Virus record (IMG/VR): IMGVR_UViG_2703718868_000012
Location: 1-9,571 of that record
Origin: a virus
Taxonomy: Duplodnaviria; Heunggongvirae; Uroviricota; Caudoviricetes
Strand: one strand, 5' to 3'
DNA length: 9,571 bases
In this document: positions 1-9,571 of the stretch, piece by piece
Position numbering within the stretch: the first letter of the stretch is position 1
How the letters are laid out: every line of letters starts with the position of its first letter
Notes under the pieces: model-generated
Seen by the model: only the letters and a program-made list of their open reading frames with translations
Database searches by the model: none
What the model was told of the DNA's origin: nothing
Made by a program: the position numbers and the translations under genes

Positions 1-1890
1 TCATAGTGAATCTGTCCCGCCTGATTTGACCATACCGCGATAATCCAGAGCTGCCACACCTGCATCAATACGGACTTTCCAGGCCACGCCGTCAACGATA
101 AAACCTTCCTGCTGTTCAAGGTAAGGCTCGTCATTGCCATCAAGATAAGCCACCTCGATTGTGTCCGTTCCCTGTGCGGAAAGCATGTACCATTGTTTTT
201 CGCTGATATCATCAAGGCGGGGATCGACGATGATATCAAGTAGCTTGTGATACGGGTTAAAGATCCCGCTGTTTTTATCAGCCCCGAAAGGTGCGGTTGA
301 GTTAATCATCTGCAACGCGCGATCTTCCAGTGCTGCCGGAACTAAAAGGAATTTAGGCGCAATATTCAGCACTTCGCCATTTTTGTCCTTCTGTGTGCGC
401 ATCAGGTGACGTGCTGCACTAAGTCCCGGTGTTGTCAGTCCTGCTTCAATCAGGTTGCTGTGTTTTTTGTCAAACAGCGCTATTCCGTCAGAAAGTTTTA
501 CGTTGCCTGTAAGCACCAGATTAACCAGATTTCCCACCGTTCTTGATGCTGCACGGCCCATAGCCATTGGCACCGTTGATAACTGATCAAGGTCATCATT
601 GATTATCGCCTGGCGGGTAATACTGAAAATATTCCCGTAAGTAGCCAGCGCGATGGGTTCACCGCGATCGCTGGTGGTGATGTATTTATATTCTGCCCCT
701 TCCGGCACTTTGTTTAACGTTGAGAAGCCATTCATACCAACGCGGCGGGCTTCCCGGAAGTTTGAAAGGGAACCTTTTTTCGTCCACTGGCGGAATGTTT
801 CGCCGCTGTGCTCCCAGCCTGCAAGCACTGATTTTTCAGCGCCACCAGCAAGAATATCGGTAAAATCGCTGCTGCTGTGGGTGAATGCCGCGTTTACTAT
901 CTGCGAGCGTGTGCCGTAGCTGCCCGTGCTTATACCACGATGGGTTAATGATGCCTGTGCCATATCGAAAAGGCTCATCATGGCGTAAGGATTACCGCGT
1001 TCGGCCCGTTCGTGACCAAGACGCGCATTAAGCCCCTGGCGCATTGCATCGCCGGTTATGTTGCCGTTATCCGTGTACGCGTAGTAAAGATTTGCGGGGG
1101 TGGTTTTGTTTGTTGGCGTTGATTCTTTACCCATAGCGAGTAAAAGGCGTTCGCGTGCATTCTCAACGCTACATTCTGAATCAGCAAGACAACTTATAGC
1201 CAGGTCGTTATATCTTCCGTTGAACGTGCCAAACAATTCACGTATCCCGTTGAGTCGTTCCTGTTCTCCGCTGCCAGTTTTCTGGCTGATCATGTTTTTA
1301 ATATTTTCCGGCATATTTGAAAAATCTCCGATTCGTTTTGATTCAATTCGGGCCATTGCTGTAATCGCGGGTATAACCTCATCTGCGAAACCGTTAGCCT
1401 TACACTCATTGCCATCCATCCAGGTTTCCGCCTCCATCATGGCGGTGATTTCCTGTTTACTCCTGCCCGTTCTTCCGGCGTAGGTTTCTGCCATCGTGTC
1501 GCCCAGCTTGTCCATCAGGTCAGCAAAGCGGCGAACGTCGCCCGACACTCCGGCAGTAACACCACGGGGGGCATGTATCATCATCATCGCGTTTTCAGGC
1601 ATAACGATGTGATCGCCACACATGGCAATAAACGAGGCCATAGAAGCCGCCATGCCCTCAATGTGTACAATTTTCTTTGCCGGATGATTTTTCAGGGCGT
1701 TATAGATAGCCAGCCCTTCAAAGATGTCGCCACCAGGTGAATGGATGCGAAGATGGATTTCAGACGCATTACCACACGCGTTGATCTCGTCAGTAAGTGC
1801 CGATGCTTTTACACCGTACCCGCCGATCTCGTCATAAATGCGCACATAGACAACATCTGCCATAGCCTTAATGGAAAACCATGTTTTCAT
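1..1890 (-). CDS. Prohead serine protease (ClpP-like) - scaffold-like linker - HK97-fold major capsid protein, single 629-aa polypeptide
   Basis: ATG at 1890, TGA at 3-1. N-terminal ~170 aa carry ClpP-like motifs GMAASMASF (compare E. coli ClpP GQAASMGAF around the catalytic Ser) and MMMIHAPRG (ClpP MIHQP, catalytic His). Middle ~100 aa are charged and helical. C-terminal ~330 aa look like an HK97-family major capsid protein (...FNPYHKLLDIIVDPRLDD...). Confidence 0.85.
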   Translation of the reverse strand: MKTWFSIKAMADVVYVRIYDEIGGYGVKASALTDEINACGNASEIHLRIHSPGGDIFEGLAIYNALKNHPAKKIVHIEGMAASMASFIAMCGDHIVMPENAMMMIHAPRGVTAGVSGDVRRFADLMDKLGDTMAETYAGRTGRSKQEITAMMEAETWMDGNECKANGFADEVIPAITAMARIESKRIGDFSNMPENIKNMISQKTGSGEQERLNGIRELFGTFNGRYNDLAISCLADSECSVENARERLLLAMGKESTPTNKTTPANLYYAYTDNGNITGDAMRQGLNARLGHERAERGNPYAMMSLFDMAQASLTHRGISTGSYGTRSQIVNAAFTHSSSDFTDILAGGAEKSVLAGWEHSGETFRQWTKKGSLSNFREARRVGMNGFSTLNKVPEGAEYKYITTSDRGEPIALATYGNIFSITRQAIINDDLDQLSTVPMAMGRAASRTVGNLVNLVLTGNVKLSDGIALFDKKHSNLIEAGLTTPGLSAARHLMRTQKDKNGEVLNIAPKFLLVPAALEDRALQMINSTAPFGADKNSGIFNPYHKLLDIIVDPRLDDISEKQWYMLSAQGTDTIEVAYLDGNDEPYLEQQEGFIVDGVAWKVRIDAGVAALDYRGMVKSGGTDSL

Positions 1891-2081
1891 AGCCAGGCCC
1901 CTAACGTTGCCCTGTACCAGTATTCAACCGCGCTGCGTGTGATTTGTCCTTTCGTGGGTACTGGCATACCCGGGTGATTATCTTTGATGAACTGCTGATA
2001 GCGTTCGATCTTCTCCATAGTTCCGGCGTCTATGTGTACCGTGGCACTTTTATCCGGCTTTCTGGTGTTGTTCTCTGGCAT
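1887..2081 (-). CDS. Hypothetical 64-aa protein, first gene of the capsid operon
   Basis: Strong SD AAGGAGGTGG (plus 2087-2096) ~5 nt before the ATG at 2081. Stop overlaps the capsid ATG as ATGA (1887-1890). The track ORF begins 11 codons further upstream without an RBS. No recognisable motif. Confidence 0.5.
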   Translation of the reverse strand: MPENNTRKPDKSATVHIDAGTMEKIERYQQFIKDNHPGMPVPTKGQITRSAVEYWYRATLGAWL

Positions 2082-2157
2082 AAATCCACCTCCTTTTTGG
2101 TTAACGGGCATCATTATTGATCGATAAAAGTAATAGATAAATCATTTTCTACCTGAA

Positions 2158-2191
2158 AATCAGATTATGATTTTTCTGATTATTCTCACAA
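2158..2191 (-). promoter_or_regulatory. Candidate sigma70-type promoter for the capsid operon with overlapping 7-bp inverted repeat
   Basis: On the minus strand: -35 TTGTGA (plus 2186-2191), 16-nt spacer, -10 CATAAT (plus 2164-2169), about 80 nt upstream of the ATG at 2081. Inverted repeat AATCAGA (2158-2164) / TCTGATT (2175-2181) overlaps the -10. Confidence 0.3.
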
Positions 2192-2276
2192 AGGCAAAGT
2201 TATTGACGCATTTTTGCCATTGAAGCAGTATTAAGACTCGTCATCCTGGCGATAAAAACTCCTTTGTCGTGTAAAA

Positions 2277-2311
2277 GCGCCTCCGGTAACAGCAATCGGG
2301 GGCGCTTTTTT
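2277..2311 (+). terminator. Rho-independent terminator-like hairpin plus T-tract
   Basis: Stem GCGCCTCC (2277-2284) pairs with GGGGGCGC (2298-2305) with one G-U pair; 13-nt loop; followed by TTTTTT (2306-2311). The reverse complement has a weaker U-tract, so it may act partly in both directions. Confidence 0.45.
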
Positions 2312-2508
2312 GCGCCTGTTTTTTGTAAATGTTTTCGGGAACGTTCCGGTGATGAACAAAAAACAACCTGATTCGATACTAAAAATTTTTATTTCTCAAC
2401 ATATCAATAGCTTATAGTGGTGGTGATGGTGCCATAAAAATCAAAAAATGCGCCTTTTTCCGCGCCCCTCCGCCCCGTGTTCAGGCCCACCCCGCCAGGA
2501 GGACCCGT

Positions 2509-2532
2509 AAAAAAGCCGGATTGCTCCGGCTT
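2509..2532 (-). terminator. Rho-independent terminator downstream of the ssb-like gene
   Basis: Hairpin AAGCCGG (2513-2519) / CCGGCTT (2526-2532), loop ATTGCT. On the minus strand it is followed by a U-tract (plus-strand A6 at 2509-2514). Lies ~15 nt past the stop at 2547-2549. Confidence 0.6.
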
Positions 2533-2546
2533 CTGTCACTCGTCGC

Positions 2547-2969
2547 TTAAAACGGTATGTTATCCCCGTACGGATCATCATTCCCCGCCTGTTGTTTTGC
2601 CCTGTTCAGCGCGTCAGTAGCCTGGCCCTGTTGACCTTTTTTGCCGCCCAGTCGCGCCGTTCGCGCACTGATTACACTGTCTGCGATAACCTGCCAGCCC
2701 TGCCGCGTTTCTCCGTTCTGCCCAGTCCACTGGCTGATCTGCATGTTACCCGCCACGCTCAGGAGTTCACCCTTGCGGTGCCTTTCCAGTGCTTCGGCCT
2801 GTCTGCCAAATGCCAGGACGGATAACCACATCGTCGCCGTTCCGTCATCTGCCTGGCTGCACGGAAGGGGGACCGCCATACGCGCCAGCGTCATCGGTGT
2901 GCCCTTGCTGGTCTGTTTTACCTGCGGGTCGTCCACCAGCCGCCCGTAAGCGGCTATCTGTGCTGTCAT
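2547..2969 (-). CDS. ssb: Single-stranded DNA-binding protein (SSB-like, OB fold with acidic ...IPF tail)
   Basis: 140 aa. N-terminal region aligns by eye with E. coli SSB (GRL..DP.V...W..V..FG..AE....KG....V.G......W....G..R). Gly/Gln-rich linker. C-terminus DDPYGDNIPF resembles the conserved SSB tail DDDIPF. ATG at 2969 overlaps the upstream stop as ATGA. Confidence 0.8.
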   Translation of the reverse strand: MTAQIAAYGRLVDDPQVKQTSKGTPMTLARMAVPLPCSQADDGTATMWLSVLAFGRQAEALERHRKGELLSVAGNMQISQWTGQNGETRQGWQVIADSVISARTARLGGKKGQQGQATDALNRAKQQAGNDDPYGDNIPF

Positions 2970-3223
2970 GATTCCACCTCTCCGGTTTTAACGTTGATTG
3001 TTGTTACCTGTTCCGCTTCGGCAATCTCCCGCTCTGTCAGCGTGGCAAAATTTGCCGCCGTCGTGGTCATGAATGCGCTTATCAGTTCGGGATGTGCTTT
3101 CGCGTATCCTTCCCCCGTGTTGCGGTCGATGATTTTTATCGCCACTCTCAGCCAGTGCTCTGTAAGGTCAATGGCGCGGTTATGCTGCTTCTTCTGATTA
3201 TTAAGTTTTCCTGATGTGCGCAT
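2966..3223 (-). CDS. Hypothetical 85-aa protein between the origin and ssb
   Basis: ATG at 3223 with a G-rich SD-like stretch (GAGGGGG) ~13 nt upstream; 4-nt ATGA overlap with ssb. No recognisable motif. Confidence 0.5.
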   Translation of the reverse strand: MRTSGKLNNQKKQHNRAIDLTEHWLRVAIKIIDRNTGEGYAKAHPELISAFMTTTAANFATLTEREIAEAEQVTTINVKTGEVES

Positions 3224-3271
3224 TTTTATTTTTACCCCCTCGTTTAAAAAGTTTTGAGTTGTGCCTCCCCT

Positions 3272-3498
3272 TGTCTACCTTATCTACCTTACTGGCCACC
3301 ATGCCAGTAATGGCGCGGCTTTCAGTGGGGTAGAGTGCTTTTATCCACTATCTACCCCGTATCTACCTCCCTGTCTGATTCAGGTAAAATCAGGTAGAGA
3401 GGGTAGATAGTAGGTAGACAGTAAAAAAAGGCTGTCTACCCAAGTTAATGTACTGAATTAAATGTATTTTTCTTTACTCAGGTAGACAGGGTAGACAG
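3272..3498. repeat. Iteron array, putative replication origin
   Basis: Eleven copies of the core GGTAGA / TCTACC. Plus-orientation TCTACC at 3274, 3283, 3351, 3362, 3435; reverse GGTAGA at 3329, 3393, 3402, 3413, 3481, 3490. Includes tandem GGTAGACAG x2 (3481-3498) and a 9-bp inverted pair GGTAGACAG (3413-3421) / CTGTCTACC (3432-3440). AT-rich stretch 3441-3480. Sits immediately 3' of the primase gene. Confidence 0.7.
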
Positions 3499-3511
3499 CC
3501 ATTGCAACAAA

Positions 3512-5266
3512 TTATAAAAACGCGTCGCAATCGTCTGTTGTTATTGCGTTAGTCTGCGTTACTCCTTTAACTTTCCGCGTAATATATTCATGTCCGTAAA
3601 CTTTCGCGGCTGGCTTCATAGCCTTGCCAAAGTCATTTACGTTTAGCGGTTTGCTCCTGCCTGCGTACGCCATAAACGCCAGATAGACGCGGTAAAGGCT
3701 GTTTCTGGTCGTGTACTTCACTGAATCGCCACCGCCGCCCATCATCAGGCCGCGTGCTTCCTCCAGAAAATTCAGGAACTGGCAAAACTCAATAACCGGA
3801 TCCGTCTGTTGCTTTATTGCCAGTGCTTCATCACCGTCACGCTGTTCCAGTAGTAAAGCCCGTGCCTTCTCAGGGTCGGTAAAGTTCGCCAGCAATCGGC
3901 GGATAATGACAGGGATTTCAGCCGCAATCTTTTCCGGTAGCTCCCTGTCTTTTTCGGCCTCACTGACGATATTGTCGAAACGGAAAATCACGCGACGACG
4001 TGCCACACCTCCGGCCCGTTCGGTGAATATCATCGGGTTATTGTTGGTCGCCAGCACCACCGCCCTGATTACAGCCGTGAAACGCTTTTCGTATTTCGGG
4101 TTAATTTCCACGGGGTCACCGCCCGTGATTTTCTTGATGCCCGTTCCTTCGCCTGTATATTTCGGCTGGTCAGCCAGGACGATAAGGCGACTCCCGACAA
4201 CCTGCGCACGTCCACCAGCATCATCAAGCGATGTCATTTCAGCGCTTACCGTGTTCTGTTTCCCTGCCAGAAGGCTGGCTATGTGTGTGAATGTACTTTT
4301 ACCGCTCCCGCCGTCTCCGGTGGCCTCAATAAACATCTGCCAGTCGTACCGGTTCGCCATAATCATGTACAGCGCGGCACATATCCGCATCATCTTGCGC
4401 GGGTCTTTTCCGGCTGCGTGCTCAAGCCATTTATGAAAGTTTGGCGCGTTATCGCGGATGTTCTCCCCTGGTGCTGGTGGCGTGTACTCAATACTGTTGT
4501 GCGTGGTGATCCAGTTCTCCGGCGTGTGCGGGGAAAATTCCCCCGTTTTCAGGTCAAGCGCACCATTGGCAAACGGCAGCAAATCGCCGGACGGCTCGCC
4601 CATTGGTTCGGCAATAACTTTTAACGCTTCCACGGCGTTATTGATTACGCGCTTGCTGAAAGTGGCCCTGTGCTCTGAATAGATCGCCACCATTTCGCGG
4701 CTAAGTTCCATTGTGCTGACCGGACACCATACCCCGCCGCGCCATACGTGAACGATTTCACTTTCAGGATGCACGCAAACGCCATCAAATCGTCCGGCAA
4801 GAAGTTGAGCGCGCTCACTGTCCGCCATCTGCGAAAGTTGCGCCTTTTGCTTTACAGGAAGCTCAATAACCAGCCCATCAGAAAGATTCTGGCGCTCACT
4901 GGCCAGATATTCGCGCCAGTTCTCCACCTTCTGACCGTGCATACCATCAGGGTAAAAATTTGCATCCTGTACGCCTGCCGCCGCCAGCTTCTGACCAATC
5001 GCCTTTATCATTACTGGCGCAAGATATCCGGCCCTGAATATGCGCACGGATTTTCTGCCTTCCGGCACAATTTGCAGCTTATCCAGTTCTGATAACTGCT
5101 GCTCCCCAAGCCACACAGGAGGCTCATTATCTCCGGCCATACGCGCGTCATGTTCCTGCCATTGTTTCGCGTGTGACCAGGCATCACTACCCGCAAAAAT
5201 AATGACTTCTGTTTCTTTGTGTTTTATGCCGCGTGGCTGCTGTTTTACGTTCGGTGCCAGTTTCAT
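3512..5266 (-). CDS. Phage/plasmid primase, P4 family (primase-helicase, D5-like NTPase)
   Basis: 584 aa. Walker A GDGGSGKST seen directly; a Walker B-like hydrophobic stretch ...LIVLAD... follows. Overall resemblance to the P4-alpha C-terminal / D5-type replicative primase-helicases of satellites. ATG at 5266 overlaps the upstream stop as ATGA; SD AGGGG ~8 nt upstream. Confidence 0.85.
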   Translation of the reverse strand: MKLAPNVKQQPRGIKHKETEVIIFAGSDAWSHAKQWQEHDARMAGDNEPPVWLGEQQLSELDKLQIVPEGRKSVRIFRAGYLAPVMIKAIGQKLAAAGVQDANFYPDGMHGQKVENWREYLASERQNLSDGLVIELPVKQKAQLSQMADSERAQLLAGRFDGVCVHPESEIVHVWRGGVWCPVSTMELSREMVAIYSEHRATFSKRVINNAVEALKVIAEPMGEPSGDLLPFANGALDLKTGEFSPHTPENWITTHNSIEYTPPAPGENIRDNAPNFHKWLEHAAGKDPRKMMRICAALYMIMANRYDWQMFIEATGDGGSGKSTFTHIASLLAGKQNTVSAEMTSLDDAGGRAQVVGSRLIVLADQPKYTGEGTGIKKITGGDPVEINPKYEKRFTAVIRAVVLATNNNPMIFTERAGGVARRRVIFRFDNIVSEAEKDRELPEKIAAEIPVIIRRLLANFTDPEKARALLLEQRDGDEALAIKQQTDPVIEFCQFLNFLEEARGLMMGGGGDSVKYTTRNSLYRVYLAFMAYAGRSKPLNVNDFGKAMKPAAKVYGHEYITRKVKGVTQTNAITTDDCDAFL

Positions 5267-5562
5267 TTTTTGCCCCTGAATCCGTTAATCATGTTTTTCA
5301 TCTTCTGAATATTGGCGCGTGCTTTCTCCCTGCTGGTGGGCACGTTACGCGGTACGGCCTGCACAAGAGAAAAATCACGCCGGAACTGATAAACAGGCAT
5401 CACGCAATCATATTCGTAACCTTCACGGCGGTAAGTTACGCACCGTCCCGCCACGCCCTTAATCATTACCGTGCCGCCGTACTGGTCGCGGTAAATATCA
5501 CCGCGCGTAAATTTAGGGTGAGTGTTGCCACTGGCAGTTAAGCCAGAATATTTAAATTTCAT
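5263..5562 (-). CDS. Hypothetical 99-aa protein, translationally coupled to the primase
   Basis: ATG at 5562, 5 nt after the upstream TAA; stop overlaps the primase ATG. Basic protein, no motif recognised. Confidence 0.5.
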   Translation of the reverse strand: MKFKYSGLTASGNTHPKFTRGDIYRDQYGGTVMIKGVAGRCVTYRREGYEYDCVMPVYQFRRDFSLVQAVPRNVPTSREKARANIQKMKNMINGFRGKK

Positions 5563-5567
5563 TATTT

Positions 5568-5801
5568 TTATTCTCCGGTGTGCTGTTCGTTATATCTGTC
5601 GTGCAATTGGTCTATTTCTTGCAGTTCCATTATTACAGGCTCAAGAAGCGTTATTAATGCCGTGGCAATTCTTGATTTTTGTTTGTCGCGTTCATTGTCG
5701 CCAAGTGTTTCAAGCCATATGCGCAATATTTCCAGCATGTTTTCACTGTGAGAAAGTGCAAGAAATGCGCGGTATATTGTTTCAAGATAAATATCACGCA
5801 T
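5568..5801 (-). CDS. Hypothetical 77-aa protein
   Basis: ATG at 5801 with a G-rich SD-like stretch (GGGGA) ~6 nt upstream; start sits 1 nt after the upstream stop (TAATATG). Predicted helical, acidic. Confidence 0.5.
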   Translation of the reverse strand: MRDIYLETIYRAFLALSHSENMLEILRIWLETLGDNERDKQKSRIATALITLLEPVIMELQEIDQLHDRYNEQHTGE

Positions 5802-5802
5802 A

Positions 5803-6024
5803 TTAATCCCCGTCCGTTGTTTTTCTTAAAACAGCTTCTGTCACGAAATCGGCATAGTTAGCGGCAATATCAAGAATATTTAGCCCTGTATCTCTGTGCT
5901 CATCAGTGCAAAGAAAGAAAAAAGCCACCCGCATAATTTCAGATATTAACGAAAGCGCATCAACCGCATCATCAGGAACGCCGGAAAATTCTTGTTTCAG
6001 GGAATTAAAACGATCATCACGCAT
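5803..6024 (-). CDS. Hypothetical 73-aa protein (start chosen at the internal ATG after the G8 tract)
   Basis: ATG at 6024 lies 2 nt after a G8 run that can act as SD, and overlaps the upstream gene's stop by 8 nt. The track start at 6072 would overlap the upstream gene by 56 nt with no RBS. Confidence 0.45.
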   Translation of the reverse strand: MRDDRFNSLKQEFSGVPDDAVDALSLISEIMRVAFFFLCTDEHRDTGLNILDIAANYADFVTEAVLRKTTDGD

Positions 6025-6238
6025 AACCCCCCCCATTTTCACAATCAGCAACAAGAATATTTTTAGCGTCATTCAGTGACCGCGTTGCGGTGTATCGGAT
6101 ACATTCCAGGGCGAATAGTGTGTATTCTTCCCGTCCTTCCTTTTGTGCAAGCTCTGCTGTGCATTCAATATCAATAAGCGCGTGCATCAGCGTAGTGAGT
6201 GCGGCAGCTGCTGCGTCCGGTGTGGTTTTATTGTGCAT
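6017..6238 (-). CDS. Hypothetical 73-aa protein
   Basis: ATG at 6238 preceded by AGGGGGA ~6 nt upstream. The track start at 6277 is a TTG without RBS support. The last codons (...ENGGGYA) run through the G8 tract. Confidence 0.45.
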   Translation of the reverse strand: MHNKTTPDAAAAALTTLMHALIDIECTAELAQKEGREEYTLFALECIRYTATRSLNDAKNILVADCENGGGYA

Positions 6239-6428
6239 AGGTTTCCCCCTGGCGAATACGGGCGGCGAATACCGCAATACAACCGGACGGGCAACGGCTA
6301 CGCGCTTCGCGTTCCGTCCAGGCGGTTACGTGGATGATTTGAGATTCTCCGGCACTCAGTGCCAGAAAACGCCACACAAAGGCCGTTTGTGTGTGTGCTA
6401 GTCGTGGGGTATGATTTACGGCAACCAT
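6228..6428 (-). CDS. Hypothetical 66-aa protein, first ORF of the small-ORF/primase operon
   Basis: ATG at 6428 with SD GAGAGGT ~6 nt upstream; ends 11 nt inside the next ORF in another frame. No motif recognised. Confidence 0.4.
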   Translation of the reverse strand: MVAVNHTPRLAHTQTAFVWRFLALSAGESQIIHVTAWTEREARSRCPSGCIAVFAARIRQGETYAQ

Positions 6429-6502
6429 AAATTTACCTCTCTATAGTGTTTGTGGTTAGACGCCCTGCATGTGTTCCAGCACTGTGGGGCGTTGTTTTTT
6501 GG

Positions 6503-6575
6503 TGCAAGTCACCTTGAAATCTAGGTTACTTTTAGGTGACTTGCACTTCAAGTCTTTTTTTATTTTTTTTTCTCC
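6503..6575. promoter_or_regulatory. Divergent control region: 12-bp perfect inverted repeat (operator-like) followed by a hairpin and long T-tract
   Basis: TGCAAGTCACCT (6503-6514) and AGGTGACTTGCA (6534-6545) are exact reverse complements, 19-bp spacer. Second hairpin GACTTG (6538-6543) / CAAGTC (6549-6554) is followed by T7-A-T9 (6555-6571). Lies between the divergent starts at 6428 (minus) and 6613 (plus). Confidence 0.45.
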
Positions 6576-6612
6576 GTATACTGAACACCACCTAACAGTA
6601 AGGAGAACAGAG

Positions 6613-6792
6613 ATGCCAACAGGTACAACCAACAACAAGTCACAACAAAAAACTGCTAGAGTACCTCTAGACGTTTTAAGCGAAATGAATTTGGTAAAAG
6701 AAGAAAACGAAACAGACGCACAATTTATCGTTACTGCCATGCGCGGCGAAATCAAACGCCGCCAGCGTCGCAAGGCCAAAGAATCAGAATAA
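6613..6792 (+). CDS. Small basic protein, possible ribbon-helix-helix DNA-binding regulator (59 aa)
   Basis: Canonical SD AAGGAG (6600-6605) 7 nt before the ATG at 6613. Sequence ...ARVPLDVLSEMNLVKEENETDAQFIVTAMRGEIKRRQRRK fits a beta-strand / helix / loop / helix RHH pattern with a basic tail. The first ~120 nt are markedly AT-rich. The longer track ORF from 6469 would translate the palindrome and T-tract. Confidence 0.55.
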   Translation: MPTGTTNNKSQQKTARVPLDVLSEMNLVKEENETDAQFIVTAMRGEIKRRQRRKAKESE

Positions 6793-6849
6793 TCACTATC
6801 AGCGCCGTGGTGTGAGGTACTACGGCGCATTGCTTTACAGGGCAGTATC

Positions 6850-7077
6850 ATGACCAACAACACACTATCACCAATACAAGACACGCAAACGCAAGATGAT
6901 GAAATCATCCGGCAAAGGCAGTCAGAAGCCTGCGCCAGACTTGAGGAAGAACTAACCAGAACAAAAATACCACCACCAGCGCCGCGCTTAGTGCCACCAG
7001 AAAAATTTGCCCTTGAAGATTTTGTCGATAAATACCCACGGCGGCTTAAATCCGGCAAAAACCGACCGCCAGGATGA
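6850..7077 (+). CDS. Hypothetical 75-aa protein (acidic, helical N-half, Pro-rich C-half)
   Basis: ATG at 6850 with a weak GGG SD ~7 nt upstream; reading frame looks protein-like. Preceded by hairpin GCGCCGT (6802-6808) / ACGGCGC (6822-6828). Confidence 0.4.
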   Translation: MTNNTLSPIQDTQTQDDEIIRQRQSEACARLEEELTRTKIPPPAPRLVPPEKFALEDFVDKYPRRLKSGKNRPPG

Positions 7078-7196
7078 GTGCACAAGACGGAACCATGAAA
7101 CGGATTATTCCGTTTCCGGGGCGTTTGTGTGTGTATAAAGAGTAAGCTATGCTCTTTTATAGCCATAATCGTTACCTCAATTAATGGTTTGGTTAG

Positions 7197-7238
7197 AAGC
7201 CCGTTGGTGTTCATAGCGCCAGCGGGCTTTGCTTTTTG
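7197..7238 (+). terminator. Rho-independent terminator ending the 6613-7077 transcription unit
   Basis: 11-bp stem AAGCCCGTTGG (7197-7207) / CCAGCGGGCTT (7219-7229) with one G-U pair, 11-nt loop, then a U-rich tail TTGCTTTTTGTG. Confidence 0.5.
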
Positions 7239-7248
7239 TGTTGATTGT

Positions 7249-7282
7249 ATGTAATGTGTCACCACGCATAAATACATTACAT
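7249..7282 (+). promoter_or_regulatory. 9-bp perfect inverted repeat, candidate operator just upstream of the Arc-like gene
   Basis: ATGTAATGT (7249-7257) and ACATTACAT (7274-7282) are exact reverse complements, 16-bp spacer. Preceded by a TTGATT -35-like hexamer (7241-7246); ends 15 nt before the GTG start. Confidence 0.35.
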
Positions 7283-7296
7283 GAGGTGTAATTAAC

Positions 7297-7476
7297 GTGT
7301 CAACACACAAAAACGAAAGGCGTGGTAATCCTCCGTTCCAGTTCCGTTTAGATCCTGACTTACGGGAAAAGATGGAAAAGGCACAACAACATGACGGCGA
7401 TGATTCTCTTGCTGCCTGGATAAAGCGAATAATCCGCAAAGAATTACAGCAACGCGGCATAGAACCCAAAGGGTAA
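7297..7476 (+). CDS. Arc-family ribbon-helix-helix DNA-binding protein (59 aa)
   Basis: GTG at 7297 with SD GAGGTG 8 nt upstream. PPFQFRLDPDLREKMEKAQQHDGDDSLAAWIKRIIRKEL matches the Arc repressor pattern (P22 Arc PQFNLRWPREVLDLVRKVAEENGRSVNSEIYQRV). Absent from the supplied track (GTG start, under 60 aa). Confidence 0.6.
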   Translation: MSTHKNERRGNPPFQFRLDPDLREKMEKAQQHDGDDSLAAWIKRIIRKELQQRGIEPKG

Positions 7477-7571
7477 TTACATTGCCCACCAGCCTGATAG
7501 CGGCTATCATTCCCGTGCTTATGTTTGGGATCACATACACATAAGGCGCAGCAGGTTAATTGTTCACAAGG

Positions 7572-7597
7572 GCGTTCCGGCAACGGGGCGCTTTTTG
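7572..7597 (+). terminator. Terminator-like hairpin plus T5 downstream of the Arc-like gene
   Basis: Stem GCGTTCC (7572-7578) / GGGGCGC (7585-7591) including G-U pairs, loop GGCAAC, then TTTTT. No U-tract on the opposite strand. Confidence 0.35.
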
Positions 7598-7626
7598 TTA
7601 TGTTCATCGTGTCAAGCCTCACACCA

Positions 7627-7833
7627 TTACGCAGCCGTTCCGCGTGCTTCCTGCTCACGTTCTTTCATCCATGCGATTACGTCTTCCTCATACCATCCGC
7701 GACGGCGTAAACCAACGCGAAAACCCTGCGGAAATTCTCCGGCGTTGATCATGCTTTGAAGCGTGCTGTCTGCCTTGATGTGGATAAGTTTTTTTACTTC
7801 CTGGCGAAAGATGACTTTTTTGATTGCTTCCAT
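7627..7833 (-). CDS. alpA: AlpA-family transcriptional regulator / excisionase-like protein (68 aa)
   Basis: ...IKADSTLQSMINAGEFPQGFRVGLRRRGWYEEDVIAWMKE matches the AlpA pattern (helix-turn-helix, then G.FP...LG.R...W...V..W). Sits near the integrase as in P4-like and PICI elements. Confidence 0.8.
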   Translation of the reverse strand: MEAIKKVIFRQEVKKLIHIKADSTLQSMINAGEFPQGFRVGLRRRGWYEEDVIAWMKEREQEARGTAA

Positions 7834-7965
7834 CGTGATTTACCTTGTGAATCCGGTGTATTCCGGTGACAAATACGGTAAATCATCGGATACGGGTAAA
7901 AACAGTTCCCACCGTTTTTAAACTGTTAGAACCGTTTTTTATGTTGGTGATTTGAAAGGGATTTA

Positions 7966-7990
7966 TAAAAAAAGCGGCATTTCTGCCGCT
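7966..7990 (-). terminator. Rho-independent terminator after the 83-aa ORF
   Basis: Perfect 7-bp stem AGCGGCA (7973-7979) / TGCCGCT (7984-7990), loop TTTC. On the minus strand it is followed by U7 (plus-strand A-run 7967-7973). Lies 11 nt past the stop at 8001. Confidence 0.6.
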
Positions 7991-8000
7991 TTGAGGATTG

Positions 8001-8252
8001 TTACCGCCATTTTTTTGGCCTGCCTCCGGTCTTCATGGTTGCCGGACGAACTACCCTGTCGATACTTTCAGCCATATTCCTGGATGCCCCACGGGATACC
8101 AGGAAATCTACTACCTGTTTTTTTGATGGGGCCGTCGTTCTGTCCTCCGGATCGTAGGTTGACCAAAATTCATGCTGAACCATCAGGGCCAGTTGCAGCC
8201 CGTCGCAATTGCATCTGAAATTTTTTTGCATCTTAACGGTTTCATGTTTCAC
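8001..8252 (-). CDS. Hypothetical 83-aa protein between integrase and alpA
   Basis: Open frame with GTG at 8252 (weak AAGG SD) or internal ATG at 8231; basic C-terminus ...KTGGRPKKWR; own terminator. Start uncertain. Confidence 0.4.
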   Translation of the reverse strand: MKHETVKMQKNFRCNCDGLQLALMVQHEFWSTYDPEDRTTAPSKKQVVDFLVSRGASRNMAESIDRVVRPATMKTGGRPKKWR

Positions 8253-8329
8253 GGCCTTGTCGTTAAATTTGATGCAATTATACGACGGTTTTACATGGTT
8301 TTCGTAGTTTTTACTGGTTTTCTGTACAG

Positions 8330-9571
8330 CTAAACGGCTCGGATACCCCTTTTACCACTGGCGAGGGTTACGCCCGTCGCCGCAGCCTCGACAAATTCGC
8401 CCCACCAGCGCATAAGCACCACGCGTTTTTCTATGTAGTTGCTCCGGTTGTATGCCCGTCTCACTTCGTTAGTGTCGACGTGGGCAAGTGCGGCCTCGAT
8501 TACGTCCGGCTCGAATCCTTCCTCGTTCGCTGCTGTACTGAATATGGCGCGTAATCCATGAGACACCAGCACGCCAGCGAACCCCATGCGTCGTAATGCT
8601 GCGTTTGCTGTCTGGCTGTTCATTGGCTGCCGTGGGTCTTTCAGACTCGGGAAAACATAATCGCGGTGGCGGCTGATTGGTTTCATGGCCTCCAGCACCG
8701 CCATAGCCTGACCGGAAAGTGGGATAACGTGATCCCTGCGCATCTTCATGCGTCCGGCGGGTATCGTCCAGCGTTGCGCGTCCAGGTCGATTTCATCCCA
8801 CCGCGTTGATGACGCTTCGGCGGGACGGGTTACGGTCAGTAACTGCCATTCAATCAGTAATCTGGTCTGCCGTTCTGTTGCCGATACTGATAAAGCCTGC
8901 ATAAGCTCCGGCAACTGTTCGGGGCGGATTGTTGGCATATGTTTTTTTACAGGGGAGGGGAACGCCTTACGCACATTCATAGCCGGATTGGCATCAATCA
9001 GCCCACTGTTGGCGGCGTAATCCATTACCTCATTAACGCGCTGTAAAACCCGTTTGAGTGTTTCCAGGTTGCCGCGCTCCTTGATGGGGGTAAGCACCTC
9101 AACGAACCTGCGAGCGGTCAGGGTGTCTATTGGGGTGTTGCCGATGAACGGGAATACATATTTATCCAGCGATCGCCAGATGTCTTTAATCGTGTTGGGG
9201 GCCAGATTCTGGCTGATTTTCACCTGGTACCATGCCGCCGCCACATTTTCGAACGTGTTCCCTTGTCTTCGGGCCTCTGCCTCTCGTTTTTTCTTCTCAT
9301 GGCCCTGCGGGTCAGTTCCGGCACTGATTAACGCTCTGTACTCGCTACGGCGTTTTCTGGCATCAGCCAGGGAAACATCATCAAGCGATCCAAAACTCAG
9401 CAATATTCTTTTTTTGTCCGATGGCCGGTAGTAGGAAAATCGCCAGAGTTTTGATCCGGACGGTTTGACCAGGAGAAAAAGCCCTCCGCCGTCCTGTAGG
9501 GTGTATTCCTTTTCCGCTGGTCTGGCTGCTTTGATCTGCACCGTGGTTAATGGGGGTGTTTTTCTCGCCAT
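8330..9571 (-). CDS. int: Site-specific tyrosine integrase, P4 / CP4-57 type
   Basis: 413 aa. N-terminus MARKTPPLTTVQIKAARPAEKEYTLQDGGGLFLLVKPSGSKLWRFSYY is typical of P4-family integrase arm-binding domains. C-terminal catalytic region carries HGLR... and ...RAYNRSNY (candidate His/Arg/Tyr residues). ATG is at the very last bases of the window, so upstream signals are unseen. Confidence 0.9.
   Translation of the reverse strand: MARKTPPLTTVQIKAARPAEKEYTLQDGGGLFLLVKPSGSKLWRFSYYRPSDKKRILLSFGSLDDVSLADARKRRSEYRALISAGTDPQGHEKKKREAEARRQGNTFENVAAAWYQVKISQNLAPNTIKDIWRSLDKYVFPFIGNTPIDTLTARRFVEVLTPIKERGNLETLKRVLQRVNEVMDYAANSGLIDANPAMNVRKAFPSPVKKHMPTIRPEQLPELMQALSVSATERQTRLLIEWQLLTVTRPAEASSTRWDEIDLDAQRWTIPAGRMKMRRDHVIPLSGQAMAVLEAMKPISRHRDYVFPSLKDPRQPMNSQTANAALRRMGFAGVLVSHGLRAIFSTAANEEGFEPDVIEAALAHVDTNEVRRAYNRSNYIEKRVVLMRWWGEFVEAAATGVTLASGKRGIRAV

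Follow-up and report, generated by a model that had tools for sequence, protein, structure and literature searches.

A maintained protease-scaffold-capsid gene in an Escherichia coli phage satellite with putative cos sites

Does a small island in which a capsid gene directly follows the replication module build its own shell, or does it depend on a helper phage? The question was raised by a sequence-only reading of the window, by which we mean the whole stretch of 9,571 nucleotides analysed, which took it for a phage satellite (PICI / P4-like) with an unusual gene order and possibly with a capsid of its own. The satellite assignment held: the window is nearly the whole of a cos-type Gram-negative PICI from the EcCICFT073 family. 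It is an unexceptional representative of these E. coli phage satellites, which are already published, and not a self-sufficient capsid builder. To this explanation as a whole, an EcCICFT073-family cos-type PICI packaged by a helper and carrying a maintained capsid cassette, we assign a probability of roughly 0.85.

The window is the reverse complement of L010:10001-19571 (contig LPWV01000098.1, GCA_001606625.1, E. coli) and extends exactly from the capsid gene's stop codon to the start codon of the integrase gene (int). Directly beyond int and window position 9571 the source contig carries tRNA-Pro(GGG) (L010 9706-9782) and, adjoining int, attL with the att core TTTAGTTATACGCTTAGTTATACGG (L010 9915-9939). 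At the other end 71 nt follow the capsid gene before the contig breaks off within a 75-bp repeat (cosA/cosB), a typical assembly break; the right flank of the source strain is therefore unseen and the right boundary was taken from relatives. One of them, L002, is 99.8% identical over window positions 1-7237, and its right end consists of a terminator, the cosB site, a 93-aa ORF and attR (L002 12718), followed by yejO. According to the relatives the island ends approximately 0.85 kb past the capsid gene and is about 10.75 kb long as a whole. Near-identical islands have the att repeat at both ends and chromosomal genes outside (yejM; yejO/narP); the insertion point is between yejM and yejO, some 130 bp downstream of tRNA-Pro(GGG). 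Ends were read gene by gene or from sequence in three islands (L001, with four different residues in the capsid protein, L002 and L009), and five more at the yejM site (L003, L004, L006-L008) agree in gene order and in spacing as far as narP. The near-identical att-bounded islands contain no genes for tail, lysis, portal or terminase, which argues against an ordinary prophage and, together with the tRNA and att core next to int, is in accordance with a satellite.

Integrase, AlpA-like regulator, P4-family primase, iterons, SSB, small ORF and capsid fusion, all proposed in the sequence-only reading, are present, and all features which it listed are encoded on the minus strand. The integration, regulation, accessory and replication features are:

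8330..9571, minus strand: tyrosine integrase, P4-type, 413 aa (Pfam Arm-DNA-bind_3, Phage_int_M, Phage_integrase)
8001..8231, minus strand: hypothetical ORF, 76 aa, between int and alpA, called in the source contig and relatives
7627..7833, minus strand: AlpA-like HTH regulator/excisionase, 68 aa (PF05930 E=0.003, HTH_17, both below gathering)
6613..7476, plus strand: divergent accessory zone, three small ORFs from gene calls in the source
6613-6792, plus strand: accessory ORF, 59 aa
6850-7077, plus strand: accessory ORF, 75 aa
7297-7476, plus strand: accessory ORF, 59 aa, YlcI/YnfO-like (RefSeq names in relatives)
5568..6428, minus strand: four small ORFs (6228-6428, Icd-like; 6017-6238; 5803-6024; 5568-5801)
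5263..5562, minus strand: DUF4222 protein, overlapping the primase gene start (PF13973 E=2e-23)
3512..5266, minus strand: primase/replicase, P4 family, with D5-type helicase part, 584 aa (D5_N, DUF5906, Pox_D5)
3272..3497, no strand: predicted replication origin, iterons around an AT-rich stretch (10x TNTCTACC)
2966..3223, minus strand: 85-aa replication-zone ORF, conserved in PICIs (phrog_1231 E=1e-47)
2547..2969, minus strand: SSB, 140 aa (PF00436 E=5e-15, TIGR00621)
2509..2533, minus strand: terminator-like hairpin GAAGCCGGAGCAATCCGGCTTTTTT, closing the replication operon (sequence reading)

The integrase scored 552 bits against NCBIfam PRK09692 (cut-off 434), and the 76-aa ORF had no family match. 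The AlpA assignment in the window is weak, as its HMM scores are sub-threshold; the gene matches PHROG 66/2790 'excisionase and transcriptional regulator' (E=1e-7), its position equals that of alpA in EcCICFT073, and its counterpart in related islands matches PF05930. The accessory zone is mosaic between islands and gave no Pfam, PADLOC or Rfam matches. The four small ORFs, with PHROGs of no assigned function, follow the order of EcCICFT073, and the Icd-like one matches NF033153 phage_ICD_like with 63 bits. The primase reached 109.5 bits for TIGR01613 'primase, P4 family' (cut-off 108.7) and E=2e-175 for phrog_864 DNA primase. The ten iteron copies lie in both orientations, while 0.54 would be expected in the entire window, and their number was reached in 0 of 200 shuffles. 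The 85-aa ORF is also found in EcCICFT073 and EcCIIHE3034, and the hairpin stands before the cos site in all related islands.

As had been noted, the stretch from ssb to the capsid gene has no ORF for a terminase or portal. This part of the window contains:

2360..2506, minus strand: cosA, putative helper-type cohesive-end site with cosQ-like GGGTCCTCC, core CACGGGGCGGAGGGGCGCGG and, as right arm, 100 nt resembling cosB
1887..2081, minus strand: small ORF of 64 aa, satellite-specific, with translation coupled to that of the capsid gene (phrog_4934)
1..1890, minus strand: tripartite capsid gene, 629 aa (Pfam, PHROG and NCBIfam matches)
about residues 1-185: ClpP-like prohead protease part, Ser83/His106 motifs conserved
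about residues 186-300: scaffold-like linker
about residues 300-629: HK97-type major capsid domain

The supposedly unusual gene order turned out to be a described one: among the core components listed for Gram-negative PICIs is a capsid homologue straight behind the replication module (PMC10085698), and 21 of the 29 reference PICIs possess a capsid homologue (PMC10111431). The island shares with the EcCICFT073 family (Fillol-Salom et al. 2018, PMC6092414; 2019, PMC6739421) the order int, AlpA-like regulator, YlcI/YnfO, Icd-like, DUF4222, primase and iteron ori in the first half, and 85-aa ORF, SSB, cos, small ORF, capsid homologue, cos, 93-aa ORF and attR in the second. Sizes in the family are comparable (about 9-11.4 kb), two cos sites are reported in EcCICFT073 as well, and the 93-aa ORF is 89% identical to its CFT073 counterpart. 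EcCIATCC25922 agrees with the island in gene order, as EcCICFT073 does, and EcCIATCC25922, EcCI11128 and EcCI11368.1 have the same att site and att core, and EcCIED1a.1 has an equal att site according to Table S1 of PMC6092414 (yejM-luxR PICIs). However, where EcCICFT073 has a lambda E-like capsid protein and a D-like decoration protein, the island has the 629-aa fusion, and its 64-aa small ORF is unrelated to the 68-aa upstream ORF of CFT073.

The fusion matches CLP_protease (E=3e-33) and Phage_capsid_4 (E=8e-55), the latter bearing out the proposed C-terminal capsid domain, and reaches 891 bits (cut-off 475) for NF045540 'ClpP-like prohead protease/major capsid protein fusion'. For the capsid domain AF2 gave a model of low confidence, so it is the sequence profiles that support the HK97 fold. 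Gifsy-2-type fusions (NF045540; Gifsy-2, mEp460, cdtI, CP-1639, 1720a-02, VT1-Sakai) have the same three parts and can be aligned with the satellite fusion over the full length; its identity to those of lambdoid phages (1720a-02, Stx phages, mEp460) is 50-55%. Lambdoid phage fusions that come after TerS-TerL-W-portal are 50-52% identical to it from end to end, whereas the satellite fusion has no terminase, portal or cement genes alongside, and the place of the portal gene ahead of it is taken by a small ORF known only from satellites. It also lacks the Pro/Ala-rich linker of 29-35 aa which the phage versions retain between protease and scaffold, a loss shared with a second fusion lineage found in PICIs (637-638 aa, 64% identical). 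Compared with a 91%-identical allele dN/dS is 0.087, the three domains taken singly giving 0.07-0.13; 143 of 144 copies in E. coli are full-length and the protease Ser and His motifs are invariant. The gene is under strong purifying selection and is a long-maintained, selected satellite gene, not fresh cargo. Islands with neighbouring genes of only 75-94% identity carry the cassette with no nucleotide difference, and the tract of identity has its boundary around window positions 2250-2500, at or just before cosA.

A strong ribosome-binding site (AGGAGG) precedes the small ORF, which overlaps the capsid gene by ATGA. Its homologues in E. coli and Klebsiella always stand ahead of a PICI fusion gene, one more was found in Salmonella, and tblastn against 50,697 phage records gave no match. 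The AF2 model (pLDDT 65) had no fold match; the order of secondary-structure elements suggests a ribbon-helix-helix protein.

The capsid gene is flanked by two sites, cosA and cosB, each retaining a cosQ/cosN core and a cosB-like arm; judged by similarity, both are putative cos sites. Over 133 nt, cosA has 92% identity to the cos regions of phages 1720a-02 and CP-1639, directly upstream of their terS (right arm 91/100 to 1720a-02); to Stx phages the identity is about 88%. The record of phage mEp460_4F5 starts at the cosA core. cosB lies immediately beyond window position 1, with a right arm matching VT1-Sakai at 86/100. The two thus appear to match separate helper sub-lineages, 1720a-02/CP-1639 and VT1-Sakai/Stx phages, and with their cosB-like arm they resemble non-lambda lambdoid phages, while EcCICFT073 has lambda cosN and a divergent cosB. 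Unlike related PICIs the island has no Rpp or TerS-like gene: RppA, TerS-like/DUF1441 (EcCIATCC25922, EcCI11128, L021) and phage TerS as tblastn queries found no match in it. This would be explained if the helper's own terminase recognises both cos sites.

By analogy with EcCICFT073, Int and the AlpA-like regulator would excise the island after induction of a lambdoid helper, and the primase, iteron origin and SSB, observed as sequence features, would replicate it. Packaging would most likely proceed as roughly four-unit concatemers in helper-sized heads, with portal, tails and lysis provided by the helper, since 4 x 10.75 kb gives 43 kb, compared with helper genomes of 42.8-47 kb, and since EcCICFT073 behaves likewise. 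The role of the capsid gene is the weakest step of the explanation. Our tentative view, held at somewhat less than even odds, is that it represents the PICI 'capsid morphogenesis' component and no autonomous capsid module: its product may enter, or compete in, prohead assembly nucleated by the helper portal and bias it towards the satellite. Deletion of the lambda-type capsid gene c1499 of EcCICFT073 left interference and transfer unchanged, and the DNA that was packaged had phage size (PMC6092414); an assembly role is therefore a tentative proposal, and the capsid gene of the window may be dispensable.

The same experiment weighs against the possibility that the fusion alone builds satellite-specific shells on the helper portal, possibly smaller ones sized for a single 10.75-kb unit, with portal, terminase, tails and lysis borrowed. 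A single gene does provide protease, scaffold and shell in related phages, and selection on all three domains with intact catalytic motifs, the shortened linker common to both PICI lineages and the conserved, satellite-specific small ORF all speak for it. SaPIbov5 (PMC6893505, PMC8569155), also a cos-packaged satellite with helper cos, carries a diverged helper capsid homologue (Ccm) that has been shown to redirect capsid size, but it belongs to an unrelated lineage and host, and Ccm is a capsid domain only, without protease or scaffold part; EcCICFT073 is packaged at full size. The island length, a quarter of a helper genome, fits full-size heads, and a satellite protein about 55% identical to that of the helper gives no sign of nucleation on the helper portal, so we regard such shells as unlikely. 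cf-PICIs such as EcCIEDL933 (bioRxiv 10.1101/2022.09.08.507074) share the int/alpA/primase left half, an HK97-type capsid protein and a prohead protease, and because the contig ends after the capsid gene, the remaining head, packaging and tail genes of a cf-PICI or a reduced prophage might lie to the right. However, cf-PICIs are about 15 kb long, and their portal, head-tail adaptor/connector, terS, terL and HNH genes are all absent from the island, so the suggested capsid-forming satellite was not borne out. Same-capsid islands reach attR and then yejO/narP; in L025 (ycfD-phoQ site, nucleotide identity of the capsid cassette 98%) and in the 637-aa lineage at cspD-clpS the island likewise closes after a 93-aa ORF; none of these islands contains a gene for portal, terL, connector, tail or holin, and the contig break is of a typical kind. 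This reading is close to refuted.

Another reading is that the gene is cargo, selfish or structural, which takes no part in particles. It would then provide homology to the helper's late genes, so that cassettes can be exchanged or the island integrated in helper-embedded form, or it would serve as a back-up copy where a helper-embedded relative interrupts the helper capsid gene, as proposed in PMC10111431. Relatives are indeed found at HE-PICI sites of that study (A:Terminase, C:CLP_protease) with equal four-zone organisation. In E. coli, islands with the 91%-identical fusion interrupt the TerL gene of a prophage that has 94-99% identity to 1720a-02; Klebsiella relatives, with a homologous small ORF and a 638-aa fusion, are inserted in the prophage's own fusion gene. 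These insertions equally count for the helper link in the explanation preferred here. The nucleotide-identical cassette beside more divergent neighbouring genes also fits the cargo idea. Yet with 50-55% protein identity the gene offers no homology to its helper counterpart that would be useful at the nucleotide level, the low dN/dS across three domains shows selection on the protein itself, and, in contrast to HE-PICIs inside prophages, the island of the window sits at a chromosomal site by tRNA-Pro and interrupts no helper gene. Both versions of the cargo idea are therefore improbable. As to the probable helpers of the EcCICFT073-family PICI favoured here, the 1720a-02-type portal and fusion module was detected in 2072 of 5426 E. 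coli genomes, and together with the PICI cassette in strains 2012C-4431, 89-3156 and ST130.

The genes of the window are read on the minus strand, apart from three small divergent plus-strand ORFs in the accessory zone. All features listed by the sequence-only reading (integrase, AlpA-like regulator, primase, iterons, SSB, small ORF and capsid fusion) are present; the AlpA-like protein alone is weakly scored, below threshold (PF05930 E=0.003, below gathering; PHROG excisionase/regulator E=1e-7), and an NCBIfam search with it gave no match. Terminase and portal genes are absent from the gene content of the window.

Features of the window, in the order of reading from the integrase gene
8330-9571, minus: P4-type tyrosine integrase (integrase-domain profile matches)
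next after the integrase gene, minus: 76-aa ORF
7627-7833, minus: AlpA-like HTH protein, 68 aa (position and weak profile scores)
between the AlpA-like gene and the DUF4222 gene: mosaic accessory zone with three small plus-strand ORFs, an Icd-like gene and three further small ORFs
between the accessory zone and the primase gene, minus: DUF4222 gene
3512-5266, minus: P4-family primase, 584 aa (Pfam, PHROG, NCBIfam)
3272-3497, intergenic: iteron region with ten copies of TNTCTACC (0.54 expected in the whole window)
between the iterons and the SSB gene, minus: 85-aa ORF
2547-2969, minus: SSB
between the SSB gene and the 64-aa ORF: spacer of 465 bp
1887-2081, minus: small ORF, 64 aa, with an ATGA overlap with the 629-aa gene
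1-1890, minus: 629-aa protein, N-terminally a ClpP-like protease and C-terminally a phage capsid protein (the fusion)

For the small ORFs nothing usable was obtained from Pfam at E<=5 or from NCBIfam, ten proteins searched with the PADLOC defence models gave zero matches, and Rfam models, among them those of the C4/isrK RNAs described for some phage-inducible chromosomal islands (PICIs), gave nothing at E<=0.1. A 400-aa ORF at 6456-7658 (minus) was rejected as spurious: it is not called by any annotation, overlaps the small plus-strand genes and has an odd composition. The stretch 7238-7480, which includes a 59-aa YlcI/YnfO-like ORF (7297-7476, plus), is unmatched in the closest related islands and is one more sign of the mosaicism of the accessory zone.

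The window corresponds to the reverse complement of part of E. coli contig LPWV01000098.1 (GCA_001606625.1), cut from the start codon of the integrase gene to the stop codon of the capsid gene; in the collection searched, this is the one contig recorded with the integrase protein. Beside the integrase gene this source contig carries the att core TTTAGTTATACGCTTAGTTATACGG, tRNA-Pro(GGG) at 218 bp from the integrase gene, and then yejM; the tRNA sits outside the window, and a tRNA scan of the window itself found none. On the capsid side the contig ends 71 nt past the capsid gene. The identical capsid protein was found across many E. coli assemblies, and in a close relative, L002, which matches window 1-7237 at 99.8% identity, the features after the capsid gene are, in order, a terminator, then a cos-like site, a 93-aa ORF, an att repeat (at L002 12718, recovered as a common substring), yejO and narP. 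Because the capsid-side end can be read to the att repeat in L002, the size of the island is about 10.75 kb. The same capsid-side layout is present in a RefSeq genome (L001), and there are no tail, lysis, portal or terminase genes within the L002 island. The satellite reading therefore holds for this att-bounded island, and an ordinary prophage, its earlier stated alternative, is not what these relatives contain: their flanks lead to attR and yejO/narP without tail, lysis and terminase sets, and the repressor/immunity, terminase, portal, tail and lysis set of an ordinary lambdoid prophage was not found within the att repeats. The PICIs listed at yejM-luxR in Table S1 (PMC6092414) have an att core identical to the one found here. 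Comparison of the sequences showed that the site is common to our island and EcCIATCC25922, EcCI11128 and EcCI11368.1, while EcCIED1a.1, SdCI1012 and SbCISb277 are listed at the same site in that table (PMC6092414).

The element is an ordinary member of the Gram-negative PICIs. PICIs of the EcCICFT073 family are on record for a large proportion of E. coli genomes. With this family and the SatelliteFinder PICI model as reference, the island has an integrase and att repeats, a primase with an iteron origin next to it, a capsid homologue behind the replication genes and predicted helper-type cos sites; the small size without tail, lysis, portal and terL, taken from the gene lists of eight islands with the identical capsid protein and L001, also matches the model. 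EcCICFT073, the experimental model of Gram-negative PICIs, has the same order from integrase to SSB, and after it a small ORF, then a capsid homologue, with a 93-aa ORF last. A capsid gene after the replication module, which had been read as an unusual gene order, is in fact the published norm for Gram-negative PICIs (PMC10085698, PMC10111431). The order is normal because the PICI model counts 'capsid morphogenesis' among its five core components (PMC10085698), 21 of the 29 reference Gram-negative PICIs have a capsid gene (PMC10111431), and the published succession of integration, dynamic, replication and late zones fits the window one to one (PMC10111431).

Capsid-forming PICIs (cf-PICIs) carry their own portal, head-tail adaptor/connector, terS, terL and HNH genes, none of which is in the window or in complete related islands. 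Since every other head and packaging gene of cf-PICIs is missing, the island is not a cf-PICI, and the earlier suggestion of a capsid-forming satellite is not supported. P4-like satellites are alike in having a P4-type primase and integrase, and are marked besides by a psu-delta-sid operon for capsid size; in Pfam and PHROG searches no window protein matched Psu, Delta or Sid. Insertion in a late gene of the helper, the feature of helper-embedded PICIs (HE-PICIs), is seen in relatives, whereas the window's island adjoins chromosomal tRNA-Pro. Judged from sequence comparison, what is particular to the island lies in three details: a tripartite capsid cassette with a satellite-specific partner ORF and a linker deletion, two apparently helper-specific cos sites without an Rpp/TerS adaptor gene, and candidate helpers that can be named.

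The C-terminal domain of the fusion does belong to a capsid family, as the sequence-only reading supposed: Pfam and NF045540 profiles match the fusion, the latter NCBIfam model with 891 bits against a cut-off of 475. One ORF comprises a ClpP-like protease with Ser/His, a scaffold-like middle and an HK97-type capsid C-terminus, and it aligns with phage proteins over its full length, with the protease motifs AASMAS and MMIH invariant. The capsid fold is assigned from sequence profiles because AF2 (13-sequence shallow alignment) was confident only in the ClpP part, residues 326-629 having pLDDT <50. A PDB sequence search with the fusion gave ClpP matches only, with no solved capsid relative detectable by sequence. 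The best phage relatives show 50-52% identity over the full length (tblastn), or 54-55% in MAFFT alignments, and are lambdoid phages with the head-gene order TerS-TerL-W-portal-fusion, namely Stx phages such as VT1-Sakai, CP-1639 and 1720a-02, mEp460, cdtI and mEp043, and Gifsy-2. The PICIs of CFT073, ATCC 25922 and IHE3034 have instead a cassette of lambda E-like capsid, D-like decoration protein and Rpp- or TerS-like gene, and those of 11128 and 11368 a TerS-like gene and a 307-aa capsid protein. EcCIIHE3034 was thus ruled out as a published carrier of the fusion, its cassette being of the lambda type.

A satellite-type fusion is present in 144 of 5426 E. coli genomes, many of them Shiga-toxin producers, and is full length in 143. 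A second satellite lineage of 637-638 aa, 64% identical to the window's fusion, is widespread at cspD-clpS and was also found at L023, beside ung and rpoD. Both satellite lineages lack a Pro/Ala-rich stretch of 29-35 aa between protease and scaffold which the phage versions retain. This deletion lies near fusion residues ~200-215 (nt ~1245-1290), where part of the first scaffold helix is missing too. Behind the fusion of the 637-aa lineage comes a DUF1441 protein (L021:11171-11656). Its N-terminus (MDRELKNL.LNI.QLAA...) is close to that of 1720a-02 TerS, and by this resemblance the protein is likely a TerS-derived adaptor; the DUF1441 gene is absent from the window's island. The 64-aa ORF has no counterpart among 50,697 phage records. 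Its homologues precede satellite fusions in E. coli and Klebsiella; a further homologue occurs in Salmonella. The AF2 model of this small protein reached pLDDT 65 and had no Foldseek match at E<1; the order of its secondary structure elements, taken alone, suggests a ribbon-helix-helix protein.

Compared with an allele of 91% identity, the fusion gene shows 167 synonymous changes and 68 non-synonymous ones, which corresponds to a dN/dS of 0.087 overall (protease 0.125, scaffold 0.076, capsid 0.073). For the fusions of 1720a-02 and mEp460 the value is 0.166, so constraint on the satellite gene is no weaker. In a comparison with L003-L009 the cassette (window 1 to ~2250) is nucleotide-identical, although the ssb/ori/primase regions of those islands reach only 75-94% identity and their integrases and replication modules (primase or RepA helicase) differ; identity breaks off at ~window 2250-2500, either at the first cos-like site or shortly before it. 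The cassette therefore moves between backbones by recombination, and the identity indicates that the exchange has probably been recent. By all these comparisons the fusion is no relic: it is a gene under selection that has long resided in the satellite.

Downstream of ssb a terminator hairpin is followed by GGGTCCTCC..., which is cosQ-like, the core CACGGGGCGGAGGGGCGCGG and a 100-nt arm (cosA, window 2360-2506). These putative cos sites were spotted by eye and then verified against phage sequences. Over 133 nt, cosA shares 92% identity with the non-coding DNA directly upstream of terS in 1720a-02 and CP-1639; for the corresponding region the value is ~88% with Stx phages and ~80% with mEp460, and one mEp460-type genome record starts exactly at the core. 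A search for the lambda cosN (GGGCGGCGACCT) gave chance-level matches only, none of them intergenic. A second site, cosB (L002:11921-12080), follows the capsid gene outside the window. The two cores are nearly alike and the right arms match different phage lineages, that of cosA being identical to 1720a-02 at 91 and to VT1-Sakai at 72 of 100 positions, and that of cosB to VT1-Sakai at 86 and to 1720a-02 at 69 of 100. In EcCICFT073 a divergent cosB is made usable for lambda TerS by the adaptor protein Rpp (PMC6739421); the window's island differs in being without Rpp, and neither DUF1441 nor TerS homologues were detectable in it. On the simplest reading helper terminase would then be used directly at the predicted cos sites, cosA and cosB serving two helper sub-lineages, which suggests one satellite possibly equipped for two helper types. 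The EcCIATCC25922 island, with a lambda-type capsid cassette, has one Sakai-type cos after ssb and two lambda-type ones (L013:8331, 10771, 11710), and mixed cos sets seem common in EcCICFT073-type PICIs.

The source contig breaks off within cosB, its tail (L010:19572-19642) ending inside the core (...CACGGGGCGGGCGG), and for 126 of 236 index blocks the longest contig with the identical capsid protein has just 2-5 kb. Such short contigs and the end of the source contig are consistent with assembly breaks at the cosA/cosB repeat, or the contig ends may be real cos-cut ends in the sequenced DNA.

The role of the capsid gene has to be weighed against the published knockout: in EcCICFT073 deletion of the capsid or decoration homologue altered neither transfer nor interference, and the DNA was packaged at phage length (PMC6092414). 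Four times 10.75 kb is 43 kb, compared with helper genomes of 42.8-47 kb (record lengths), and a tetramer of the island would thus fit full-size heads. The reading we prefer, with a rough probability of 0.4, is that the fusion would modify, or compete in, the assembly of proheads nucleated on the helper portal, which is the part that the 'capsid morphogenesis' component of PICIs is assumed to play. That it makes its own shell is suggested by its complete protease-scaffold-capsid layout; with the phage-length packaging of EcCICFT073 and the tetramer matching helper length, we regard this as unlikely. A little less probable again is that the fusion and the small ORF build satellite-only shells on the helper portal, possibly with a smaller T number through the shortened linker; the partner ORF and linker deletion would be in accordance with this, the phage-length packaging less so. 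If true, the island would represent a class of minimal one-gene capsid formers, between classical PICIs, which use all helper capsid proteins, and cf-PICIs with their own full head module. Least probable of all are roles outside the particle, which accord poorly with the constraint on all three domains. Why PICIs retain capsid genes, which proved dispensable in the one published knockout (PMC6092414), can be studied well with this cassette: it encodes a complete protease-scaffold-capsid polyprotein, purifying selection on all three parts is as strong as in real phages, the partner ORF and the linker deletion are both satellite-specific, and its likely helpers can be named. If the gene alters capsid assembly, the spread of Stx phages and islands in pathogenic E. 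coli would be affected.

The cos sites and the helper-embedded relatives point to the likely helpers: lambdoid phages of the Stx and 1720a-02 types, which are common in Shiga-toxin-producing E. coli. Islands with the 91%-identical fusion sit in the TerL gene of a prophage that matches 1720a-02 at 92-99% identity in the TerL C-terminus, W, portal and fusion. In Klebsiella, islands that have a homologue of the small ORF together with a 638-aa fusion interrupt the fusion gene of the prophage itself, each with an intact fusion copy. Both insertion sites match the HE-PICI sites A:Terminase and C:CLP_protease described in PMC10111431. These helper-embedded relatives are at L027:9001-16580, L028 and L029-L031. 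The 1720a-02-type portal and fusion module was found in 2072 of 5426 complete E. coli genomes and co-resides with the PICI cassette in strains 2012C-4431, 89-3156 and ST130. Such co-residence, and the embedding of relatives in the predicted helper type, lend indirect support to helper-dependent induction, packaging and high-frequency transfer, which would be expected of a PICI. The genome of O178:H19 2012C-4431 (NZ_CP024289.1; L025, H4) contains two islands with the cassette, one at yejM/tRNA-Pro and the other at ycfD-phoQ, where EcCICFT073 is also inserted, together with a prophage whose portal and fusion module is 99.8% identical to that of phage 1720a-02.

Follow-up and report, generated by a model that had tools for sequence, protein, structure and literature searches.

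The window, i.e. the whole stretch of 9,571 nucleotides that was analysed, has an integrase at one end and, at the other, a gene whose product unites a ClpP-fold domain, a central helical domain and an HK97-fold capsid domain. The main gene set lies on the minus strand. The features are the following, those of the fusion gene first.

1..1890, minus strand: tripartite prohead protease/scaffold/major capsid protein gene (ORF list, NF045540, PHROG 133, annotation of the closest genome, L001)
1366..1890, minus strand: ClpP-fold protease domain, residues 1-175, with Ser83 at 1642-1644, His106 at 1573-1575 and Glu155 at 1426-1428
1312..1329, minus strand: candidate internal start, SD GGAG at 1329-1326, 11-nt spacer and Met193 ATG at 1314-1312 (from conservation)
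1081..1365, minus strand: central linker or scaffold-like domain, residues 176-270 (AlphaFold, Gifsy-2 alignment, dN/dS 0.10)
1066..1101, minus strand: disordered segment, residues 264-275, the sole stretch with pLDDT below 50
4..1080, minus strand: HK97-fold major capsid domain, residues 271-629, with N-arm helix 278-291 and spine helix 435-462
1887..2114, minus strand: 75-aa small ORF (phrog_4934), whose 3' end overlaps the fusion gene start (ATGA)
2320..2530, minus strand: cos-like site, copy A, with hairpin 2530-2515, cosQ GGGTCCT 2506-2500, cosN-like stretch at about 2476-2459, then the cosB-side region
2547-2969, minus strand: SSB
2966-3223, minus strand: phrog_1231
3512-5266, minus strand: D5/P4-type primase
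5263-5562, minus strand: DUF4222
5568-6277, minus strand: small ORFs
6228-6428, minus strand: Icd-like gene
6613-6792 and 7297-7476, plus strand: divergent small regulators
7627-7833, minus strand: AlpA-like HTH
8330-9571, minus strand: integrase

The fusion gene starts with the ATG at 1890-1888, ends with the stop at 3-1 and encodes 629 residues without any internal stop (ORF list). PGAP calls the same CDS in the same frame in L001. A preliminary description of this DNA had proposed that protease, scaffold and capsid are encoded by one ORF, and this was confirmed: the full-length ORF is found in 143 of the 144 complete E. coli genomes carrying this allele, without a stop or frameshift that splits the protease from the capsid portion. 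The annotations of 143 complete E. coli genomes already include near-identical proteins.

Profile searches matched both ends of this chain. In the N-terminal part, Pfam CLP_protease is found at residues 41-173 (E=3e-33) and the head-maturation protease domain NF045542 at residues 16-172. The ClpP-type Ser and His motifs noticed earlier correspond to GMAASMAS (residues 79-86) and MMMIHAP (residues 102-108); in an alignment with solved ClpP, Ser83 and His106 fall on its catalytic Ser and His, and Glu155 occupies the position of the ClpP Asp. All three residues are unchanged across 74 related genes, which makes them candidates for the catalytic residues of the domain. We know of no need for ClpX or ClpA in prohead proteases of the ClpP-like phage type. 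In the C-terminal part, Pfam Phage_capsid_4 is found at residues 331-623 (E=8e-55), and a profile of this part matches solved Mu-GpT capsids in the PDB, as anticipated for a capsid-like remainder; in a single-sequence phmmer search against the PDB, ClpP was the sole match and the capsid part was found only by profile.

Structure prediction also recovered the three segments. With a 114-sequence alignment, AlphaFold gave a model with an overall pLDDT of 90.4, which supersedes that from a shallower 15-sequence alignment (pLDDT only 43.9, capsid part below 30). In this model the protease domain has a ClpP (crotonase-like) fold and the capsid domain an HK97 fold with N-arm, spine helix, A and P domains. 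Between them, helices are predicted at residues 184-189, 195-202, 208-221, 228-236 and 242-256 (pLDDT mostly above 80), followed by the disordered segment 264-275, so that a helical domain lies N-terminal to the capsid domain, as in a fused scaffold. By alignment, it corresponds to the central domain of about 200 residues in the Gifsy-2 gene. The central segment had been described as a charged helical linker; the five model helices agree with the second adjective, but not with the first, since its composition (Asp+Glu 12.6%, Lys+Arg 12.6%) is close to that of the flanking domains (11.7-13.1% and 9.1-10.0%, respectively), and we do not retain charge as a distinctive trait. From the model, the disordered segment is the probable maturation-cleavage zone between the scaffold and the mature capsid protein.

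The protein scores 891.3 bits against NCBIfam NF045540, named [quoted passage not shown], for which the whole-protein cut-off is 475 bits; the alignment reaches the end of the model, and both halves are in one uninterrupted chain. It is assigned to PHROG 133, and NCBI proteins 99% identical to it already bear the NF045540 name. At the level of this family there is no difference to report, and the name does not separate phage from satellite copies. [quoted passage not shown] In Gifsy-2 and mEp460, which share this layout, the gene lies between those for the portal and the decoration protein, and there is no second capsid gene there. The satellite gene differs from these phage genes in having neither a portal nor a decoration gene next to it, in its linker (90 aa, where 61 prophage genes have a median of 119 aa) and in its capsid domain, which falls in a separate clade made up of satellite copies only. 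The additional stretch of the phage-length linker lies between residues 211 and 212.

Lambda (C/Nu3/E) and HK97 (gp4/gp5) have the equivalent functions: a protease, an HK97-fold shell and a scaffold, which is Nu3 in lambda and the gp5-fused delta domain in HK97. Of these, just the protease and scaffold are joined in lambda, and just the scaffold and capsid in HK97, whose protease is not ClpP-like; in contrast, the fusion gene has all three functions in one reading frame. The prohead protease and coat genes of Gifsy-2 have been described as fused (PMC12315714), and its tripartite capsid gene appears in the title of Effantin 2010 (Virology 402:355). Since the family is curated, is widespread with thousands of cluster representatives and was, going by that title, described for Gifsy-2 in 2010, the fused architecture is already known and adds nothing new by itself.

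In L001, local alignment delimits an island of about 10.1 kb between 25-bp imperfect repeats; a search for long direct repeats as att sites found none. The backbone at 2547..9571 on the minus strand is repeated, in the same gene order, in L001 and L003-L006. The primase has D5_N, DUF5906 and Pox_D5 domains and scores 109.5 bits against the P4-family model TIGR01613 (cut-off 108.7), so that the island has a primase of its own. The 68-aa HTH protein at 7627-7833 scores 17.8 bits against Phage_AlpA, under the cut-off of 21, and its equivalent in L003 carries PF05930. The 75-aa ORF accompanies the fusion gene in satellites; it has no similarity to the gpW-like adaptor of the helper and belongs to no Pfam or NCBIfam family. 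Neither annotation nor tblastn revealed tail or lysis genes in the island, and its size falls within the range of about 10-20 kb of PICIs. Annotation and homologue searches found no portal, terminase, head-tail adaptor or decoration protein in it; in particular, the portal, adaptor, TerL and TerS of mEp460 have no homologue in the window or in L001, and none is annotated. Within the window, Rfam gave zero matches, PADLOC no defence genes, and a promoter and terminator scan near the fusion gene nothing beyond shuffled expectation.

On this gene content (integrase at one end, AlpA-like protein, P4-type primase, SSB and cos), the island is a Gram-negative PICI-type phage satellite of E. coli, and the satellite context supposed in the preliminary description stands. 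The cf-PICIs EcCIEDL933 and EcCI2, of about 14-15 kb, carry portal, head-tail connectors, HNH, TerS and TerL; we rejected membership of this class because the island has none of these, lacking its own portal, head-tail adaptor or connector and large terminase. We also rejected a P4-like satellite, as searches of Pfam, PHROGs and NCBIfam matched no ORF of the window to the psu-delta-sid capsid-size operon; what the island has in common with P4 is limited to the P4-family primase domain and the Icd-like gene. A capsid gene, on the other hand, is a recognised core component of Gram-negative PICIs.

Two cos-like copies, resembling those of a helper, flank the fusion gene, copy A at 2320..2530 and the second just past position 1 of the window. 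In copy A, the hairpin at 2530-2515 is terminator-like and the cosN-like stretch G-rich; this copy shares 91.7% identity with the sequence preceding terS in phages 1720a-02 and CP-1639, matches the end of the mEp460 genome and was also aligned with the cos of Stx2 phage and lambda. Overall, the cos-like sites are 90-92% identical to the sequence directly upstream of terS in Stx2, CP-1639 and 1720a-02 phages. Moreover, satellites with a 91%-identical allele of the fusion gene lie embedded within the terL of prophages, which for their part carry a fusion gene of 680 aa. Both this embedding and the cos similarity point to a helper that would be a lambdoid phage of the same head type (Stx, mEp460 or Gifsy-2-like). 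A TerS homologue is present in sister islands. The occurrence of two cos copies cannot be taken as a novelty, since EcCICFT073 is already known with two cos sites.

The whole fusion gene has a dN/dS of 0.087 at a dS of 0.55, with 0.12 for the protease, 0.10 for the linker and 0.07 for the capsid domain: all three are under strong purifying selection. In the capsid domain, satellite copies from five genera are monophyletic and far from any sampled prophage gene, being about 40% diverged from each sampled prophage version, and the protease domains show a mosaic relationship to those of phages. The linker measures 90-94 aa in satellite copies and 98-160 aa in prophages (median 119, about 27 aa longer). 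We are therefore dealing with a strongly selected gene whose linker length differs systematically from that of the helper versions.

The preliminary description spoke of a single polypeptide. There is indeed one reading frame, but this account is possibly incomplete, since an internal RBS and Met193 suggest a second product devoid of the protease. A Met is kept at position 193 in 71 of 74 related genes, the SD core occurs in all 42 distinct upstream sequences (42/42, for a background of 7%), and the codon at -5 to Met193 is invariably GAG, AAG, GGA or CAG. This suggests a candidate nested product of 437 aa comprising scaffold and capsid, in parallel with the in-frame Nu3 start within lambda gene C. 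At 10-11 nt, the SD-to-ATG spacer is rather long for a predicted internal start. Nested protease-scaffold precedents are known in lambda, HSV-1 and HFTV1 (bioRxiv 10.64898/2026.09.13.751334); should the conserved internal start prove real, this lambda/herpesvirus/HFTV1 scheme would reach tripartite genes as well.

Taken together, we consider with a probability of about 0.8 that the locus is a Gifsy-2-type tripartite capsid gene (NF045540) on a Gram-negative PICI-type E. coli satellite of about 10 kb, working as follows. The C-terminal HK97-fold domain would polymerise into a procapsid shell. The helical central domain would play the part of a scaffold, covalently joined to the chain and comparable to lambda Nu3 or the HK97 delta domain, and would pull the N-terminal ClpP-fold protease, with its putative Ser83/His106/Glu155 triad, inside the shell. 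After assembly, the protease would cut off itself and the scaffold, probably within residues 264-275, leaving a mature capsid protein of about 39 kDa; we infer this scaffold removal by the prohead protease from Gifsy-2 and HK97, and the self-processing assembly put forward earlier would follow by homology from the 54% identity to the Gifsy-2 gene. The internal RBS and Met193 would probably yield a protease-less scaffold-capsid chain as well, and the ratio of protease to shell would be fixed by this chain, as by C/Nu3 in lambda. Portal, terminase, decoration protein and tail would come from the lambdoid helper with the same head type, as the satellite has no such genes. The gene had also been presented as a self-sufficient head gene; this did not hold, because portal, terminase, head-tail adaptor and decoration protein are all absent from the island. 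The likeliest role in the satellite would be to supply shell subunits for particles built on helper portals.

Other satellites carry capsid genes with which this one can be compared. c1499 of EcCICFT073, Ccm of SaPIbov5 and the fusion gene are all satellite-borne homologues of helper capsid genes, located at the late end of the island near cos. However, c1499, a lambda-E-type capsid protein, has neither a protease nor a scaffold fused to it and is accompanied by a separate decoration gene, and Ccm is only 23% identical to the helper capsid protein and depends on it, whereas the fusion chain brings its own protease and scaffold. Ccm redirects capsid size (PMC6893505), and in PICI models a "capsid morphogenesis" gene is thought to modify hijacked capsids (PMC10085698). 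In EcCICFT073, deletion of the capsid gene left interference unrelieved, no role in transfer was detected, and the DNA is packaged in full-size heads without size redirection. EcCICFT073 is the only tested case of such satellite capsid genes, and it gave no phenotype. It lends no support to the preliminary suggestion that the fused scaffold could set capsid size. Because its sole head gene unites protease, scaffold and shell, the present island is a cleaner test case than EcCICFT073 for the function of satellite capsid genes.

On the model of Ccm, the fusion protein could be mainly a factor of interference or size redirection, co-assembling or competing with the helper fusion protein to give shells from which the 45-kb helper genome is shut out or which are defective for it. 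The precedents just cited speak for it, as do the consistently shorter satellite linkers and an island of about 10 kb, some four times smaller than the helper genome. We nevertheless hold it to be unlikely, if worth keeping in mind: a pure poison or modifier needs no active protease, and here the triad is invariant and the protease dN/dS is 0.12; a divergence of about 40% between the capsid domain and every sampled prophage version makes mixed lattices less likely; EcCICFT073 shows no redirection; and the shorter linker may go back to one inherited event.

A more ambitious form of the preferred capsid-supply reading is a minimal capsid-forming system of one gene, in which satellite chains would nucleate on the helper portal and form shells specific to the satellite, perhaps of small size (T=3 or T=4), around one 10-kb genome. 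This may be suggested by the capsid clade of its own, the linker shorter by about 27 aa, the intact protease and the candidate nested scaffold-capsid product, and we regard it as rather doubtful. If true, the island would stand midway between cf-PICIs, with genes for a whole head, and classical PICIs, which rework the capsids of the helper, and shells made from one gene and a helper portal would offer a compact system for the control of capsid geometry by a fused scaffold.

It is quite improbable that the gene is passive cargo, i.e. a late gene taken from the helper through recombination near cos and at most a spare copy, for instance where the satellite interrupts helper late genes. PICI capsid genes have been reported as not required for transfer, with late-gene capture as a proposed origin (PMC10111431), and the cos-like repeats on both sides of the gene and the mosaic protease domains would suit such a capture. 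But the strong purifying selection on three domains at a dS of 0.55, the monophyly of the satellite capsid domains across five genera, the ORF intact in 143 of 144 genomes and the conserved partnership with the upstream 75-aa ORF all argue for a gene in use.

The family is otherwise typical of lambdoid prophages, and the gene could then have been left over from a full head module in a decayed prophage. This is very hard to reconcile with the lack of portal, terminase or tail pseudogenes, with the own P4-type primase and cos sites, and with the compact order integrase, AlpA, DUF4222, primase, SSB, small ORF and fusion gene, which turns up again at other attachment sites and in further genera. 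Finally, a sequencing or assembly artefact joining a separate protease gene to a capsid gene is excluded for practical purposes by the full-length ORF in 143 of the 144 genomes with the allele, in the identical frame, by the curated NCBIfam model for the fused protein and by 5,669 cluster representatives at E<=1e-30, the best 150 of which are nearly all full-length fusions of 620-790 aa.

In the minus strand of the window we found a long reading frame which, as the preliminary description had proposed, fuses a protease and a capsid protein in a single chain. Its features are as follows.

1890 to 4 (stop codon at 3-1), minus strand: uninterrupted fusion ORF of 629 aa
1081-1365, minus strand: linker, used for length comparison with L003, L008 and L014-L093
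1312-1329, minus strand: putative internal Shine-Dalgarno GGAG and ATG of Met193, at the protease/scaffold boundary

Pfam searches identified CLP_protease at residues 41-173 (E=3e-33) and Phage_capsid_4 at residues 331-623 (E=8e-55). The announced ClpP-type Ser and His motifs are present as GMAASMAS (residues 79-86) and MMMIHAP (residues 102-108). In alignments with solved ClpP, Ser83 and His106 match the catalytic Ser and His and Glu155 occupies the catalytic Asp position; none of the three varies across 74 related genes, satellite and prophage copies alike. The sole inaccuracy of the earlier observation was to call the linker charged: with 12.6% acidic and 12.6% basic residues it resembles the flanking domains. 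AlphaFold gave a pLDDT of 43.9 with a shallow alignment and of 90.4 with 114 diverse homologues; the latter model contains a compact domain (residues 1-175), five helices (184-256), one disordered stretch (264-275) and a large domain (278-629) with a long spine helix (435-462).

The protein matches NCBIfam NF045540 with 891 bits (cut-off 475) as well as PHROG 133, and 99%-identical proteins were already deposited under the NF045540 name. Full-length homologues, 52-54% identical, are present in Stx-converting phages, VT1-Sakai, mEp460, cdtI and Gifsy-2. In mEp460, Gifsy-2 and one E. coli prophage, the fusion gene lies between the portal and decoration protein genes and we detected no second capsid gene, hence it is the major capsid gene of those phages. 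This gene type is that of Gifsy-2, called a "tripartite capsid gene" in the title of Effantin et al. 2010. Such fusions are common: when 1.84 billion cluster representatives were searched exhaustively, 5,669 matched at E<=1e-30, and nearly all of the 150 best are fusions of 620-790 aa. The fusion finding is accurate, yet it concerns a known curated family in a known satellite class.

That class was recognized from the neighbouring genes.

8330-9571, minus strand: integrase
7627-7833, minus strand: AlpA-like HTH protein
6228-6428, minus strand: Icd-like protein
5263-5562, minus strand: DUF4222 protein
3512-5266, minus strand: D5/P4-type primase
2547-2969, minus strand: SSB
1887-2114, minus strand: 75-aa ORF overlapping the fusion start

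The closest complete genome, L001, is 95.9% identical across 93% of the window, and its island of about 10.1 kb is flanked by tRNA-Pro and yejO. Neither annotation nor homologue search revealed portal, terminase, decoration, tail or lysis genes in the L001 island. The window and this island have the organisation of a Gram-negative PICI, whose core comprises an integrase, an AlpA-type regulator, a primase-replicase, a gene for "capsid morphogenesis" and, in many cases, terS (PMC10085698); among the Gram-negative PICIs used as reference, 21 of 29 have a capsid gene (PMC10111431). We rejected membership of the cf-PICIs, which require terL, portal and connectors, absent here. The sid/psu/delta set of P4 is also absent from the island.

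Of 5,426 complete E. coli genomes, 144 carry the fusion allele, and many of these belong to Shiga-toxin-producing strains. Compared with a 91%-identical allele, dN/dS is 0.087 at dS 0.55 (protease 0.12, linker 0.10, capsid 0.07). Among 80 loci from other genomes, we counted as satellite copies those with a homologue of the 75-aa ORF and no portal gene upstream; eight were found, in Escherichia, Trabulsiella, Buttiauxella, Kluyvera and Moellerella. Their linker measures 90-94 aa, whereas that of 61 portal-following genes measures 98-160 aa (median 119), the two ranges being disjoint. The protease core has 160 aa in each of the eight satellite copies, and 160-161 aa in the prophage copies with a single exception; the capsid part has 343-359 aa in both groups. 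In the alignment, the shortfall corresponds to a Pro/Gln/Ala-rich spacer and roughly ten residues of the helix that follows. Satellite copies are monophyletic for the capsid domain, at a distance of 0.39-0.41 from the nearest prophage gene, so the short linker may be a single inherited event; for the protease domain they are not monophyletic. The short linker fits a satellite-specific adaptation, without proving it.

Right after the protease domain, Met193 (MPENIK) is a Met in 71 of 74 genes, and all 42 distinct upstream sequences contain GGAG, GAGG or AGGA 5-16 nt before it; only 7% of the other internal Met codons of these genes have such a core upstream. Five codons before Met193 the residue can be E, K, G or Q, but the codon is always GAG, AAG, GGA or CAG, and Glu is encoded there by GAG in 30 of 30 cases although these genes use GAA for 62% of their Glu codons. 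This fixed codon choice despite a varying residue indicates a constraint at the nucleotide level. The pattern suggests a candidate internal ribosome-binding site that would produce a 437-aa scaffold-capsid chain devoid of protease, the in-frame nested scheme of lambda C/Nu3, HSV-1 and the archaeal virus HFTV1. At 10-11 nt (11 nt in the window), the spacer is on the long side.

The 75-aa ORF and the fusion gene lie between two cos-like copies that share 71% identity; in sister satellites, whose fusion allele is 63% identical, a terS-like gene is also present.

Window ~2320-2530, non-coding: cos-like copy A
L001 11777-11996, 200 bp just past window position 1, non-coding: cos-like copy B
L003 (sister satellite) 12171-12656, directly after copy B: TerS homologue, 161-aa DUF1441 protein

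The region preceding terS in phages 1720a-02 and CP-1639 shares 91.7% identity with copy A, which also matches the mEp460 genome end; copy B shares 90.5% identity with the stretch lying 42-237 bp ahead of terS in Stx2 phages. In each copy the cosQ heptamer of lambda, GGGTCCT, precedes a G-rich cosN-like stretch at lambda-like spacing, an arrangement similar to the reported cos of mEp213/LLS. They differ mostly on the cosB side, and may serve two helper groups; EcCICFT073 was already known to have two cos sites (PMC6739421). The 91%-identical allele belongs to satellites inserted into prophage terL (L008 1-17580; also L009 and L010), and the host prophages possess a portal, a cement protein and a fusion gene of their own, of 680 aa. 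The arrangement is that of a helper-embedded PICI, with satellite and helper sharing a head type. A Kluyvera locus (L065) resembles it. The TerS homologue is 62% identical to mEp460 TerS; the window's lineage lacks its gene and retains only the next 93-aa ORF (phrog_1561). Cos similarity, prophage embedding and the TerS homologue together make it very probable that the helper is a lambdoid phage of the same head type.

By analogy with Gifsy-2, HK97 and lambda, the shell would be formed by the capsid domain, with the helical domain acting as a tethered scaffold that brings the protease inside; once assembly is complete, the protease would excise itself together with the scaffold, probably by a cut in 264-275. 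The initial interpretation is partly supported: the three-part, self-processing design appears right, but a self-sufficient head gene does not suit an island without portal, terminase or decoration genes, and size setting by the scaffold is conjectural. We favour a role in which satellite-made shell subunits would assemble on helper portals, the satellite DNA being packaged at its cos by the helper terminase. Any strong role is weakened by EcCICFT073, where deletion of the capsid gene (lambda E type) did not relieve interference and DNA was found in full-size heads, and by the reported dispensability of PICI capsid genes for transfer (PMC10111431). Ccm-type interference or size redirection is possible, but leaves the conserved protease unexplained. 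Purifying selection and the separate position of the satellite clade make passive cargo unlikely. A prophage remnant is excluded by the recurring compact island order and the lack of any portal or terminase homologue, and an assembly artefact by the full-length gene in 143 of the 144 carrier genomes and the many fusions among the cluster representatives. The satellite-specific short linker and the conserved candidate internal start may merit follow-up, as may the island itself, which offers a one-gene test of PICI capsid gene function.

The divergent regulatory region carries two small plus-strand genes.

7297-7476, plus strand: Arc-like 59-aa ORF
6613-6792, plus strand: YlcI/YnfO-type 59-aa ORF

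Opposite them, a Cys/Ser/Leu-rich 400-aa ORF (6456-7658, minus strand), unannotated in related genomes, is most likely not a gene. The Arc-like ORF lies inside a segment of about 600 bp (6879-7480) that replaces about 160 bp of L001; this divergent regulatory module is variable. The island is bracketed by an imperfect direct repeat of 25 bp, CGTATAACYAAACGTATAACTAAAA (L001 11149-11173 and 21233-21257, about 10.1 kb from each other). The repeat could represent an att core or an integrase-binding motif, and one of its copies is located outside the tRNA-Pro gene, at a distance of 130 bp.

Follow-up and report, generated by a model that had tools for sequence, protein, structure and literature searches.

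A conserved promoter-like block upstream of the capsid operon in a PICI-type phage satellite of Escherichia coli

The closest described systems to the satellite analyzed here are the Gram-negative PICIs of the EcCICFT073 type (PMC6092414, PMC6739421) together with their helper-embedded relatives (PMC10111431). Our element shares with these islands a gene order that runs from int and an alpA-like helix-turn-helix gene through a primase and an iteron origin to a packaging/late zone, with cos located downstream of the replication genes and with a captured capsid gene. It also resembles them in being an island of ~10 kb that, in its closest relative, occupies a tRNA site. Capsid genes are captured more often than any other late gene by Gram-negative PICIs, with one present in 21 of 29 reference PICIs (PMC10111431). 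Regulation and function of these capsid genes are not described in the cited PICI literature, where the single element subjected to a knockout tolerated it, and neither a small ORF nor a promoter belonging to the capsid gene is described in the Gram-negative PICI papers cited here. A key difference from EcCICFT073 concerns packaging, as that element has a different cosB and needs Rpp (PMC6739421) while the cosQ, cosN and cosB-equivalent of the element described here are all about 92% identical to those of helper-type phages, and no Rpp-like gene was recognized in this DNA.

Several other systems share parts of this arrangement. For example, cf-PICIs such as EcCIEDL933 (bioRxiv 10.1101/2022.09.08.507074) have the same int/alpA/replication backbone, and a capsid gene and a protease gene head their morphogenesis module. 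However, cf-PICIs are about 15 kb and also hold genes for a portal, a head-tail connector, HNH, terS and terL, whereas our element has a smaller set that falls outside this definition and carries a helper's cos site rather than its own terminase. Among Gram-positive PICIs, SaPI operon I and SaPIbov5 ccm (as cited in PMC6092414 and 10.1101/2022.09.08.507074) likewise offer a separately controlled morphogenesis/packaging operon and a capsid-protein homologue alongside a helper-type cos site. SaPI operon I is under LexA, whereas our element gives no sign of LexA-type control or of homology in sequence, and its proteins are unrelated to those of the SaPIs. Finally, phage lambda exhibits the same order of cosQ, cosN, cosB and first head gene in the same orientation, with an identical cosQ (GGGTCCT) and a distance from cosQ to the cosN-like site that differs by one base. 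In lambda, a dedicated promoter is lacking for the head genes, which are instead transcribed by Q-modified RNA polymerase that reads across cos. In our element the place of terS is taken by about 150 bp with a hairpin, beyond which come a promoter-like block and then the small gene, for which phage records gave no match.

The window, by which we mean the whole stretch of 9,571 nucleotides that was analyzed, is a ~10-kb PICI-type phage satellite of E. coli with its main genes on the minus strand. Its layout, given in the order of transcription, is as follows:

9571-8330, minus strand: tyrosine integrase
7833-7627, minus strand: AlpA/HTH_17-like regulator
next in order, minus strand: several small ORFs, one of them Icd-like, and a DUF4222 protein
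5266-3512, minus strand: D5_N/DUF5906 primase
about 3269-3498: iteron field (ori)
between the iteron field and SSB in the gene order, minus strand: 85-aa ORF
2969-2547, minus strand: SSB, followed by a 465-bp gap before the 64-aa ORF
1887-2081, minus strand: 64-aa ORF, first gene of the capsid operon, with a phrog_4934 match and no Pfam hit
1-1890, minus strand: 629-aa fusion of a ClpP-like prohead protease and a major capsid protein (Pfam CLP_protease and Phage_capsid_4)

Gene content and order class this element as a Gram-negative PICI with a captured capsid gene, an assignment that draws on Pfam and PHROG matches, the iterons and a 96%-identical island in E. coli 2012EL-2448. The features on which it depends are an int gene, an alpA-type regulator, a pri-rep gene with an adjacent ori, unidirectional genes, a size of ~10-15 kb and a specific att site, together with the lack of lysis and tail genes. 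The island in E. coli 2012EL-2448 is flanked by tRNA-Pro and yejO and reaches its end one to two small genes past the capsid fusion; close relatives have just 1-2 small ORFs in this position. The window itself ends at the stop codon of the capsid fusion gene.

The region between ssb and the capsid operon contains two hairpins and a cos site:

2507-2532, minus strand: intrinsic terminator of the replication/ssb transcript, with stem AAGCCGGA/TCCGGCTT, loop GCAA and then a T-run
2346-2513, minus strand: helper-type, lambda-type cos site
2506-2500, minus strand: cosQ-like GGGTCCT
2475-2464, minus strand: cosN-like site with a predicted 12-nt cohesive end GGGCGGAGGGGC, its cleavage positions placed by homology only
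2463-2346, minus strand: cosB-equivalent, which follows the phage sequence up to the ribosome-binding site of the phage's terS
2273-2317, plus strand: another GC-rich hairpin, also with T-runs, which makes a strong terminator when read on the plus strand and a weaker one on the minus strand

An initial annotation of this DNA had the ssb transcript ending at a terminator at 2509-2532, and our analysis bears this out. The stem at 2532-2513 comprises 8 bp with a 6-bp GC-rich core, has a folding energy of -22.6 kcal/mol (z = -5.05) and is followed by a U-run on the transcribed strand, which is the structure of a Rho-independent terminator. The same hairpin bounds the module in relatives that have perC instead of ssb upstream. 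A consensus scan did not list this terminator, and we suspect that extension of the stem into the T-run is the reason. The second hairpin at 2273-2317 folds on the plus strand with -27.8 kcal/mol (z = -4.65) and on the minus strand with -18.6 kcal/mol (z = -2.45), where just UUUU follows the stem. Satellites of the cos-carrying group are nearly invariant across this hairpin. The plus strand at 2238-2316 is a candidate for a small RNA.

For the cos stretch (2513-2346), identity amounts to about 92% with phages 1720a-02 and CP-1639 and to 72-88% with mEp460 and the Stx (Stx2) and VT1-Sakai phages. The parts of cos were placed by alignment to the joined ends of lambda and to phage 1720a-02, in which the matching stretch lies directly upstream of a Nu1-like gene (terS) that precedes terL. 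All three parts are present in the lambda order. We considered the ends of the mEp460 record as markers of cos cleavage and rejected them, as these records appear to start arbitrarily near terS. The initial annotation had described this 350-bp gap as a terminator followed by a promoter and overlooked the full cos site within it. The protease/capsid fusion is 52% identical over its full length to the protease/scaffold/capsid proteins of the cos-sharing phages. As the phages that share the cos site also have the closest homologues of the fusion, they are likely to be the helpers.

Comparison of about 60 distinct relatives from seven genera (satellites of E. coli, Kluyvera, Trabulsiella, Pectobacterium, Moellerella, Rahnella and Yersinia) revealed that the conserved element upstream of the 64-aa ORF is a 55-bp block at 2167-2113. 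Its parts and the downstream translation signal are listed here with mean identities to the window, which were computed over 29 representatives chosen so that pairwise identity stays below 85%:

2144-2167, minus strand: block of A/T tracts (TAATCTGATTTT ... GAAAAT) that immediately precedes the conserved -35, with mean identity 0.72 in the TAATCTGATTTT block (2167-2156) and 0.59 in the A-tract (2149-2144)
2136-2141, minus strand: -35-like TTTATC, which is TTTACT or TTTACG in other groups
2119-2122, minus strand: GATC (Dam site), which closes the 17-bp spacer on its 3' side and adjoins the -10, mean identity 0.73
2113-2118, minus strand: -10-like AATAAT, which is AATGAT or TATGAT in other groups, mean identity 0.69
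2086-2093, minus strand: Shine-Dalgarno GGAGGTGG of the 64-aa ORF, with the ATG at 2081

Mean identity is 0.68-0.73 across the spacer, GATC and -10 but falls to 0.43 in the leader and to 0.22 further upstream, and it is 0.45 at third codon positions of the 64-aa ORF. The hexamers and spacer at 2141-2113 are thus maintained above the background expected of synonymous sites. When upstream regions were ranked by simple sigma-70 scoring, TTTA(Y)(N)-17-(A/T)AT(N)AT was the top sigma-70-like site in 57 of 60 distinct regions, with a spacer of 17 bp in all conserved sites. The hexamers vary by group, with TTTATC-17-AATAAT in the group of the window, TTTACT-17-AATGAT in a second group and TTTACG-17-TATGAT in a third, and at least 53 of the 60 have a GATC that precedes the -10 by 4-5 nt. 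The site is nevertheless a weak one, with 8 of 12 consensus positions and a poor -35. Matches of such quality are common by chance so the case for a promoter at 2141-2113 rests entirely on conservation.

What lies upstream of the block is also informative. Of 63 distinct relatives, 26 have a terminator hairpin whose end lies 33-48 nt before the conserved -35, and these hairpins are unrelated in sequence to one another. Directly upstream of the block, the cos-carrying E. coli group lacks a hairpin. Searching for the block by pattern further recovered a divergent sister branch in which it is again preceded by a terminator. The small ORF of this branch starts with GTG and is about 35% identical, and the cos site lies downstream of the capsid gene, accompanied by a 63-aa ORF resembling the N-terminus of TerS. 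The block therefore travels with the unit of small ORF and capsid gene wherever cos is located.

Based on these comparisons, we favor the reading, at a probability of roughly 0.6, that the promoter maintained by selection is the weak-consensus sigma-70-type site at 2141-2113, which lies 50 bp downstream of a TTGTGA/CATAAT pair that the initial annotation had put forward as the capsid promoter. That the capsid operon probably has its own promoter, and that the capsid genes form a transcription unit separate from the replication/ssb operon, is supported by the hairpins between the two units, by the terminator-then-block arrangement among relatives and by the conserved site. The earlier proposal of separately controlled capsid expression is thus upheld by comparison, with the promoter in a different place.

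According to this model, 2082-2200 would constitute the 5' control region of a morphogenesis operon composed of the 64-aa ORF and the protease/capsid fusion. The operon would be insulated from the replication/ssb operon by the terminator at 2532-2507, the cos site at 2513-2346 and the second hairpin at 2317-2273, and would be driven by the -35 TTTATC (2141-2136) and the -10 AATAAT (2118-2113) with their 17-bp spacer ending in GATC. The T- and A-tracts at 2167-2144, which loosely resemble an UP element or an activator site, probably function as one or the other in aiding the weak -35. Transcription would start near 2106, giving a leader of about 25 nt that is predicted to be unstructured and that leads into a strong Shine-Dalgarno. 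After terminating at the end of the 64-aa ORF, ribosomes would start anew on the capsid ATG that overlaps it. Expression may rise late, either through increased copy number after satellite replication, through the conserved GATC or through an activator.

The translation signals described in the initial annotation are as claimed. The very strong Shine-Dalgarno GGAGGTGG is located at 2093-2086 ahead of the ATG at 2081, and relatives have a purine run resembling a Shine-Dalgarno that varies in sequence. The claimed coupling of a 64-aa first gene to the capsid likewise holds, as the stop codon of the 64-aa ORF overlaps the ATG of the capsid fusion in an ATGA at 1890-1887 and the same coupling is present in every relative inspected. 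An alternative 75-aa reading would use one of two in-frame ATGs (2114-2109) that lie at or just downstream of the conserved -10. These ATGs are upstream of the predicted transcription start, which agrees with the 64-aa start that PGAP calls in the 96%-identical island.

The small protein has a conserved core, VHIDAxTM..Y...HP.MPVPTKGQI.R..V.YW., which across the family is reduced to VH(I/L)DAxT, a tyrosine, HP, P.P, QI(V/T)R and a tryptophan. An exhaustive HMMER scan recovered 7 representatives, all unnamed, in 1.84 billion proteins, while back-translated searches identified about 85 loci in Enterobacterales genomes and IMG/VR contigs. In every locus inspected the small ORF lies directly upstream of the protease/capsid fusion. 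A tblastn search with the 64-aa protein gave no match in 50,697 phage records. There was also no Pfam hit at E <= 10 and no PDB sequence hit, and NCBI-style names and PHROG gave no functional assignment beyond phrog_4934. The C-terminal codons overlap the ribosome-binding region of the capsid gene, which may explain part of the conservation of an LGAW motif, and this conservation is missing from the divergent branch.

The structure prediction suggested in the initial annotation did not reveal a function. Two AlphaFold2 runs returned low-confidence models (pLDDT 60-65) with a disordered and usually basic N-terminus and two helices at 19-35 and 49-63, and Foldseek found no match to these models in the PDB. 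The suggestion that the protein is a small terminase-like factor is not supported, as there was no terminase hit in the PDB, Pfam or PHROG and the same resources revealed no resemblance either to the winged-helix domain at the N-terminus of TerS or to Rpp proteins of solved structure. Regarding the suggested role as a late activator, no activator or DNA-binding family was detected with Pfam, PDB, hhalign or Foldseek. We also considered a ribbon-helix-helix fold, in which VHID would be a strand-like motif and QI.RS.V a helix, and keep it as no more than a speculation since hhalign against a small RHH alignment gave a probability of 0.6%, Pfam and PDB had no hit, AlphaFold2 returned just two helices and Foldseek returned nothing. 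Because its gene invariably opens the operon and is invariably coupled to the capsid gene, and because phage records gave no match to it, we infer from its genomic setting that it may be a partner or regulator of the capsid function of the satellite.

The initial annotation had instead placed the promoter further upstream, overlapped by an operator-like inverted repeat. All features that it named were found at, or no more than one base from, the positions it gave:

2186-2191, minus strand: -35 TTGTGA, which is not conserved and owes its G to a private SNP at 2189
2164-2169, minus strand: -10 CATAAT, 16 nt from the -35, with just TAAT conserved as part of the upstream A/T block
2158-2181, minus strand: 7-bp inverted repeat AATCAGA (2181-2175) / TCTGATT (2164-2158), with a 10-nt spacer, bracketing the -10

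Could this pair be the capsid promoter, with the repeat as an operator for a repressor or activator that is possibly the 64-aa protein itself? Both hexamers and the repeat do exist, and by our scoring the upstream site is slightly better than the conserved downstream one (9/12 consensus positions; 8.5 versus 8). Most, but not all, members of the closest E. coli group also retain CATAAT or TATAAT together with both repeat arms. However, neither feature exceeds chance. Sites as good as TTGTGA-16-CATAAT are rarer in the window than in shuffled sequence (6 versus 11.5 +/- 4.1), and among dinucleotide-shuffled versions of this stretch (30% GC), 14% contain a perfect inverted repeat of 7 bp whose arms are 3-12 nt apart (P = 0.14). 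Conservation also argues against the pair. At base 2189 the window differs from all other distinct cos-carrying group sequences in IMG/VR. The 66-mer around this base has an exact match in 0 of 35 complete E. coli genomes carrying it, the best matches are one base off, and the single genome checked differs at 2189. Close relatives have TTCTGA or CTCTGA in place of TTGTGA and thereby match 3 and 2 of 6 positions. Over the 29 representatives mean identity to the window is 0.31 at TTGTGA and 0.55 at CATAAT, with the key second-position A of the latter kept in about 10%, so the hexamers at 2191-2164 are not maintained among relatives. The repeat has one arm mutated without compensation in four relatives (L018, L027, L043 and L030), and the dyad is thus neither conserved nor compensated as would be expected of an operator. 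In two relatives whose small protein is 94% identical (L052 and L054) the TTGTGA/repeat segment is absent with a terminator hairpin in its place, and every distant group either lacks the segment or has a terminator instead of it, with the left repeat arm missing. Given these observations, as well as the lack of a detectable DNA-binding fold in the 64-aa protein, we regard this upstream pair as an improbable capsid promoter and its repeat as an equally improbable operator. Owing to its private G at 2189, the window may nevertheless possess an additional promoter here, upstream of the conserved site and similar to it in predicted strength.

The conserved block could instead be a protein-binding site or an mRNA leader element, and two further explanations develop these options. 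It is doubtful, although conceivable, that there is no dedicated promoter at all, with the capsid operon transcribed by terminator-resistant read-through, either from an AlpA-activated satellite operon or, in helper-embedded copies, by Q-modified late transcription of the helper, and with the block acting as a leader or processing element. The main satellite genes are all co-oriented, read-through has been proposed for helper-embedded satellites (PMC10111431), and one relative (L008) is embedded in a prophage late gene in the same orientation, where helper read-through is possible. In addition, one protein that bears the name AlpA, from Pseudomonas, acts as a processive antiterminator (PMC7969949). 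The AlpA-like protein of the window, however, has no sequence match to the structures of that antiterminator, its only match being to a chain labelled "AlpA family", with a weak E value of 0.06, and the island of the closest relative is located at the chromosomal tRNA-Pro site and not in a prophage. Transcripts would also have to cross at least two hairpins between ssb and the capsid operon (-22.6 and -18.6 kcal/mol on the minus strand) to reach a block that has exact promoter geometry. The repeated occurrence of terminators immediately before the block in many relatives is more easily explained by insulation followed by re-initiation, which argues against read-through as the main route. Less probable again is that the block is mainly a binding array for a regulator, be it the 64-aa protein, a helper protein or Dam/SeqA acting via GATC, with a weak promoter that is on only after satellite replication or helper induction. 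The poor -35 combined with conserved sequence from about -60 to -38, the conserved GATC beside the -10, the recurrence of TGATT/CTGAT-like motifs across all groups and the first position of the small protein would all suit such an array. Against this, no dyad or repeat retains its register in all three groups, the small protein belongs to no DNA-binding family or fold detectable with Pfam, PDB sequence, hhalign or Foldseek, and an UP element would account for the A/T tracts just as well. We thus retain the weak-consensus site at 2141-2113 as the preferred promoter.

If this promoter is the one in use, its weakness allows a comparison with satellite P4. The late promoters of P4, Psid and PLL, are activated by P2 Ogr or P4 Delta. 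By analogy, the capsid operon may represent another satellite morphogenesis operon behind a weak promoter that probably needs extra input. No P4-type TGT-N12-ACA activator site was seen by eye at about -55 of either candidate promoter, and the 64-aa protein differs from P4-type activators in having no zinc-finger cysteine pattern. Likewise, no motif shared with the alpA upstream region was seen by eye, and a search of Rfam at E <= 1 gave no match in 2082-2560. A candidate LexA box in leaders of the Rahnella/Yersinia group was rejected, as its spacing by eye is CTG-N9-CAG rather than N10. We put forward as a speculative and rather unlikely extension that the 55-bp block and the small protein together form a late switch of capsid-encoding Gram-negative PICIs. 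The weak promoter would in this case answer satellite replication, by hemimethylation or copy number, or an activator, and the 64-aa protein would autoregulate or, together with the protease/capsid fusion, redirect capsid assembly of the helper.

As a satellite the element belongs to a known kind, and its control region is of the ordinary promoter/leader type found in bacteria. What is not described in the cited PICI literature is the conserved promoter block and the coupled family of small proteins, as well as the complete helper cos including cosB that this lineage carries, unlike EcCICFT073 (PMC6739421). The corrected position of the promoter matters for annotation since it favors the 64-aa start over the 75-aa reading. 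The predicted range of helpers consists of lambdoid phages of the 1720a-02/Stx type that have protease-capsid fusion genes, and the small protein is a candidate partner or regulator of the capsid operon. The conserved, insulated promoter-like block, the coupled small protein family and the helper-like cos make the question of how captured capsid genes are regulated and what they do in these satellites directly testable.

The initial annotation had proposed TTGTGA (2191-2186, minus strand) as the -35 hexamer of the capsid operon. The G of this hexamer is due to a private one-base difference at window position 2189 (C on the + strand), with another base present there in all other distinct IMG/VR sequences of the window's cos-carrying group. 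Among the 35 complete E. coli genomes that carry the 66-mer containing this position, none matches it exactly, and in the one of these genomes that was checked the difference lies at base 2189. The private base may stem from a mutation that created a promoter, or it may be an error of sequencing.

The 64-aa ORF that opens the capsid operon can also be read as 75 aa from two in-frame ATGs (2109-2114), located at and just 3' of the conserved sigma-70-like -10 and upstream of the predicted transcription start. The PHROG 4934 profile is 75 positions long. We regard the 75-aa annotation as a probable over-extension.

Divergent from the capsid operon, the + strand at 2203-2317 contains sequence features of a candidate small RNA:

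2203-2208 and 2226-2231, + strand: hexamers TTGACG and CAGTAT, 17 nt apart
2273-2315, + strand: strong downstream terminator (-27.8 kcal/mol, z = -4.65)

In the predicted 85-nt fold, a hairpin at the 5' end is followed by an unpaired AAAAACUCCUUUGUC segment with an anti-SD motif in it, and the terminator comes last; no match to this candidate was found in Rfam. TTGACG also forms the center of an inverted repeat, GGCAAA-N14-TTTGCC (2189-2222). In one related locus (L004) both arms are altered to AGCAAA/TTTGCT with symmetry retained, while in two others (L018 and L036) a single arm is altered.

Elsewhere in the window, an iteron field between the primase gene and an 85-aa ORF (3269-3498) contains GGTAGACAG-type 9-10-mers in both orientations and is the probable replication origin. 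Additionally, a weak SymR-like Rfam match (6423-6496, + strand; E = 0.17) adjoins an Icd-like gene and several hairpins; its score of 25.9 bits falls far short of the gathering score. P4-like immunity RNAs are reported from some PICIs (PMC10111431). The SymR-like match is probably due to chance.

The window also contains a complete lambda-type cos site (2346-2513, minus strand):

2506-2500, minus strand: cosQ, GGGTCCT
2475-2464, minus strand: predicted cos overhang, GGGCGGAGGGGC
within 2346-2513, minus strand: cosB-equivalent

Phages 1720a-02 and CP-1639 are ~92% identical to this cos site and also encode the closest homologue of the satellite protease/capsid fusion (52% aa). Because the same phages share both features, they are the likely helpers of the satellite.

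IMG/VR loci L109, L112, L113, L119 and others represent a branch in which the small ORF has diverged: it (SVHLDAQTVMRLKQY...) has a GTG start, is ~35% identical and is preceded by a terminator and the same promoter block. Downstream of the capsid fusion, these loci contain a cos-like sequence and a 63-aa ORF that resembles the N-terminus of helper TerS and is possibly Rpp-like. Finally, a related satellite (L008, 1-13834; GCA_000691205.1, JDYJ01000003.1) is inserted within a prophage ClpP-protease/capsid gene, flanked by the prophage portal gene and decoration/tail genes, the arrangement that PMC10111431 describes for helper-embedded PICIs.

Follow-up and report, generated by a model that had tools for sequence, protein, structure and literature searches.

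Positions 2203-2325 of the E. coli phage satellite analysed here (the window, 9,571 nt) may form a self-contained, non-coding plus-strand unit, in which a weak promoter would start transcription at about 2238 and a terminator would shield the adjoining cos site and yield a short RNA. We favour this reading tentatively, at somewhat less than an even chance. What the data show directly is the terminator hairpin, with its conservation, strand bias and genomic context; the context, a cos cassette, is more informative than the sRNA candidate itself.

We suggest that RNA polymerase would initiate at about 2238 from a weak sigma-70-type promoter (TTGACG-17-CAGTAT) on the plus strand, placed back-to-back with the capsid promoter region, and that transcription would be halted at 2306-2311, or else at 2320-2325. 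This would yield an RNA roughly 70-90 nt long, A/U-rich in its 5' half and closed at the 3' end by the terminator hairpin and poly-U, which is the usual build of enterobacterial sRNAs. The terminator would bar this divergent transcription from cosB and cosN and from an antisense run into the ssb-primase genes. The promoter activity, the RNA ends and a regulatory role are what we infer from the sequence. A plus-strand RNA of the predicted length of about 70-90 nt is plausible because the terminator is conserved and plus-strand-biased, and because the -35 hexamer is kept in SCU-111, the only divergent relative.

The satellite island and the distribution of the unit

The window represents a phage satellite of the Gram-negative PICI type, carried by E. 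coli, and its main gene blocks are all on the minus strand, see Table 1. Gram-negative PICIs are ordered int, alpA, pri/ssb and cos, followed by a late zone that usually contains a capsid gene (PMC6092414; bioRxiv 10.1101/2022.07.18.500453). Near-identical islands of about 10 kb are present in E. coli chromosomes at several integration sites, as judged from RefSeq annotation.

Table 1. Features of the window, with strand (+ or -) and remarks
Feature	Position	Strand	Remarks
ClpP-protease/major-capsid fusion	1-1890	-	
phrog_4934 protein, 64 aa, function not assigned	start = ATG at 2081 behind GGAGG	-	
Capsid-operon control region	2113-2191	-	divergent from the unit; 98.5% identical in SCU-111
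Promoter candidate TTTATC-17-AATAAT	2141-2113	-	conserved across genera
Promoter candidate TTGTGA-16-CATAAT	2191-2164	-	promoter scan
Two 16-bp near-palindromes	2135-2150, 2162-2177		
-35-like hexamer TTGACG	2203-2208	+	invariant in 14/14 distinct variants including SCU-111
Weak -10-like hexamer CAGTAT	2226-2231	+	17-nt spacer; 3/6 to TATAAT; CAATAT in many copies
Putative 5' RNA body (inferred start)	2238-2268	+	mostly unstructured, A/U-rich
Weak body hairpin	2251-2256/2263-2268	+	from the fold
Compound terminator hairpin	2269-2316	+	outer helix + A4:U4 + core stem
Outer helix GUGU:GCGC	2269-2272/2312-2315	+	joined to the core through A4:U4 (minimum-free-energy fold)
Core stem	2277-2287/2295-2305	+	11 bp, 7-nt loop 2288-2294, -19.2 kcal/mol
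First U-tract	2306-2311	+	T6 here, T6-T9 in relatives
Second U-tract, after the extended hairpin	2320-2325	+	T6 here, T6-T8 among copies
Lambda-type cos site	2317-2513	-	homology to lambdoid/Stx-type phages
cosB	reaches ~2338	-	CATCACC-type repeats at the R3 position
cosN-like GGGCGGAGGGGC	2475->2464	-	lambda counterpart GGGCGGCGACCT
cosQ-like GGGTCCT	2506->2500	-	alignment with the lambda genome ends
ssb terminator (GCCGGAGCAATCCGGC + T6)	2507-2530	-	abuts cosQ
SSB	2547-2969	-	
D5/primase-helicase	3512-5266	-	
AlpA-like excisionase/regulator	7627-7833	-	
P4-type tyrosine integrase	8330-9571	-	

A search of 5426 complete E. coli genomes found the unit (about 2179-2316) in 144, with at most three copies in each, and further copies are found in about 30 IMG/VR contigs and four metagenome contigs. 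Carriers include E. coli 042, O145:H28 RM12581 and RM13514, O111:H8 and O121:H19. The copies are 93-99% identical, with the sole exception of the SCU-111 clade (SCU-111 = 2012C-4221) at 81%, and a search with the divergent SCU-111 copy returned one identical twin only. Three pattern scans of IMG/VR and one of the metagenomes recovered only near-identical copies, plus an unrelated high-GC terminator (L204). RefSeq annotates no feature at the unit in the carrier genomes, and the O157 reference strains Sakai and EDL933 are not among the matches listed.

Several other elements of the window deserve a brief description. A second orphan hairpin-terminator occupies 6423-6496 of the plus strand (hairpin at 6459-6493, -21.5 kcal/mol, T6) and has a weak SymR-like Rfam match (25.9 bits, E = 0.17, below threshold). 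It faces the start of a repressor-like gene (6228-6428, minus strand), on the opposite strand and immediately upstream; this gene probably corresponds to the Icd-like gene of related islands in RefSeq. The element may be an antisense RNA. A minus-strand ORF of 400 aa (6456-7658), with no Pfam or PHROG match, is probably spurious. It is overlapped by small plus-strand genes at 6614-6792 (YlcI/YnfO-like), 6850-7077 and 7298-7476, each then having a plus-strand terminator (6802-6828, 7196-7230 and 7568-7595). Iteron-like repeats (GGTAGATA/CTACC) occur in 3230-3510, directly 3' of the primase gene, which is the expected position of a PICI replication origin; a mir-3927 match at 3336-3433 is false and was produced by these repeats.

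The terminator hairpin, the promoter-like site and the putative RNA body

The initial annotation had pointed out a hairpin with T6 at 2277-2311, and direct reading of the sequence finds it there, with the core at 2277-2305 and the T-run at 2306-2311. Hairpins were scanned for a stability of -12 kcal/mol or lower with at least five T directly behind, using dinucleotide shuffles as the null; eight such hairpins are found in the window, compared with 0.9 per shuffle. The fold of a 118-nt segment has a z-score of -2.84 and was matched in 0 of 200 shuffles. The hairpin is far beyond chance. A separate terminator scan listed an overlapping hairpin (2300-2317 plus GTTTTTTG); the core hairpin is absent from that list, probably because the maximally extended stem consumes part of the T-run. 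The element combines a stable, GC-rich stem-loop with a U-tract directly 3' of the stem, and according to the fold model 2269-2325 is a compound Rho-independent terminator biased to the plus strand, with termination in vivo as a prediction.

The hairpin has the form A4-stem-T6 and can therefore be read on both strands, although not equally well. 

The core is more stable on the plus strand than on the minus strand (-12.8 kcal/mol). On the plus strand every copy has a U6-U9 tail with another U-run behind it; the minus-strand tail is U4, and U3 in SCU-111. The plus-strand terminator helices contain four G.U pairs, three of which are invariant and one of which becomes C-G in SCU-111; the weak body hairpin contributes a fifth. 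If read on the minus strand the terminator G.U pairs are A.C mismatches, two of them inside the core, and pairs of the opposite kind (A.C on plus, G.U on minus) are absent from the consensus of the terminator helices. A common G -> A variant at 2299 goes the other way, as it breaks the plus-strand pair and creates a G.U on the minus strand instead. On balance, the hairpin looks as if it has been selected as a plus-strand RNA terminator; any minus-strand role would be a weak back-up at most. No plus-strand gene in need of a terminator is found upstream here.

The conservation pattern was studied in 14 distinct variants, including SCU-111, for the -35 hexamer and in nine distinct variants for the pairing. 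In SCU-111 the core stem is identical at 22 of 22 positions (100%), compared with 57% for the loop, 68% for the body (2232-2268) and 62-72% for the flanks; around the -35 hexamer, the upstream flank is 62% and the spacer 71% identical. Across the nine variants 98.2% of the cells are paired; sliding the 3' partners lowers this to 43-56%. The outer helix of SCU-111 contains a compensatory change from G-C to A-U at 2271/2313 and a change from U.G to C-G at 2272/2312. The covariation check proposed earlier for the hairpin did give this one compensatory pair, but the signal is not significant, being equalled in 53 of 500 shuffles, and the diversity is too low. An extension across genera with the protease-MCP fusion recruited 77 loci and was set aside. 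The full-length matches are mostly phages that have a portal gene upstream, and the unit is missing from all five loci that look like satellites (two from Kluyvera and one each from Yersinia, Buttiauxella and Moellerella).

The TTGACG with an imperfect -10 downstream, also described in the initial annotation, can be read directly from the sequence, with a spacer of 17 nt. SCU-111 has a G -> A change in the -10, giving CAATAT, and the block TATTAAG (2229-2235), which overlaps the -10, is invariant in all variants. The match scores 8/12 and is not listed by the promoter scan. The window has eight sites of equal quality, where shuffles give 11.4, and one or more such sites are expected on the plus strand of the intergenic region with a probability of 0.32; the promoter match is no better than chance. 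An inverted repeat, GGCAAA...TTTGCC (2189-2222), is centred on TTGACG and may have arisen by chance or may be an operator that covers the -35; its pair 2193/2218 changes from G-C to G.T (042 type) to A-T (SCU-111).

Of the body, SCU-111 retains a single block, TTTGTCGT (2263-2270), which continues into the outer helix. No plus-strand ORF of at least 20 aa exists from the -10 to the hairpin, which bears out the earlier statement that this interval has no ORF. ORFs that cross the hairpin cannot be coding, because the T-runs they span differ in length among the copies.

The cos cassette and the capsid control region

To the right of the hairpin, the region 2346-2513 matches lambdoid phages, with about 92% identity to 1720a-02 and CP-1639, and also VT1-Sakai, Stx2 phages and mEp460. 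The phage counterparts are flanked by Rz, a lysis gene, and by the gene of the small terminase. In VT1-Sakai the similarity extends to about 2317 (TTTACAAAAAA(A)CAG), upstream of terS. The spacing between cosQ and cosN is 24 nt in the island and 23 nt in lambda, the R-site layout used for cosB was taken from PMC9026076, and 2421-2463 is 100% identical across every island copy compared. The phage homology (2317/2346-2513) stops at the hairpin, where terS follows in the phages, and the hairpin itself has no homology to phage cosQ, cosN or cosB. A phage genome end at about 2315, beside the hairpin, was considered and dropped, as the mEp460 record begins at the ATG of terS and not at a cos end.

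By homology, the cos of the island is a complete helper-type copy that also comprises cosB. EcCICFT073, on the other hand, has a private cosB that is read by Rpp-TerS (PMC6739421). Phage 1720a-02 (L211), our candidate helper, encodes a ClpP-MCP fusion of its own (16709-18688), and the capsid gene of the island is therefore a homologue of that of the candidate helper. The initial annotation had placed the transcript between the ssb terminator and the capsid promoter. The unit does adjoin the capsid promoter module, but most of the interval on the ssb side is cos, which had been missed.

To the left, the near-palindromes of the capsid control region are probably operators of some regulator. The module 2113-2178 is common to Kluyvera and Buttiauxella satellites and to many IMG/VR contigs, and the unit (2179-2316, about 140 nt) fills the gap between this promoter module, which ends at about 2178, and the phage-derived cos, which begins at 2317. 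Its parts are the promoter-like site, the hairpin and, between them, a body of 30 nt. At 1887-2114 of the minus strand the longest ORF has 75 aa; RefSeq and the GGAGG Shine-Dalgarno put the start at 2081, giving 64 aa. The capsid-operon leader is shorter because the phrog_4934 gene starts at this ATG, and it is predicted to run from about 2157 or about 2106 down to 2081 (from predicted promoters, not mapped starts), with no overlap with the unit. The small transcript had been described as lying opposite this leader. However, transcripts from both predicted minus-strand promoters would begin left of 2160; leader and unit therefore diverge, and the unit is not antisense to the leader.

Comparison of related islands reveals how this region has been assembled. 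In class C islands the ssb terminator directly adjoins the capsid promoter module. Class B islands contain a different phage cos, flanked by two copies of the ssb gene-strand terminator (e.g. L194, IMG/VR); this cos is found beside DUF1441-family genes in many E. coli genomes. Two islands, L137 and L151, combine class A capsid genes with the class B cos and are without the unit. Satellites of other genera (Kluyvera, Yersinia and Moellerella) have only gene-strand terminators at the corresponding place. Among the islands examined, the unit accompanies the class A cos only. As classes A, B and C differ exactly between the cos and the promoter module, the cos behaves as an exchangeable cassette within the satellite family.

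Competing explanations and comparison with known systems

The closest competitor to an orphan plus-strand unit is a pure insulator, i.e. a bidirectional terminator between the cos/replication module and the capsid control, in which the RNA is an unselected by-product and TTGACG is no dedicated promoter. Taken alone this is somewhat unlikely, and it is nearly as likely as the orphan unit. It would agree with the A4-stem-T6 form, with the chance-level promoter match, with the poor conservation of the body in SCU-111 (68%), with the target prediction, which gave none above background for the translation-initiation regions (TIRs) of the island and of 1720a-02, and with the fact that a terminator directly upstream of the capsid promoter module is constant across the wider satellite family. 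What it explains less well is that the -35 hexamer and TATTAAG persist in SCU-111 within diverged flanks, and that the plus-strand bias and the double U-run imply real plus-strand transcription needing a stop. Going further than the orphan unit, the RNA could be a regulatory sRNA acting in trans on helper-phage or host mRNAs, which we consider unlikely; it might then tilt the competition between helper and satellite, or alter host physiology. Duplexes were predicted between the 5' body and 11 island TIRs as well as 63 TIRs of phage 1720a-02; the energies are at background, with a best value of -24.9 kcal/mol that is equalled by 31% of shuffled seeds, and the suggestion that the RNA regulates late expression finds no support in them. 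A cis-antisense RNA opposite the capsid-operon leader, controlling late expression, is the least probable of all and would be very surprising. It holds only if a minus-strand transcript crosses 2238-2311, for instance by read-through from ssb or cos, whereas the predicted leader lies elsewhere, and the pairing of 10 out of 12 positions with the RBS of the gene that opens the capsid operon is within background.

The hairpin could also serve the minus strand, blocking read-through from the early/replication operon or from cos promoters into the capsid operon, and such a terminator might be overridden by an antiterminator during induction. Its positional analogues, in classes B and C and in Kluyvera, Yersinia and Moellerella, are gene-strand terminators, the minus strand still folds with a U4 tail, and the 2299 variant keeps its pairing on the minus strand only. 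We nevertheless find this quite unlikely, given that A.C mismatches replace the four plus-strand G.U pairs, that the fold is about 6 kcal/mol weaker, that the U-tract is so short (four, or three in SCU-111) and that a good ssb terminator is already located upstream (2530-2507). Finally, the inverted repeat might act at the DNA level, as a protein-binding palindrome extending cosB (cf. the inverted R2/R1 of lambda) or as a scar of the capture of the cos cassette. It adjoins the end of the phage-derived cos, it is tied to one cos type, with the two class B-cos islands above lacking it, and the inverted cosB repeats of lambda together with a T-run look terminator-like. However, phages with a homologous cos have terS at this place and no hairpin, and the G.T mismatches, all on one strand, together with the variable loop, fit an RNA better than a symmetric DNA site, which makes a DNA-level role highly unlikely. 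R2/R1-like terminase sites in particular were rejected, as the arms differ from the GGTGATG/CATCACC R-like repeats of the island cos.

Should the orphan plus-strand unit really give rise to a trans-acting RNA, the dealings of PICI-type satellites with Stx-type helpers or with the host would include an RNA layer as well, and the pathogenic E. coli concerned would be O157, O145, O111, O121 and EAEC 042. If the element is an insulator only, it would illustrate a modular assembly, in which a cos cassette of phage origin can be exchanged and has terminators on both sides as a shield against the adjacent operons. Either way, the satellite appears to have copied the complete cos of the helper, including cosB, and to carry a homologue of the helper protease-capsid fusion gene.

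The unit is a reasonable candidate for an sRNA of narrow distribution, and to our knowledge no sRNA gene has previously been described beside a satellite packaging site. It is non-coding, its predicted length lies within the 50-300 nt expected of Hfq-type sRNAs, and it has the terminator hairpin with a poly-U of at least six that they share, while a conserved seed with identifiable targets was not found among the island and phage 1720a-02 TIRs. A search of the whole window with Rfam 15 gave no match with E <= 1 in 2203-2311. In a lax search of 211 nt no match exceeded 21.7 bits, where the threshold is 97, and the matches all reflect a generic hairpin shape. None of the known sRNAs Esr41, the Pas sRNAs and AgvB/AsxR matches the unit. 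These are enterobacterial Hfq-type sRNAs encoded on prophages or islands, Esr41 in SpLE1 and the others in lambdoid prophages (PMC5286369; bioRxiv 10.64898/2026.05.13.724894). Like them, the unit has an orphan promoter-like site and a Rho-independent terminator with a long U-tail, would give a non-coding RNA of about 70-90 nt, and is intergenic in a mobile element of pathogenic E. coli; unlike them, it is confined to one satellite lineage.

Among RNAs of phage satellites, the P4 CI and P1 c4 immunity RNAs (Rfam C4, isrK) are the obvious comparison for a candidate small RNA, but these map to the early/immunity region and are released from a longer transcript by processing, whereas the unit adjoins cos; neither C4 nor isrK has an Rfam match within the window. 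The satellite RNAs reported in Gram-negative PICIs are P4 CI/c4-like and are found in the early zone (bioRxiv 10.1101/2022.07.18.500453). With bidirectional intrinsic terminators the unit shares a GC-rich hairpin between an A-run and a T-run that separates two differently regulated modules. It differs from them in its asymmetry, with G.U pairs and U6-9 on the plus strand only, and in its position, which is not between convergent genes and has no plus-strand gene upstream.

The island as a whole is most similar to the EcCICFT073-type PICIs, with which it shares the order int, alpA-like, primase, ssb, cos and capsid (PMC6092414, PMC6739421, PMC9026076, bioRxiv 10.1101/2022.07.18.500453) as well as a lambda-like cosQ/cosN at the same site. 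In the parts of these four sources available to us, no cos-adjacent RNA or terminator is described for such PICIs. The island is, however, distinct from EcCICFT073 in its cosB, which is of the helper type (homologous to 1720a-02, CP-1639 and VT1-Sakai) and not of the private, Rpp type, and distinct from the EcCICFT073-type PICIs in its capsid gene, which is a fusion of a ClpP protease and the MCP.

Follow-up and report, generated by a model that had tools for sequence, protein, structure and literature searches.

[quoted passage not shown] We consider it probable (roughly 0.7) that this protein serves as an accessory replication SSB within the replication module of a PICI, coating satellite single-stranded DNA (ssDNA) and recruiting host proteins via its C-terminal tip. 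This reading rests on the family and fold of the protein, the conservation of its aromatic residues and tip, purifying selection, the position of the gene in its operon, and its modular distribution among related islands. The gene is of an ordinary, already annotated kind, and an SSB on a mobile element is a familiar theme. What is new here is modest: a tip held under selection across linker swaps, an apparently coupled cassette with an 85-aa gene, the independence of this cassette from the type of initiator and origin, a clade that is essentially satellite borne, and the dispensability of the SSB in some sibling islands.

Satellites of this family occur in about a third of complete Escherichia coli genomes, including those of Nissle 1917 and O157:H7, and the helper-independent replication of such satellites is only partly understood. 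A satellite SSB clade with a host-type tip offers a testable handle on the host replisome and repair proteins that are recruited by a PICI. SSBs and SSB-bound ssDNA have also recently emerged as infection signals for several defense systems, which makes the island SSB a cheap candidate trigger or shield.

Genomic setting of the SSB gene

Judging from its gene content, the window appears to be an EcCICFT073-like Gram-negative PICI-type satellite located at tRNA-Pro, with helper-dependent transfer being putative. All of the listed genes lie on the minus strand. They include a tyrosine integrase gene (8330-9571), an AlpA/HTH-like gene (7627-7833; AlpA Pfam match of 17.8, below the gathering score of 21), an initiator of the P4-family primase/helicase type (3512-5266; D5_N, DUF5906, and Pox_D5 C-terminal domain; TIGR01613; phrog_864), and a fusion of a ClpP-like prohead protease with a major capsid protein (MCP) (1-1890), together with several small open reading frames (ORFs), a DUF4222 protein gene, and a 75-aa phrog_4934 gene. 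Among complete genomes, the best match (95.9% identity, 93% coverage) belongs to a roughly 10-kb island that sits at tRNA-Pro between yejM and yejO. In locus L001, two small hypothetical genes separate the protease/MCP fusion gene from the host gene yejO. The traits of Gram-negative PICIs are found in the size and attachment site, the integrase and AlpA-like genes, the presence of its own replicon, and the lack of tail and lysis genes. The preliminary description of the window had spoken of a satellite island, and this is borne out by an element of about 10 kb at tRNA-Pro that has integrase and AlpA-like genes as well as genes for a P4-family primase and a capsid protein.

The ClpP-protease/MCP fusion gene is the sole morphogenesis or packaging gene in the window. 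Relatives of the island carry genes for an MCP and a decoration protein as well as terS, as described for EcCICFT073, a Gram-negative PICI whose products include a capsid homologue and a protein for head decoration (PMC6092414). The head module of capsid-forming PICIs (cf-PICIs) comprises genes for the capsid, protease, portal, and head-tail adaptor and connector, as well as terS, terL, and an HNH gene (PMC10085698). Assignment of the window to the cf-PICIs was rejected, since portal, connector, and terminase genes are absent and only the protease/MCP fusion is present.

The SSB gene and its transcription unit

The SSB gene is located at 2547..2969 on the minus strand, where one ORF of 140 codons plus the stop fills exactly that span; the ORF call is accompanied by Pfam, NCBIfam, and PHROG matches and by AlphaFold2 (AF2) and Foldseek results. 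The feature reported earlier at this location is thus real. Its strand had not been given and is minus by ORF analysis; on the plus strand over the same span, the frame is interrupted by many stops. The 140-aa product is MTAQIAAYGRLVDDPQVKQTSKGTPMTLARMAVPLPCSQADDGTATMWLSVLAFGRQAEALERHRKGELLSVAGNMQISQWTGQNGETRQGWQVIADSVISARTARLGGKKGQQGQATDALNRAKQQAGNDDPYGDNIPF, and its C-terminal end reads ...AGNDDPYGDNIPF. A Shine-Dalgarno-like GGAGAGGTGG (2974..2983, minus strand) can be read from the sequence upstream of the ATG.

Directly upstream of the SSB gene lies its conserved partner, the 85-aa gene phrog_1231 (2966..3223, minus strand; PHROG 1231, E value of 1.4e-47). The SSB ATG overlaps the TGA of this gene (ATGA at 2966-2969), suggesting translational coupling of the two, and we regard phrog_1231 and SSB as a predicted translationally coupled two-gene cassette. 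A phrog_1231 homologue is found directly before the SSB gene in 77 of 80 loci fetched from IMG/VR. Members of the phrog_1231 family come from Escherichia, Shigella, and Citrobacter only, and every one of them is annotated as “hypothetical.” The gene in the window has no Pfam match and no significant PDB sequence match (best E value, 0.14), and the AF2 model of its product is a helical hairpin with a pLDDT of 62.

Farther upstream is an iteron array, the putative replication origin (3269..3498), in which GGTAGA[C/T/G]AG repeats occur in both orientations (repeat families D1, D2, D4, and I1-I6). Exact copies of GGTAGANAG number 7, against 0.13 expected; they are found in both orientations and nowhere else in the window. 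The iterons sit in the 288-bp gap that extends from the primase stop to phrog_1231, with degenerate copies reaching position 3269, and the GC content of the array is 0.41 to 0.45. The SSB gene had been described as lying beside the origin, which is approximately right, given that some 300 bp, including the 85-aa gene, separate the array from the SSB start downstream of it.

On the other side of the SSB gene, an intrinsic-terminator-like hairpin (2509..2535, minus strand; GCCGGA-GCAA-UCCGGC plus a U-run) is located 12 nt past the stop. RNA folding gave it a stability of -23.3 kcal/mol with a z score of -3.6, and equal stability was reached in 0 of 200 shuffles. The hairpin was missed by a consensus terminator scan and was shown by direct folding. 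It is predicted to close the replication transcription unit, of which SSB would be the last gene. A scan of the whole window against Rfam (E values up to 0.1) gave no RNA family.

Protein family, predicted fold, and DNA-binding residues

The SSB matched Pfam PF00436 with an E value of 4.9e-15 (55.9 bits versus a gathering score of 26), the NCBIfam model TIGR00621 (ssb) with 59.4 bits versus a cutoff of 53.95, and PHROG 44 (“single strand DNA binding protein”) with an E value of 3e-37. A second PHROG match, 28350, spans the C-terminal half of the protein only. All 26 of the PDB sequence matches obtained with phmmer are SSBs, the best being that of Thermotoga maritima (1z9f; E value of 4e-11), and the identity to E. 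coli SSB (EcSSB) is 29% over the OB domain. In the AF2 model, for which a 69-sequence alignment was the input, residues 1 to 101 form an OB barrel with a capping helix (pLDDT of about 96), and the tail from residue 102 to residue 140 is modeled with low confidence (pLDDT of 56 to 62) and includes a weakly predicted helix at residues 115 to 127. The best 50 Foldseek matches of this model in the PDB are bacterial SSBs throughout, with target-normalized TM scores of up to 0.84. The preliminary description had called the protein an OB-fold SSB while allowing that a profile search might place it in an unrelated OB-fold family. The profiles give the bacterial SSB family instead, and the identification stands, with Pfam and NCBIfam scores above their cutoffs, an OB-fold model, and structural matches that are all bacterial SSBs. 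RefSeq annotates an identical protein as “single-stranded DNA-binding protein.”

The protein is laid out as an OB domain (residues 1 to 101), a basic linker (residues 102 to 129), and a tip (residues 130 to 140; DDPYGDNIPF). Alignment with EcSSB indicated that three of the four base-stacking aromatics are kept, with W54, F60, and W88 of EcSSB corresponding to W48, F54, and W81 here. Across the alignment of the SSB family, F54 is invariant and W48 is at least 90% conserved. The position of EcSSB W40 is occupied by Cys in the island SSB, within a shortened L2-3 loop. The basic residues K62, K73, and R96 of EcSSB correspond to R56, K66, and R89, and the EcSSB interface residue H55 is replaced by Leu. 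The loss of W40 and the H55-to-Leu replacement suggest that the DNA-binding mode and the oligomeric state may differ from those of EcSSB.

Selection on the C-terminal tip and linker

The codons of the C-terminal tip, DDPYGDNIPF, plus the stop are located at 2547..2582 on the minus strand, and the tip is a putative docking site for host SSB-interacting proteins. In EcSSB, SSB-interacting proteins dock at the C-terminal D-D-D-I-P-F. The two ends align as PY-GDN-IPF against DF-DDD-IPF and share the pattern aromatic-x-D-x-I-P-F, with one acidic residue among the last six residues of the island protein (GDNIPF) versus three Asp residues in EcSSB (DDDIPF). The likeness to the host SSB tail that had been pointed out from the sequence is therefore well founded: DDPYGDNIPF aligns with MDFDDDIPF of EcSSB, is conserved, and is under purifying selection.

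An ending of the D-x-[IVL]-P-F type is present in about 110 of the 120 closest database homologues, and the endings among those 120 include GDNIPF (53), GDGIPF (18), GDDIPF (14), EDEIPF (8), and SDDIPF (6). The homologues without such an ending are mostly partial sequences. In the 69-sequence alignment, which reaches down to about 32% identity, D136 and F140 each show at least 90% conservation. The linker comes in three or more unrelated versions (GGKKGQQGQATDALNRAKQQ..., GGSRRKTTGTQGNQPP..., and longer ones), and the tip persists across them. At greater distances, 5109 proteins from a library of 1.84 billion representatives match the SSB at E values of up to 0.001; the best of these are short SSBs (about 125 to 150 aa; 35 to 60% identity), many of which end in F-[DN]-D-x-[ILV]-P-F. 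A cluster look-up placed the nearest of the distant representatives in Hafnia and yielded hardly any taxonomy for the rest.

Over 52 distinct alleles, dN/dS was 0.20 for the OB domain, 0.10 for the linker (only columns shared with the linker in the window being used), and 0.11 for the tip. The whole SSB gene, tail included, is under purifying selection. The linker of the island SSB comprises about 28 residues and is basic and partly predicted to be helical; it is not rich in Gly, Gln, or Pro and has no PxxP motif. A linker that is constrained, basic, and partly helical hints at an extra interaction.

Distribution and modularity of the SSB cassette

SSB DNA was present in 1655 of 5426 complete E. 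coli genomes, at 2113 places in total, with up to 6 per genome and nearly all of them chromosomal. In IMG/VR, 377 contigs, mostly satellite sized, encode a relative of the SSB, and the 80 loci fetched from that source have a median length of 10.3 kb. By replicase, those 80 loci divide into 49 with the primase type, 20 with a RepA helicase, and 11 with another type; by capsid module, 37 have the fusion and 32 have the lambda type. Between the replicase and SSB genes, GGTAGANAG iterons were found in about 20 of 51 primase-type loci and TGTTCACC-type repeats were found in 28 others, and repeats of the AAAGTGRG type accompany RepA helicases. The iterons accompanying the cassette are thus of three types, the replicases of two, and the capsid modules of two, so that the cassette is not tied to one initiator or origin. 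The candidate explanation that the SSB is an origin-specific accessory was rejected on the basis of the three iteron types and two replicases.

Individual elements illustrate this modularity. E. coli Nissle 1917 has an island at the same tRNA-Pro site whose SSB gene is identical (100% DNA identity) and in which genes for a lambda-type major capsid protein, a head-decoration protein, and a small terminase take the place of the fusion. In O157:H7 strains, whose island occupies a different site, the SSB is 72% identical and a RepA-family helicase replaces the primase; the Sakai record labels its island “prophage Sp7; untypable.” In Leclercia, a 62%-identical SSB comes after a different primase-helicase (Zn-ribbon, Toprim, and DUF927) in an integrated phage-like element. 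The SSB gene likewise lies downstream of the replicase gene in the Nissle, O157, and Leclercia elements. A scan of genome contigs yielded 6 loci only, too few for statistics, all of which are integrated elements with an integrase gene 0.7 to 8 kb upstream.

No phage homologue of the SSB with more than 32% identity was found in 50,697 phage records, and, within the scope of this database, an origin of the SSB by borrowing from a helper phage was rejected. Among plasmids, 82 of 72,556 records have any SSB match, few of them with more than 60% identity. As far as these sequence records go, the SSB clade appears to be essentially confined to satellite islands of about 10 kb.

Two syntenic siblings at tRNA-Pro (L011 and L012), with 91 to 98% identity in the primase and about 99% identity in the capsid fusion, lack the SSB gene; one of them keeps phrog_1231, and the other is without both genes. 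Among records with the same primase type in an even sample of the E. coli matches, SSB was present in 17 of 20 and phrog_1231 was present alone in 3 of 20. The existence of SSB-less sibling islands suggests that the SSB is dispensable for island maintenance and perhaps also for replication. Overall, the SSB is common, maintained, portable, and dispensable for island persistence.

Proposed role and alternative explanations

We propose that the island SSB acts as an accessory to satellite replication in the following way. A helper phage would induce the island, and the replication operon would be transcribed from the primase gene through the origin, the 85-aa gene, and the SSB gene to the terminator. 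The primase-helicase would open the iteron origin, and the OB fold of the island SSB would coat the ssDNA exposed at the satellite origin and forks. The DDPYGDNIPF tip would dock host SSB-interacting proteins onto the satellite DNA, for example the chi subunit of Pol III, DnaG, PriA, and nucleases or helicases of DNA repair. The island SSB may thereby supplement host SSB while helper and satellite replicate together, and it would do so as a generic portable accessory, not as an origin-specific factor. We infer the ssDNA binding, oligomeric state, tip partners, expression timing, and replication benefit that such a role would entail. The preliminary description had suggested that the SSB may buffer satellite replication from the host or helper; this is plausible, and what the sequence data show is an accessory that is maintained.

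Other roles can be considered in light of work on antiphage defense. Phage SSBs trigger or mediate Retron-Eco8, DARNA, Hna, and AbpAB, the named trigger SSBs being T7 gp2.5, T4 gp32, and T5 D11. The preliminary description had flagged the island SSB because phage SSBs act as defense triggers; the literature claim is right, but its bearing on a PF00436-type SSB is unsupported, as the named triggers are unlike PF00436 proteins. Neither Retron-Eco8 nor DARNA responds to E. coli SSB. [quoted passage not shown] The nearest parallel for the idea of a trigger is the FDDDIPF-tip protein of the DRT10 preprint, the SSB-like Bas52_0087, which triggers DRT10 in a way modulated by host ExoI/SbcB (bioRxiv 10.64898/2026.04.29.721553).

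Selective retention of the tip while linkers were swapped would also suit a protein whose tip competes with host SSB for SSB-interacting proteins or displaces them from ssDNA, with the effect that host factors are diverted from the helper or that ExoI/SbcB and RecJ are blunted against replication intermediates. The dispensability of the SSB in some siblings points the same way, as interference and accessory genes are often dispensable, and so do the phage records, which suggest that the clade is satellite borne and not helper derived; the DRT10 preprint, moreover, proposes that its FDDDIPF-tip phage protein perturbs SbcB-dependent ssDNA metabolism. We nevertheless consider such interference unlikely, because the gene lies in the replication unit and not in an interference or late zone, and the conserved OB DNA-binding core speaks for real coating of ssDNA. 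The host-mimicking tip, the constrained, basic, and partly helical linker, and the coupled 85-aa partner could together be read as a portable “host-interface” cassette, selected for its tail and not for bulk coating of ssDNA. It would capture or blunt host enzymes such as ExoI/SbcB, RecQ, or PriA or would hold ssDNA in a “host-like” state and hide the replication of helper and satellite from abortive-infection systems that sense ssDNA or SSB (DARNA, retrons, and DRT10). This is a rather unlikely reading; if it were true, phrog_1231 and SSB would together act as an immunity modulator encoded by the satellite. The absence of the SSB from some sibling islands might instead mark it as a decaying or nonfunctional passenger, but that is hardly credible in view of dN/dS values of 0.10 to 0.20 over 52 alleles, an ORF that is intact in hundreds of genomes, and the conservation of the ribosome-binding site, coupling, and terminator. 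A pseudogene was rejected on the dN/dS values.

The host-type character of the island SSB could also make it a counterdefense shield that, during replication of helper and satellite, sequesters ssDNA and silences DARNA- or Retron-Eco8-like abortive-infection sensors of phage-SSB-bound ssDNA. Retron-Eco8 is not activated by host SSB, and the DARNA preprint reports that DARNA stays inactive when the ssDNA is covered by E. coli SSB; in the model of its authors, host SSB sequesters ssDNA in uninfected cells. The shield is purely inferential, however, and a PADLOC scan of the SSB and its small neighbors matched no defense-system model and gave no anti-defense signature. Lambdoid helpers, lambda among them, rely mostly on host SSB in any case, and we regard shielding as quite improbable. 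Lambda is the helper reported for EcCICFT073 (PMC6092414). Conversely, the island SSB could be sensed as foreign and activate host defense systems upon expression, as phage SSBs do with the four systems named above and as the FDDDIPF-tip protein does with DRT10. We find this very improbable: T7 gp2.5, T4 gp32, and T5 D11 are structurally unlike PF00436 SSBs and EcSSB is no trigger, roughly 30% of E. coli genomes stably harbor the gene, some with as many as 6 copies, and triggering would be a liability, not a function.

Comparison with known systems

The island SSB resembles EcSSB in its Pfam/TIGRFAM family, its OB fold, its equivalents of W54, F60, and W88, and its aromatic-x-D-x-IPF tip. It differs in length and sequence, EcSSB being a homotetramer of 178-aa subunits and the island protein having 140 aa with 29% identity, and in its linker, which is disordered in EcSSB but short, basic, constrained, and partly predicted to be helical in the island SSB. 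Bacterial-type SSBs with a host-like IPF tip are also known from other mobile elements, namely, conjugative plasmids (F Ssb) and phage P1, where they presumably supplement host SSB during the element's own replication or transfer. Unlike those plasmid and phage proteins, the island clade is rare on plasmids and, above 32% identity, absent from the phage records searched.

Among earlier studies of PICIs, “Primase, SSB and DUF5906” has been defined as a replication category in Gram-negative and helper-embedded PICIs, at mapped origins, in a paper of 2023 (PMC10111431). The element and the position are like those described here, with an SSB accompanying Primase or DUF5906 and mapped origins. That work categorizes the SSB family only and leaves aside the tip, the 85-aa partner, the modular distribution, and any function. 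SSB is unmentioned in the E. coli PICI papers PMC6092414, PMC6739421, and PMC11773190, in the cf-PICI preprint (10.1101/2025.02.11.637232), and in the SatelliteFinder paper, and a literature search brought up no experiments on any PICI SSB, this protein included.

Bas52_0087, compared here by its description, shares with the island SSB an SSB-like fold on a mobile element, a host-mimicking tip, and a proposed interface with SbcB/ExoI. It differs in being larger, with two predicted OB-fold domains and escape substitutions at positions 252 and 351, and in being encoded by a BASEL phage. T7 gp2.5 and T4 gp32 have an OB fold and an acidic C-terminal tail (with a Phe end in gp2.5) that recruits replisome partners, but they belong to another structural family, their partners are phage and not host proteins, and they are documented triggers.

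Putative origin and replicase

The interval from the primase stop to the next gene contains an iteron array (3269-3498) with repeats in both orientations, including seven exact copies of GGTAGANAG, against 0.13 expected, together with degenerate copies. This array is the likely origin of the island. Among the 80 IMG/VR loci encoding SSB relatives, the replicase-SSB interval of sibling islands holds different repeat types at the equivalent position: TGTTCACC-type repeats, which resemble the phage P4 ori iterons, at 28 primase loci, and AAAGTGRG-type repeats at loci with a RepA helicase.

The first ~125 residues of the 584-aa primase (residues 1-125, window positions 4892-5266) are 62% identical to the N terminus of the "helicase RepA family protein" of O157:H7 islands (counterpart at 10813-11178 of L009, one such island locus), and therefore constitute one module common to two different replicase types. 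No Pfam match was obtained for these ~125 residues, and PHROG 2850 spans primase residues 1-129.

SSB linker and partner gene

The E. coli chromosomal SSB has a disordered linker, whereas that of the island SSB (residues 102-129, window positions 2583-2666) is short, basic, and not Gly/Pro/Gln-rich; a helix is weakly predicted for residues 115-127. Purifying selection on this linker is strong (dN/dS of 0.10), and the linker may provide an extra interaction surface.

The SSB gene is, judging from an ATGA overlap, translationally coupled to an 85-aa gene of phrog_1231 (2966-3223, minus strand), and the two genes adjoin in 77 of the 80 IMG/VR loci. The phrog_1231 gene is kept without SSB in L011, a syntenic sibling island, and in three E. 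coli records (H125-H127). The family is narrow, being found in Escherichia, Shigella, and Citrobacter, and its product is predicted with low confidence (pLDDT of 62) to form a helical hairpin.

Late module and flanking regions

An AT-rich spacer (2115-2546; 432 bp, GC content of 0.36 to 0.40) separates the SSB terminator from the capsid module and probably divides the replication transcription unit from the late one. It contains a second strong inverted repeat (2273-2285/2297-2309), a terminator-like site on the plus strand (2300-2317), and a single minus-strand promoter-like site (2191-2164).

The sole morphogenetic gene in the window encodes a fusion of a ClpP-like prohead protease and the major capsid protein (1-1890, minus strand; NF045540, 891 bits). 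Close relatives that share the att site of this island carry, in place of the fusion, a lambda-type major capsid protein (MCP), a decoration protein, and terS, so the late module is exchanged as a whole.

The region at 6430-7630 is probably part of the sequence absent from the nearest relative of the window (93% coverage). Its AT skew is strongly positive, and a minus-strand 400-aa ORF (6456-7658) looks spurious. Small ORFs lie on the plus strand, one at 6469-6792, whose counterpart in L001, an island relative at tRNA-Pro, overlaps a gene annotated as YlcI/YnfO family, and one at 7297-7476, which matches L009 at an annotated Icd-like pseudogene.

Follow-up and report, generated by a model that had tools for sequence, protein, structure and literature searches.

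The prototype of the Gram-negative phage-inducible chromosomal islands (PICIs) is EcCICFT073. In these islands the origin is described as lying directly 3' of the replication gene, and for EcCICFT073 an origin made of iterons and an AT-rich stretch has been drawn at that place (Fillol-Salom et al., 2018, ISME J, PMC6092414). The same work measured the replication of plasmids in which pri is expressed from an arabinose promoter: pJP2027, which carries pri and ori in a thermosensitive vector, gave colonies at the restrictive temperature of 44 C, a pri mutant of this plasmid gave zero colonies, and the delta-ori plasmid pJP2028 gave significantly fewer colonies, a number reduced but not abolished (PMC6092414, Fig. 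2b). In the island itself, deletion of pri-rep lowers transfer of EcCICFT073 from roughly 1e5 to roughly 50. A second set of well-described origins is that of the SaPIs, in which 6-12 penta- or hexanucleotide iterons lie directly downstream of the initiator ORF, with an AT-rich region placed roughly centrally and at least two iterons on each side of it in opposed directions; their initiator, an SF3 helicase that loads itself, carries a winged-helix domain at its C-terminus (Qiao et al., 2022, PMC9371898).

Here we analyse a viral DNA stretch of 9571 bp (hereafter the window), in which a first-pass annotation, made from the raw sequence, had proposed that an array of short repeats next to a primase gene is a pri-dependent origin. 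We conclude that the intergenic gap holding this array, 3224-3511, is very probably the vegetative replication origin of a Gram-negative PICI, the same one as in EcCICFT073. This origin is already known, having been tested experimentally as EcCICFT073 ori in 2018. What we add is a description of how the origin is built, which of its parts are conserved among relatives and how its repeats vary together with the initiator.

The island and its gene setting

All sizeable ORFs of the window lie on the minus strand. The features that matter for the argument below are the following.

1..1890, minus strand: ClpP-protease/major-capsid fusion gene
2547..2969, minus strand: SSB gene, the last of the replication module (Pfam SSB, E=5e-15)
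2966..3223, minus strand: 85-aa ORF (orf85), phrog_1231, function not assigned
3224..3511: the whole pri-orf85 intergenic gap, 288 bp, assigned with high confidence as the PICI replication origin (ori) from its identity to EcCICFT073
3512..5266, minus strand: pri (pri-rep) initiator gene, 584 aa, 'DNA primase family'
5263..5562, minus strand: DUF4222 gene
6456..7658, minus strand: 400-aa mosaic Icd-like ORF with a GTG start
7627..7833, minus strand: AlpA-like HTH, a weak match (E=0.003) below the Pfam cut-off
8330..9571, minus strand: tyrosine integrase (int)

The closest whole-island relative of the window is an island of about 10 kb at tRNA-Pro, between yejM and yejO. Since this relative is only about 10 kb long and carries no annotated portal or terminase genes, we take the island to be a classical Gram-negative PICI and reject the capsid-forming class (cf-PICI).

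Several small ORFs lie between the DUF4222 gene and the 400-aa ORF at 6456-7658. The latter gave no match in Pfam, NCBIfam, PHROG or PADLOC; its region shows strong AT skew. The ORF sits in the variable part of the island and is one of a large and mosaic family in E. coli (1556 matches), in which many of the longer members (about 430-600 aa) bear the name 'host cell division inhibitor Icd-like protein'. On the other side of pri, orf85 comes directly after the origin and before ssb in every primase-type module annotated here, and a gene of similar size occupies the orf85 position in the RepA-type module of sister islands; we consider orf85 a candidate accessory replication factor. Past ssb there is a 430-bp AT-rich intergenic region (2115-2546), where a hairpin followed by a T-run at about 2495-2525 on the minus strand looks, by eye, like an intrinsic terminator at which the replication operon would stop.

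A dense repeat array directly 3' of pri

Counted on both strands, the window contains 12 copies of the hexamer GGTAGA where 2.08 would be expected, and none of 200 dinucleotide shuffles reached 12. Eleven of these 12 GGTAGA/TCTACC cores are packed into the 222 bp from 3274 to 3495, where about 0.05 would be expected (Poisson P of at least 11 cores in this span = 8e-23). The cores on the minus strand (TCTACC) are at 3274, 3283, 3351, 3362 and 3435, and those on the plus strand (GGTAGA) at 3329, 3393, 3402, 3413, 3481 and 3490. The remaining copy, at 2148, falls in the intergenic region after ssb and is within chance expectation. The gap reaches from the stop codon of pri to the start of orf85, so the array stands directly 3' of pri; its pri-proximal edge is 14 bp beyond the pri stop codon. 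From the orf85 side to the pri side, the gap contains the features below, with conservation taken from the origin variants described further on.

3224..3256, minus strand: leader and ribosome-binding site (GAGGGGG) of the 85-aa ORF, read from the sequence
3274..3288, minus strand: outermost pair of iterons, TCTACC at 3274 and 3283 with a spacing of 9 bp; cores 94-97% conserved
3305..3325: conserved non-iteron 21-bp block, CAGTAATGGCGCGGCTTTCAG; about 90% or more at nearly every position in 88 variants
3329..3334, plus strand: lone distal iteron, GGTAGA; 95-98% conserved
3351..3367, minus strand: distal pair of iterons, TCTACC at 3351 and 3362 with a spacing of 11 bp; cores 95-98% conserved against 20-62% for adjoining bases
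3393..3421, plus strand: direct iteron triplet GGTAGAGAG, GGTAGATAG, GGTAGACAG with spacings of 9 and 11 bp; first two cores 93-100% conserved
3432..3440, minus strand: inverted iteron CTGTCTACC, abutting the AT spacer on its distal side
3441..3480: AT-rich spacer, presumed DNA unwinding element; 40 bp, 77.5% A+T
3481..3498, plus strand: exact tandem 9-mer GGTAGACAG-GGTAGACAG on the pri-proximal side of the AT spacer; cores 98-99% conserved
3393..3498, plus strand: core of P4-ori type, with direct iterons at 3393/3402/3413, an inverted one at 3435, the AT spacer and direct iterons at 3481/3490

This inventory bears out what the first-pass annotation had read from the letters: eleven cores in both orientations within about 225 bp, a tandem 9-mer, a 9-bp inverted pair (which we find as GGTAGACAG at 3413-3421 and CTGTCTACC at 3432-3440), a 40-bp AT-rich stretch, and a place immediately 3' of the primase gene. 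The span it gave, 3272-3498, is accurate, and the functional unit is better drawn as the whole gap, 3224-3511.

The AT-rich spacer is the least stable duplex of the gap and the fourth least stable 30-mer of the window; over 3445-3476 its A+T content reaches 84%. It is flanked by opposed iterons, the minus-strand copy at 3435 facing the plus-strand copies at 3481 and 3490, and it sits off-centre in the array, with two iterons on the pri side and nine on the far side. The 21-bp block, in contrast, lies where the gap is richest in GC and its duplex most stable. Elsewhere in the window no second, crr-like iteron cluster is found when searching for GGTAGAYAG with at most one mismatch; outside the array there are two isolated matches, both GGCAGACAG. 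The gap holds no IHF consensus and no GATC, and its one DnaA-like box (TTATCCACT at 3341-3349) is carried by just 33 of the 88 variants.

Identity to the EcCICFT073 origin and the published tests

The assignment of the gap rests on its identity to a region of known function. Positions 3224-3511 are identical at 288 of 288 bases to the region downstream of pri in EcCICFT073 (NC_004431.1 1383996-1384283), and the two Pri proteins agree at 578 of 584 residues. None of the six differences (at 11, 123, 158, 258, 463 and 473) falls in the C-terminal DNA-binding domain. Among 5426 complete E. coli genomes, 564 carry the gap, always on the chromosome, and no feature is annotated at it in any of the 30 matches listed. 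One of the 100% gap matches belongs to an island between roxA (ycfD) and phoQ, which is the attachment site of EcCICFT073.

How do the published plasmids map onto this DNA? In window-equivalent coordinates the insert of pJP2027 runs from about 3201 to 5310; its end primer maps to 3201-3221, with a one-base difference in the printed primer. The end primer of pJP2028 maps to 3508-3528, and the delta-ori deletion takes out 3201-3507. Because pJP2028 ends at 3508, it lacks all eleven repeats as well as the AT stretch. On DNA identical to the window's origin, then, published data demonstrate that pri is required and that the region contributes strongly to autonomous replication. The experiment that the first-pass annotation had proposed, a plasmid replication test of pri plus array, had in this way already been published on identical DNA and with the predicted outcome (PMC6092414), which together with the 288/288 identity supports its reading of the array as a pri-dependent origin.

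A different use of the array would be transcriptional control: it might act mainly as an operator or roadblock bound by Pri or another protein, or as a promoter, for orf85-ssb and the morphogenesis genes, with origin activity secondary. Iterons of many plasmids also autoregulate, the genes on both sides of the array run in the same direction, a conserved leader with its ribosome-binding site follows just downstream, and the published ori deletion only reduced replication (PMC6092414). Against this, our scan of both strands over 2900-3700 returned no sigma-70-like promoter; nor did the coding (minus) strand yield a terminator, the sole terminator-like site being on the non-coding strand inside orf85. 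Moreover, the six-iteron layout is that of the P4 replication origin, and the plasmid assay scored replication itself with pri driven from the arabinose promoter (PMC6092414). We judge a mainly transcriptional role to be very unlikely.

The array could also be a packaging (cos/pac), partition or incompatibility site. Satellite islands do require a packaging signal in cis, and terminase small subunits or partition proteins can act on clusters of short repeats. In EcCICFT073, however, genetics places packaging elsewhere: it depends on two lambda-like cos sites, and deletion of both abolished transfer. The capsid genes point the same way. EcCICFT073 has separate major capsid and head-decoration genes whereas the window has the ClpP-capsid fusion gene, and an identical origin thus stands next to two different capsid modules; the repeat word, as described below, varies with the type of initiator (primase, RepA or P4-like), irrespective of the capsid module. 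A packaging or partition role is on this evidence still less probable than transcriptional control.

The comparison with EcCICFT073 is informative about the island as well. The match is confined to 2665-6233 of the window, at about 93% identity, and EcCICFT073 differs from the window in the surrounding island and in its attachment site (roxA-phoQ, as opposed to the tRNA-Pro site of the window's closest relative). From the limited extent of the match and the tRNA-Pro relative it follows that a pri-ori cassette is shared by islands with different capsid modules and attachment sites; and the occurrence of an identical pri-ori with different capsid modules (L001 and L007) indicates that exchange of the replication module is tied neither to the morphogenesis module nor to the attachment site.

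Conservation across origin variants

We collected 159 further loci encoding relatives of Pri from metagenome and viral contigs; a scan of reference genome contigs with Pri contributed three loci only. Including the window, 147 loci have a usable downstream region, and these yield 88 distinct origins of the GGTAGA type. Nearly all such variants hold 9-12 cores, where the window has 11, and the orientation pattern of the cores is mostly retained. Nine of the eleven cores are about 94-100% conserved, compared with 20-62% for flanking bases, and mean identity over the 88 origins is 0.915 at core positions against 0.73 elsewhere in the gap (Mann-Whitney p=2e-12). Selection acts on the iteron cores.

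The two exceptions are the cores at 3413 and 3435, at which alleles are arranged differently: some have one inverted copy together with a third direct copy, others an inverted pair. The iteron at 3432-3440 gives way in about half of the variants to such a pair, TCTACC N6 TCTACC, and the spacer is still bracketed by opposed iterons; where the window's allele has a single inverted iteron abutting the spacer distally, the other alleles have that pair. The spacer itself keeps its length (39-40 bp) and its composition (69-87% A+T) while its sequence drifts. In two of the 88 variants (among L012-L170) the orientation string is reversed ('>>><>><<<<<'), which suggests either an origin inverted relative to pri or a mis-picked ORF.

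Two stretches besides the cores are conserved. One is the leader of orf85, about 90-100% conserved over 3226-3255. The other is the 21-bp block at 3305-3325, whose conservation is comparable to that of the iterons and which our model of the origin does not account for. A look-alike matching 15 of 21 positions occurs in the Serratia origin, at the matching relative position and inverted. A post hoc search of P4, with 0.003 look-alikes of at most four mismatches expected, gave two, at 7053 and about 11549; both lie outside ori and outside crr, and we build nothing on them.

Rfam, searched over the whole window at E up to 1, returned two chance-level matches only, symR (E=0.17) and mir-3927 (E=0.49). 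The idea that the repeats lie within a gene missed by annotation, coding for a protein or a structured RNA, deserves next to no credence: the 49-aa plus-strand ORF at 3261-3410 that overlaps the array is the only ORF across it and is frameshifted or stopped in 54 of the 88 variants, so that the repeats are not a conserved coding feature; conservation sits on hexamer cores in both orientations and not on a reading frame; and the weak mir-3927 match, at 3336-3433, reaches 25.5 bits where the gathering threshold is 90, and the family is one of eukaryotic microRNAs.

The Pri initiator protein

Pri is assembled from domains familiar from other replication initiators. A D5_N domain covers residues 154-282, followed by an SF3 helicase core (DUF5906/TIGR01613) with the Walker A motif GDGGSGKS at 317. 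Residues 195-432 match the structure of SaPI5 PriRep (7OLA, E=3e-15), and residues 488-576 match the crystal structure of the origin-binding winged-helix domain of P4 alpha (1KA8, E=1e-7), both as sequence-level matches only. A single-sequence model of the origin-binding domain reached a pLDDT of 51 and was left out of the fold search, and the set of homologues retrieved for this domain is shallow and includes frameshifted fragments.

The N-terminal 130 residues show a Toprim-like fold only. Inspecting the alignment and the model by eye, we do not see the canonical Toprim DxD motif in this domain, and for this reason the label 'primase' is to be read as putative. The same N-terminal domain also heads the RepA-family helicase of sister islands (45% identity, E=1e-25). 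We therefore call Pri a helicase-initiator firmly and its primase activity putative. That Pri binds the iterons is something we infer from its sequence matches and from the repeat words that vary with its binding domain, as described next.

Repeat word, initiator type and allele

If the array is the site recognised by the initiator, one expects the repeat word to depend on which initiator stands next to it, and across relatives it does. Sister islands with the same backbone and a RepA-type initiator carry, at the same position, an array of AAGTGAGG along with an AT-rich stretch. Homologues of Pri that are 51-55% identical, found in Serratia, Morganella and metagenomes, carry CTGTTCAC, which is the P4 type I word, or TGTTCAT: the word is TGTTCAC in the Serratia and metagenome homologues and TGTTCAT in Morganella. 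In these homologues the origin-binding domain is more P4-like, with the motif YLYHAYLAYM, and that of the Serratia and Morganella proteins is just 32% identical to the window's.

Within the GGTAGA group the origin-binding domains are 96-99% identical, and here too a finer correspondence appears. There are two alleles of the domain, differing at residues 544, 545 and 547 (residues 544-547 are encoded at 3626-3637 of the window). The NDFG allele goes with iterons of the form GGTAGA-YAR in 40 of 40 cases and the A[E/D]FS allele with GGTAGA-DGR in 44 of 45, so that allele and iteron positions 7-9 pair in 84 of 85 distinct locus pairs (Fisher p=1e-23, a statistic inflated by linkage, since the two sites are about 125 bp apart and the sequences are related). 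The iteron change is concerted over about ten copies. In addition, one locus (L008) combines an N-terminus of the L005/L006 type with a binding domain and iterons of the window type. It is this concerted change over about ten iterons, together with a pairing that is kept across recombinant N-terminal backgrounds, that makes us favour co-adaptation. By the HMMER alignment and a low-confidence model, residues 544-547 would lie at the start of the third helix of 1KA8.

These observations bear on the earlier suggestion that the array is a specificity determinant of the element. It is supported at the level of initiator family and allele, though not at that of the individual island; the GGTAGA core is common to 88 distinct origin variants and to hundreds of E. 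coli genomes. Judging from the sequence pairs, the alleles suggest two replicon specificity groups among E. coli PICIs.

A more detailed reading, which we put forward tentatively and hold to be possible rather than probable, takes the array as a composite origin with allele-level specificity, consisting of the P4-type core at 3393-3498, a distal arm at 3274-3367 and recognition by Pri residues 544/545/547. In such an origin a six-iteron core of P4-ori type would be fused to a five-iteron distal arm that holds the 21-bp block, and three residues at the outset of the presumed recognition helix, N544, D545 and G547 as opposed to A, E/D and S, would set the recognition of iteron positions 7-9 (YAG as opposed to KGG). 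The 21-bp block or the distal arm might, speculatively, act like P4 crr, or as a priming or host-factor site.

A proposed course of initiation

Drawing our intuition from P4 and the SaPIs, we can outline how replication from 3224-3511 would proceed. Induction of the island by a helper phage would lead to synthesis of Pri from the gene directly upstream of the origin. The C-terminal winged-helix domain of Pri would then bind the 8-9-bp iterons, GGTAGAYAG in the window's allele, which come in pairs and triplets spaced 9-11 bp apart, or about one helical turn. Opposed iterons would place helicase hexamers on either side of the 40-bp AT-rich spacer, and the SF3 (D5-type) helicase of Pri would load itself and melt the spacer as in SaPI Rep and P4 alpha. 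Primers could come from the Toprim-like N-terminal domain of Pri or from host DnaG, after which host polymerase would copy the island, aided by the island SSB encoded just downstream. By analogy with these systems we infer the melting site, the geometry of helicase loading and the primer source.

Significance

Above all, the finding bears out that a genuine replication origin can be located by reading raw sequence. The element is a PICI replicon of textbook type, and the understanding of such elements is unchanged; the additions are modest, namely the conservation footprint, the P4-type layout of the core, the pairs of binding-domain and iteron alleles, and the conserved 21-bp block. Islands that differ in capsid module and attachment site exchange the same pri-ori cassette. 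If the allele reading is true, E. coli PICIs that are otherwise nearly identical fall into two replicon groups separate in function; the two allele pairs predict groups that may or may not cross-react in one cell, a prediction which bears on the co-residence of islands and on the engineering of PICI-based delivery vectors.

Comparison with known origins

The classical iteron origins of plasmids (pSC101, R6K, RK2, F, P1) consist of tandem direct repeats of about 17-22 bp bound by Rep, along with conserved DnaA boxes. We reject this class for the window: its repeats are 6-9 bp long and lie in both orientations, and its DnaA-like box is kept in a minority of variants.

Compared with the SaPIs, the window shares the arrangement of short iterons, here eleven hexamer cores, directly 3' of an initiator that matches an SF3 helicase and a C-terminal winged-helix domain. 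It is unlike them in its unrelated iteron word, its off-centre AT region (2 iterons against 9), its different N-terminal domain, its Gram-negative host lineage and its unidirectional transcription.

The RepA-type sister PICIs of E. coli have their origin at the same site, 3' of the initiator and before orf85-ssb, and it is likewise built of short bidirectional repeats and an AT-rich stretch. Their initiator, however, has a RepA/DnaB-like helicase core and no origin-binding domain of P4 type, and their origin has the word AAGTGAGG and does not contain the 21-bp block.

P4 comes closer in layout. Positions 3386-3505 of the window align collinearly with P4 9303-9422 and with the Serratia origin, sharing three direct iterons, one inverted iteron, an AT spacer of 35-40 bp and two direct iterons, and the orientation of the iterons relative to the initiator gene is P4-like. 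The word is not that of P4: the window's TGTCTACC (GGTAGACA) is identical to the P4 type I iteron TGTTCACC at six of eight positions, and its commonest 8-mer, GGTAGACA, differs from P4 GGTGAACA by a swapped dinucleotide. The exact P4 word is confined to the homologues of 51-55% identity. The sites are also placed differently. In the annotated P4 genome crr is directly 3' of alpha while ori is about 2.1 kb past the 5' end of the alpha gene, and P4 requires crr as a second site, whereas the window has a single cluster, 3' of pri. The initiators differ as well, P4 alpha being 777 aa long and Pri 584 aa with a Toprim-like N-terminus of 130 aa, and their origin-binding domains are highly diverged.

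Closest of all is EcCICFT073, which has the same origin sequence at the same position 3' of pri and a Pri protein that is 99% identical.

What the first reader, a model, noticed from the sequence alone, without database searches (positions are those of the whole stretch)
5263..6428. Operon of five very short overlapping ORFs feeding into the primase gene
Five ORFs of 66-99 codons are packed with 1-11 nt overlaps or gaps immediately upstream of the primase, each with its own SD-like sequence. In P4-type satellites the genes upstream of the primase include helper-derepression and interference factors, so these unannotatable small proteins are candidate helper-manipulation or anti-phage effectors. 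Alternatively, some may be pieces of a frameshifted larger gene.
Basis: partly seen in the sequence, partly recalled or inferred. Interest (0 to 1): 0.5.

Follow-up and report, generated by a model that had tools for sequence, protein, structure and literature searches.

The report
Small early genes of a phage satellite
The five short genes are real and conserved: they form the front of the replication operon of an E. coli phage-parasitic island (a PICI, as in strain CFT073), led by a cell-division-inhibitor homologue, with two of the genes joined or separated by an unstable run of G bases.

Summary
Five minus-strand ORFs (66, 73, 73, 77 and 99 aa) are packed with 1-11 nt gaps or overlaps, and the last overlaps the 584-aa primase-family gene by 4 nt. 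All five are real genes: dN/dS is 0.34-0.41 against 0.8-1.6 in shifted frames, and the cassette occurs in 1440 of 5426 complete E. coli genomes.

The island is a PICI, not P4-type. The prototype EcCICFT073 carries the same cassette, with a 99% identical primase.

- **ORF1** is an Icd homologue (40% identical to P1 Icd across its FtsZ-inhibitory core).
- **ORF5** is DUF4222, a Tudor/KOW-like beta-barrel.
- **ORF2, ORF3 and ORF4** are helical proteins found only in Escherichia/Shigella islands and absent from deposited phage genomes.

ORF2 and ORF3 meet at a poly-G tract that varies from G7 to G11 among otherwise identical haplotypes. The window's G8 gives two coupled genes; G7 and G10 fuse them. 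Tract-less relatives show that two genes is the ancestral state.

A candidate cis-antisense RNA covers ORF1's ribosome-binding site.

Functions are inferred, not shown. A preprint links an analogous cassette (Icd-like gene, small ORFs, primase) to phage-triggered cell death.

The parts
6228..6428 (-). ORF1: 66-aa Icd homologue, first gene of the operon.
   Evidence: NCBIfam NF033153 scores 63.4 bits against a cut-off of 25. It is 40% identical to P1 Icd over 55 aa (E=9e-8), covering P1 residues 8-60. dN/dS is 0.41.
6017..6238 (-). ORF2: 73-aa helical protein. It corresponds to the N-half of the fused 144-aa form. Its stop overlaps the ORF3 start.
   Evidence: Matches phrog_5146 and phrog_2512 positions 1-76. 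PGAP calls a 222-nt CDS in relatives. dN/dS is 0.34. Stand-alone homologues exist without a poly-G tract.
6027..6034 (-). Poly-G tract: G8 on the operon strand, C8 on the + strand. It lies at the ORF2/ORF3 junction, is variable in length, and occupies the SD position of ORF3.
   Evidence: Tract lengths in 80 IMG/VR loci are G7 x23, G8 x33, G9 x18, G10 x4, G11 x2. Identical +/-200-nt haplotypes differ in tract length. Other homopolymers in the same loci are invariant. Tract-less relatives have GGAGGTGGGG or GGAGGG at this position.
5803..6024 (-). ORF3: 73-aa helical protein. It corresponds to the C-half of the fused form.
   Evidence: Matches phrog_24341 from profile position 1 at Met17 of the long ORF. 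PGAP calls a 222-nt CDS. Stand-alone homologues start exactly at profile position 72. dN/dS is 0.34.
5568..5801 (-). ORF4: 77-aa protein found only in E. coli islands.
   Evidence: Matches phrog_2196 full length, 1e-39. 522 homologues, all from E. coli, all 77 aa, with no named fusion. dN/dS is 0.34.
5263..5562 (-). ORF5: 99-aa DUF4222 protein. Its stop overlaps the replication gene start (ATGA).
3512..5266 (-). 584-aa primase-family (pri-rep) gene, the downstream end of the operon stretch examined.
   Evidence: D5_N, DUF5906, Pox_D5 and TIGR01613 hits. 99% identical to the EcCICFT073 protein.
6502..6551 (-). Promoter and operator of the operon: -35 TTGAAG (6546-6551), a 17-nt spacer, -10 TAACCT (6523-6528), and a perfect 13-bp inverted repeat (6534-6546 and 6502-6514).
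   Evidence: Read from the sequence. A conserved TTGACR -35 and island-specific repeats bracketing the -10 appear in 22 distinct leaders.
6421..6502 (+). Candidate cis-antisense RNA of about 80 nt, opposite ORF1's start codon, SD and leader. It has two stem-loops, an anti-SD loop, and a terminator hairpin with a U-run. A promoter-like TTGTGT (6387-6392), 17-nt spacer and TATGAT (6410-6415) lie upstream.
   Evidence: MFE is -30.4 kcal/mol with z = -4.6, against z = -2.0 for the sense strand. A terminator-like site lies at 6471-6492. The module is conserved in 25-32 distinct versions, with 2 compensatory pairs and strand-specific G.U pairs. The Rfam SymR match is sub-threshold only.
6613..6792 (+). 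Divergent 59-aa YlcI/YnfO-family gene, the candidate regulator of the operon promoter.
   Evidence: NCBIfam NF041551 scores 61.7 bits against a cut-off of 30. It holds the same position in relatives and in EcCICFT073.

Best explanation
The five ORFs are genuine, translationally coupled genes. They make up the promoter-proximal part of the early/replication operon of a phage-inducible chromosomal island (PICI) of the EcCICFT073 family.

Shown:
- They are coding and under purifying selection.
- They recur as a cassette (Icd-like, variable small genes, DUF4222) directly upstream of three unrelated kinds of replication gene.
- They are essentially absent from deposited phage genomes.
- ORF1 is a homologue of phage P1 Icd across its FtsZ-inhibitory core.
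- ORF2 and ORF3 meet at a poly-G tract whose length varies among otherwise identical haplotypes, so the locus alternates between two coupled genes (G8, G9, G11) and one fused gene (G7, G10).
- Two genes is the ancestral state.

Inferred:
- When the helper phage induces the island, transcription starts at a weak sigma-70-type promoter whose island-specific repeats are bound by the divergently encoded YlcI/YnfO-type protein.
- ORF1 translation is held down by a cis-antisense RNA that covers its SD and start codon.
- As with icd-ant in P1, ORF1 translation opens the way for the tightly coupled downstream genes.
- Once made, ORF1 blocks host division through FtsZ.
- ORF2, ORF3 and ORF4 are exchangeable accessory proteins acting on helper or host.
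- ORF5 assists or is co-produced with the replication protein.
- In split alleles ORF3 is made by re-initiation at its retained ATG, with the G-run serving as its SD.
For: Anatomy and coupling.

Coding constraint.

Prevalence and annotation.

Identity with the experimentally studied PICI:
- EcCICFT073 carries the same cassette. Its primase is 99% identical, the small ORFs 74-88%, and its tract is G8.
- The PICI architecture, and AlpA as a helper-induced activator, come from PMC6092414 and the cf-PICI preprint.

Modularity:
- The downstream gene is a D5_N primase, a RepA/AAA_25 helicase or a DUF927 protein.
- An ORF2-type gene occurs without ORF3.
- An ORF3-type gene occurs after an unrelated gene.

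Satellite specificity.

ORF1 as an Icd homologue:
-.
- P1 Icd binds FtsZ through a core at residues 12-51 (PMC11897509).
- The P1 record annotates icd as required for ant expression, and icd overlaps ant1 by 4 nt.

Poly-G switch:
-.
- Interval lengths of 411, 412 and 413 nt, with one or two annotated CDSs, occur in complete genomes.

Two genes ancestral.

Linker position of the tract.

Leader, operator and antisense RNA.
Against: - There are no expression, translation or phenotype data for this cassette.
- ORF1 is only 40% identical to P1 Icd, and FtsZ binding is untested.
- ORF2, ORF3 and ORF4 have no functional homologue. The ORF2-3 structure model is low-confidence (pLDDT 51).
- The ORF5 fold is generic, with no significant match.
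- The AlpA-like gene scores below Pfam's cut-off (17.8 versus 21 bits).
- The promoter hexamers are too weak for the consensus scan.
- The antisense RNA rests on structure, conservation and a sub-threshold Rfam match (25.9 versus 61 bits). Its promoter lies inside conserved coding sequence, so that conservation is ambiguous.
- Some of the tract-length variation could be assembly error.
- About one third of the IMG/VR copies are in frame, which fits no selection on frame at all.
Confidence: 0.7

Rival explanations
1. The cassette is primarily an abortive-infection or programmed-cell-death module. A phage-encoded trigger activates it, and the Icd-like protein, together with the small ORFs and the primase, kills or arrests the cell. 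This protects the population or excludes superinfecting phage. This reading is not exclusive of the best explanation.
For: Silas et al. (bioRxiv 10.1101/2023.04.06.535777) studied E. coli ECOR61.
- Phage accessory gene orf24 triggers cell death.
- Tn5 suppressor insertions hit an Icd-like gene and two overlapping small hypothetical genes directly downstream.
- Removing the Icd-like gene abolished it.

The architecture is the same as here. Relatives of this cassette carry Icd-like proteins with long N-terminal extensions, as that paper describes. AlpA-driven induction of EcCICFT073 reduces cell viability (PMC6092414).
Against: - The ECOR61 genes differ in size (121, 61 and 63 aa, against 66, 73, 73, 77 and 99 aa). 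I could not fetch their sequences, so homology beyond Icd is unverified.
- No PADLOC defence family matches any of the five proteins.
- The toxicity could be a by-product of satellite induction rather than a selected defence function.
- The reconstituted effect was described as muted.
Confidence: 0.3
2. ORF2 and ORF3 are really one gene. The fused 144-aa protein is the functional form, and the window's G8 allele is a frameshifted, phase-OFF or decaying copy.
For: - Fused 144-151 aa proteins are common. P0023 occurs on 258 contigs, P0033 on 152 and P0048 on 212.
- phrog_2512 is a 154-position fused profile.
- Fusions arise by at least four routes, including G8 with a compensating 1-nt T deletion. 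This could reflect selection for the fusion.
- A Shigella copy has G8 plus a second frameshift in ORF3.
Against: - Divergent relatives without any poly-G tract have two separate genes with the same 8-nt stop/start overlap and an ordinary SD.
- ORF2-type and ORF3-type genes occur independently of each other.
- On one haplotype the split alleles outnumber the fused by at least 5 to 1: at least 1000 contigs each for G8 and G9, against 258 and 152.
- The functional, transferable EcCICFT073 carries G8.
- The ORF3 ATG is invariant even in fused proteins.
- The tract falls in a low-confidence linker between two helical hairpins.
- ORF3 has dN/dS of 0.34 although most copies are split.
Confidence: 0.12
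3. The poly-G length differences are homopolymer sequencing or assembly errors, not biological variation.
For: Homopolymers are error-prone on several platforms. Many IMG/VR entries come from older draft genomes. The length distribution is unimodal around 8.
Against: - A/T homopolymers of 6-8 nt in the same contigs are essentially invariant: 29/29, 40/40 and 15/16.
- Each length class is represented by hundreds to over a thousand independent contigs from several sources.
- Complete RefSeq genomes show G8, G9 and G10, with matching PGAP gene calls.
- A distinct G8-minus-T allele recurs in independent assemblies.
- There was no G/C homopolymer of similar length to use as a like-for-like control.
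Confidence: 0.06
4. The small proteins are helper-derepression factors analogous to P4 epsilon, inducing a resident helper prophage.
For: - The genes sit just upstream of the replication gene in a satellite.
- In relatives the ORF1 slot is occupied by Ash-family proteins, whose C-terminus aligns with ORF1 (phrog_29966).
- One paper glosses ash as a helper-prophage derepressor (PMC13612085).
- In P1, icd precedes the antirepressor genes ant1 and ant2.
Against: - No sequence or fold similarity to any antirepressor was found.
- In Gram-negative PICIs the helper induces the island through AlpA, not the reverse (PMC6092414).
- The element is not P4-like.
Confidence: 0.08

Closest known systems
Early region of the prototypical Gram-negative PICI EcCICFT073 (E. 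coli CFT073, NC_004431.1 1377930-1388654)
   Same: The gene order is the same: int, AlpA-type HTH, divergent YlcI/YnfO, Icd-like, ORF2 (73 aa, G8), ORF3 (73 aa), ORF4 (77 aa), DUF4222 (99 aa), a 584-aa primase-family protein (99% identical), an 85-aa protein (96% identical) and SSB.
   Different: - EcCICFT073 has one extra 76-aa gene between Icd and ORF2.
- The small ORFs are only 74-88% identical, Icd 45%, and AlpA and integrase about 25%, so the two islands are mosaic relatives.
- The window has a ClpP-protease/capsid fusion gene, where CFT073 has separate capsid and decoration genes.
- The papers I read do not characterise the small genes.
Phage P1 immI operon (c4 RNA, icd, ant1/ant2)
   Same: An Icd protein is the first, translationally coupled ORF of an operon. 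A small RNA targeting the icd ribosome-binding region controls it (P1 record annotation). ORF1 is a true Icd homologue.
   Different: - P1's C4 RNA is encoded upstream on the same strand and acts in trans. Here the candidate RNA is cis-antisense, and no Rfam C4 match was found.
- The downstream genes here are unrelated to ant.
- The element is a satellite, not a plasmid prophage.
ECOR61 'prophage-encoded superinfection exclusion/PCD system' (Silas et al., bioRxiv 10.1101/2023.04.06.535777)
   Same: It has an Icd-like gene followed by overlapping small hypothetical genes and a DNA primase. All are required for the phenotype, and Icd-like is the likely effector.
   Different: The gene sizes differ and the Icd-like protein has an N-terminal extension. 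Homology of the small genes to ORF2, ORF3 or ORF4 is unverified. The system was not described there as a PICI.
P4 satellite left operon (genes upstream of the alpha primase, including epsilon)
   Same: It is a satellite with small early genes upstream of a primase-helicase of the D5/P4 family. Icd-like and AlpA genes are also found in P4-like elements (ECOR15 entry).
   Different: No psu, delta or sid genes are seen here. The window's island encodes its own capsid protein. The PICI literature treats P4 as a separate lineage with only distant homology in AlpA, Pri-Rep and Int.
Simple-sequence contingency loci (homopolymer-mediated phase variation, e.g. in Neisseria and Haemophilus; NeuO of the E. 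coli CUS-3 prophage)
   Same: A homopolymeric tract inside coding sequence changes length faster than point substitutions accumulate, and each change shifts the reading frame.
   Different: The switch is not ON/OFF. Every state leaves both halves potentially translatable, either as two coupled genes or as one fusion. The tract doubles as the downstream gene's SD. Reversible switching within a clone has not been shown.
SymE/SymR-type cis-antisense control of a toxic protein
   Same: A short, structured RNA is encoded opposite the 5' UTR, SD and start codon of a potentially toxic small protein. Rfam gives a weak SymR-like match at exactly this place.
   Different: The score is far below the family threshold (25.9 versus 61 bits). 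ORF1 is unrelated to SymE. Expression of the RNA has not been shown.

Membership tests
Gram-negative PICI (EcCICFT073 type) | A tyrosine integrase at one end. | tested here: met
   The 8330-9571 (-) product has Arm-DNA-bind_3, Phage_int_M and Phage_integrase domains.
Gram-negative PICI (EcCICFT073 type) | An AlpA-family regulator next to int. | tested here: inconclusive
   The 7627-7833 (-) product scores 17.8 bits on Phage_AlpA, below the 21-bit cut-off. PHROG excisionase/regulator families match at 1e-7. PGAP calls the equivalent gene an HTH regulator.
Gram-negative PICI (EcCICFT073 type) | A pri-rep replication gene downstream, in the same orientation. | tested here: met
   The 3512-5266 (-) product has D5_N, DUF5906 and TIGR01613 hits and is 99% identical to the EcCICFT073 protein.
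Gram-negative PICI (EcCICFT073 type) | A packaging or capsid module, with no tail or lysis genes. | tested here: inconclusive
   A ClpP-like prohead protease/major-capsid fusion lies at 1-1890. The window ends there, so the rest of the module, and the absence of tail genes, cannot be seen.
Gram-negative PICI (EcCICFT073 type) | Induction, replication and transfer that depend on a helper phage. | not testable with these tools
   Shown experimentally for EcCICFT073 (PMC6092414), not for this island.
P4-like satellite | The core genes psu, delta and sid, with capsids built from helper protein. | tested here: not met
   None of the window's ORFs scanned against Pfam, NCBIfam or PHROGs matched Psu, Delta or Sid. 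The island encodes its own capsid protein. The test is limited to the 9.6-kb window.
Icd (phage P1 cell-division inhibitor) family | Sequence membership: the domain model, and direct similarity to P1 Icd across the functional core (residues 12-51). | tested here: met
   NF033153 scores 63.4 bits against a cut-off of 25. BLASTP against P1 Icd gives 40% identity, E=9e-8, over P1 residues 8-60. The core is defined in PMC11897509.
Icd (phage P1 cell-division inhibitor) family | Binds FtsZ and blocks Z-ring formation. | not testable with these tools
   This needs expression, microscopy and two-hybrid experiments.
DUF4222 (Pfam PF13973) | A match above the gathering threshold. | tested here: met
   ORF5 scores 82.2 bits against a cut-off of 27, covering profile positions 1-53 of 53.
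Simple-sequence contingency locus | Tract length is polymorphic among otherwise identical sequences, and each change shifts the reading frame. | tested here: met
Simple-sequence contingency locus | Reversible, high-frequency switching within a clonal population, with a phenotypic consequence. | not testable with these tools
   This needs deep amplicon sequencing and phenotyping.
SymR antisense RNA (Rfam RF01809) | A covariance-model score at or above the gathering threshold. | tested here: not met
   25.9 bits against 61, E=0.17. The resemblance is functional and architectural only.
C4 antisense RNA (P1/P7 immI) | An Rfam match upstream of icd. | tested here: not met
   No C4 match anywhere in the window at E of 1 or below.
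Known anti-phage defence systems (PADLOC-DB v2) | Any of the five proteins matching a defence-system model. | tested here: not met
   No families matched at E of 0.1 or below.

The most novel reading that the evidence does not exclude
The Icd-led cassette is a satellite-borne decision module.
- A cis-antisense RNA keeps a division-inhibiting toxin (ORF1), and through translational coupling the whole early/replication operon, silent until a phage cue arrives.
- The ORF2/ORF3 poly-G tract acts as a contingency locus. Within a clonal population it diversifies the accessory proteins between two separate polypeptides and one fused polypeptide, and so alters which phages are sensed, exploited or aborted.
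Probability: 0.15. Interest if true: 0.7.

Novelty: new member of a known kind. Interest (0 to 1): 0.42.

Why it matters
These islands are in about a quarter of complete E. coli genomes, and they shape phage-host dynamics and gene transfer. Even so, the genes between the regulator and the replication gene have not been studied in the papers I could read.

This work gives concrete, testable handles.

- An Icd homologue may explain why island induction harms the host. It also links PICIs to a published cell-death phenotype.
- The hypervariable G-tract toggles two genes into one in the model island EcCICFT073.
- A candidate antisense RNA and an operator/regulator pair may form an unrecognised control layer. 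[quoted passage not shown]

If confirmed, these features would refine the model of how Gram-negative PICIs are kept silent and switched on.

Tried and rejected
1. **Tandem paralogues.** I tested whether ORF2, ORF3 and ORF4 are paralogous repeats of one helical unit. hhalign probabilities were 1% or lower for all pairs, so I rejected this.

2. **Known RNA families.** Rfam gave nothing at gathering scores. At E of 1 or below there was only a weak SymR-like hit and a chance miRNA hit.

3. **Defence families.** PADLOC gave none.

4. **Solved structures by sequence.** None were found, apart from one chance hit at E=0.087.

5. **Homologues in deposited phage genomes.**
   - DNA search found none.
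   - Protein searches found none for ORF2-3 and ORF4.
   - ORF1 and ORF5 each had a single hit, in satellite-sized records.

6. **ORF2-3 structure.** The fused-protein prediction had pLDDT 51. I used it only for secondary structure and did not submit it to fold search.

8. **Cross-species scan.** The genome-per-species scan with the ORF2-3 alignment found only a decaying Shigella copy.

9. **Informative domain fusions.** Among 50 representative clusters the longer hits had no Pfam domains. They look like read-through or miscalled ORFs.

10. **P4-type classification.** Rejected (see the membership test).

11. **ECOR61 contig.** QOYT01000045.1 could not be retrieved with the tools, so that link stays architectural.

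12. **Literature on homopolymer switches in PICIs.** Nothing found.

Full report
**1. Observation**

The five ORFs exist on the minus strand at the stated coordinates.

| Gene | Coordinates | Size | Junction with next gene |
|---|---|---|---|
| ORF1 | 6228-6428 | 66 aa | 11-nt overlap |
| ORF2 | 6017-6238 (from ATG) | 73 aa | 8-nt overlap (ATGCGTGA) |
| ORF3 | 5803-6024 (from ATG) | 73 aa | 1-nt gap |
| ORF4 | 5568-5801 | 77 aa | 5-nt gap |
| ORF5 | 5263-5562 | 99 aa | 4-nt overlap (ATGA) |
| primase-family gene | 3512-5266 | 584 aa | - |

Each start has a purine-rich SD-like element upstream. NCBI's pipeline calls the same five CDSs in related E. coli genomes.

**2. They are real genes**

- The cassette is found in 1440 of 5426 complete E. 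coli genomes.
- I collected 88 copies of the locus (the window plus 87 related loci), most through a junction pattern in IMG/VR. All five frames recur at protein identities down to 34-48%. Only one high-scoring alignment contained a stop.
- Pooled Nei-Gojobori comparisons give dN/dS of 0.34-0.41 for each ORF. The two shifted frames of the same DNA give pN/pS of 0.78-1.63.

**3. What the element is**

The window's genes:
- a tyrosine integrase (8330-9571)
- an AlpA-like HTH gene (7627-7833)
- small divergent YlcI/YnfO-type genes
- the cassette
- the primase-family gene
- an 85-aa gene
- SSB (2547-2969)
- a ClpP-like prohead protease/major-capsid fusion (1-1890)

This is the layout of Gram-negative phage-inducible chromosomal islands. 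In those islands a helper phage induces AlpA, and AlpA activates the island. P4 is described as a separate lineage (PMC6092414; cf-PICI preprint).

The prototypical island EcCICFT073 carries the same cassette in the same place. Identity to the window is mosaic.

| Gene | Identity to EcCICFT073 |
|---|---|
| primase-family protein | 99% |
| 85-aa gene | 96% |
| ORF2 | 88% |
| ORF4 | 86% |
| ORF5 | 82% |
| ORF3 | 74% |
| SSB | 74% |
| Icd-like (ORF1) | 45% |
| integrase | 25% |
| AlpA | 24% |

None of the PICI papers I read characterise these small genes.

**4. The cassette is a mobile module**

- The same small genes sit upstream of three kinds of replication gene: a D5_N primase-family gene, an unrelated RepA/AAA_25 helicase and a DUF927 protein.
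- DUF4222 directly precedes the replication gene in every related island whose gene table I inspected.
- The five proteins are essentially absent from 50,697 deposited phage genomes. The only hits are in two satellite-sized records.
- They are not detectable paralogues of one another.

**5. Individual proteins**

*ORF1*
- It matches the NCBIfam Icd-like domain at 63 bits against a cut-off of 25.
- It aligns with phage P1 Icd at 40% identity over 55 residues, E=9e-8. The alignment spans the region (residues 12-51) reported to be sufficient to bind FtsZ and block division (PMC11897509).
- In P1, icd is the first ORF of the immI operon and overlaps ant1 by 4 nt. The record annotates it as required for ant expression and as controlled by C4 RNA at its ribosome-binding site.

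*ORF5*
- It is Pfam DUF4222.
- The model has a core pLDDT of about 89. It is a five-stranded Tudor/KOW/SH3-like barrel plus a long basic C-terminal helix.
- The best fold matches are Spt5 KOW domains, UvrD/PcrA Tudor domains and DUF1653. None is significant enough to assign a function.

*ORF4*
- It is a 77-aa protein seen only in E. coli, and is very abundant.

*ORF2 and ORF3*
- They belong to a tiny family. Only 50 clusters among 1.84 billion representatives match.
- No PADLOC defence model matches any of the five proteins.

**6. The ORF2/ORF3 junction**

ORF2 and ORF3 match consecutive halves of one 154-position PHROG. They meet at a G8 run (C8 on the + strand, 6027-6034).

Fused 144-151 aa proteins are common in E. 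coli. They read GGV or GGGV at the junction on otherwise identical backgrounds.

| Tract length | IMG/VR loci (n=80) | Result |
|---|---|---|
| G7 | 23 | fused |
| G8 | 33 | split; ORF2 ends GGGYA* |
| G9 | 18 | split; ORF2 ends GGGLCVMIVLIP* |
| G10 | 4 | fused |
| G11 | 2 | split |

Evidence that the variation is real:
- Loci with identical +/-200-nt flanks carry different lengths.
- A/T homopolymers of 6-8 nt in the same contigs are essentially invariant.
- On one haplotype the exact proteins were seen on at least 1000 contigs for G8, at least 1000 for G9, 258 for G7 and 152 for G10.
- Complete genomes show matched intervals of 411, 412 and 413 nt, with two or one annotated CDS accordingly.
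- A further allele, G8 followed by one T instead of two, also restores the fusion.

So the tract is a genuine mutational hot spot.

**7. Which state is ancestral**

- Many divergent representatives are stand-alone N-halves, or stand-alone C-halves that begin exactly at the Met after the tract.
- Tract-less N-halves end ...ADIQEVGHA*.
- In locus L090 an ORF2-type gene is followed directly by an ORF4-type gene. The junction is CAGGAGGTGGGGCATGCATAA: a normal SD plus an 8-nt overlap.
- In L091 an ORF3-type gene follows an unrelated 69-aa gene, with GGAGGG and ATGTATGA at the junction.

Two independent, translationally coupled genes are therefore ancestral. The poly-G tract occupies the SD position of ORF3. 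The window's G8 allele reproduces the ancestral 8-nt overlap, and fusions are derived.

The low-confidence model of the fused protein places the tract-encoded glycines at the start of a poorly predicted linker between two helical hairpins. This fits two separable modules. EcCICFT073, which is functional, also has G8.

**8. Control region (outside the stated coordinates but part of the operon)**

Upstream of ORF1:
- -35 TTGAAG (6546-6551), a 17-nt spacer, and -10 TAACCT (6523-6528)
- a perfect 13-bp inverted repeat (6534-6546 and 6502-6514)

Across 22 distinct leaders the -35 is conserved, while island-specific repeats bracket the -10. Next to it lies a divergent YlcI/YnfO-family gene (6613-6792). 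This looks like a repressor/operator pair.

Between the promoter and ORF1, the + strand (antisense) folds into two stem-loops with MFE -30.4 kcal/mol and z = -4.6. The sense strand gives z = -2.0.
- The first loop exposes CCUCUC, the complement of ORF1's SD.
- The second is a terminator-like hairpin with a U-run.
- A TTGTGT-N17-TATGAT promoter-like element lies at the right distance upstream.
- The module is conserved in 25-32 distinct versions. It has two compensatory pairs and several G.U pairs that would be mismatches on the sense strand.
- Rfam gives only a sub-threshold SymR-like match there.

I regard an antisense RNA of about 80 nt as a reasonable but unproven inference, at about even odds.

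**9. Mechanism**

*Shown*
- This is a conserved, coupled, satellite-specific operon front end.
- It is led by an Icd homologue.
- It has a slippage-prone junction.

*Inferred*
- On induction, transcription from the repressor-controlled promoter yields ORF1. The antisense RNA limits its translation.
- As in P1 icd-ant, ORF1 translation probably gates the tightly coupled genes behind it.
- ORF1 would arrest host division through FtsZ.
- ORF2, ORF3 and ORF4 are exchangeable accessory proteins with unknown targets.
- ORF5 is co-translated with the replication protein.

*The closest functional data*
- A preprint reports an Icd-like gene, two overlapping small genes and a primase, six linked genes in all, that are needed for cell death triggered by a phage accessory protein in E. 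coli ECOR61.
- The architecture matches. The gene sizes differ, and I could not fetch that contig.
- The defence/cell-death reading therefore stays a non-exclusive rival at about 0.3.

**10. Verdict**

The finding is real and correctly delimited, but it is a widespread, already catalogued part of a known class of element. It is a PICI, not P4-type. Two of the five proteins belong to named families.

What this analysis adds:
- the link to EcCICFT073
- the demonstration of coding constraint
- the Icd homology across the functional core
- the poly-G fuse/split polymorphism and its evolutionary direction
- a candidate operator/regulator pair and antisense RNA

Novelty is "new member of a known kind". 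Interest is moderate (0.42).

Noticed in passing
window 6421-6502 (+); promoter-like elements at 6387-6392 and 6410-6415 (+): A candidate cis-antisense RNA of about 80 nt lies opposite the SD and start codon of the Icd-like ORF1. It has two stem-loops (z = -4.6), an anti-SD loop and a terminator with a U-run. It is conserved with compensatory and G.U-specific pairs in 25-32 versions. The Rfam SymR match is sub-threshold only.
   Followed up: partly
window ~7150-7240 (+) and 7167 downward (-): A second copy of the same antisense/leader module is present; the strong + strand terminator-like hairpin at 7196-7230 belongs to it. It sits next to a truncated Icd/Ash-like N-terminus (MAIKEHSLLFIHTQT...). 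The 400-aa ORF at 6456-7658 (-) that runs through it looks spurious, because it is antisense to three small + strand genes. PGAP annotates an incomplete Icd-like pseudogene at the equivalent place in L003.
   Followed up: partly
window 6502-6551 (-) and 6613-6792 (+): A perfect 13-bp inverted repeat (GTGCAAGTCACCT-N19-AGGTGACTTGCAC) overlaps the operon's -35/-10 region, next to a divergent YlcI/YnfO-family gene. In relatives the repeats differ from island to island while the -35 is conserved. This suggests an immunity-like repressor/operator pair in a PICI class for which the 2018 paper says a global repressor is unclear.
   Followed up: partly
window 3269-3503: A dense array of 8-10-nt iteron-like repeats (TATCTACC/TGTCTACC and their complements, at least 10 copies in both orientations) and a 47-nt imperfect palindrome lie just downstream of the primase-family gene. 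This is where PICIs are reported to place their replication origin. The Rfam mir-3927 hit here is a chance match to the palindrome.
   Followed up: partly
window 1-1890 (-): A ClpP-like prohead protease/major-capsid fusion protein (NF045540, 891 bits) is encoded here, so the island builds its own capsid shell (cf-PICI-like). The otherwise closely related EcCICFT073 instead has separate capsid and head-decoration genes. The packaging module has been swapped while the replication gene is 99% identical.
   Followed up: partly
window 3512-6428 versus L093 (EcCICFT073): Identity drops sharply at the ORF5/primase boundary: the primase is 99% identical, ORF5 82%, ORF3 74% and Icd 45%. This implies recombination break-points at gene junctions, or much faster evolution of the small genes.
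   Followed up: no
L093 9050-9280; proteins P0079, P0082, P0114: EcCICFT073 has an extra 76-aa gene between Icd and ORF2. In some assemblies it is fused to ORF2-3, giving 217-220-aa proteins. This is a second fuse/split junction in the same cassette, and its cause was not examined.
   Followed up: no
L092 15192-15431 (CFT073 lambdoid prophage): A 79-aa DUF4222 gene lies next to the excisionase in the early-left region of a lambdoid prophage. DUF4222 is therefore not restricted to satellites or to positions next to replication genes.
   Followed up: no
L089 ~4204 and downstream (Shigella flexneri): The only non-E. coli species representative found with an ORF2-3 relative has G8 plus an additional 1-nt frameshift inside ORF3. 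That copy appears to be decaying.
   Followed up: partly
L091 4547-5059: A related island with a DUF927-type replication gene encodes a ProQ/FinO-family RNA chaperone downstream. This may be relevant if the leader is controlled by RNA.
   Followed up: no

Follow-up and report, generated by a model that had tools for sequence, protein, structure and literature searches.

A naturally variable G tract at the junction of two small genes in an Escherichia coli phage satellite

A run of eight G residues lies at the junction of two 73-codon open reading frames (ORFs) in the 9,571-nt stretch of viral DNA considered here (the window), and the gain or loss of a single G changes how the two frames relate to each other, which raises the question of whether the locus holds two genes or one, and of what the run is doing there. 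The initial annotation had offered three readings of the run, namely a phase-variable switch driven by strand slippage, a programmed frameshift site, or a homopolymer sequencing error that has split one gene. By itself the run is statistically unremarkable, since 20% of the window's mononucleotide shuffles contain a G/C run of at least eight (in the window itself G8 is the longest such run, with G6 the runner-up); it is the position of the run, together with its length polymorphism in relatives, that lifts it above chance.

Read on the minus strand, positions 6040-6017 give GAAAATGGGGGGGGTTATGCGTGA, in which the eight G residues occupy 6027-6034 (C8 on the plus strand); this is a direct reading of the sequence. 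The codons across the junction are GAT TGT GAA AAT GGG GGG GGT TAT GCG TGA, and the tract, placed 2 nt before the downstream ATG, supplies the glycine codons GGG GGG GG(T) of the upstream ORF. This upstream ORF, the 'N-half' (6017..6238, minus strand), runs from an ATG at 6238-6236 to a TGA at 6019-6017, a length of 222 nt that encodes 73 aa and a stop; its product begins MHNKTTPDAAAA, ends in ADCENGGGYA and matches phrog_5146 and the N-terminal part of phrog_2512. The downstream ORF, the 'C-half' or MRDDRF gene (5803..6024, minus strand), begins MRDDRFNSLKQEF, has its ATG at 6024-6022 and its stop at 5805-5803 (again 222 nt, 73 aa and a stop), and matches phrog_24341 and the C-terminal part of phrog_2512. 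In the G8 allele the start of one and the stop of the other overlap by the 8 nt ATGCGTGA (6017..6024, minus strand), an arrangement typical of translational coupling, and the annotations of E. coli ZH48 and F8704-2 show an identical 8-nt overlap. The tract, the frames and the overlap are thus as initially described, but the downstream ATG implied there (6025-6023) is one base off. Because the downstream frame lies at +1 relative to the upstream frame, a tract of G7 or G10 fuses the ORFs into ...ENGGVMRDDRF..., a protein of 144 aa. A fusion of ~145 aa had been predicted for the deletion of one G, and it exists naturally, for example in O157:H7, with natural proteins of 144-145 aa matching the conceptual fusion at 97-98% identity.

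Judged from its gene content, the window is a capsid-forming phage satellite of E. coli, of the PICI type. As in the Gram-negative PICIs of the EcCICFT073 type and the capsid-forming PICIs (Fillol-Salom et al. 2018, PMC6092414), there is an integrase, an AlpA-type regulator and unidirectional transcription of an operon with a primase, and, as in the capsid-forming members, the small island has its own prohead protease-capsid gene; the island of strain ABU 83972 contains the MRDDRF gene as well. Pfam matches, all on the minus strand, mark a tyrosine integrase (8330-9571), an AlpA-like HTH (7627-7833, a weak match under the Pfam cut-off), the D5_N/DUF5906 primase-helicase that is the island's replication gene (3512..5266), an SSB (2547-2969) and a fusion of ClpP protease and major capsid protein (Phage_capsid_4; 1-1890). 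Directly upstream of the N-half, on the same strand and in the same operon, lies an Icd-like gene (6228..6428; NF033153, 1.5e-17), the stop of which overlaps the N-half start by 11 nt. Beyond the C-half the operon continues on that strand with a third small ORF of 77 aa (5568..5801; phrog_2196), which begins 1 nt past the C-half stop, and with a DUF4222 gene (5263..5562; PF13973, 1.9e-23), which overlaps the start of the primase. From icd to the primase, stops and starts overlap or nearly abut, and the whole operon is packed as in translationally coupled gene sets. We take it, with the moderate confidence that attaches jointly to our whole preferred explanation below, that the two ORFs belong to the early (AlpA-side) operon of this satellite. 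Relatives in RefSeq adjoin tRNA-Pro and conserve the gene order, after which come terminase-small and capsid genes. Among 5,426 complete E. coli genomes, 1,825 have matches to portions of the window, the best at 95.9% identity across 93% of the window; the module has no match in the INPHARED phage collection, nor the window any in Rfam.

In nature the tract ranges from G6 to G12, and each of the three frame relations is common. The first six homologous loci have junctions that are near-identical apart from tract length, which is G7 in O157 644-PT8 and SW4848, G8 in ZH48 and F8704-2, G9 in O111:H8 02-3334 and G10 in JB2. RefSeq annotates G7 as one CDS of 148-154 aa, G8 as two CDS of 73 aa, G9 as a 'frameshifted' pseudogene and G10 as one CDS of 152 aa. 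Among the complete E. coli genomes, the junction is present in 737 of 5,426, at 883 places. Exact copies occur in 382 genomes for G7, 204 for G8, 182 for G9 and 28 for G10, where the counts are of exact matches to 45-48-nt queries (a single difference drops a match below the band), are inflated by clonal sampling, of O157:H7 above all, and may include some erroneous length calls from long-read assemblies. One genome, E2865, has two copies, one G7 and the other G9.

Contigs scanned with an exact-flank pattern provide a second census. The 53 metagenome contigs comprise 10 with G7, 27 with G8, 12 with G9, one with G10, none with G11 and three with an interrupted tract, and the corresponding figures for the 80 IMG/VR matches are 21, 28, 18, 3, 2 and 8. 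Over all 133 contigs (G7 31, G8 55, G9 30, G10 4, G11 2, interrupted 11) the distribution of lengths from G7 to G11, 31:55:30:4:2, is unimodal and without 3-nt periodicity, and no frame is preferred. Non-fused alleles make up ~74% of the independent contigs. The interrupted tracts, presumably stabilised, stand in non-fused frames in 11 of 11 cases, a small number of loci that are perhaps not independent.

Tract length is only loosely tied to the sequence around it. Where haplotypes are defined by identical flanks of ~260 nt on both sides, more than one tract length is found in 8 of the 21 haplotypes with several members, and of 65 pairs with identical flanks, 22 differ in length. A neighbour-joining tree built from 140 flanks, in which recombination among mosaic islands is ignored, requires at least 48 changes of frame class, as against 60.4 +/- 2.8 with the tips shuffled, and the phylogenetic signal of tract length is therefore weak. 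Shorter runs at the same loci are invariant (A4 in 151/151, T6 in 29/29, G5 in 7/7); the long A/T run at 6555-6571 was unusable as a control, being common to two fetched loci only. O55:H7 is the progenitor lineage of O157:H7, and the two can be compared on identical 85-nt O157-type flanks. Among the matches listed, to which this comparison is confined and for which the '>=99%' band for ~92-nt queries took in 98.9% matches, G8 is found in eight O55:H7 genomes and in some O111:H8 and other genomes, G7 in all O157:H7 records and G6 in three O145 genomes, with O157:H7 absent from the exact G8 or G6 records.

On these comparisons the tract lengths are heritable alleles. The tract shifts in length faster than a flank of ~500 nt gains one substitution, and yet the young O157:H7 clone seems to have kept G7 throughout. 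In E. coli, homopolymer indel rates rise exponentially with run length (PMC8510543), and the pattern of lability seen here fits such length-dependent indels in a repair-proficient E. coli, not Campylobacter-like rates of 1e-4 to 1e-3 per division. The locus shows three of the features by which SSR contingency loci are recognized, in that a homopolymer of at least ~7 nt lies in or near coding sequence, varies in length among close strains and alters the product with its length. Of the proposed slipped-strand, phase-variable switch, the natural length variation is borne out (G6-G12, differences between identical flanks, fixed shorter runs), but high-frequency ON/OFF switching is not, as the listed O157:H7 records are all G7 and there is no frame preference.

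The natural fused protein, when searched against all 50%-identity representatives of ~15 billion proteins, has 40 relatives only. Those that lack the G tract, again as 50%-identity representatives, are all stand-alone proteins of ~72-77 aa, which resemble either the N-half (P0143, 72 aa, ending in ADIQEVGHA with no glycine run; P0155, 76 aa) or the C-half (P0140, 77 aa; P0141, 76 aa; P0150, 75 aa; P0157, 77 aa). A further stand-alone N-half of 73 aa (P0139) ends in ADCENGGGYA and thus keeps the G8-type junction. The two halves are also found with other neighbours: in one locus (L153) it is a homologue of the third small ORF that comes after the N-half homologue, with the junction ...CAGGAGGTGGGGCATGCATAA, and in two others (L154 and L155) the C-half homologue is preceded by an unrelated 91-aa gene, across ...CAGGAGGTACGTCCATGA. 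These distant-homologue junctions carry a canonical AGGAGG and are non-homopolymeric. In ABU 83972 and PCN033 the MRDDRF gene is preceded by yet another gene, of 118-121 aa, which ends in a G7 or G6 run followed by TAAAC and the ATG. This second G-run junction is itself polymorphic in IMG/VR (G6 35, G7 4, G8 3, G10 2), and it is less variable than the main one, in line with its shorter modal length.

Among the 40 relatives, none was found that is fused outside the conserved G-tract junction. The inspected fused proteins all join the halves at ...NGG(G)VMRDD, encoded by the G tract, with the exception of P0133, which has a shortened, interrupted junction (...EYGVMRDD) in an implausible 477-aa read-through ORF, and the internal methionine (M72) is invariant in 20 fused proteins. 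BLASTP comparisons of the N-half with the C-half, and of the C-half with the third small ORF, gave no similarity, hence no detectable paralogy. Separate partners and independent recombination of the halves indicate separate gene modules, of which the fusion would be a derived and tract-dependent form. Whether a single ORF of ~145 aa is the norm among homologues had been proposed as a check; the separate proteins of the relatives without a G tract, as well as the predominance of non-fused contigs, speak against it.

The G run is predicted to pair with the 16S anti-Shine-Dalgarno sequence as strongly as AGGAGG does. The predicted duplex has an energy of -11.1 to -11.3 kcal/mol for G7-G10 (-11.1 for G8), which compares with -11.6 for the AGGAGG junctions of the distant homologues and with -5.7 to -9.4 at five further starts of the operon; the run ends 2 nt ahead of the ATG, and several pairing registers are possible. 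In this the junction resembles the translationally coupled overlaps of phage and operon genes (ATGA or ATGnnTGA), sharing with them the overlap of 8 nt and a Shine-Dalgarno-like run 2-10 nt before the ATG, inside the upstream ORF. Unlike coupled genes with AGGAGG, however, its Shine-Dalgarno element is a pure G homopolymer, and the junction is therefore mutationally unstable. Both half-ORFs have normal lengths in all three frame classes. The pN/pS of the C-half is ~0.4 in each frame class, a state-specific value that counts for little, since a copy changes state more quickly than it gathers substitutions, and that of the N-half is unreliable because a 6-codon indel was left unaligned.

The explanation that we favour, and in which we place moderate confidence, is that the locus holds two genes, with a G run that would serve both as glycine codons and as the downstream ribosome-binding site, and that slippage shuffles the frame over evolutionary time at little cost. 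The run would have a double role, providing the terminal glycines of the upstream protein and the predicted ribosome-binding site of the MRDDRF gene, and as a homopolymer of 7-10 nt it would gain and lose G residues by replication slippage, such that copies drift among three states. With 8 or 11 G residues there are two ORFs with an 8-nt overlap, which is the state of the window; with 7 or 10 there is a single fused protein of 144-154 aa; and with 6, 9 or 12 the upstream protein acquires a short tail, ...GGLCVMIVLIP, with its stop 30 nt inside the downstream gene. As the downstream ATG and the G-rich Shine-Dalgarno sequence are present in every state, both segments could still be made, joined or apart, and the frame would be under little selection. 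We infer slippage as the cause of the variation, an independent start at the downstream ATG and near-neutrality of the frame, and the tract variation is probably of little functional consequence. As a counterpoint, the hydrophobic 9-residue tail of the G9 state and its loss of the stop/start overlap might not be harmless.

Four other explanations deserve weighing, and they rank in likelihood in the order in which we discuss them, with features that were tested contradicting the last three. The most credible of these, though an unlikely one, is that the tract is a true contingency locus, in which mutability is selected and the fused form differs in activity from the split or third-frame forms, for example in helper interference, induction or replication. 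The nearest analogue is cj0031/cj0032 of Campylobacter jejuni, where one ORF has a G8-G9 tract at its 3' end and is fused with the next ORF when the tract changes in length; Campylobacter tracts of G8-G11 switch at 1e-4 to 1e-3 per division, and the fusion is the ON state of a restriction-modification enzyme, a demonstrated switch (Bayliss et al. 2012, PMC3401435). Our tract is of the same kind, in that a poly-G at the 3' end of an ORF causes fusion by length change and is polymorphic in length among isolates, and its length of 7-10 falls within the range of known poly-G switches. A contingency locus would also be in keeping with the near uncoupling of length from flank phylogeny, with the persistence of all frame states and with the variable G run in the second, independent upstream context of the MRDDRF gene. 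C. jejuni, however, is without MutS/MutL mismatch repair, whereas the host here is a mismatch-repair-proficient E. coli, and homopolymer indel rates in E. coli are presumably far below those of Campylobacter. The exponential dependence of the E. coli rates on run length (PMC8510543) likewise counts against the idea, as do the uniform G7 of the listed O157:H7 records and their absence from the exact G8 and G6 records on the same flanks. Further differences from cj0031/cj0032 are that the downstream half comes with a start codon and a predicted Shine-Dalgarno sequence of its own, that relatives carry the halves as independent genes, and that no ON/OFF phenotype is apparent; neither ORF is switched off in any state, the downstream ATG and Shine-Dalgarno sequence being always there, and the length distribution is frame-agnostic. 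The tract thus differs from its analogue by its satellite setting, its repair-proficient host and a second start already in place, which probably renders the frame unimportant. A bolder version, which we regard as improbable, would have the poly-G as a selected switch that a phage satellite carries in a host proficient in mismatch repair, giving mixed fused and split populations of a two-part early protein that differ in their interaction with helper or host, with slippage perhaps boosted by the burst of replication after induction; if true, it would mean a PICI-borne contingency locus in ~14% of E. coli genomes. Our literature search turned up no report of a poly-G tract of variable length in E. 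coli PICIs.

Equally improbable to our minds is one ancestral gene, with the fused protein of 144-154 aa as the functional form and the G8 and G9 alleles inactivated by frameshift or decaying. Alleles of the fused type are common (382 + 28 complete genomes), many records list their product as a protein, PGAP calls at least one G9 allele a 'frameshifted' pseudogene, and PHROGs has a fused family, phrog_2512. Against this stand the relatives without a G tract, which are separate genes with other neighbours and canonical Shine-Dalgarno junctions, the lack of any relative found fused outside the conserved junction, and the majority of independent contigs that are non-fused, in which both ORFs are intact and the C-half has equal pN/pS; the interrupted tracts, expected to be more stable, also all lie in non-fused frames. 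Lower still in our estimation is programmed recoding on G8, by which a ribosomal slip of +1 (or -2) on GGG GGG GGU, or slippage of RNA polymerase, would yield some fusion alongside the split pair. By our reading of the sequence, tRNA-Gly could re-pair perfectly in the +1 frame inside the run, and mixed transcripts from slippage would also explain an unconstrained DNA frame. The succession of a Shine-Dalgarno-like run, UAU, one further codon and UGA is reminiscent of the +1 site of prfB (RF2), AGGGGGUAUCUUUGAC, with which the junction shares a G-rich element, an in-frame UGA a few nucleotides later and continuation in the +1 frame. A programmed site should, however, fix both the frame relation and the tract length, and here all three relations are common; the codon before the stop is GCG, which cannot re-pair at +1 (CGU), where prfB has the slippery P-site codon CUU; the A-site codon after the glycine codons is a common one; and the downstream 111 nt hold no stable structure (z = +0.87, with folds as good or better in 162 of 200 shuffles). 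A prfB-like +1 frameshift was rejected on the grounds of the GCG codon, the unconserved frame relation and the absence of a stimulatory structure, and the frame relation across relatives, downstream folding and +1 re-pairing revealed no sign of recoding at the junction, contrary to the programmed frameshift site first suggested. The overlapping ORF pair joinable at a mononucleotide run also recalls orfA-orfB of IS1/IS3-type elements, but these rely on a conserved A-rich slippery motif of the -1 type, with a stimulatory structure and a fixed frame relation, whereas the join here consists of DNA-level alleles. Known bacterial sites of transcriptional slippage are mostly A/T runs of 9 or more. 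Least probable of all, and very improbable, is an error of homopolymer sequencing or of assembly that has cut a single gene in two in this record. Homopolymers of 8 nt are error-prone on some platforms, but G8 is the commonest length in the metagenome and IMG/VR contigs (55/133), and its modal place there argues for a natural allele; the contigs include SPAdes assemblies of high coverage (G8 at cov 216 and cov 53, G7 at cov 65, G9 at cov 44). G8 is moreover present in 204 complete genomes, including, among the matches listed, the eight O55:H7 genomes on O157-type flanks, and its pair of products is the annotated state in several RefSeq genomes. With distant homologues that are separate across non-homopolymeric junctions, the suggestion of an error falls away, and on these sequence comparisons the tract is a natural slippage-prone site.

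Searches of Pfam, NCBIfam, PADLOC and PDB sequences gave no match for either half, and the PHROGs matches are to families of unknown function only (5146, 24341 and the fused 2512). A paper on PICIs mentions 'hypothetical proteins' common to related islands and gives them no function (PMC11773190). An AlphaFold2 model of the fused protein, built on a 20-sequence alignment, is all-helical (mean pLDDT 51.5, pTM 0.35) and too poor for a fold search; in this low-confidence model the N-half is predicted to be a helical hairpin.

One consequence of two genes sharing a variable tract concerns annotation, as the same locus stands in RefSeq as two genes, one gene or a 'frameshifted' pseudogene, set by the number of G residues alone; once natural variation at a two-gene junction is known, false calls of pseudogenes and of fusions can be averted. 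Tract length may also serve as a lineage marker, with G8 in O55:H7, G7 in O157:H7 and G6 or G7 in O145, and the natural 'locked' alleles with an interrupted tract are ready controls. The biological interest of the locus is moderate unless the states prove functionally different; if they do differ in function, the tract would stand as a rare instance, for E. coli as for a phage satellite, of variation driven by a repeat.

The two 73-residue proteins that meet at the eight-G tract (6027-6034, minus strand), the upstream product (N-half; 6017-6238, minus strand) and that of the downstream MRDDRF gene (C-half; 5803-6024, minus strand), are most conserved across the junction itself, which reads ..ILIADCENGG(G)VMRDDRFNSLKQEFSG.. 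in the protein alignment (A1, columns 60-95; window 5960-6060). On either side of this segment, the same alignment resolves several variants of each half, and since these occur in differing combinations, the junction segment is suggested by sequence to be a recombination joint between modules.

In islands of the CFT073/ABU 83972 type, the MRDDRF gene is preceded by a different gene, of 118-121 codons, which also ends in a variable G run, followed by TAAAC and the ATG. This junction lies at 1190-1215 in L151 and 1190-1212 in L152, both fetched homologous loci, and recurs in the IMG/VR loci L156-L199, where the run is G6 in 35 cases, G7 in four, G8 in three and G10 in two. As read from the frame of the sequence, G8 here would join the 118-121-codon gene in frame to MRDDRF.

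A second pair of long homopolymers lies within the window at 6555-6571 (T7-A-T9 on the plus strand, A9-T-A7 on the minus), in a divergent intergenic region directly upstream of a plus-strand YlcI/YnfO-like ORF (probable start ~6613, end 6792). This pair, common to only two of the fetched loci, may function as a promoter spacer or UP-element, and slippage may occur there too. The ORF listing additionally places a 400-codon, GTG-initiated ORF at 6456-7658 (minus strand), which is probably spurious: its translation is cysteine- and serine-rich and low-complexity in appearance, and it overlaps plus-strand ORFs at 6469-6792, 6850-7077 and 7297-7476. Relatives have, in the matching interval, a pseudogene of Icd-like type together with a YlcI/YnfO gene on the reverse strand. 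Elsewhere in the window, a single ORF (1-1890, minus strand) joins a ClpP-like prohead protease with a major capsid protein (Phage_capsid_4), an arrangement typical of capsid-forming PICIs; the ORF listing puts its stop in the window's first bases, so the 3' end of the ORF abuts the window start.

RefSeq/PGAP calls for the main-junction locus disagree: depending solely on the G count, the locus appears as a pair of CDS, as a single fused CDS or as a pseudogene marked 'frameshifted' (L004 1066-1511, from E. coli O111:H8 02-3334; also L003, L005 and L006). On identical 85-nt flanks, the tract is G8 in O55:H7, G6 or G7 in O145 and, among the matches listed, G7 in O157:H7. The G count may serve as a lineage marker of the transition from O55:H7 to O157:H7.

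Follow-up and report, generated by a model that had tools for sequence, protein, structure and literature searches.

Two genes start back to back at positions 6428 (minus strand) and 6613 (plus strand) of the window, the whole 9,571-nucleotide stretch of viral DNA analysed here, and leave a control gap of 184 bp between them. The gap contains a palindrome and a hairpin followed by a T-rich run. The initial annotation read the palindrome as the operator of a dimeric repressor and the hairpin as the terminator of a short, P4-like immunity RNA. Which of these elements is likely to control the two divergent gene sets, and does it act as DNA or as RNA?

The window is 99% identical to a locus in E. 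coli strain OkiPb01677 and represents part of an integrated phage satellite. E. coli 2012EL-2448 carries the island too, the matches to these two strains being 97–100% identical. The genes that define the setting are the following.

8330–9571, minus strand: tyrosine integrase gene.
7627–7833, minus strand: AlpA-like gene.
6613 to about 7700, plus strand: block of small genes.
6228–6428, minus strand: icd-like gene, the first gene of the leftward replication operon (NF033153 phage_ICD_like, 63.4 bits).
3512–5266, minus strand: D5-type primase-helicase gene of the leftward operon.

From 6428 leftward, the minus-strand operon encodes the Icd-like protein, small ORFs, DUF4222, the D5-type primase-helicase, an SSB and a fusion of ClpP protease and capsid protein, as called from the annotation of the 99%-identical locus and the Pfam matches of the downstream genes. 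In the annotation of the near-identical locus L001 the operon genes overlap by 4–11 nt. This gene set fits the capsid-forming type of PICI. BLASTN of 6400–6630 against phage genomes returned zero matches, and a Pfam search with the small proteins was uninformative. The int-alpA RNA motif (RF02996) is absent from the window; it was found in two related loci (L172 6497–6566 and L017 2505–2576). The interval from the AlpA-like gene to the integrase gene contains tandem direct repeats at 7900–7939 and 8288–8322 (AAACAGTTCCCACCGTTTTT/AAACTGTTAGAACCGTTTTT and GTTTTACATGGTTTTC/GTTTTTACTGGTTTTC), and these may be binding sites of AlpA or Int.

The palindrome is composed of GTGCAAGTCACCT at 6502–6514 and AGGTGACTTGCAC at 6534–6546, which are 100% complementary over 13 bp and separated by a 19-nt spacer. 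The 12-bp inverted repeat described before (6503–6514/6534–6545) is thus real and one base longer. When 6429–6612 was shuffled 3000 times with dinucleotides preserved and spacers of 3–60 allowed, the longest perfect inverted repeat was 11 bp, and 13 bp was never reached (0/3000).

Related modules were collected from three sources, namely E. coli genomes found by BLAST, a DNA pattern searched in viral contigs (about 100 true members with 89 distinct downstream regions), and a covariance model run on genome contigs. The pattern scan of genome contigs gave mostly chance matches, 13 of 80 loci being confirmed by the model R1. In total, about 90 related modules were compared. The order is invariant in all modules: a conserved RNA-like element is followed by two to three copies of a short site and then by a small gene. 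The neighbouring small genes fall into two related groups, the YlcI/YnfO type, as the gene at 6613, and the Arc-like type, as the gene at 7297. Modules with the YlcI type are called type B (n = 24) and modules with the Arc type are called type A (n = 23).

The offsets of the short sites are fixed across the modules, and the site sequence is specific to each module. The sites are GTGCAAGTCAC and its inverse in the window, GGTGTATTTCACC and its inverse in copy 2 of L004, the direct repeats GTGCATCGCAC, GTGAATCGCAC and CTGAATCGCAC in L003, two direct copies of GGTGTCAGCCAC with CTGTCAGCCAC after the −10 box in copy 1 of L004, and three copies of GTGCTAACCACCT in direct orientation in L044. Direct-repeat sites that allow no pairing between arms were found in L004 copy 1, L044, L071 and L110. 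Because the orientation of the sites varies, direct in some modules and inverted in others, they behave as DNA sites and not as an RNA hairpin. Conservation of the palindrome in related islands had been named beforehand as a test of its function. Consistently, L249, L250 and L016 retain both arms despite diverged DNA between them, and the −10 box there still reads TAnnnT.

The arms and the elements around them are as follows.

6502–6514: O1, the left arm (core GTG-N5-CAC), at about +2 to +14 of the candidate leftward promoter P_L.
6534–6546: O2, the right arm, filling the P_L spacer between the −35 and −10 boxes.
6581–6593: O3, a possible third operator, degenerate (CTGAACACCACCT), at the start of the P_R transcript.
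6523–6551, minus strand: candidate P_L, with −35 TTGAAG (6551 to 6546), a 17-bp spacer, −10 TAACCT (6528 to 6523) and a start near 6516.
6577–6582, plus strand: TATACT, the candidate −10 box of the rightward promoter P_R for the RHH gene.
6613–6792, plus strand: YlcI/YnfO-family gene, candidate RHH repressor of O1 and O2.

At the position of O3, other type-B modules carry an exact repeat of the O2 core; in the window O3 agrees with O1/O2 at 7 of 11 positions by hand count, and likewise in L016, L249 and L250.

The sites follow the small gene next to them. Their core is constant for each signature of the RHH N-terminal β-strand, while the replication-protein cluster varies: AGGTGGTCAC pairs with the signature SPQFRMRIS and three replication-protein clusters, and the window palindrome pairs with the signature QKTAR[VI]PL in two different ones. 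L004 and L006 share a nearly identical RNA element, behind which the operator and the RHH gene were swapped together. Site cores that track the RHH strand, arms that are kept and the exchange as a unit together argue for an operator with its cognate repressor and against iterons bound by a primase. In that second view, the repeats would belong to a replication origin, as type I repeats do in P4 ori and crr, and the primase-helicase would bind them. The P4 annotation does have short repeats in both orientations near a divergent promoter region, and GGTGAACA, which we take to be the complement of the P4 repeat, occurs inside the sites of some relatives. However, the site type tracks the RHH protein, and the same operator is found with two to four different replication-protein clusters. 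The window itself has two modules with different sites and one primase, and the sites stand at fixed positions inside promoters. The origin reading was therefore rejected, since the site core follows the RHH strand signature and not the replication-protein cluster, and we give it hardly any weight.

The repeated sites overlap a core promoter in a conserved layout, and their sequence co-varies with the recognition strand across loci with different replication proteins, as would be expected for RHH operators. The two arms of the palindrome are thus most likely an operator pair for the RHH product of 6613–6792, acting on P_L. Comparison in this way supports the earlier operator proposal: each module has repeats of its own, which change together with the RHH protein and lie over a leftward promoter that is conserved. 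It had named the products of both 6613 and 7297 as candidate repressors; the 6613 product is the likely binder, while the 7297 product probably is not, as it appears to have different sites of its own at 7249–7282.

The RHH assignment was evaluated at the protein level. With 53 homologues as input, AlphaFold modelled the 6613 product at a pLDDT of 86, as an extended N-terminus followed by two helices. By this model the fold is ribbon-helix-helix, so that the gene adjacent to the sites is predicted to encode an RHH protein. The YlcI/YnfO and Arc-like groups were aligned to each other profile to profile with a probability of 93.7%. For the Arc-like group profile, the best solved relatives are the Arc repressor, NikR and HP0222, with Arc as the top PDB match (E 0.027), and the 7297 product matches the Arc-like repressor phrog_228 with E 3.4e-6. 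When the YlcI-type alignment was searched as a profile against the PDB, no RHH protein was matched. Directly 3′ of the YlcI-type gene, a 12-bp G+C-rich hairpin is located at 6802–6828; it was listed as terminator-like, with a weak T-run.

P_L of the window has 7 of the 12 consensus bases. A simple promoter scan of 6100–7000 called no promoter, neither P_L nor the promoter of the small RNA described below, and all three promoters proposed here (P_L, P_R and that of the small RNA) rest on positional conservation across relatives. TTGNNN followed by exactly 17 bp and TAnnnT was located by script in 18 of the 24 type-B modules. In type-A modules the −35 box reads TTGACA in 23/23 and overlaps the repressor gene start, ATG-TCA-AC; TAnnnT is found in 22/23. 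In the window and the other located type-B modules, 18 in all, an A-rich tract immediately precedes the P_L −35 box. The operon of the icd-like and primase genes would be transcribed from P_L. On the other side, the TAnnnT box of P_R is present in all 24 type-B modules, 30 ± 2 nt before the repressor ATG and with the third site directly after it; no −35 box of P_R is recognisable.

The second hairpin and the T-rich run of the initial annotation overlap these promoters.

6538–6554, plus strand: hairpin B (GACTTG/CAAGTC), formed by pairing of O2 with the −35 box sequence.
6555–6571: T/A tract upstream of the P_L −35 box, in the position of an UP element, and also in the spacer region of P_R.

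Both elements are present as described, a hairpin of six pairs (three of them G-C) with a loop of 5 (GACTTGCACTTCAAGTC) and then a 17-nt T-rich run (TTTTTTTATTTTTTTTT). On this basis the hairpin and its U-tract could be the intrinsic terminator of a P4-like immunity RNA that starts at 6440–6500 on the plus strand. The sequence of the window, the hairpin followed by TTTTTTTATT, does pass a simple terminator rule for stem and U-tract, and a 13-bp hairpin would form in plus-strand RNA with an MFE of −23.4 kcal/mol (z −5.9). However, this MFE fold contains the 13-bp hairpin instead of the 6-bp one, and the 13-bp hairpin ends 8 nt before the T-run. The terminator-like shape was seen in only 2 of the 24 type-B modules, the window and one other, and is missing in L016, which has the same operator. 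The models of C4, c4-a1b1 and isrK, which detect P4, do not detect the window. Hairpin B seems to be a by-product of chance complementarity between ACTTG in the operator and CAAGT in the −35 box. In type-B modules the T-rich tract is kept as a fixed stretch of about 24 nt that runs from the P_L −35 box (TCAAG side) to the TATACT box, and we therefore take it to be the A/T tract of back-to-back promoters and not the U-tract of a terminator. The tract at 6555–6571 is at the position of a possible P_L UP element. The terminator claim thus holds as far as the simple rule goes and fails as a conserved terminator, and we regard the reading built on it as very unlikely.

The palindrome could also act in RNA. 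According to this explanation, the large hairpin and the small hairpin with its U-tract would be alternative structures in transcripts that read through from the promoter of the small RNA, and would attenuate the gene at 6613. GACTTG is common to both hairpins, so that the two structures are mutually exclusive, and type-A relatives have no obvious separate promoter for the RHH gene, which makes read-through plausible. Against this, the direct repeats in L004 copy 1, L044, L071 and L110 are unable to pair, no compensatory pattern was seen beyond that of identical sites, and the small hairpin is not conserved. The chance that the palindrome works by attenuation is small in our judgement, and the DNA operator is the reading that we follow.

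The other half of the gap contains a second terminator-like hairpin with a T-run, at 6459–6500 on the plus strand, which the initial annotation did not include. It is part of the following candidate transcription unit.

6387–6415, plus strand: candidate sRNA promoter, with −35 TTGTGT (6387–6392), a 17-bp spacer and −10 TATGAT (6410–6415).
6423–6500, plus strand: candidate cis-antisense sRNA of about 78 nt, with hairpin 1 at 6423–6457, a terminator hairpin at 6459–6493 and a U tail at 6494–6500.

The promoter is located within codons 5–14 of the icd-like gene, and the predicted start near 6423 is 3 nt inside its ORF. The promoter of the window is a weak match to the consensus (8 of 12 positions). 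In 66 of 69 distinct relatives, a TAnnnT box is found at a fixed distance from CAT, which is 10 nt, or 4 nt with an extended TG. Hairpin 1 holds CAU at 6426–6428, complementary to the start codon, and CCUC at 6436–6439, complementary to the Shine-Dalgarno sequence; the sRNA covers both the Shine-Dalgarno GAGAGG (6441 to 6436) and the ATG (6428 to 6426) of the icd-like gene.

The plus strand of the element folds with an MFE of −30.3 kcal/mol (z −5.7), versus −19.6 for the opposite strand. In a MAFFT alignment of 52 distinct relatives, which were recruited by a pattern fixing 16 bases (TGGTTAGA, GCCC and GGGC) so that those alignment columns are uninformative, 92.3% of the cells were paired, compared with 34–45% in slid controls. 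Cells with double changes numbered 104, versus 14–28 in the slid controls, and these covariation values were equalled in 0 of 500 shuffles. The model R1 scores the sRNA of the window at 74.7 bits, and its matches in nine E. coli loci derived from BLAST are all on the same strand, one per module. A covarying fold, a promoter, a terminator and full complementarity to the translation start of the target, all predicted from the sequence, together characterise a cis-antisense sRNA.

Alternatively, the two hairpins could be a structured minus-strand leader of the icd-like mRNA, with no separate sRNA. The element is indeed within the predicted P_L leader, and its complement also forms hairpins (the −19.6 kcal/mol above). 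However, all 52 relatives fold more stably on the plus strand, with a mean difference of 10.8 kcal/mol, and 250 of the 1408 pairs in relatives (18%) are G-U, which become A-C mismatches on the opposite strand. The T-run is 3′ of the hairpin on the plus strand only, the plus-strand −10 box is at a fixed distance, and the second copy of the element in the window, described below, is retained without an intact icd gene. We consider a leader without an sRNA to be improbable. A short plus-strand RNA at 6423–6500 is thus very probably made, as far as can be predicted. The initial annotation had considered such an RNA possible in this region, but its start at 6440–6500 and its end near 6572 are not supported, as the RNA is predicted to use another terminator.

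No part of the gap is conserved more widely than the sRNA region (6404–6501), which 976 of 5426 complete E. coli genomes contain, versus 62 for the operator part. The sRNA family also occurs in other Gammaproteobacteria, in a Bdellovibrionales MAG and in Rhizobium. The gene opposite the element is nearly always Icd-like. In five loci (L042, L073, L092, L109 and L059) the antisense element instead covers a gene for a protein of 150–200 aa with an HNH-like DHIDxxxxNN motif. Since some distant relatives have targets that are not Icd-like, the RNA module seems portable between first genes. In the Bdellovibrionales MAG (L175), a match to the type II hammerhead ribozyme, just above the gathering score, was found at 5557–5628 on the plus strand, adjoining a member of the sRNA family at 5634–5719 on the minus strand.

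Rfam gave no matches at the gathering threshold over the whole window, and no Rfam 15 family was found over the sRNA element in the window or in 12 relatives. A search of open-access text found no description of the sRNA, of YlcI/YnfO function or of cf-PICI repressors. PMC10111431 concerns the icd gene of isocitrate dehydrogenase and was set aside as irrelevant. The sRNA is new here in the sense that it is absent from Rfam, and it may still be known elsewhere, the literature search having covered open-access text.

The window contains a complete second module at 7125–7476, with its own RNA, sites and RHH gene.

7125–7238, plus strand: second copy of the sRNA gene, with −35 TTGTGT (7125–7130), −10 TATGCT (7148–7153) and an RNA at about 7161–7238.
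7249–7303: second control region, with the inverted repeat ATGTAATGT (7249–7257) and ACATTACAT (7274–7282).
7303–7274, minus strand: candidate second leftward promoter, with −35 TTGACA (7303 to 7298) overlapping the start of the Arc-like gene and −10 TAATGT (7279 to 7274).
7297–7476, plus strand: Arc-like RHH gene of the second module.

R1 matches the second sRNA copy at 7154–7237 with 76.3 bits, and its MFE is −35.1 kcal/mol (z −5.9). This copy is antisense to a mere remnant of an icd-like gene. From the ATG of that remnant, an open frame of 236 codons runs on the minus strand over 6456–7168 (listed as the ORF 6456–7658), antisense through two plus-strand genes and the entire control region. 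Its stop codon, the TAA contained in the conserved TCTAACCA, precedes the ATG of the icd-like gene by 28 nt. The frame is also open in L004 and L006, although its first ~330 nt are only about 55–65% identical to the window there, and the other two frames over 6456–7168 contain 10–19 stops. Its product gave no family match. The frame may serve transcripts of the second leftward promoter as a translated bridge, or it may be a shadow ORF.

Taken together, the 184-bp gap is probably a two-layer regulatory switch of a capsid-forming E. coli satellite, in which an RHH repressor acts on operators and an antisense RNA acts on the first gene of the operon; we assign this reading a probability of roughly 65%. 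The analysis shows the features of the sequence, how they are conserved and covary, and the modelled protein fold, whereas transcription, binding and the direction of regulation are inferred. In the silent state, RHH protein made from P_R would occupy O1 and O2 and block P_L. With O2 in the P_L spacer and O1 just after the start, the bound repressor should shut off the icd-like/primase/capsid operon. The antisense RNA would pair with the leader of those P_L transcripts that escape and would block ribosome binding at the icd-like gene. Because the operon genes overlap by a few nucleotides, the lost translation of the first gene should also lower expression of the downstream genes, as in c4-icd-ant of P1. 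Upon induction, P_L would fire towards the sRNA promoter, about 94 bp away, and this may reduce sRNA synthesis.

The silencing and induction of capsid-forming PICIs and related satellites are not described in the open-access literature that was searched. One cf-PICI paper describes the region downstream of alpA as variable and of unknown function, and the word "repressor" does not occur in it. The present analysis offers a circuit for cf-PICIs, consisting of type-specific RHH operators on the promoter of the replication operon and an antisense RNA over its first gene. About 18% of complete E. coli genomes, and other Proteobacteria as well, carry the sRNA, which is unannotated. That operator and repressor are exchanged like a cassette suggests that satellites fall into immunity types, and this would bear on exclusion between satellites and helpers and between different satellites.

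A wider reading, which we advance tentatively and think rather unlikely to hold in full, would join these elements. The SymR-like RNA, the type-specific operator and the RHH repressor would be the parts of an immunity cassette that capsid-forming and P4-like satellites can exchange and that has so far gone undescribed. The facing P_L and sRNA promoters would make it a bistable switch through transcriptional interference, SymR of K-12 and the symE leader would descend from the satellite RNA family, and translation of the 236-codon frame, bridging module 2 and the icd-like gene, would shield transcripts initiated upstream from Rho.

Among known systems, P1/P7 immI and P4 immunity resemble the window in that an RNA regulator heads an operon with an Icd-like first ORF. 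In P1, C4 blocks translation of icd and thereby lowers downstream expression. P4 provides a positional parallel, with a C4-family RNA (8507 to 8420) just upstream of an Icd-like ORF (8365 to 8168). This ORF of P4 (L002, 8168–8365, minus strand) is unannotated, encodes 65 aa and matches NF033153 with 76.1 bits; GenBank annotates a different frame as the cI protein. BLASTP of the Icd-like protein of the window against P4 ORFs returned nothing, and the shared family was seen only through NCBIfam. The C4 and CI RNAs share the strand of their targets; they are released from the operon transcript by processing and base-pair with target sites that occur as repeats. In contrast, the RNA of the window is on the opposite strand, with its own candidate promoter and terminator. 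The C4, c4-a1b1 and isrK models found nothing in the window, whether at the gathering threshold or with E values of up to 10 allowed, while the positive control P4 was detected by C4 (74.9 bits), c4-a1b1 (44.1 bits) and also isrK; R1 in turn had no significant match in P4. The P4-like RNA immunity suggested by the initial annotation finds no support in these searches. P4-type immunity was rejected for the window, its P4 counterpart at 8150–8800 being dissimilar by eye and R1 being without a significant P4 match.

The design of the RNA is closest to SymR/SymE, a type I toxin-antitoxin system of E. coli K-12 (RF01809). Like the candidate sRNA here, SymR is a cis-antisense RNA of about 77 nt with its promoter inside the first codons of its target, and it blocks translation (PMC4147584). 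The Rfam SymR model matches the window at 6423–6496 with 25.9 bits (E 0.015), far below its gathering score of 61, and R1, which was built without symR, matches the annotated symR of K-12 with 27.8 bits (E 5e-4) in the same register. The layout is shared, with model position 1 aligned at 6423 and the −10 box of the predicted promoter at 6410–6415. The Rfam SymR model did not match the second sRNA copy or five other relatives. Because the two-way matches are weak and these members are missed, the sRNA has a SymR-like design and is not a member of the family; it is possibly a distant relative of SymR, and the sRNA family may explain the origin of SymR. The target also differs, being SymE for SymR and an Icd-like protein of NF033153 in the window. 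SymR belongs to an isolated SOS-controlled gene, whereas the RNA of the window belongs to a satellite replication operon with RHH operators, and no LexA box was seen when one was sought by eye in 6429–6612 by analogy with symE.

Compared with the operators of Omega, CopG, Arc and AmrZ, the candidate sites of the window family differ in their GTG-N5-CAC cores of 11–13 bp, in the spacing of 22–34 bp and in being exchanged as cassettes together with the repressor gene. In P22 immI, the RHH repressors Mnt and Arc act at operators over divergent promoters, and the sar antisense RNA acts against a downstream ribosome-binding site. P22 immI is the closest match to the window in overall logic. The gene order differs, and the target is ant in P22 and the icd-like gene with the replication genes in the window. 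The switch as a whole is closest to P22 immI in its logic and to SymR in the design of its RNA.

What the first reader, a model, noticed from the sequence alone, without database searches (positions are those of the whole stretch)
6613..7077. Counter-oriented two-gene module (RHH-like regulator plus 75-aa protein) between alpA and the primase operon
These are the only well-supported plus-strand genes here. The first has a perfect SD, an RHH-like fold pattern and a visibly AT-rich 5' half compared with surrounding genes. The pair is bracketed by a palindromic control region upstream and a strong terminator at 7197-7238. The position between the induction regulator and the replication operon is where satellites place repressors or helper-sensing switches. 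It could also be an acquired cargo module such as an antitoxin-like regulator with a partner, or an anti-helper factor.
Basis: partly seen in the sequence, partly recalled or inferred. Interest (0 to 1): 0.65.

Follow-up and report, generated by a model that had tools for sequence, protein, structure and literature searches.

The report
Repressor module of a phage satellite
The two plus-strand genes are real: the first is very probably the sequence-specific repressor that keeps this E. coli phage satellite's replication genes silent, a role not yet assigned in Gram-negative satellites, and the second is a small Escherichia-only accessory protein of unknown function that rides behind it.

Summary
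Gene g1 (6613-6792) and gene g2 (6850-7077) are conserved coding genes under purifying selection (dN/dS 0.3-0.6). The claim that they are the only plus-strand genes is wrong: 7297-7476 (g3) is a third.

- **g1** is a 59-aa ribbon-helix-helix (RHH) protein of the named but uncharacterised YlcI/YnfO family.
- **Position.** In 29 islands from about 14 genera, including the prototype EcCICFT073, it sits divergent from the Icd-like/primase operon.
- **Binding sites.** It is flanked by three GTG-N5-CAC sites. Their central bases co-vary with the protein's beta-strand residues (Mantel r 0.79, 0 of 5000 permutations).
- **Promoters.** One site lies in the spacer of a conserved leftward promoter. Another overlaps the -10 of g1's own promoter. 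I infer a repressor of the replication operon and of itself.
- **Terminator.** The "strong terminator" at 7197-7238 is a second copy of a conserved plus-strand hairpin. That hairpin probably ends a ~78-nt antisense RNA covering the Icd-like start site.
- **g2** is a non-globular, Escherichia-restricted protein. It is joined to g1 by a conserved 57-nt hairpin spacer and is absent from other genera.
- **Tandem units.** E. coli islands carry one to three such units. Here g3 is an orphan repressor from a different immunity type.

Verdict: a new member of a known kind, with moderate interest.

The parts
6613..6792 (+). g1: 59-aa ribbon-helix-helix (RHH) protein of the YlcI/YnfO family; inferred operator-specific repressor
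6802..6836 (+). Conserved GC-rich hairpin with a weak U-tract inside the invariant 57-nt g1-g2 spacer; inferred attenuator and recombination junction
   Evidence: Terminator-like. Near-identical in all E. coli units, even after the non-homologous g3-type RHH. Free energy is -14 to -19 kcal/mol on the plus strand against -9 to -14 on the reverse complement. A mosaic breakpoint lies at about 6828.
6850..7077 (+). g2: 75-aa accessory protein with the conserved C-terminal motif KFALEDFVxKYPRRLKSGKNRPPG; function unknown
   Evidence: 17 clusters, all E. coli. An exhaustive profile search gives 19 representatives, and every named member is E. coli or Shigella. dN/dS is 0.35. AF2 predicts helix 9-39, a Pro-rich linker and helix 55-61, with pTM 0.34. 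No Pfam, PHROG, NCBIfam or PADLOC hit.
6502..6512 (-). Operator O1 (GTGACTTGCAC on the minus strand), at about +5 to +15 of the inferred leftward transcript
   Evidence: Exact inverted copy of O2. An O1 equivalent lies 22-35 nt from O2 in 28 of the 29 loci; L028 is the exception (8/11 match, 53 nt).
6536..6546 (+). Operator O2 (GTGACTTGCAC), inside the spacer of the inferred leftward promoter P_L
   Evidence: The distance from the end of O2 to the -10 of P_R is 30-31 nt in all 29 loci. The core sequence co-varies with the RHH beta-strand.
6523..6551 (-). Inferred leftward promoter P_L for the Icd-like/primase operon: -35 TTGAAG (6546-6551), 17-nt spacer, -10 TAACCT (6523-6528)
   Evidence: TTGA is invariant in 29 of 29 loci. 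TAnnnT lies at 17-18 nt in 28 of 29. The A-tract upstream on the minus strand (6553-6571) resembles an UP element (sequence).
6577..6591 (+). P_R -10 hexamer TATACT (6577-6582) overlapping operator O3 (CTGAACACCAC, 6581-6591; degenerate in this island)
   Evidence: A -10 hexamer is found at the same position in all 29 loci. In most loci O3 matches O2. In the window it matches 6 of 11 positions.
6422..6500 (+). Inferred ~78-nt cis-antisense RNA over the Icd-like RBS and start codon, ending in the hairpin at 6462-6492 and the T-run at 6493-6500. Candidate promoter: -35 TTGTGT 6387-6392, -10 TATGAT 6410-6415
   Evidence: The hairpin is 2-14 kcal/mol (mostly 5-10) more stable on the plus strand than on the reverse complement in all 29 copies folded, 28 loci plus the window's second copy. 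RNAalifold finds 21 pairs, 12 with compensatory changes, and many G.U pairs. By my reading of the segments, a TAnnnT hexamer lies at a fixed distance from the terminator. A weak symR match covers exactly 6423-6496 on the plus strand, at 25.9 bits against a gathering score of 61.
7119..7240 (+). Second copy of the element: 5' remnant of an Icd-like gene (minus strand, ATG at 7164-7166) plus the antisense-RNA/terminator hairpin at 7196-7230. It also terminates g1-g2 transcripts
   Evidence: Aligned with 6381-6500. The native arrangement, with an intact Icd-like gene, is seen in L042. Terminator free energy is -26 kcal/mol.
7249..7282 (.). Inverted repeat ATGTAATGT-N16-ACATTACAT upstream of g3; candidate operator of the second unit
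   Evidence: These are the only two copies in the window. The repeat is conserved in L042 and L037.
7297..7476 (+). g3: orphan Arc-like RHH gene of a second, heterologous unit. Its partner (g4) has been deleted
   Evidence: phrog_228 'Arc-like repressor' at 3.4e-6. YlcI_YnfO_N at 0.0029. Relatives carry the spacer and g4 after it, and the window joins the 3' end of g3 to the 3' end of g4. g3 is the Icd-proximal regulator in L042.
6228..6428 (-). Icd-like gene, first gene of the tightly overlapping leftward operon that ends in the primase (3512-5266); inferred target of the control region
   Evidence: NCBIfam phage_ICD_like at 1.5e-17. Synteny of the Icd-like gene divergent from the RHH gene is seen in most of the related loci from other genera.

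Best explanation
g1 encodes a small dimeric ribbon-helix-helix (RHH) repressor. It recognises 11-bp GTG-N5-CAC operators in the divergent control region between itself and the Icd-like/primase operon.

How I think it works:
1. Bound at O2, inside the spacer of the leftward promoter, and at O1, just downstream of that promoter's -10, the protein shuts off the satellite's early/replication operon while the island is quiescent.
2. Bound at O3, over the -10/+1 of its own promoter, it autoregulates.
3. A short plus-strand antisense RNA ending at the conserved hairpin adds a second lock on translation of the first gene of that operon.
4. g2 is transcribed from the same promoter by read-through of a weak hairpin attenuator. 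It is a lineage-specific passenger: a mostly helical or disordered protein that probably acts by binding another macromolecule through its conserved C-terminal amphipathic helix and basic tail.
5. Operators plus the N-terminal half of g1 form one exchangeable 'immunity cassette'. The g1 C-terminus with the spacer, and the partner gene, form further cassettes.
6. E. coli islands stack one to three such units. In this window the second unit (g3) is an orphan repressor from another immunity type.

Shown: the genes are real, the fold is RHH, synteny holds across genera, and operator and protein co-vary. The promoter-like and terminator-like elements are conserved, and the locus is mosaic.

Inferred: DNA binding, the direction of regulation, the existence of the antisense RNA, and any function for g2.
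For: Genes are real:
- RefSeq annotation in relatives.
- dN/dS of 0.3-0.6.

RHH fold:
- NCBIfam at 4.7e-17.
- AF2 model.
- An in-register hhalign match to Arc at E 0.0012.

Core position:
- The Icd-like gene is divergent from the RHH gene, with int beyond it, in most of the related loci from Cedecea, Pectobacterium, Dickeya, Serratia, Xenorhabdus, Proteus, Morganella and others; a few lack a detectable Icd-like or int match.
- The same layout is present in the prototype EcCICFT073.

Operators:
- Three sites lie at fixed geometry. The distance from O2 to the -10 of P_R is 30-31 nt in all 29 loci.
- Mantel r between beta-strand identity and operator identity is 0.785 (0 of 5000 permutations). 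The partial r controlling for flank identity is 0.737.
- Loci with the same beta-strand in different genera have operator identity 0.96 against flank identity 0.72.
- Loci with a different beta-strand in the same genus have operator identity 0.47 against flank identity 0.63.

Leftward promoter:
- TTGAnn, then 17-18 nt, then TAnnnT in 28 of 29 loci, with O2 in the spacer.

Antisense RNA:
- Strand-asymmetric hairpin stability and compensatory pairs.
- The antisense promoter hexamer.

Other:
- Mosaic breakpoints at about 6428, 6748 and 6828.
- g2 is restricted to Escherichia and absent after g1 in other genera.
[quoted passage not shown] The EcCICFT073 copies of these small genes carry out-of-series RefSeq locus tags (C_RS30120, C_RS30125, C_RS30800). 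I read these as late additions to the annotation.
Against: - No experimental data exist: no binding assay, no transcript mapping, no mutant.
- Both promoters are consensus-level predictions. The generic promoter scan found none of them.
- P_R has no recognisable -35.
- In this window O3 matches O2 at only 6 of 11 positions, so autoregulation may be weak here.
- Over-expression of AlpA alone induces EcCICFT073 (PMC6092414). A repressor must therefore be bypassable, for example by read-through from alpA, and that is untested.
- Sequence-only searches against PDB give nothing. Foldseek on the monomer model gives nothing.
- The loci are phylogenetically related, so the permutation statistics overstate independence.
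- For g2 there is no positive functional evidence at all.
Confidence: 0.68

Rival explanations
1. Type II toxin-antitoxin or addiction module: g1 is an RHH antitoxin and autorepressor, and g2 is its toxin. The pair would stabilise the island or abort infection.
Against: - The genes are separated by an invariant 57-nt spacer containing a terminator-like hairpin, not overlapping or coupled.
- g1 ends with helix B and has no toxin-binding extension.
- g2 is predicted non-globular, with pTM 0.34, and matches no toxin or defence family.
- Identical partners pair with unrelated RHH types: g4 follows both g1-type and g3-type RHH genes.
- The RHH occurs alone in all non-Escherichia loci, at a fixed position beside the replication operon.
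- The operators sit in the promoter of the neighbouring operon.
Confidence: 0.07
2. Arc/Ant-like switch: g1 is only a negative autoregulator that limits a burst of g2, and g2 is the effector. g2 would be a small antirepressor or anti-helper protein, comparable to P22 Ant, P4 epsilon or the Gifsy antirepressors. It would act on helper-prophage repressors or on competing phages and satellites. Stacked units would widen the target range.
For: - The layout mimics P22 immI, where Arc precedes Ant and an antisense RNA acts nearby (established knowledge).
- Enterobacter cf-PICIs list AntA/AntB antirepressors together with YlcI/YnfO and Icd (PMC13612085).
- An AntA gene sits in this zone in L037.
- The partner family is diverse at its N-terminus, has a conserved binding-type motif, and occurs in several variants per genome.
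- The same slot carries variable cargo in other genera.
Against: This does not explain why O1 and O2 lie inside the conserved leftward promoter, or why the RHH is kept at this position in genera that have no partner at all. No similarity links g2 to any known antirepressor. The idea is compatible with the best explanation as the function of g2, rather than being a true alternative for g1.
Confidence: 0.15
3. g1 and g2 together form a two-component regulator. g2 would bind g1 as a co-repressor or anti-repressor and set the island's on/off decision.
For: In E. coli the partner always lies downstream of an RHH gene (or of its spacer remnant, as in L037), and the spacer is conserved. g1 has a strictly conserved basic C-terminal helix (EIKRRQRR) and the partners have acidic helices.
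Against: The basic tail is equally conserved in genera that lack partners. The same partner follows RHH proteins with unrelated C-termini. The window's g3 lost its partner by a clean deletion while remaining intact.
Confidence: 0.08

Closest known systems
P22 immI region (Arc and Mnt RHH repressors, Ant, sar antisense RNA)
   Different: There is no detectable sequence homology at family level. The controlled operon here is a replication operon headed by an Icd-like gene, not ant. There are three dispersed 11-bp sites rather than one 21-bp operator. The downstream partner is unrelated to Ant.
P1/P7 immI (c4 antisense RNA - icd - ant) and the P4 CI RNA system
   Same: An Icd-like small ORF heads an operon whose downstream genes overlap it, which is the setting for translational coupling. 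An RNA targets its translation start. This is established knowledge for P1 c4/icd/ant. Ash-type relatives of this island do carry Rfam C4 and isrK (L036).
   Different: No C4 or isrK match was found in the window or in seven related Icd-type islands. The RNA inferred here is a cis-antisense transcript from the opposite strand, not a processed trans-acting RNA from the same transcript. A protein repressor is added.
Plasmid copy-number circuits: pMV158 CopG + RNAII; R1 CopB + CopA
   Different: In pMV158 the repressor gene lies within the rep operon, whereas here it is divergent. The element is an integrated, helper-dependent satellite. Whether it controls copy number is unknown.
SaPI Stl / Gram-positive PICI Rpr master repressors
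   Same: The regulator occupies the same genomic logic: divergently transcribed from the excision/replication operon, next to int. Accessory genes follow the repressor on the int side (PMC6092414).
   Different: Stl and Rpr are larger helix-turn-helix proteins that are inactivated by binding helper-phage proteins. Nothing is known about how, or whether, g1 is inactivated. Gram-negative PICIs are induced through AlpA (PMC6092414).
YlcI (DLP12) / YnfO (Qin) of E. coli K-12, family NF041551 / DUF3950
   Same: g1 passes the NCBIfam family cutoff (61.7 bits against 30). All are about 60-aa prophage- or satellite-borne proteins with the same beta-helix-helix pattern.
   Different: K-12 ylcI is divergent from the terminase small-subunit gene nohD, not from a replication operon. 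BLASTP finds no pairwise similarity to g1. The family has no characterised function.

Membership tests
YlcI/YnfO family (NCBIfam NF041551) | Score above the curated cutoff of the family HMM | tested here: met
   g1 scores 61.7 bits against a cutoff of 30, E 4.7e-17, covering the whole 42-position profile. g3 scores only 17.6 bits, below the cutoff, so g3 is not filed as a member.
Ribbon-helix-helix (Arc/MetJ/CopG) DNA-binding fold | N-terminal beta-strand followed by two helices joined by a G-x-S/T/N-type turn | tested here: met
Ribbon-helix-helix (Arc/MetJ/CopG) DNA-binding fold | Obligate dimer whose paired beta-strands read the major groove of (pseudo)symmetric sites | tested here: inconclusive
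   Dimerisation was not modelled. Indirect support: pseudo-palindromic GTG-N5-CAC sites whose centre co-varies with the beta-strand residues.
Satellite/phage master (immunity) repressor | Operators overlap the promoter of the lytic/replication operon and the repressor's own promoter | tested here: met
   In silico only. O2 lies in the spacer of TTGAnn-17/18-TAnnnT in 28 of 29 loci, and O3 overlaps the -10 of P_R in 29 of 29.
Satellite/phage master (immunity) repressor | Loss of the protein derepresses the element; the protein binds the operators | not testable with these tools
   This needs EMSA or footprinting, reporter fusions and a deletion mutant.
Type II toxin-antitoxin module | Adjacent or overlapping co-translated genes, with a toxin of a recognisable fold or family | tested here: not met
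   There is a 57-nt spacer with a terminator-like hairpin. g2 has no Pfam, NCBIfam, PADLOC or PDB match and a non-globular model.
Type II toxin-antitoxin module | Antitoxin carries a toxin-neutralising extension, and the pair co-occur and co-evolve | tested here: not met
   g1 is 59 aa and ends with helix B. Partners are shuffled among unrelated RHH types and are absent outside Escherichia.
C4 / isrK (P1 c4, P4 CI) immunity RNAs | Match to Rfam RF01695 or RF01394 at the gathering score | tested here: not met
   There is none in the window at E up to 1, and none in the window or seven related Icd-type islands at the gathering score. The models do detect the RNAs in the Ash-type locus L036.
SymR-like cis-antisense RNA | Match to Rfam RF01809 at the gathering score | tested here: not met
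   25.9 bits against a gathering score of 61, E 0.17. Only the geometry is alike: a ~77-nt RNA antisense to the RBS and start of a small gene.
Phage-inducible chromosomal island (Gram-negative, capsid-forming type), as context | int, alpA, primase/replication module and satellite-encoded capsid genes in the canonical order | tested here: met
   int is at 8330-9571 and the AlpA-like gene at 7627-7833 (Pfam 0.003, PHROG excisionase/regulator 1.4e-7). The primase is at 3512-5266 and the ClpP-like protease/major capsid fusion at 1-1890. No portal or terminase lies within the window.

The most novel reading that the evidence does not exclude
g1-type RHH proteins are the missing 'master repressors' of Gram-negative PICIs and cf-PICIs. 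They would come in at least ten operator specificities that behave as exchangeable immunity cassettes. Extra stacked units, such as g3 here with its own antisense-RNA copy, would be heterologous immunity modules that let one satellite silence co-resident or incoming rival satellites of another type. AlpA-driven leftward transcription would read through the counter-oriented units, because all strong terminators in the region are plus-strand-specific. That would both bypass the repressed promoter and extinguish repressor synthesis by transcriptional interference. The Escherichia-specific partners would be effectors against helper phages or rival satellites, expressed in the quiescent state.
Probability: 0.25. 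Interest if true: 0.75.

Novelty: new member of a known kind. Interest (0 to 1): 0.52.

Why it matters
Gram-negative phage-inducible chromosomal islands move virulence and defence genes at high frequency. How they stay silent is unresolved. [quoted passage not shown] In EcCICFT073 the small genes described here carry out-of-series RefSeq locus tags, which I read as later additions to the annotation.

This analysis supplies:
- a concrete candidate repressor, with predicted operators, promoters and specificity-determining residues;
- a candidate antisense RNA.

All of these can be tested directly with EMSA, reporter fusions and deletions in an existing model system. The operator/beta-strand pairs also form a natural set of orthogonal small repressors. 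If the reading is wrong, the locus is still a clear example of cassette-style mosaicism in satellite control regions.

Tried and rejected
Searches that found nothing:
- Sequence searches of g1 and g2 against PDB.
- tblastn of g1 and g2 against 50,697 phage records. The module belongs to satellites rather than to sequenced phages.
- Pfam, NCBIfam and PADLOC for g2 and the other partner types. PHROGs gives nothing for g2, though the g4 and CFT073 partners match phrog_21027, unknown function. The Cas8g hit for g4 (17.6 bits) is taken as chance.
- The generic sigma-70 scan, which found no promoter in the control region. The promoters proposed here rest on cross-locus conservation instead.
- Literature searches for YlcI, YnfO, DUF3950, or RHH proteins in PICIs, which returned only annotation-table mentions.

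Results too weak to use:
- BLASTP of g1 against g3 and of g1 against K-12 YlcI found no alignment. The relationship between g1 and g3 rests only on weak profile hits.
- The symR match is well below threshold. I use it only as a pointer to the region.
- I did not run a fold search on the g2 model, because its pTM of 0.34 would give meaningless matches.

Readings considered and rejected:
- The long minus-strand ORF 6456-7658 as the real gene. It has no homologues or family, and it is antisense to three conserved genes.
- The 13-bp palindrome as an RNA hairpin or terminator. The arms are separate operator copies, and in other loci they occur as direct repeats.
Full report
**Context**

The window is part of an E. 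coli phage satellite of the capsid-forming PICI type. On the minus strand it carries:
- a ClpP-like protease/major-capsid fusion (1-1890);
- SSB (2547-2969);
- a primase (3512-5266);
- a DUF4222 gene (5263-5562);
- three small ORFs;
- an Icd-like gene (6228-6428);
- an AlpA-like gene (7627-7833);
- an integrase (8330-9571).

The best whole-island relative is E. coli 2012EL-2448, at 95.9% identity over 93% of the window. There the island lies next to a tRNA-Pro gene. About a third of complete E. coli genomes match some part of the island.

**Checking the observation**

- g1 (6613-6792) has an AAGGAG Shine-Dalgarno sequence at 6600-6605.
- The control region and the 5' half of g1 are AT-rich.
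- A perfect 13-bp inverted repeat lies at 6502-6514 / 6534-6546.
- A strong hairpin with a T-run lies at 7196-7240.
- RefSeq relatives annotate both ORFs.
- Both are under purifying selection. g2 against a 66%-identical homologue gives dN/dS 0.35. g1 pairs give 0.31-0.56. g1 against the Cedecea orthologue gives dN 0.118 with saturated dS.

One statement is wrong. ORF 7297-7476 (g3) is a third plus-strand gene. It is annotated in relatives and matches the Arc-like repressor PHROG at 3.4e-6.

**What g1 is**

- g1 passes the curated cutoff of NCBIfam YlcI_YnfO_N (61.7 bits against 30). The family is named but has no characterised function. The literature search found only annotation-table mentions.
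- Its homologues occur across Enterobacterales (119 clusters).
- The conserved pattern is KSQQLNARFPHDVV..LE...EGE[ST]KAQFIVTAVKGEIKRRQR. It reads as beta-strand, helix, G-x-S/T turn, helix.
- AlphaFold gives an extended N-terminus and two helices (pLDDT 80).
- hhalign aligns the family with Arc in register (E 0.0012).
- Sequence-only PDB searches and Foldseek found nothing.

**g1 is a core gene, not cargo**

A pattern search of one genome per species returned 29 loci. They come from Cedecea, Citrobacter, Tenebrionibacter, Pectobacterium, Dickeya, Serratia, Franconibacter, Xenorhabdus, Morganella, Proteus, Enterobacter and Sodalis.

In most of them the g1 homologue is divergent from an Icd-like gene, about 200 nt away. 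A primase or DUF4222 gene lies beyond that, and an integrase lies on the other side.

The experimentally studied prototype EcCICFT073 has the same arrangement: int, alpA, a 57-aa partner, the YlcI/YnfO gene, then the divergent Icd-like gene and the primase operon. These three small genes carry out-of-series locus tags (C_RS30120, C_RS30125, C_RS30800). I read these as late additions to the annotation.

The 2018 study of EcCICFT073 tested AlpA as a possible repressor and found it to be an activator. [quoted passage not shown] A later comparative paper calls this interval a 'dynamic zone' of Bro-N proteins and immunity RNAs and does not mention an RHH (PMC10111431).

**The control region**

Aligning the regions upstream of g1 showed a fixed architecture. 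There are three copies of an 11-bp GTG-N5-CAC site.
- In the window, O1 is 6502-6512 (inverted), O2 is 6536-6546, and O3 is 6581-6591.
- O3 starts inside a conserved -10 hexamer (TATACT, 6577-6582) that lies 30-31 nt from the end of O2 in all 29 loci.
- On the minus strand, TTGAnn is invariant immediately beside O2 (window 6546-6551).
- It is followed after 17-18 nt by TAnnnT in 28 of 29 loci (window TAACCT, plus-strand 6523-6528).

So O2 lies in the spacer of a leftward promoter that faces the Icd-like/primase operon, and O1 lies just downstream of that promoter's -10.

The central bases of the sites differ between loci in step with the beta-strand residues of the protein.

| Beta-strand residues | Operator | Where seen |
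|---|---|---|
| QQLNARF | GTGAATCGCAC | 13 loci of six genera |
| QQKTARV / RQKTARV | GTGACT(T/C)(G/C)CAC | E. coli, Cedecea |
| QKLQARA | GTGGA(T/C)TCCAC | several genera |
| QKMSARV | CTGGCACCCA | two loci (Proteus, Xenorhabdus) |
| QSVTVRV | GTGTCTTACA | two Xenorhabdus loci |

The statistics support this:
- The Mantel correlation between beta-strand identity and operator identity is 0.785 (0 of 5000 permutations), and 0.737 after controlling for flank identity.
- Loci with the same beta-strand in different genera share 96% of operator positions but 72% of flank positions.
- Loci with different beta-strands in the same genus share 47% of operator positions against 63% of flank positions.

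The loci are related, so the permutation figure is not a true probability. The contrast between operator and flank is the informative part.

I infer that g1 binds these sites, represses the leftward operon at O2 and O1, and autoregulates at O3. In this particular island O3 is degenerate (6 of 11 matches to O2).

**The 'terminator' and an antisense RNA**

The segment 6381-6500 is duplicated at 7119-7240. It contains the first ~15 codons of an Icd-like gene on the minus strand, its RBS, and a hairpin followed by a T-run on the plus strand.

- The hairpin is present upstream of g1 in every locus.
- In all 29 copies folded (28 loci plus the window's second copy), it is 2-14 kcal/mol (mostly 5-10) more stable on the plus strand than on the reverse complement.
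- RNAalifold finds 21 pairs, 12 with compensatory changes, and frequent G.U pairs that would be A.C on the other strand.
- By my reading of the segments, a TAnnnT hexamer lies at a fixed distance upstream. It sits inside the Icd-like codons, and its key positions are kept even where the encoded amino acids change.
- In the window this gives TTGTGT-17-TATGAT (6387-6415) and a predicted RNA of about 78 nt (6422-6500). The RNA is antisense to the Icd-like RBS and start codon.
- A small 5' hairpin presents the anti-Shine-Dalgarno sequence in its loop.

Rfam has no family for this. Only a sub-threshold symR match covers exactly this interval. C4 and isrK are absent from Icd-type islands but are detected in an Ash-type relative.

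The genes of the leftward operon overlap or abut one another. Blocking translation of the first gene could therefore act on the whole operon, as is established for c4-icd-ant in P1.

All three strong intrinsic terminators between the Icd-like gene and alpA are plus-strand-specific. The minus strand has only one weak candidate. Leftward transcription from alpA could therefore read through the counter-oriented genes into the replication operon. This would reconcile a repressor with the published finding that AlpA alone induces the island. It is an inference.

**g2 and the unit architecture**

In E. coli relatives the interval holds one to three tandem units. Each unit is a 59-aa RHH gene, an invariant 57-nt spacer, and a 57-75-aa partner gene.

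- The spacer, with its GC-rich hairpin and weak U-tract (6802-6836), is nearly identical even after the non-homologous g3-type RHH.
- The partners are g2, g4 and the CFT073 type, with further variants found by profile search and in L038.
- They share only a core motif, (K/R)F(A/V)LE(D/E)F(L/V)xK(Y/H)(P/S)R, followed by a basic tail.
- An exhaustive profile search of 1.84 billion representatives found only 19 members. Every named one is from E. coli or Shigella, including strain ED1a.
- No partner follows g1 in any other genus. That slot instead holds variable cargo, such as a protein kinase or a wHTH protein.
- The g2 model is a long helix, a proline-rich linker and a short helix (pTM 0.34).
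- The same partner follows RHH proteins with unrelated C-termini. This argues against a dedicated RHH-partner complex and against a toxin-antitoxin pair.

I therefore treat g2 as a lineage-specific passenger of the repressor transcript, with unknown target.

**Mosaicism and the second unit**

Sliding identity shows three breakpoints.
- Against L002, the Icd-like gene is 93-97% identical. The control region and the N-terminal two thirds of g1 fall to 38-65%. From about 6748 onward identity returns to 88-100%.
- Against the closest island (L041), everything is identical up to about 6828. The partner then differs: g4 instead of g2.

So the operators plus the DNA-reading half of g1 behave as one exchangeable immunity cassette.

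The window's second unit (7119-7476) is the control region and RHH of a different immunity type. Its native form, next to an intact Icd-like gene, is seen in E. coli TUM9812. Here only a 5' stub of that Icd-like gene remains. The partner g4 has been removed by a clean deletion that fuses the 3' end of g3 to the 3' end of g4. Its candidate operator, ATGTAATGT in inverted repeat at 7249-7282, occurs nowhere else in the window.

**Comparison with known systems**

Functionally the region resembles:
- P22 immI (Arc/Mnt with the sar RNA);
- P1 immI (c4-icd-ant);
- plasmid copy-control pairs (CopG with RNAII, CopB with CopA);
- by position, the Stl/Rpr repressors of Gram-positive PICIs.

Membership is met for the YlcI/YnfO family and the RHH fold. 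It is not met for toxin-antitoxin modules, C4/isrK or SymR.

**Verdict**

The finding is real and the regulator reading is right for g1. The 'two-gene module' is better described as a core repressor cassette with an exchangeable Escherichia-specific passenger, inside a stack of such units.

The kind of system is familiar, so I file it as a new member of a known kind. It bears on a question the PICI literature leaves open, and the predictions are precise, so interest is moderate.

Confidence:
- about 0.7 that g1 is an operator-specific repressor of the two divergent promoters;
- about 0.6 that the plus-strand antisense RNA exists;
- low for any specific function of g2.

Noticed in passing
window 6381-6500 and 7119-7240: Conserved plus-strand hairpin with a T-run, preceded by a TAnnnT hexamer inside the Icd-like 5' codons. 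This is a candidate ~78-nt cis-antisense RNA over the Icd-like RBS and start, with no Rfam family. It shows strand-asymmetric stability and compensatory pairs across the related loci (28 plus the window's second copy). A second copy lies next to an Icd-like 5' stub.
   Followed up: partly
window 7297-7476: Third plus-strand gene (g3), an Arc-like RHH of a different immunity type. Its partner gene (g4 in relatives) was removed by a clean deletion that changes the last codon and the stop. In E. coli TUM9812 (L042) the same RHH is the Icd-proximal regulator.
   Followed up: yes
window 3269-3503: Field of GGTAGA(C/T)AG iterons in both orientations just downstream of the primase gene, probably the satellite replication origin. 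The weak Rfam mir-3927 match at 3336-3433 is this inverted-repeat field.
   Followed up: partly
window 6456-7658 (minus strand): A 400-aa ORF runs antisense through g1, g2 and g3. It has no homologue or family and is taken as spurious.
   Followed up: partly
L036:3115-3300 (minus strand): An Ash-type relative carries Rfam C4 (76 bits) and isrK (80 bits) inside its ash gene. Icd-type islands, including the window and EcCICFT073, have neither. The two island types seem to use different immunity RNAs.
   Followed up: partly
L008:6681-7169, L010:6595-7326, L013:7075-7548: In Pectobacterium the slot downstream of the RHH gene holds variable cargo: a protein kinase (Pkinase 3.6e-35), a wHTH/DnaD_N protein, and a weak PemK-like ORF. 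This suggests an accessory or defence hotspot transcribed with the repressor.
   Followed up: partly
L043:3137-3316 (E. coli plasmid pC21A02010): A g3-like gene annotated as YlcI/YnfO sits on a plasmid, divergent from a WYL-domain gene and a BREX operon. The same small RHH type may regulate other mobile defence loci.
   Followed up: no
L005:9113-9181, L008:3847-3913, L016:9057-9125: The Rfam int-alpA RNA (RF02996) is present next to the integrase gene in relatives from other genera, but it is not detected in the window.
   Followed up: no
window 1887-2114 (minus strand): A 75-aa ORF directly upstream of the protease-capsid fusion matches phrog_4934 (1.5e-50, unknown function). By eye its sequence has a beta-helix-helix-like pattern, so it may be another small regulator heading the late operon. 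This was not tested.
   Followed up: no
L040:6252-6446 (E. coli K-12 DLP12): The family namesake ylcI is transcribed divergently from the terminase small-subunit gene nohD across a 388-nt gap, a different context from the satellite copies.
   Followed up: partly
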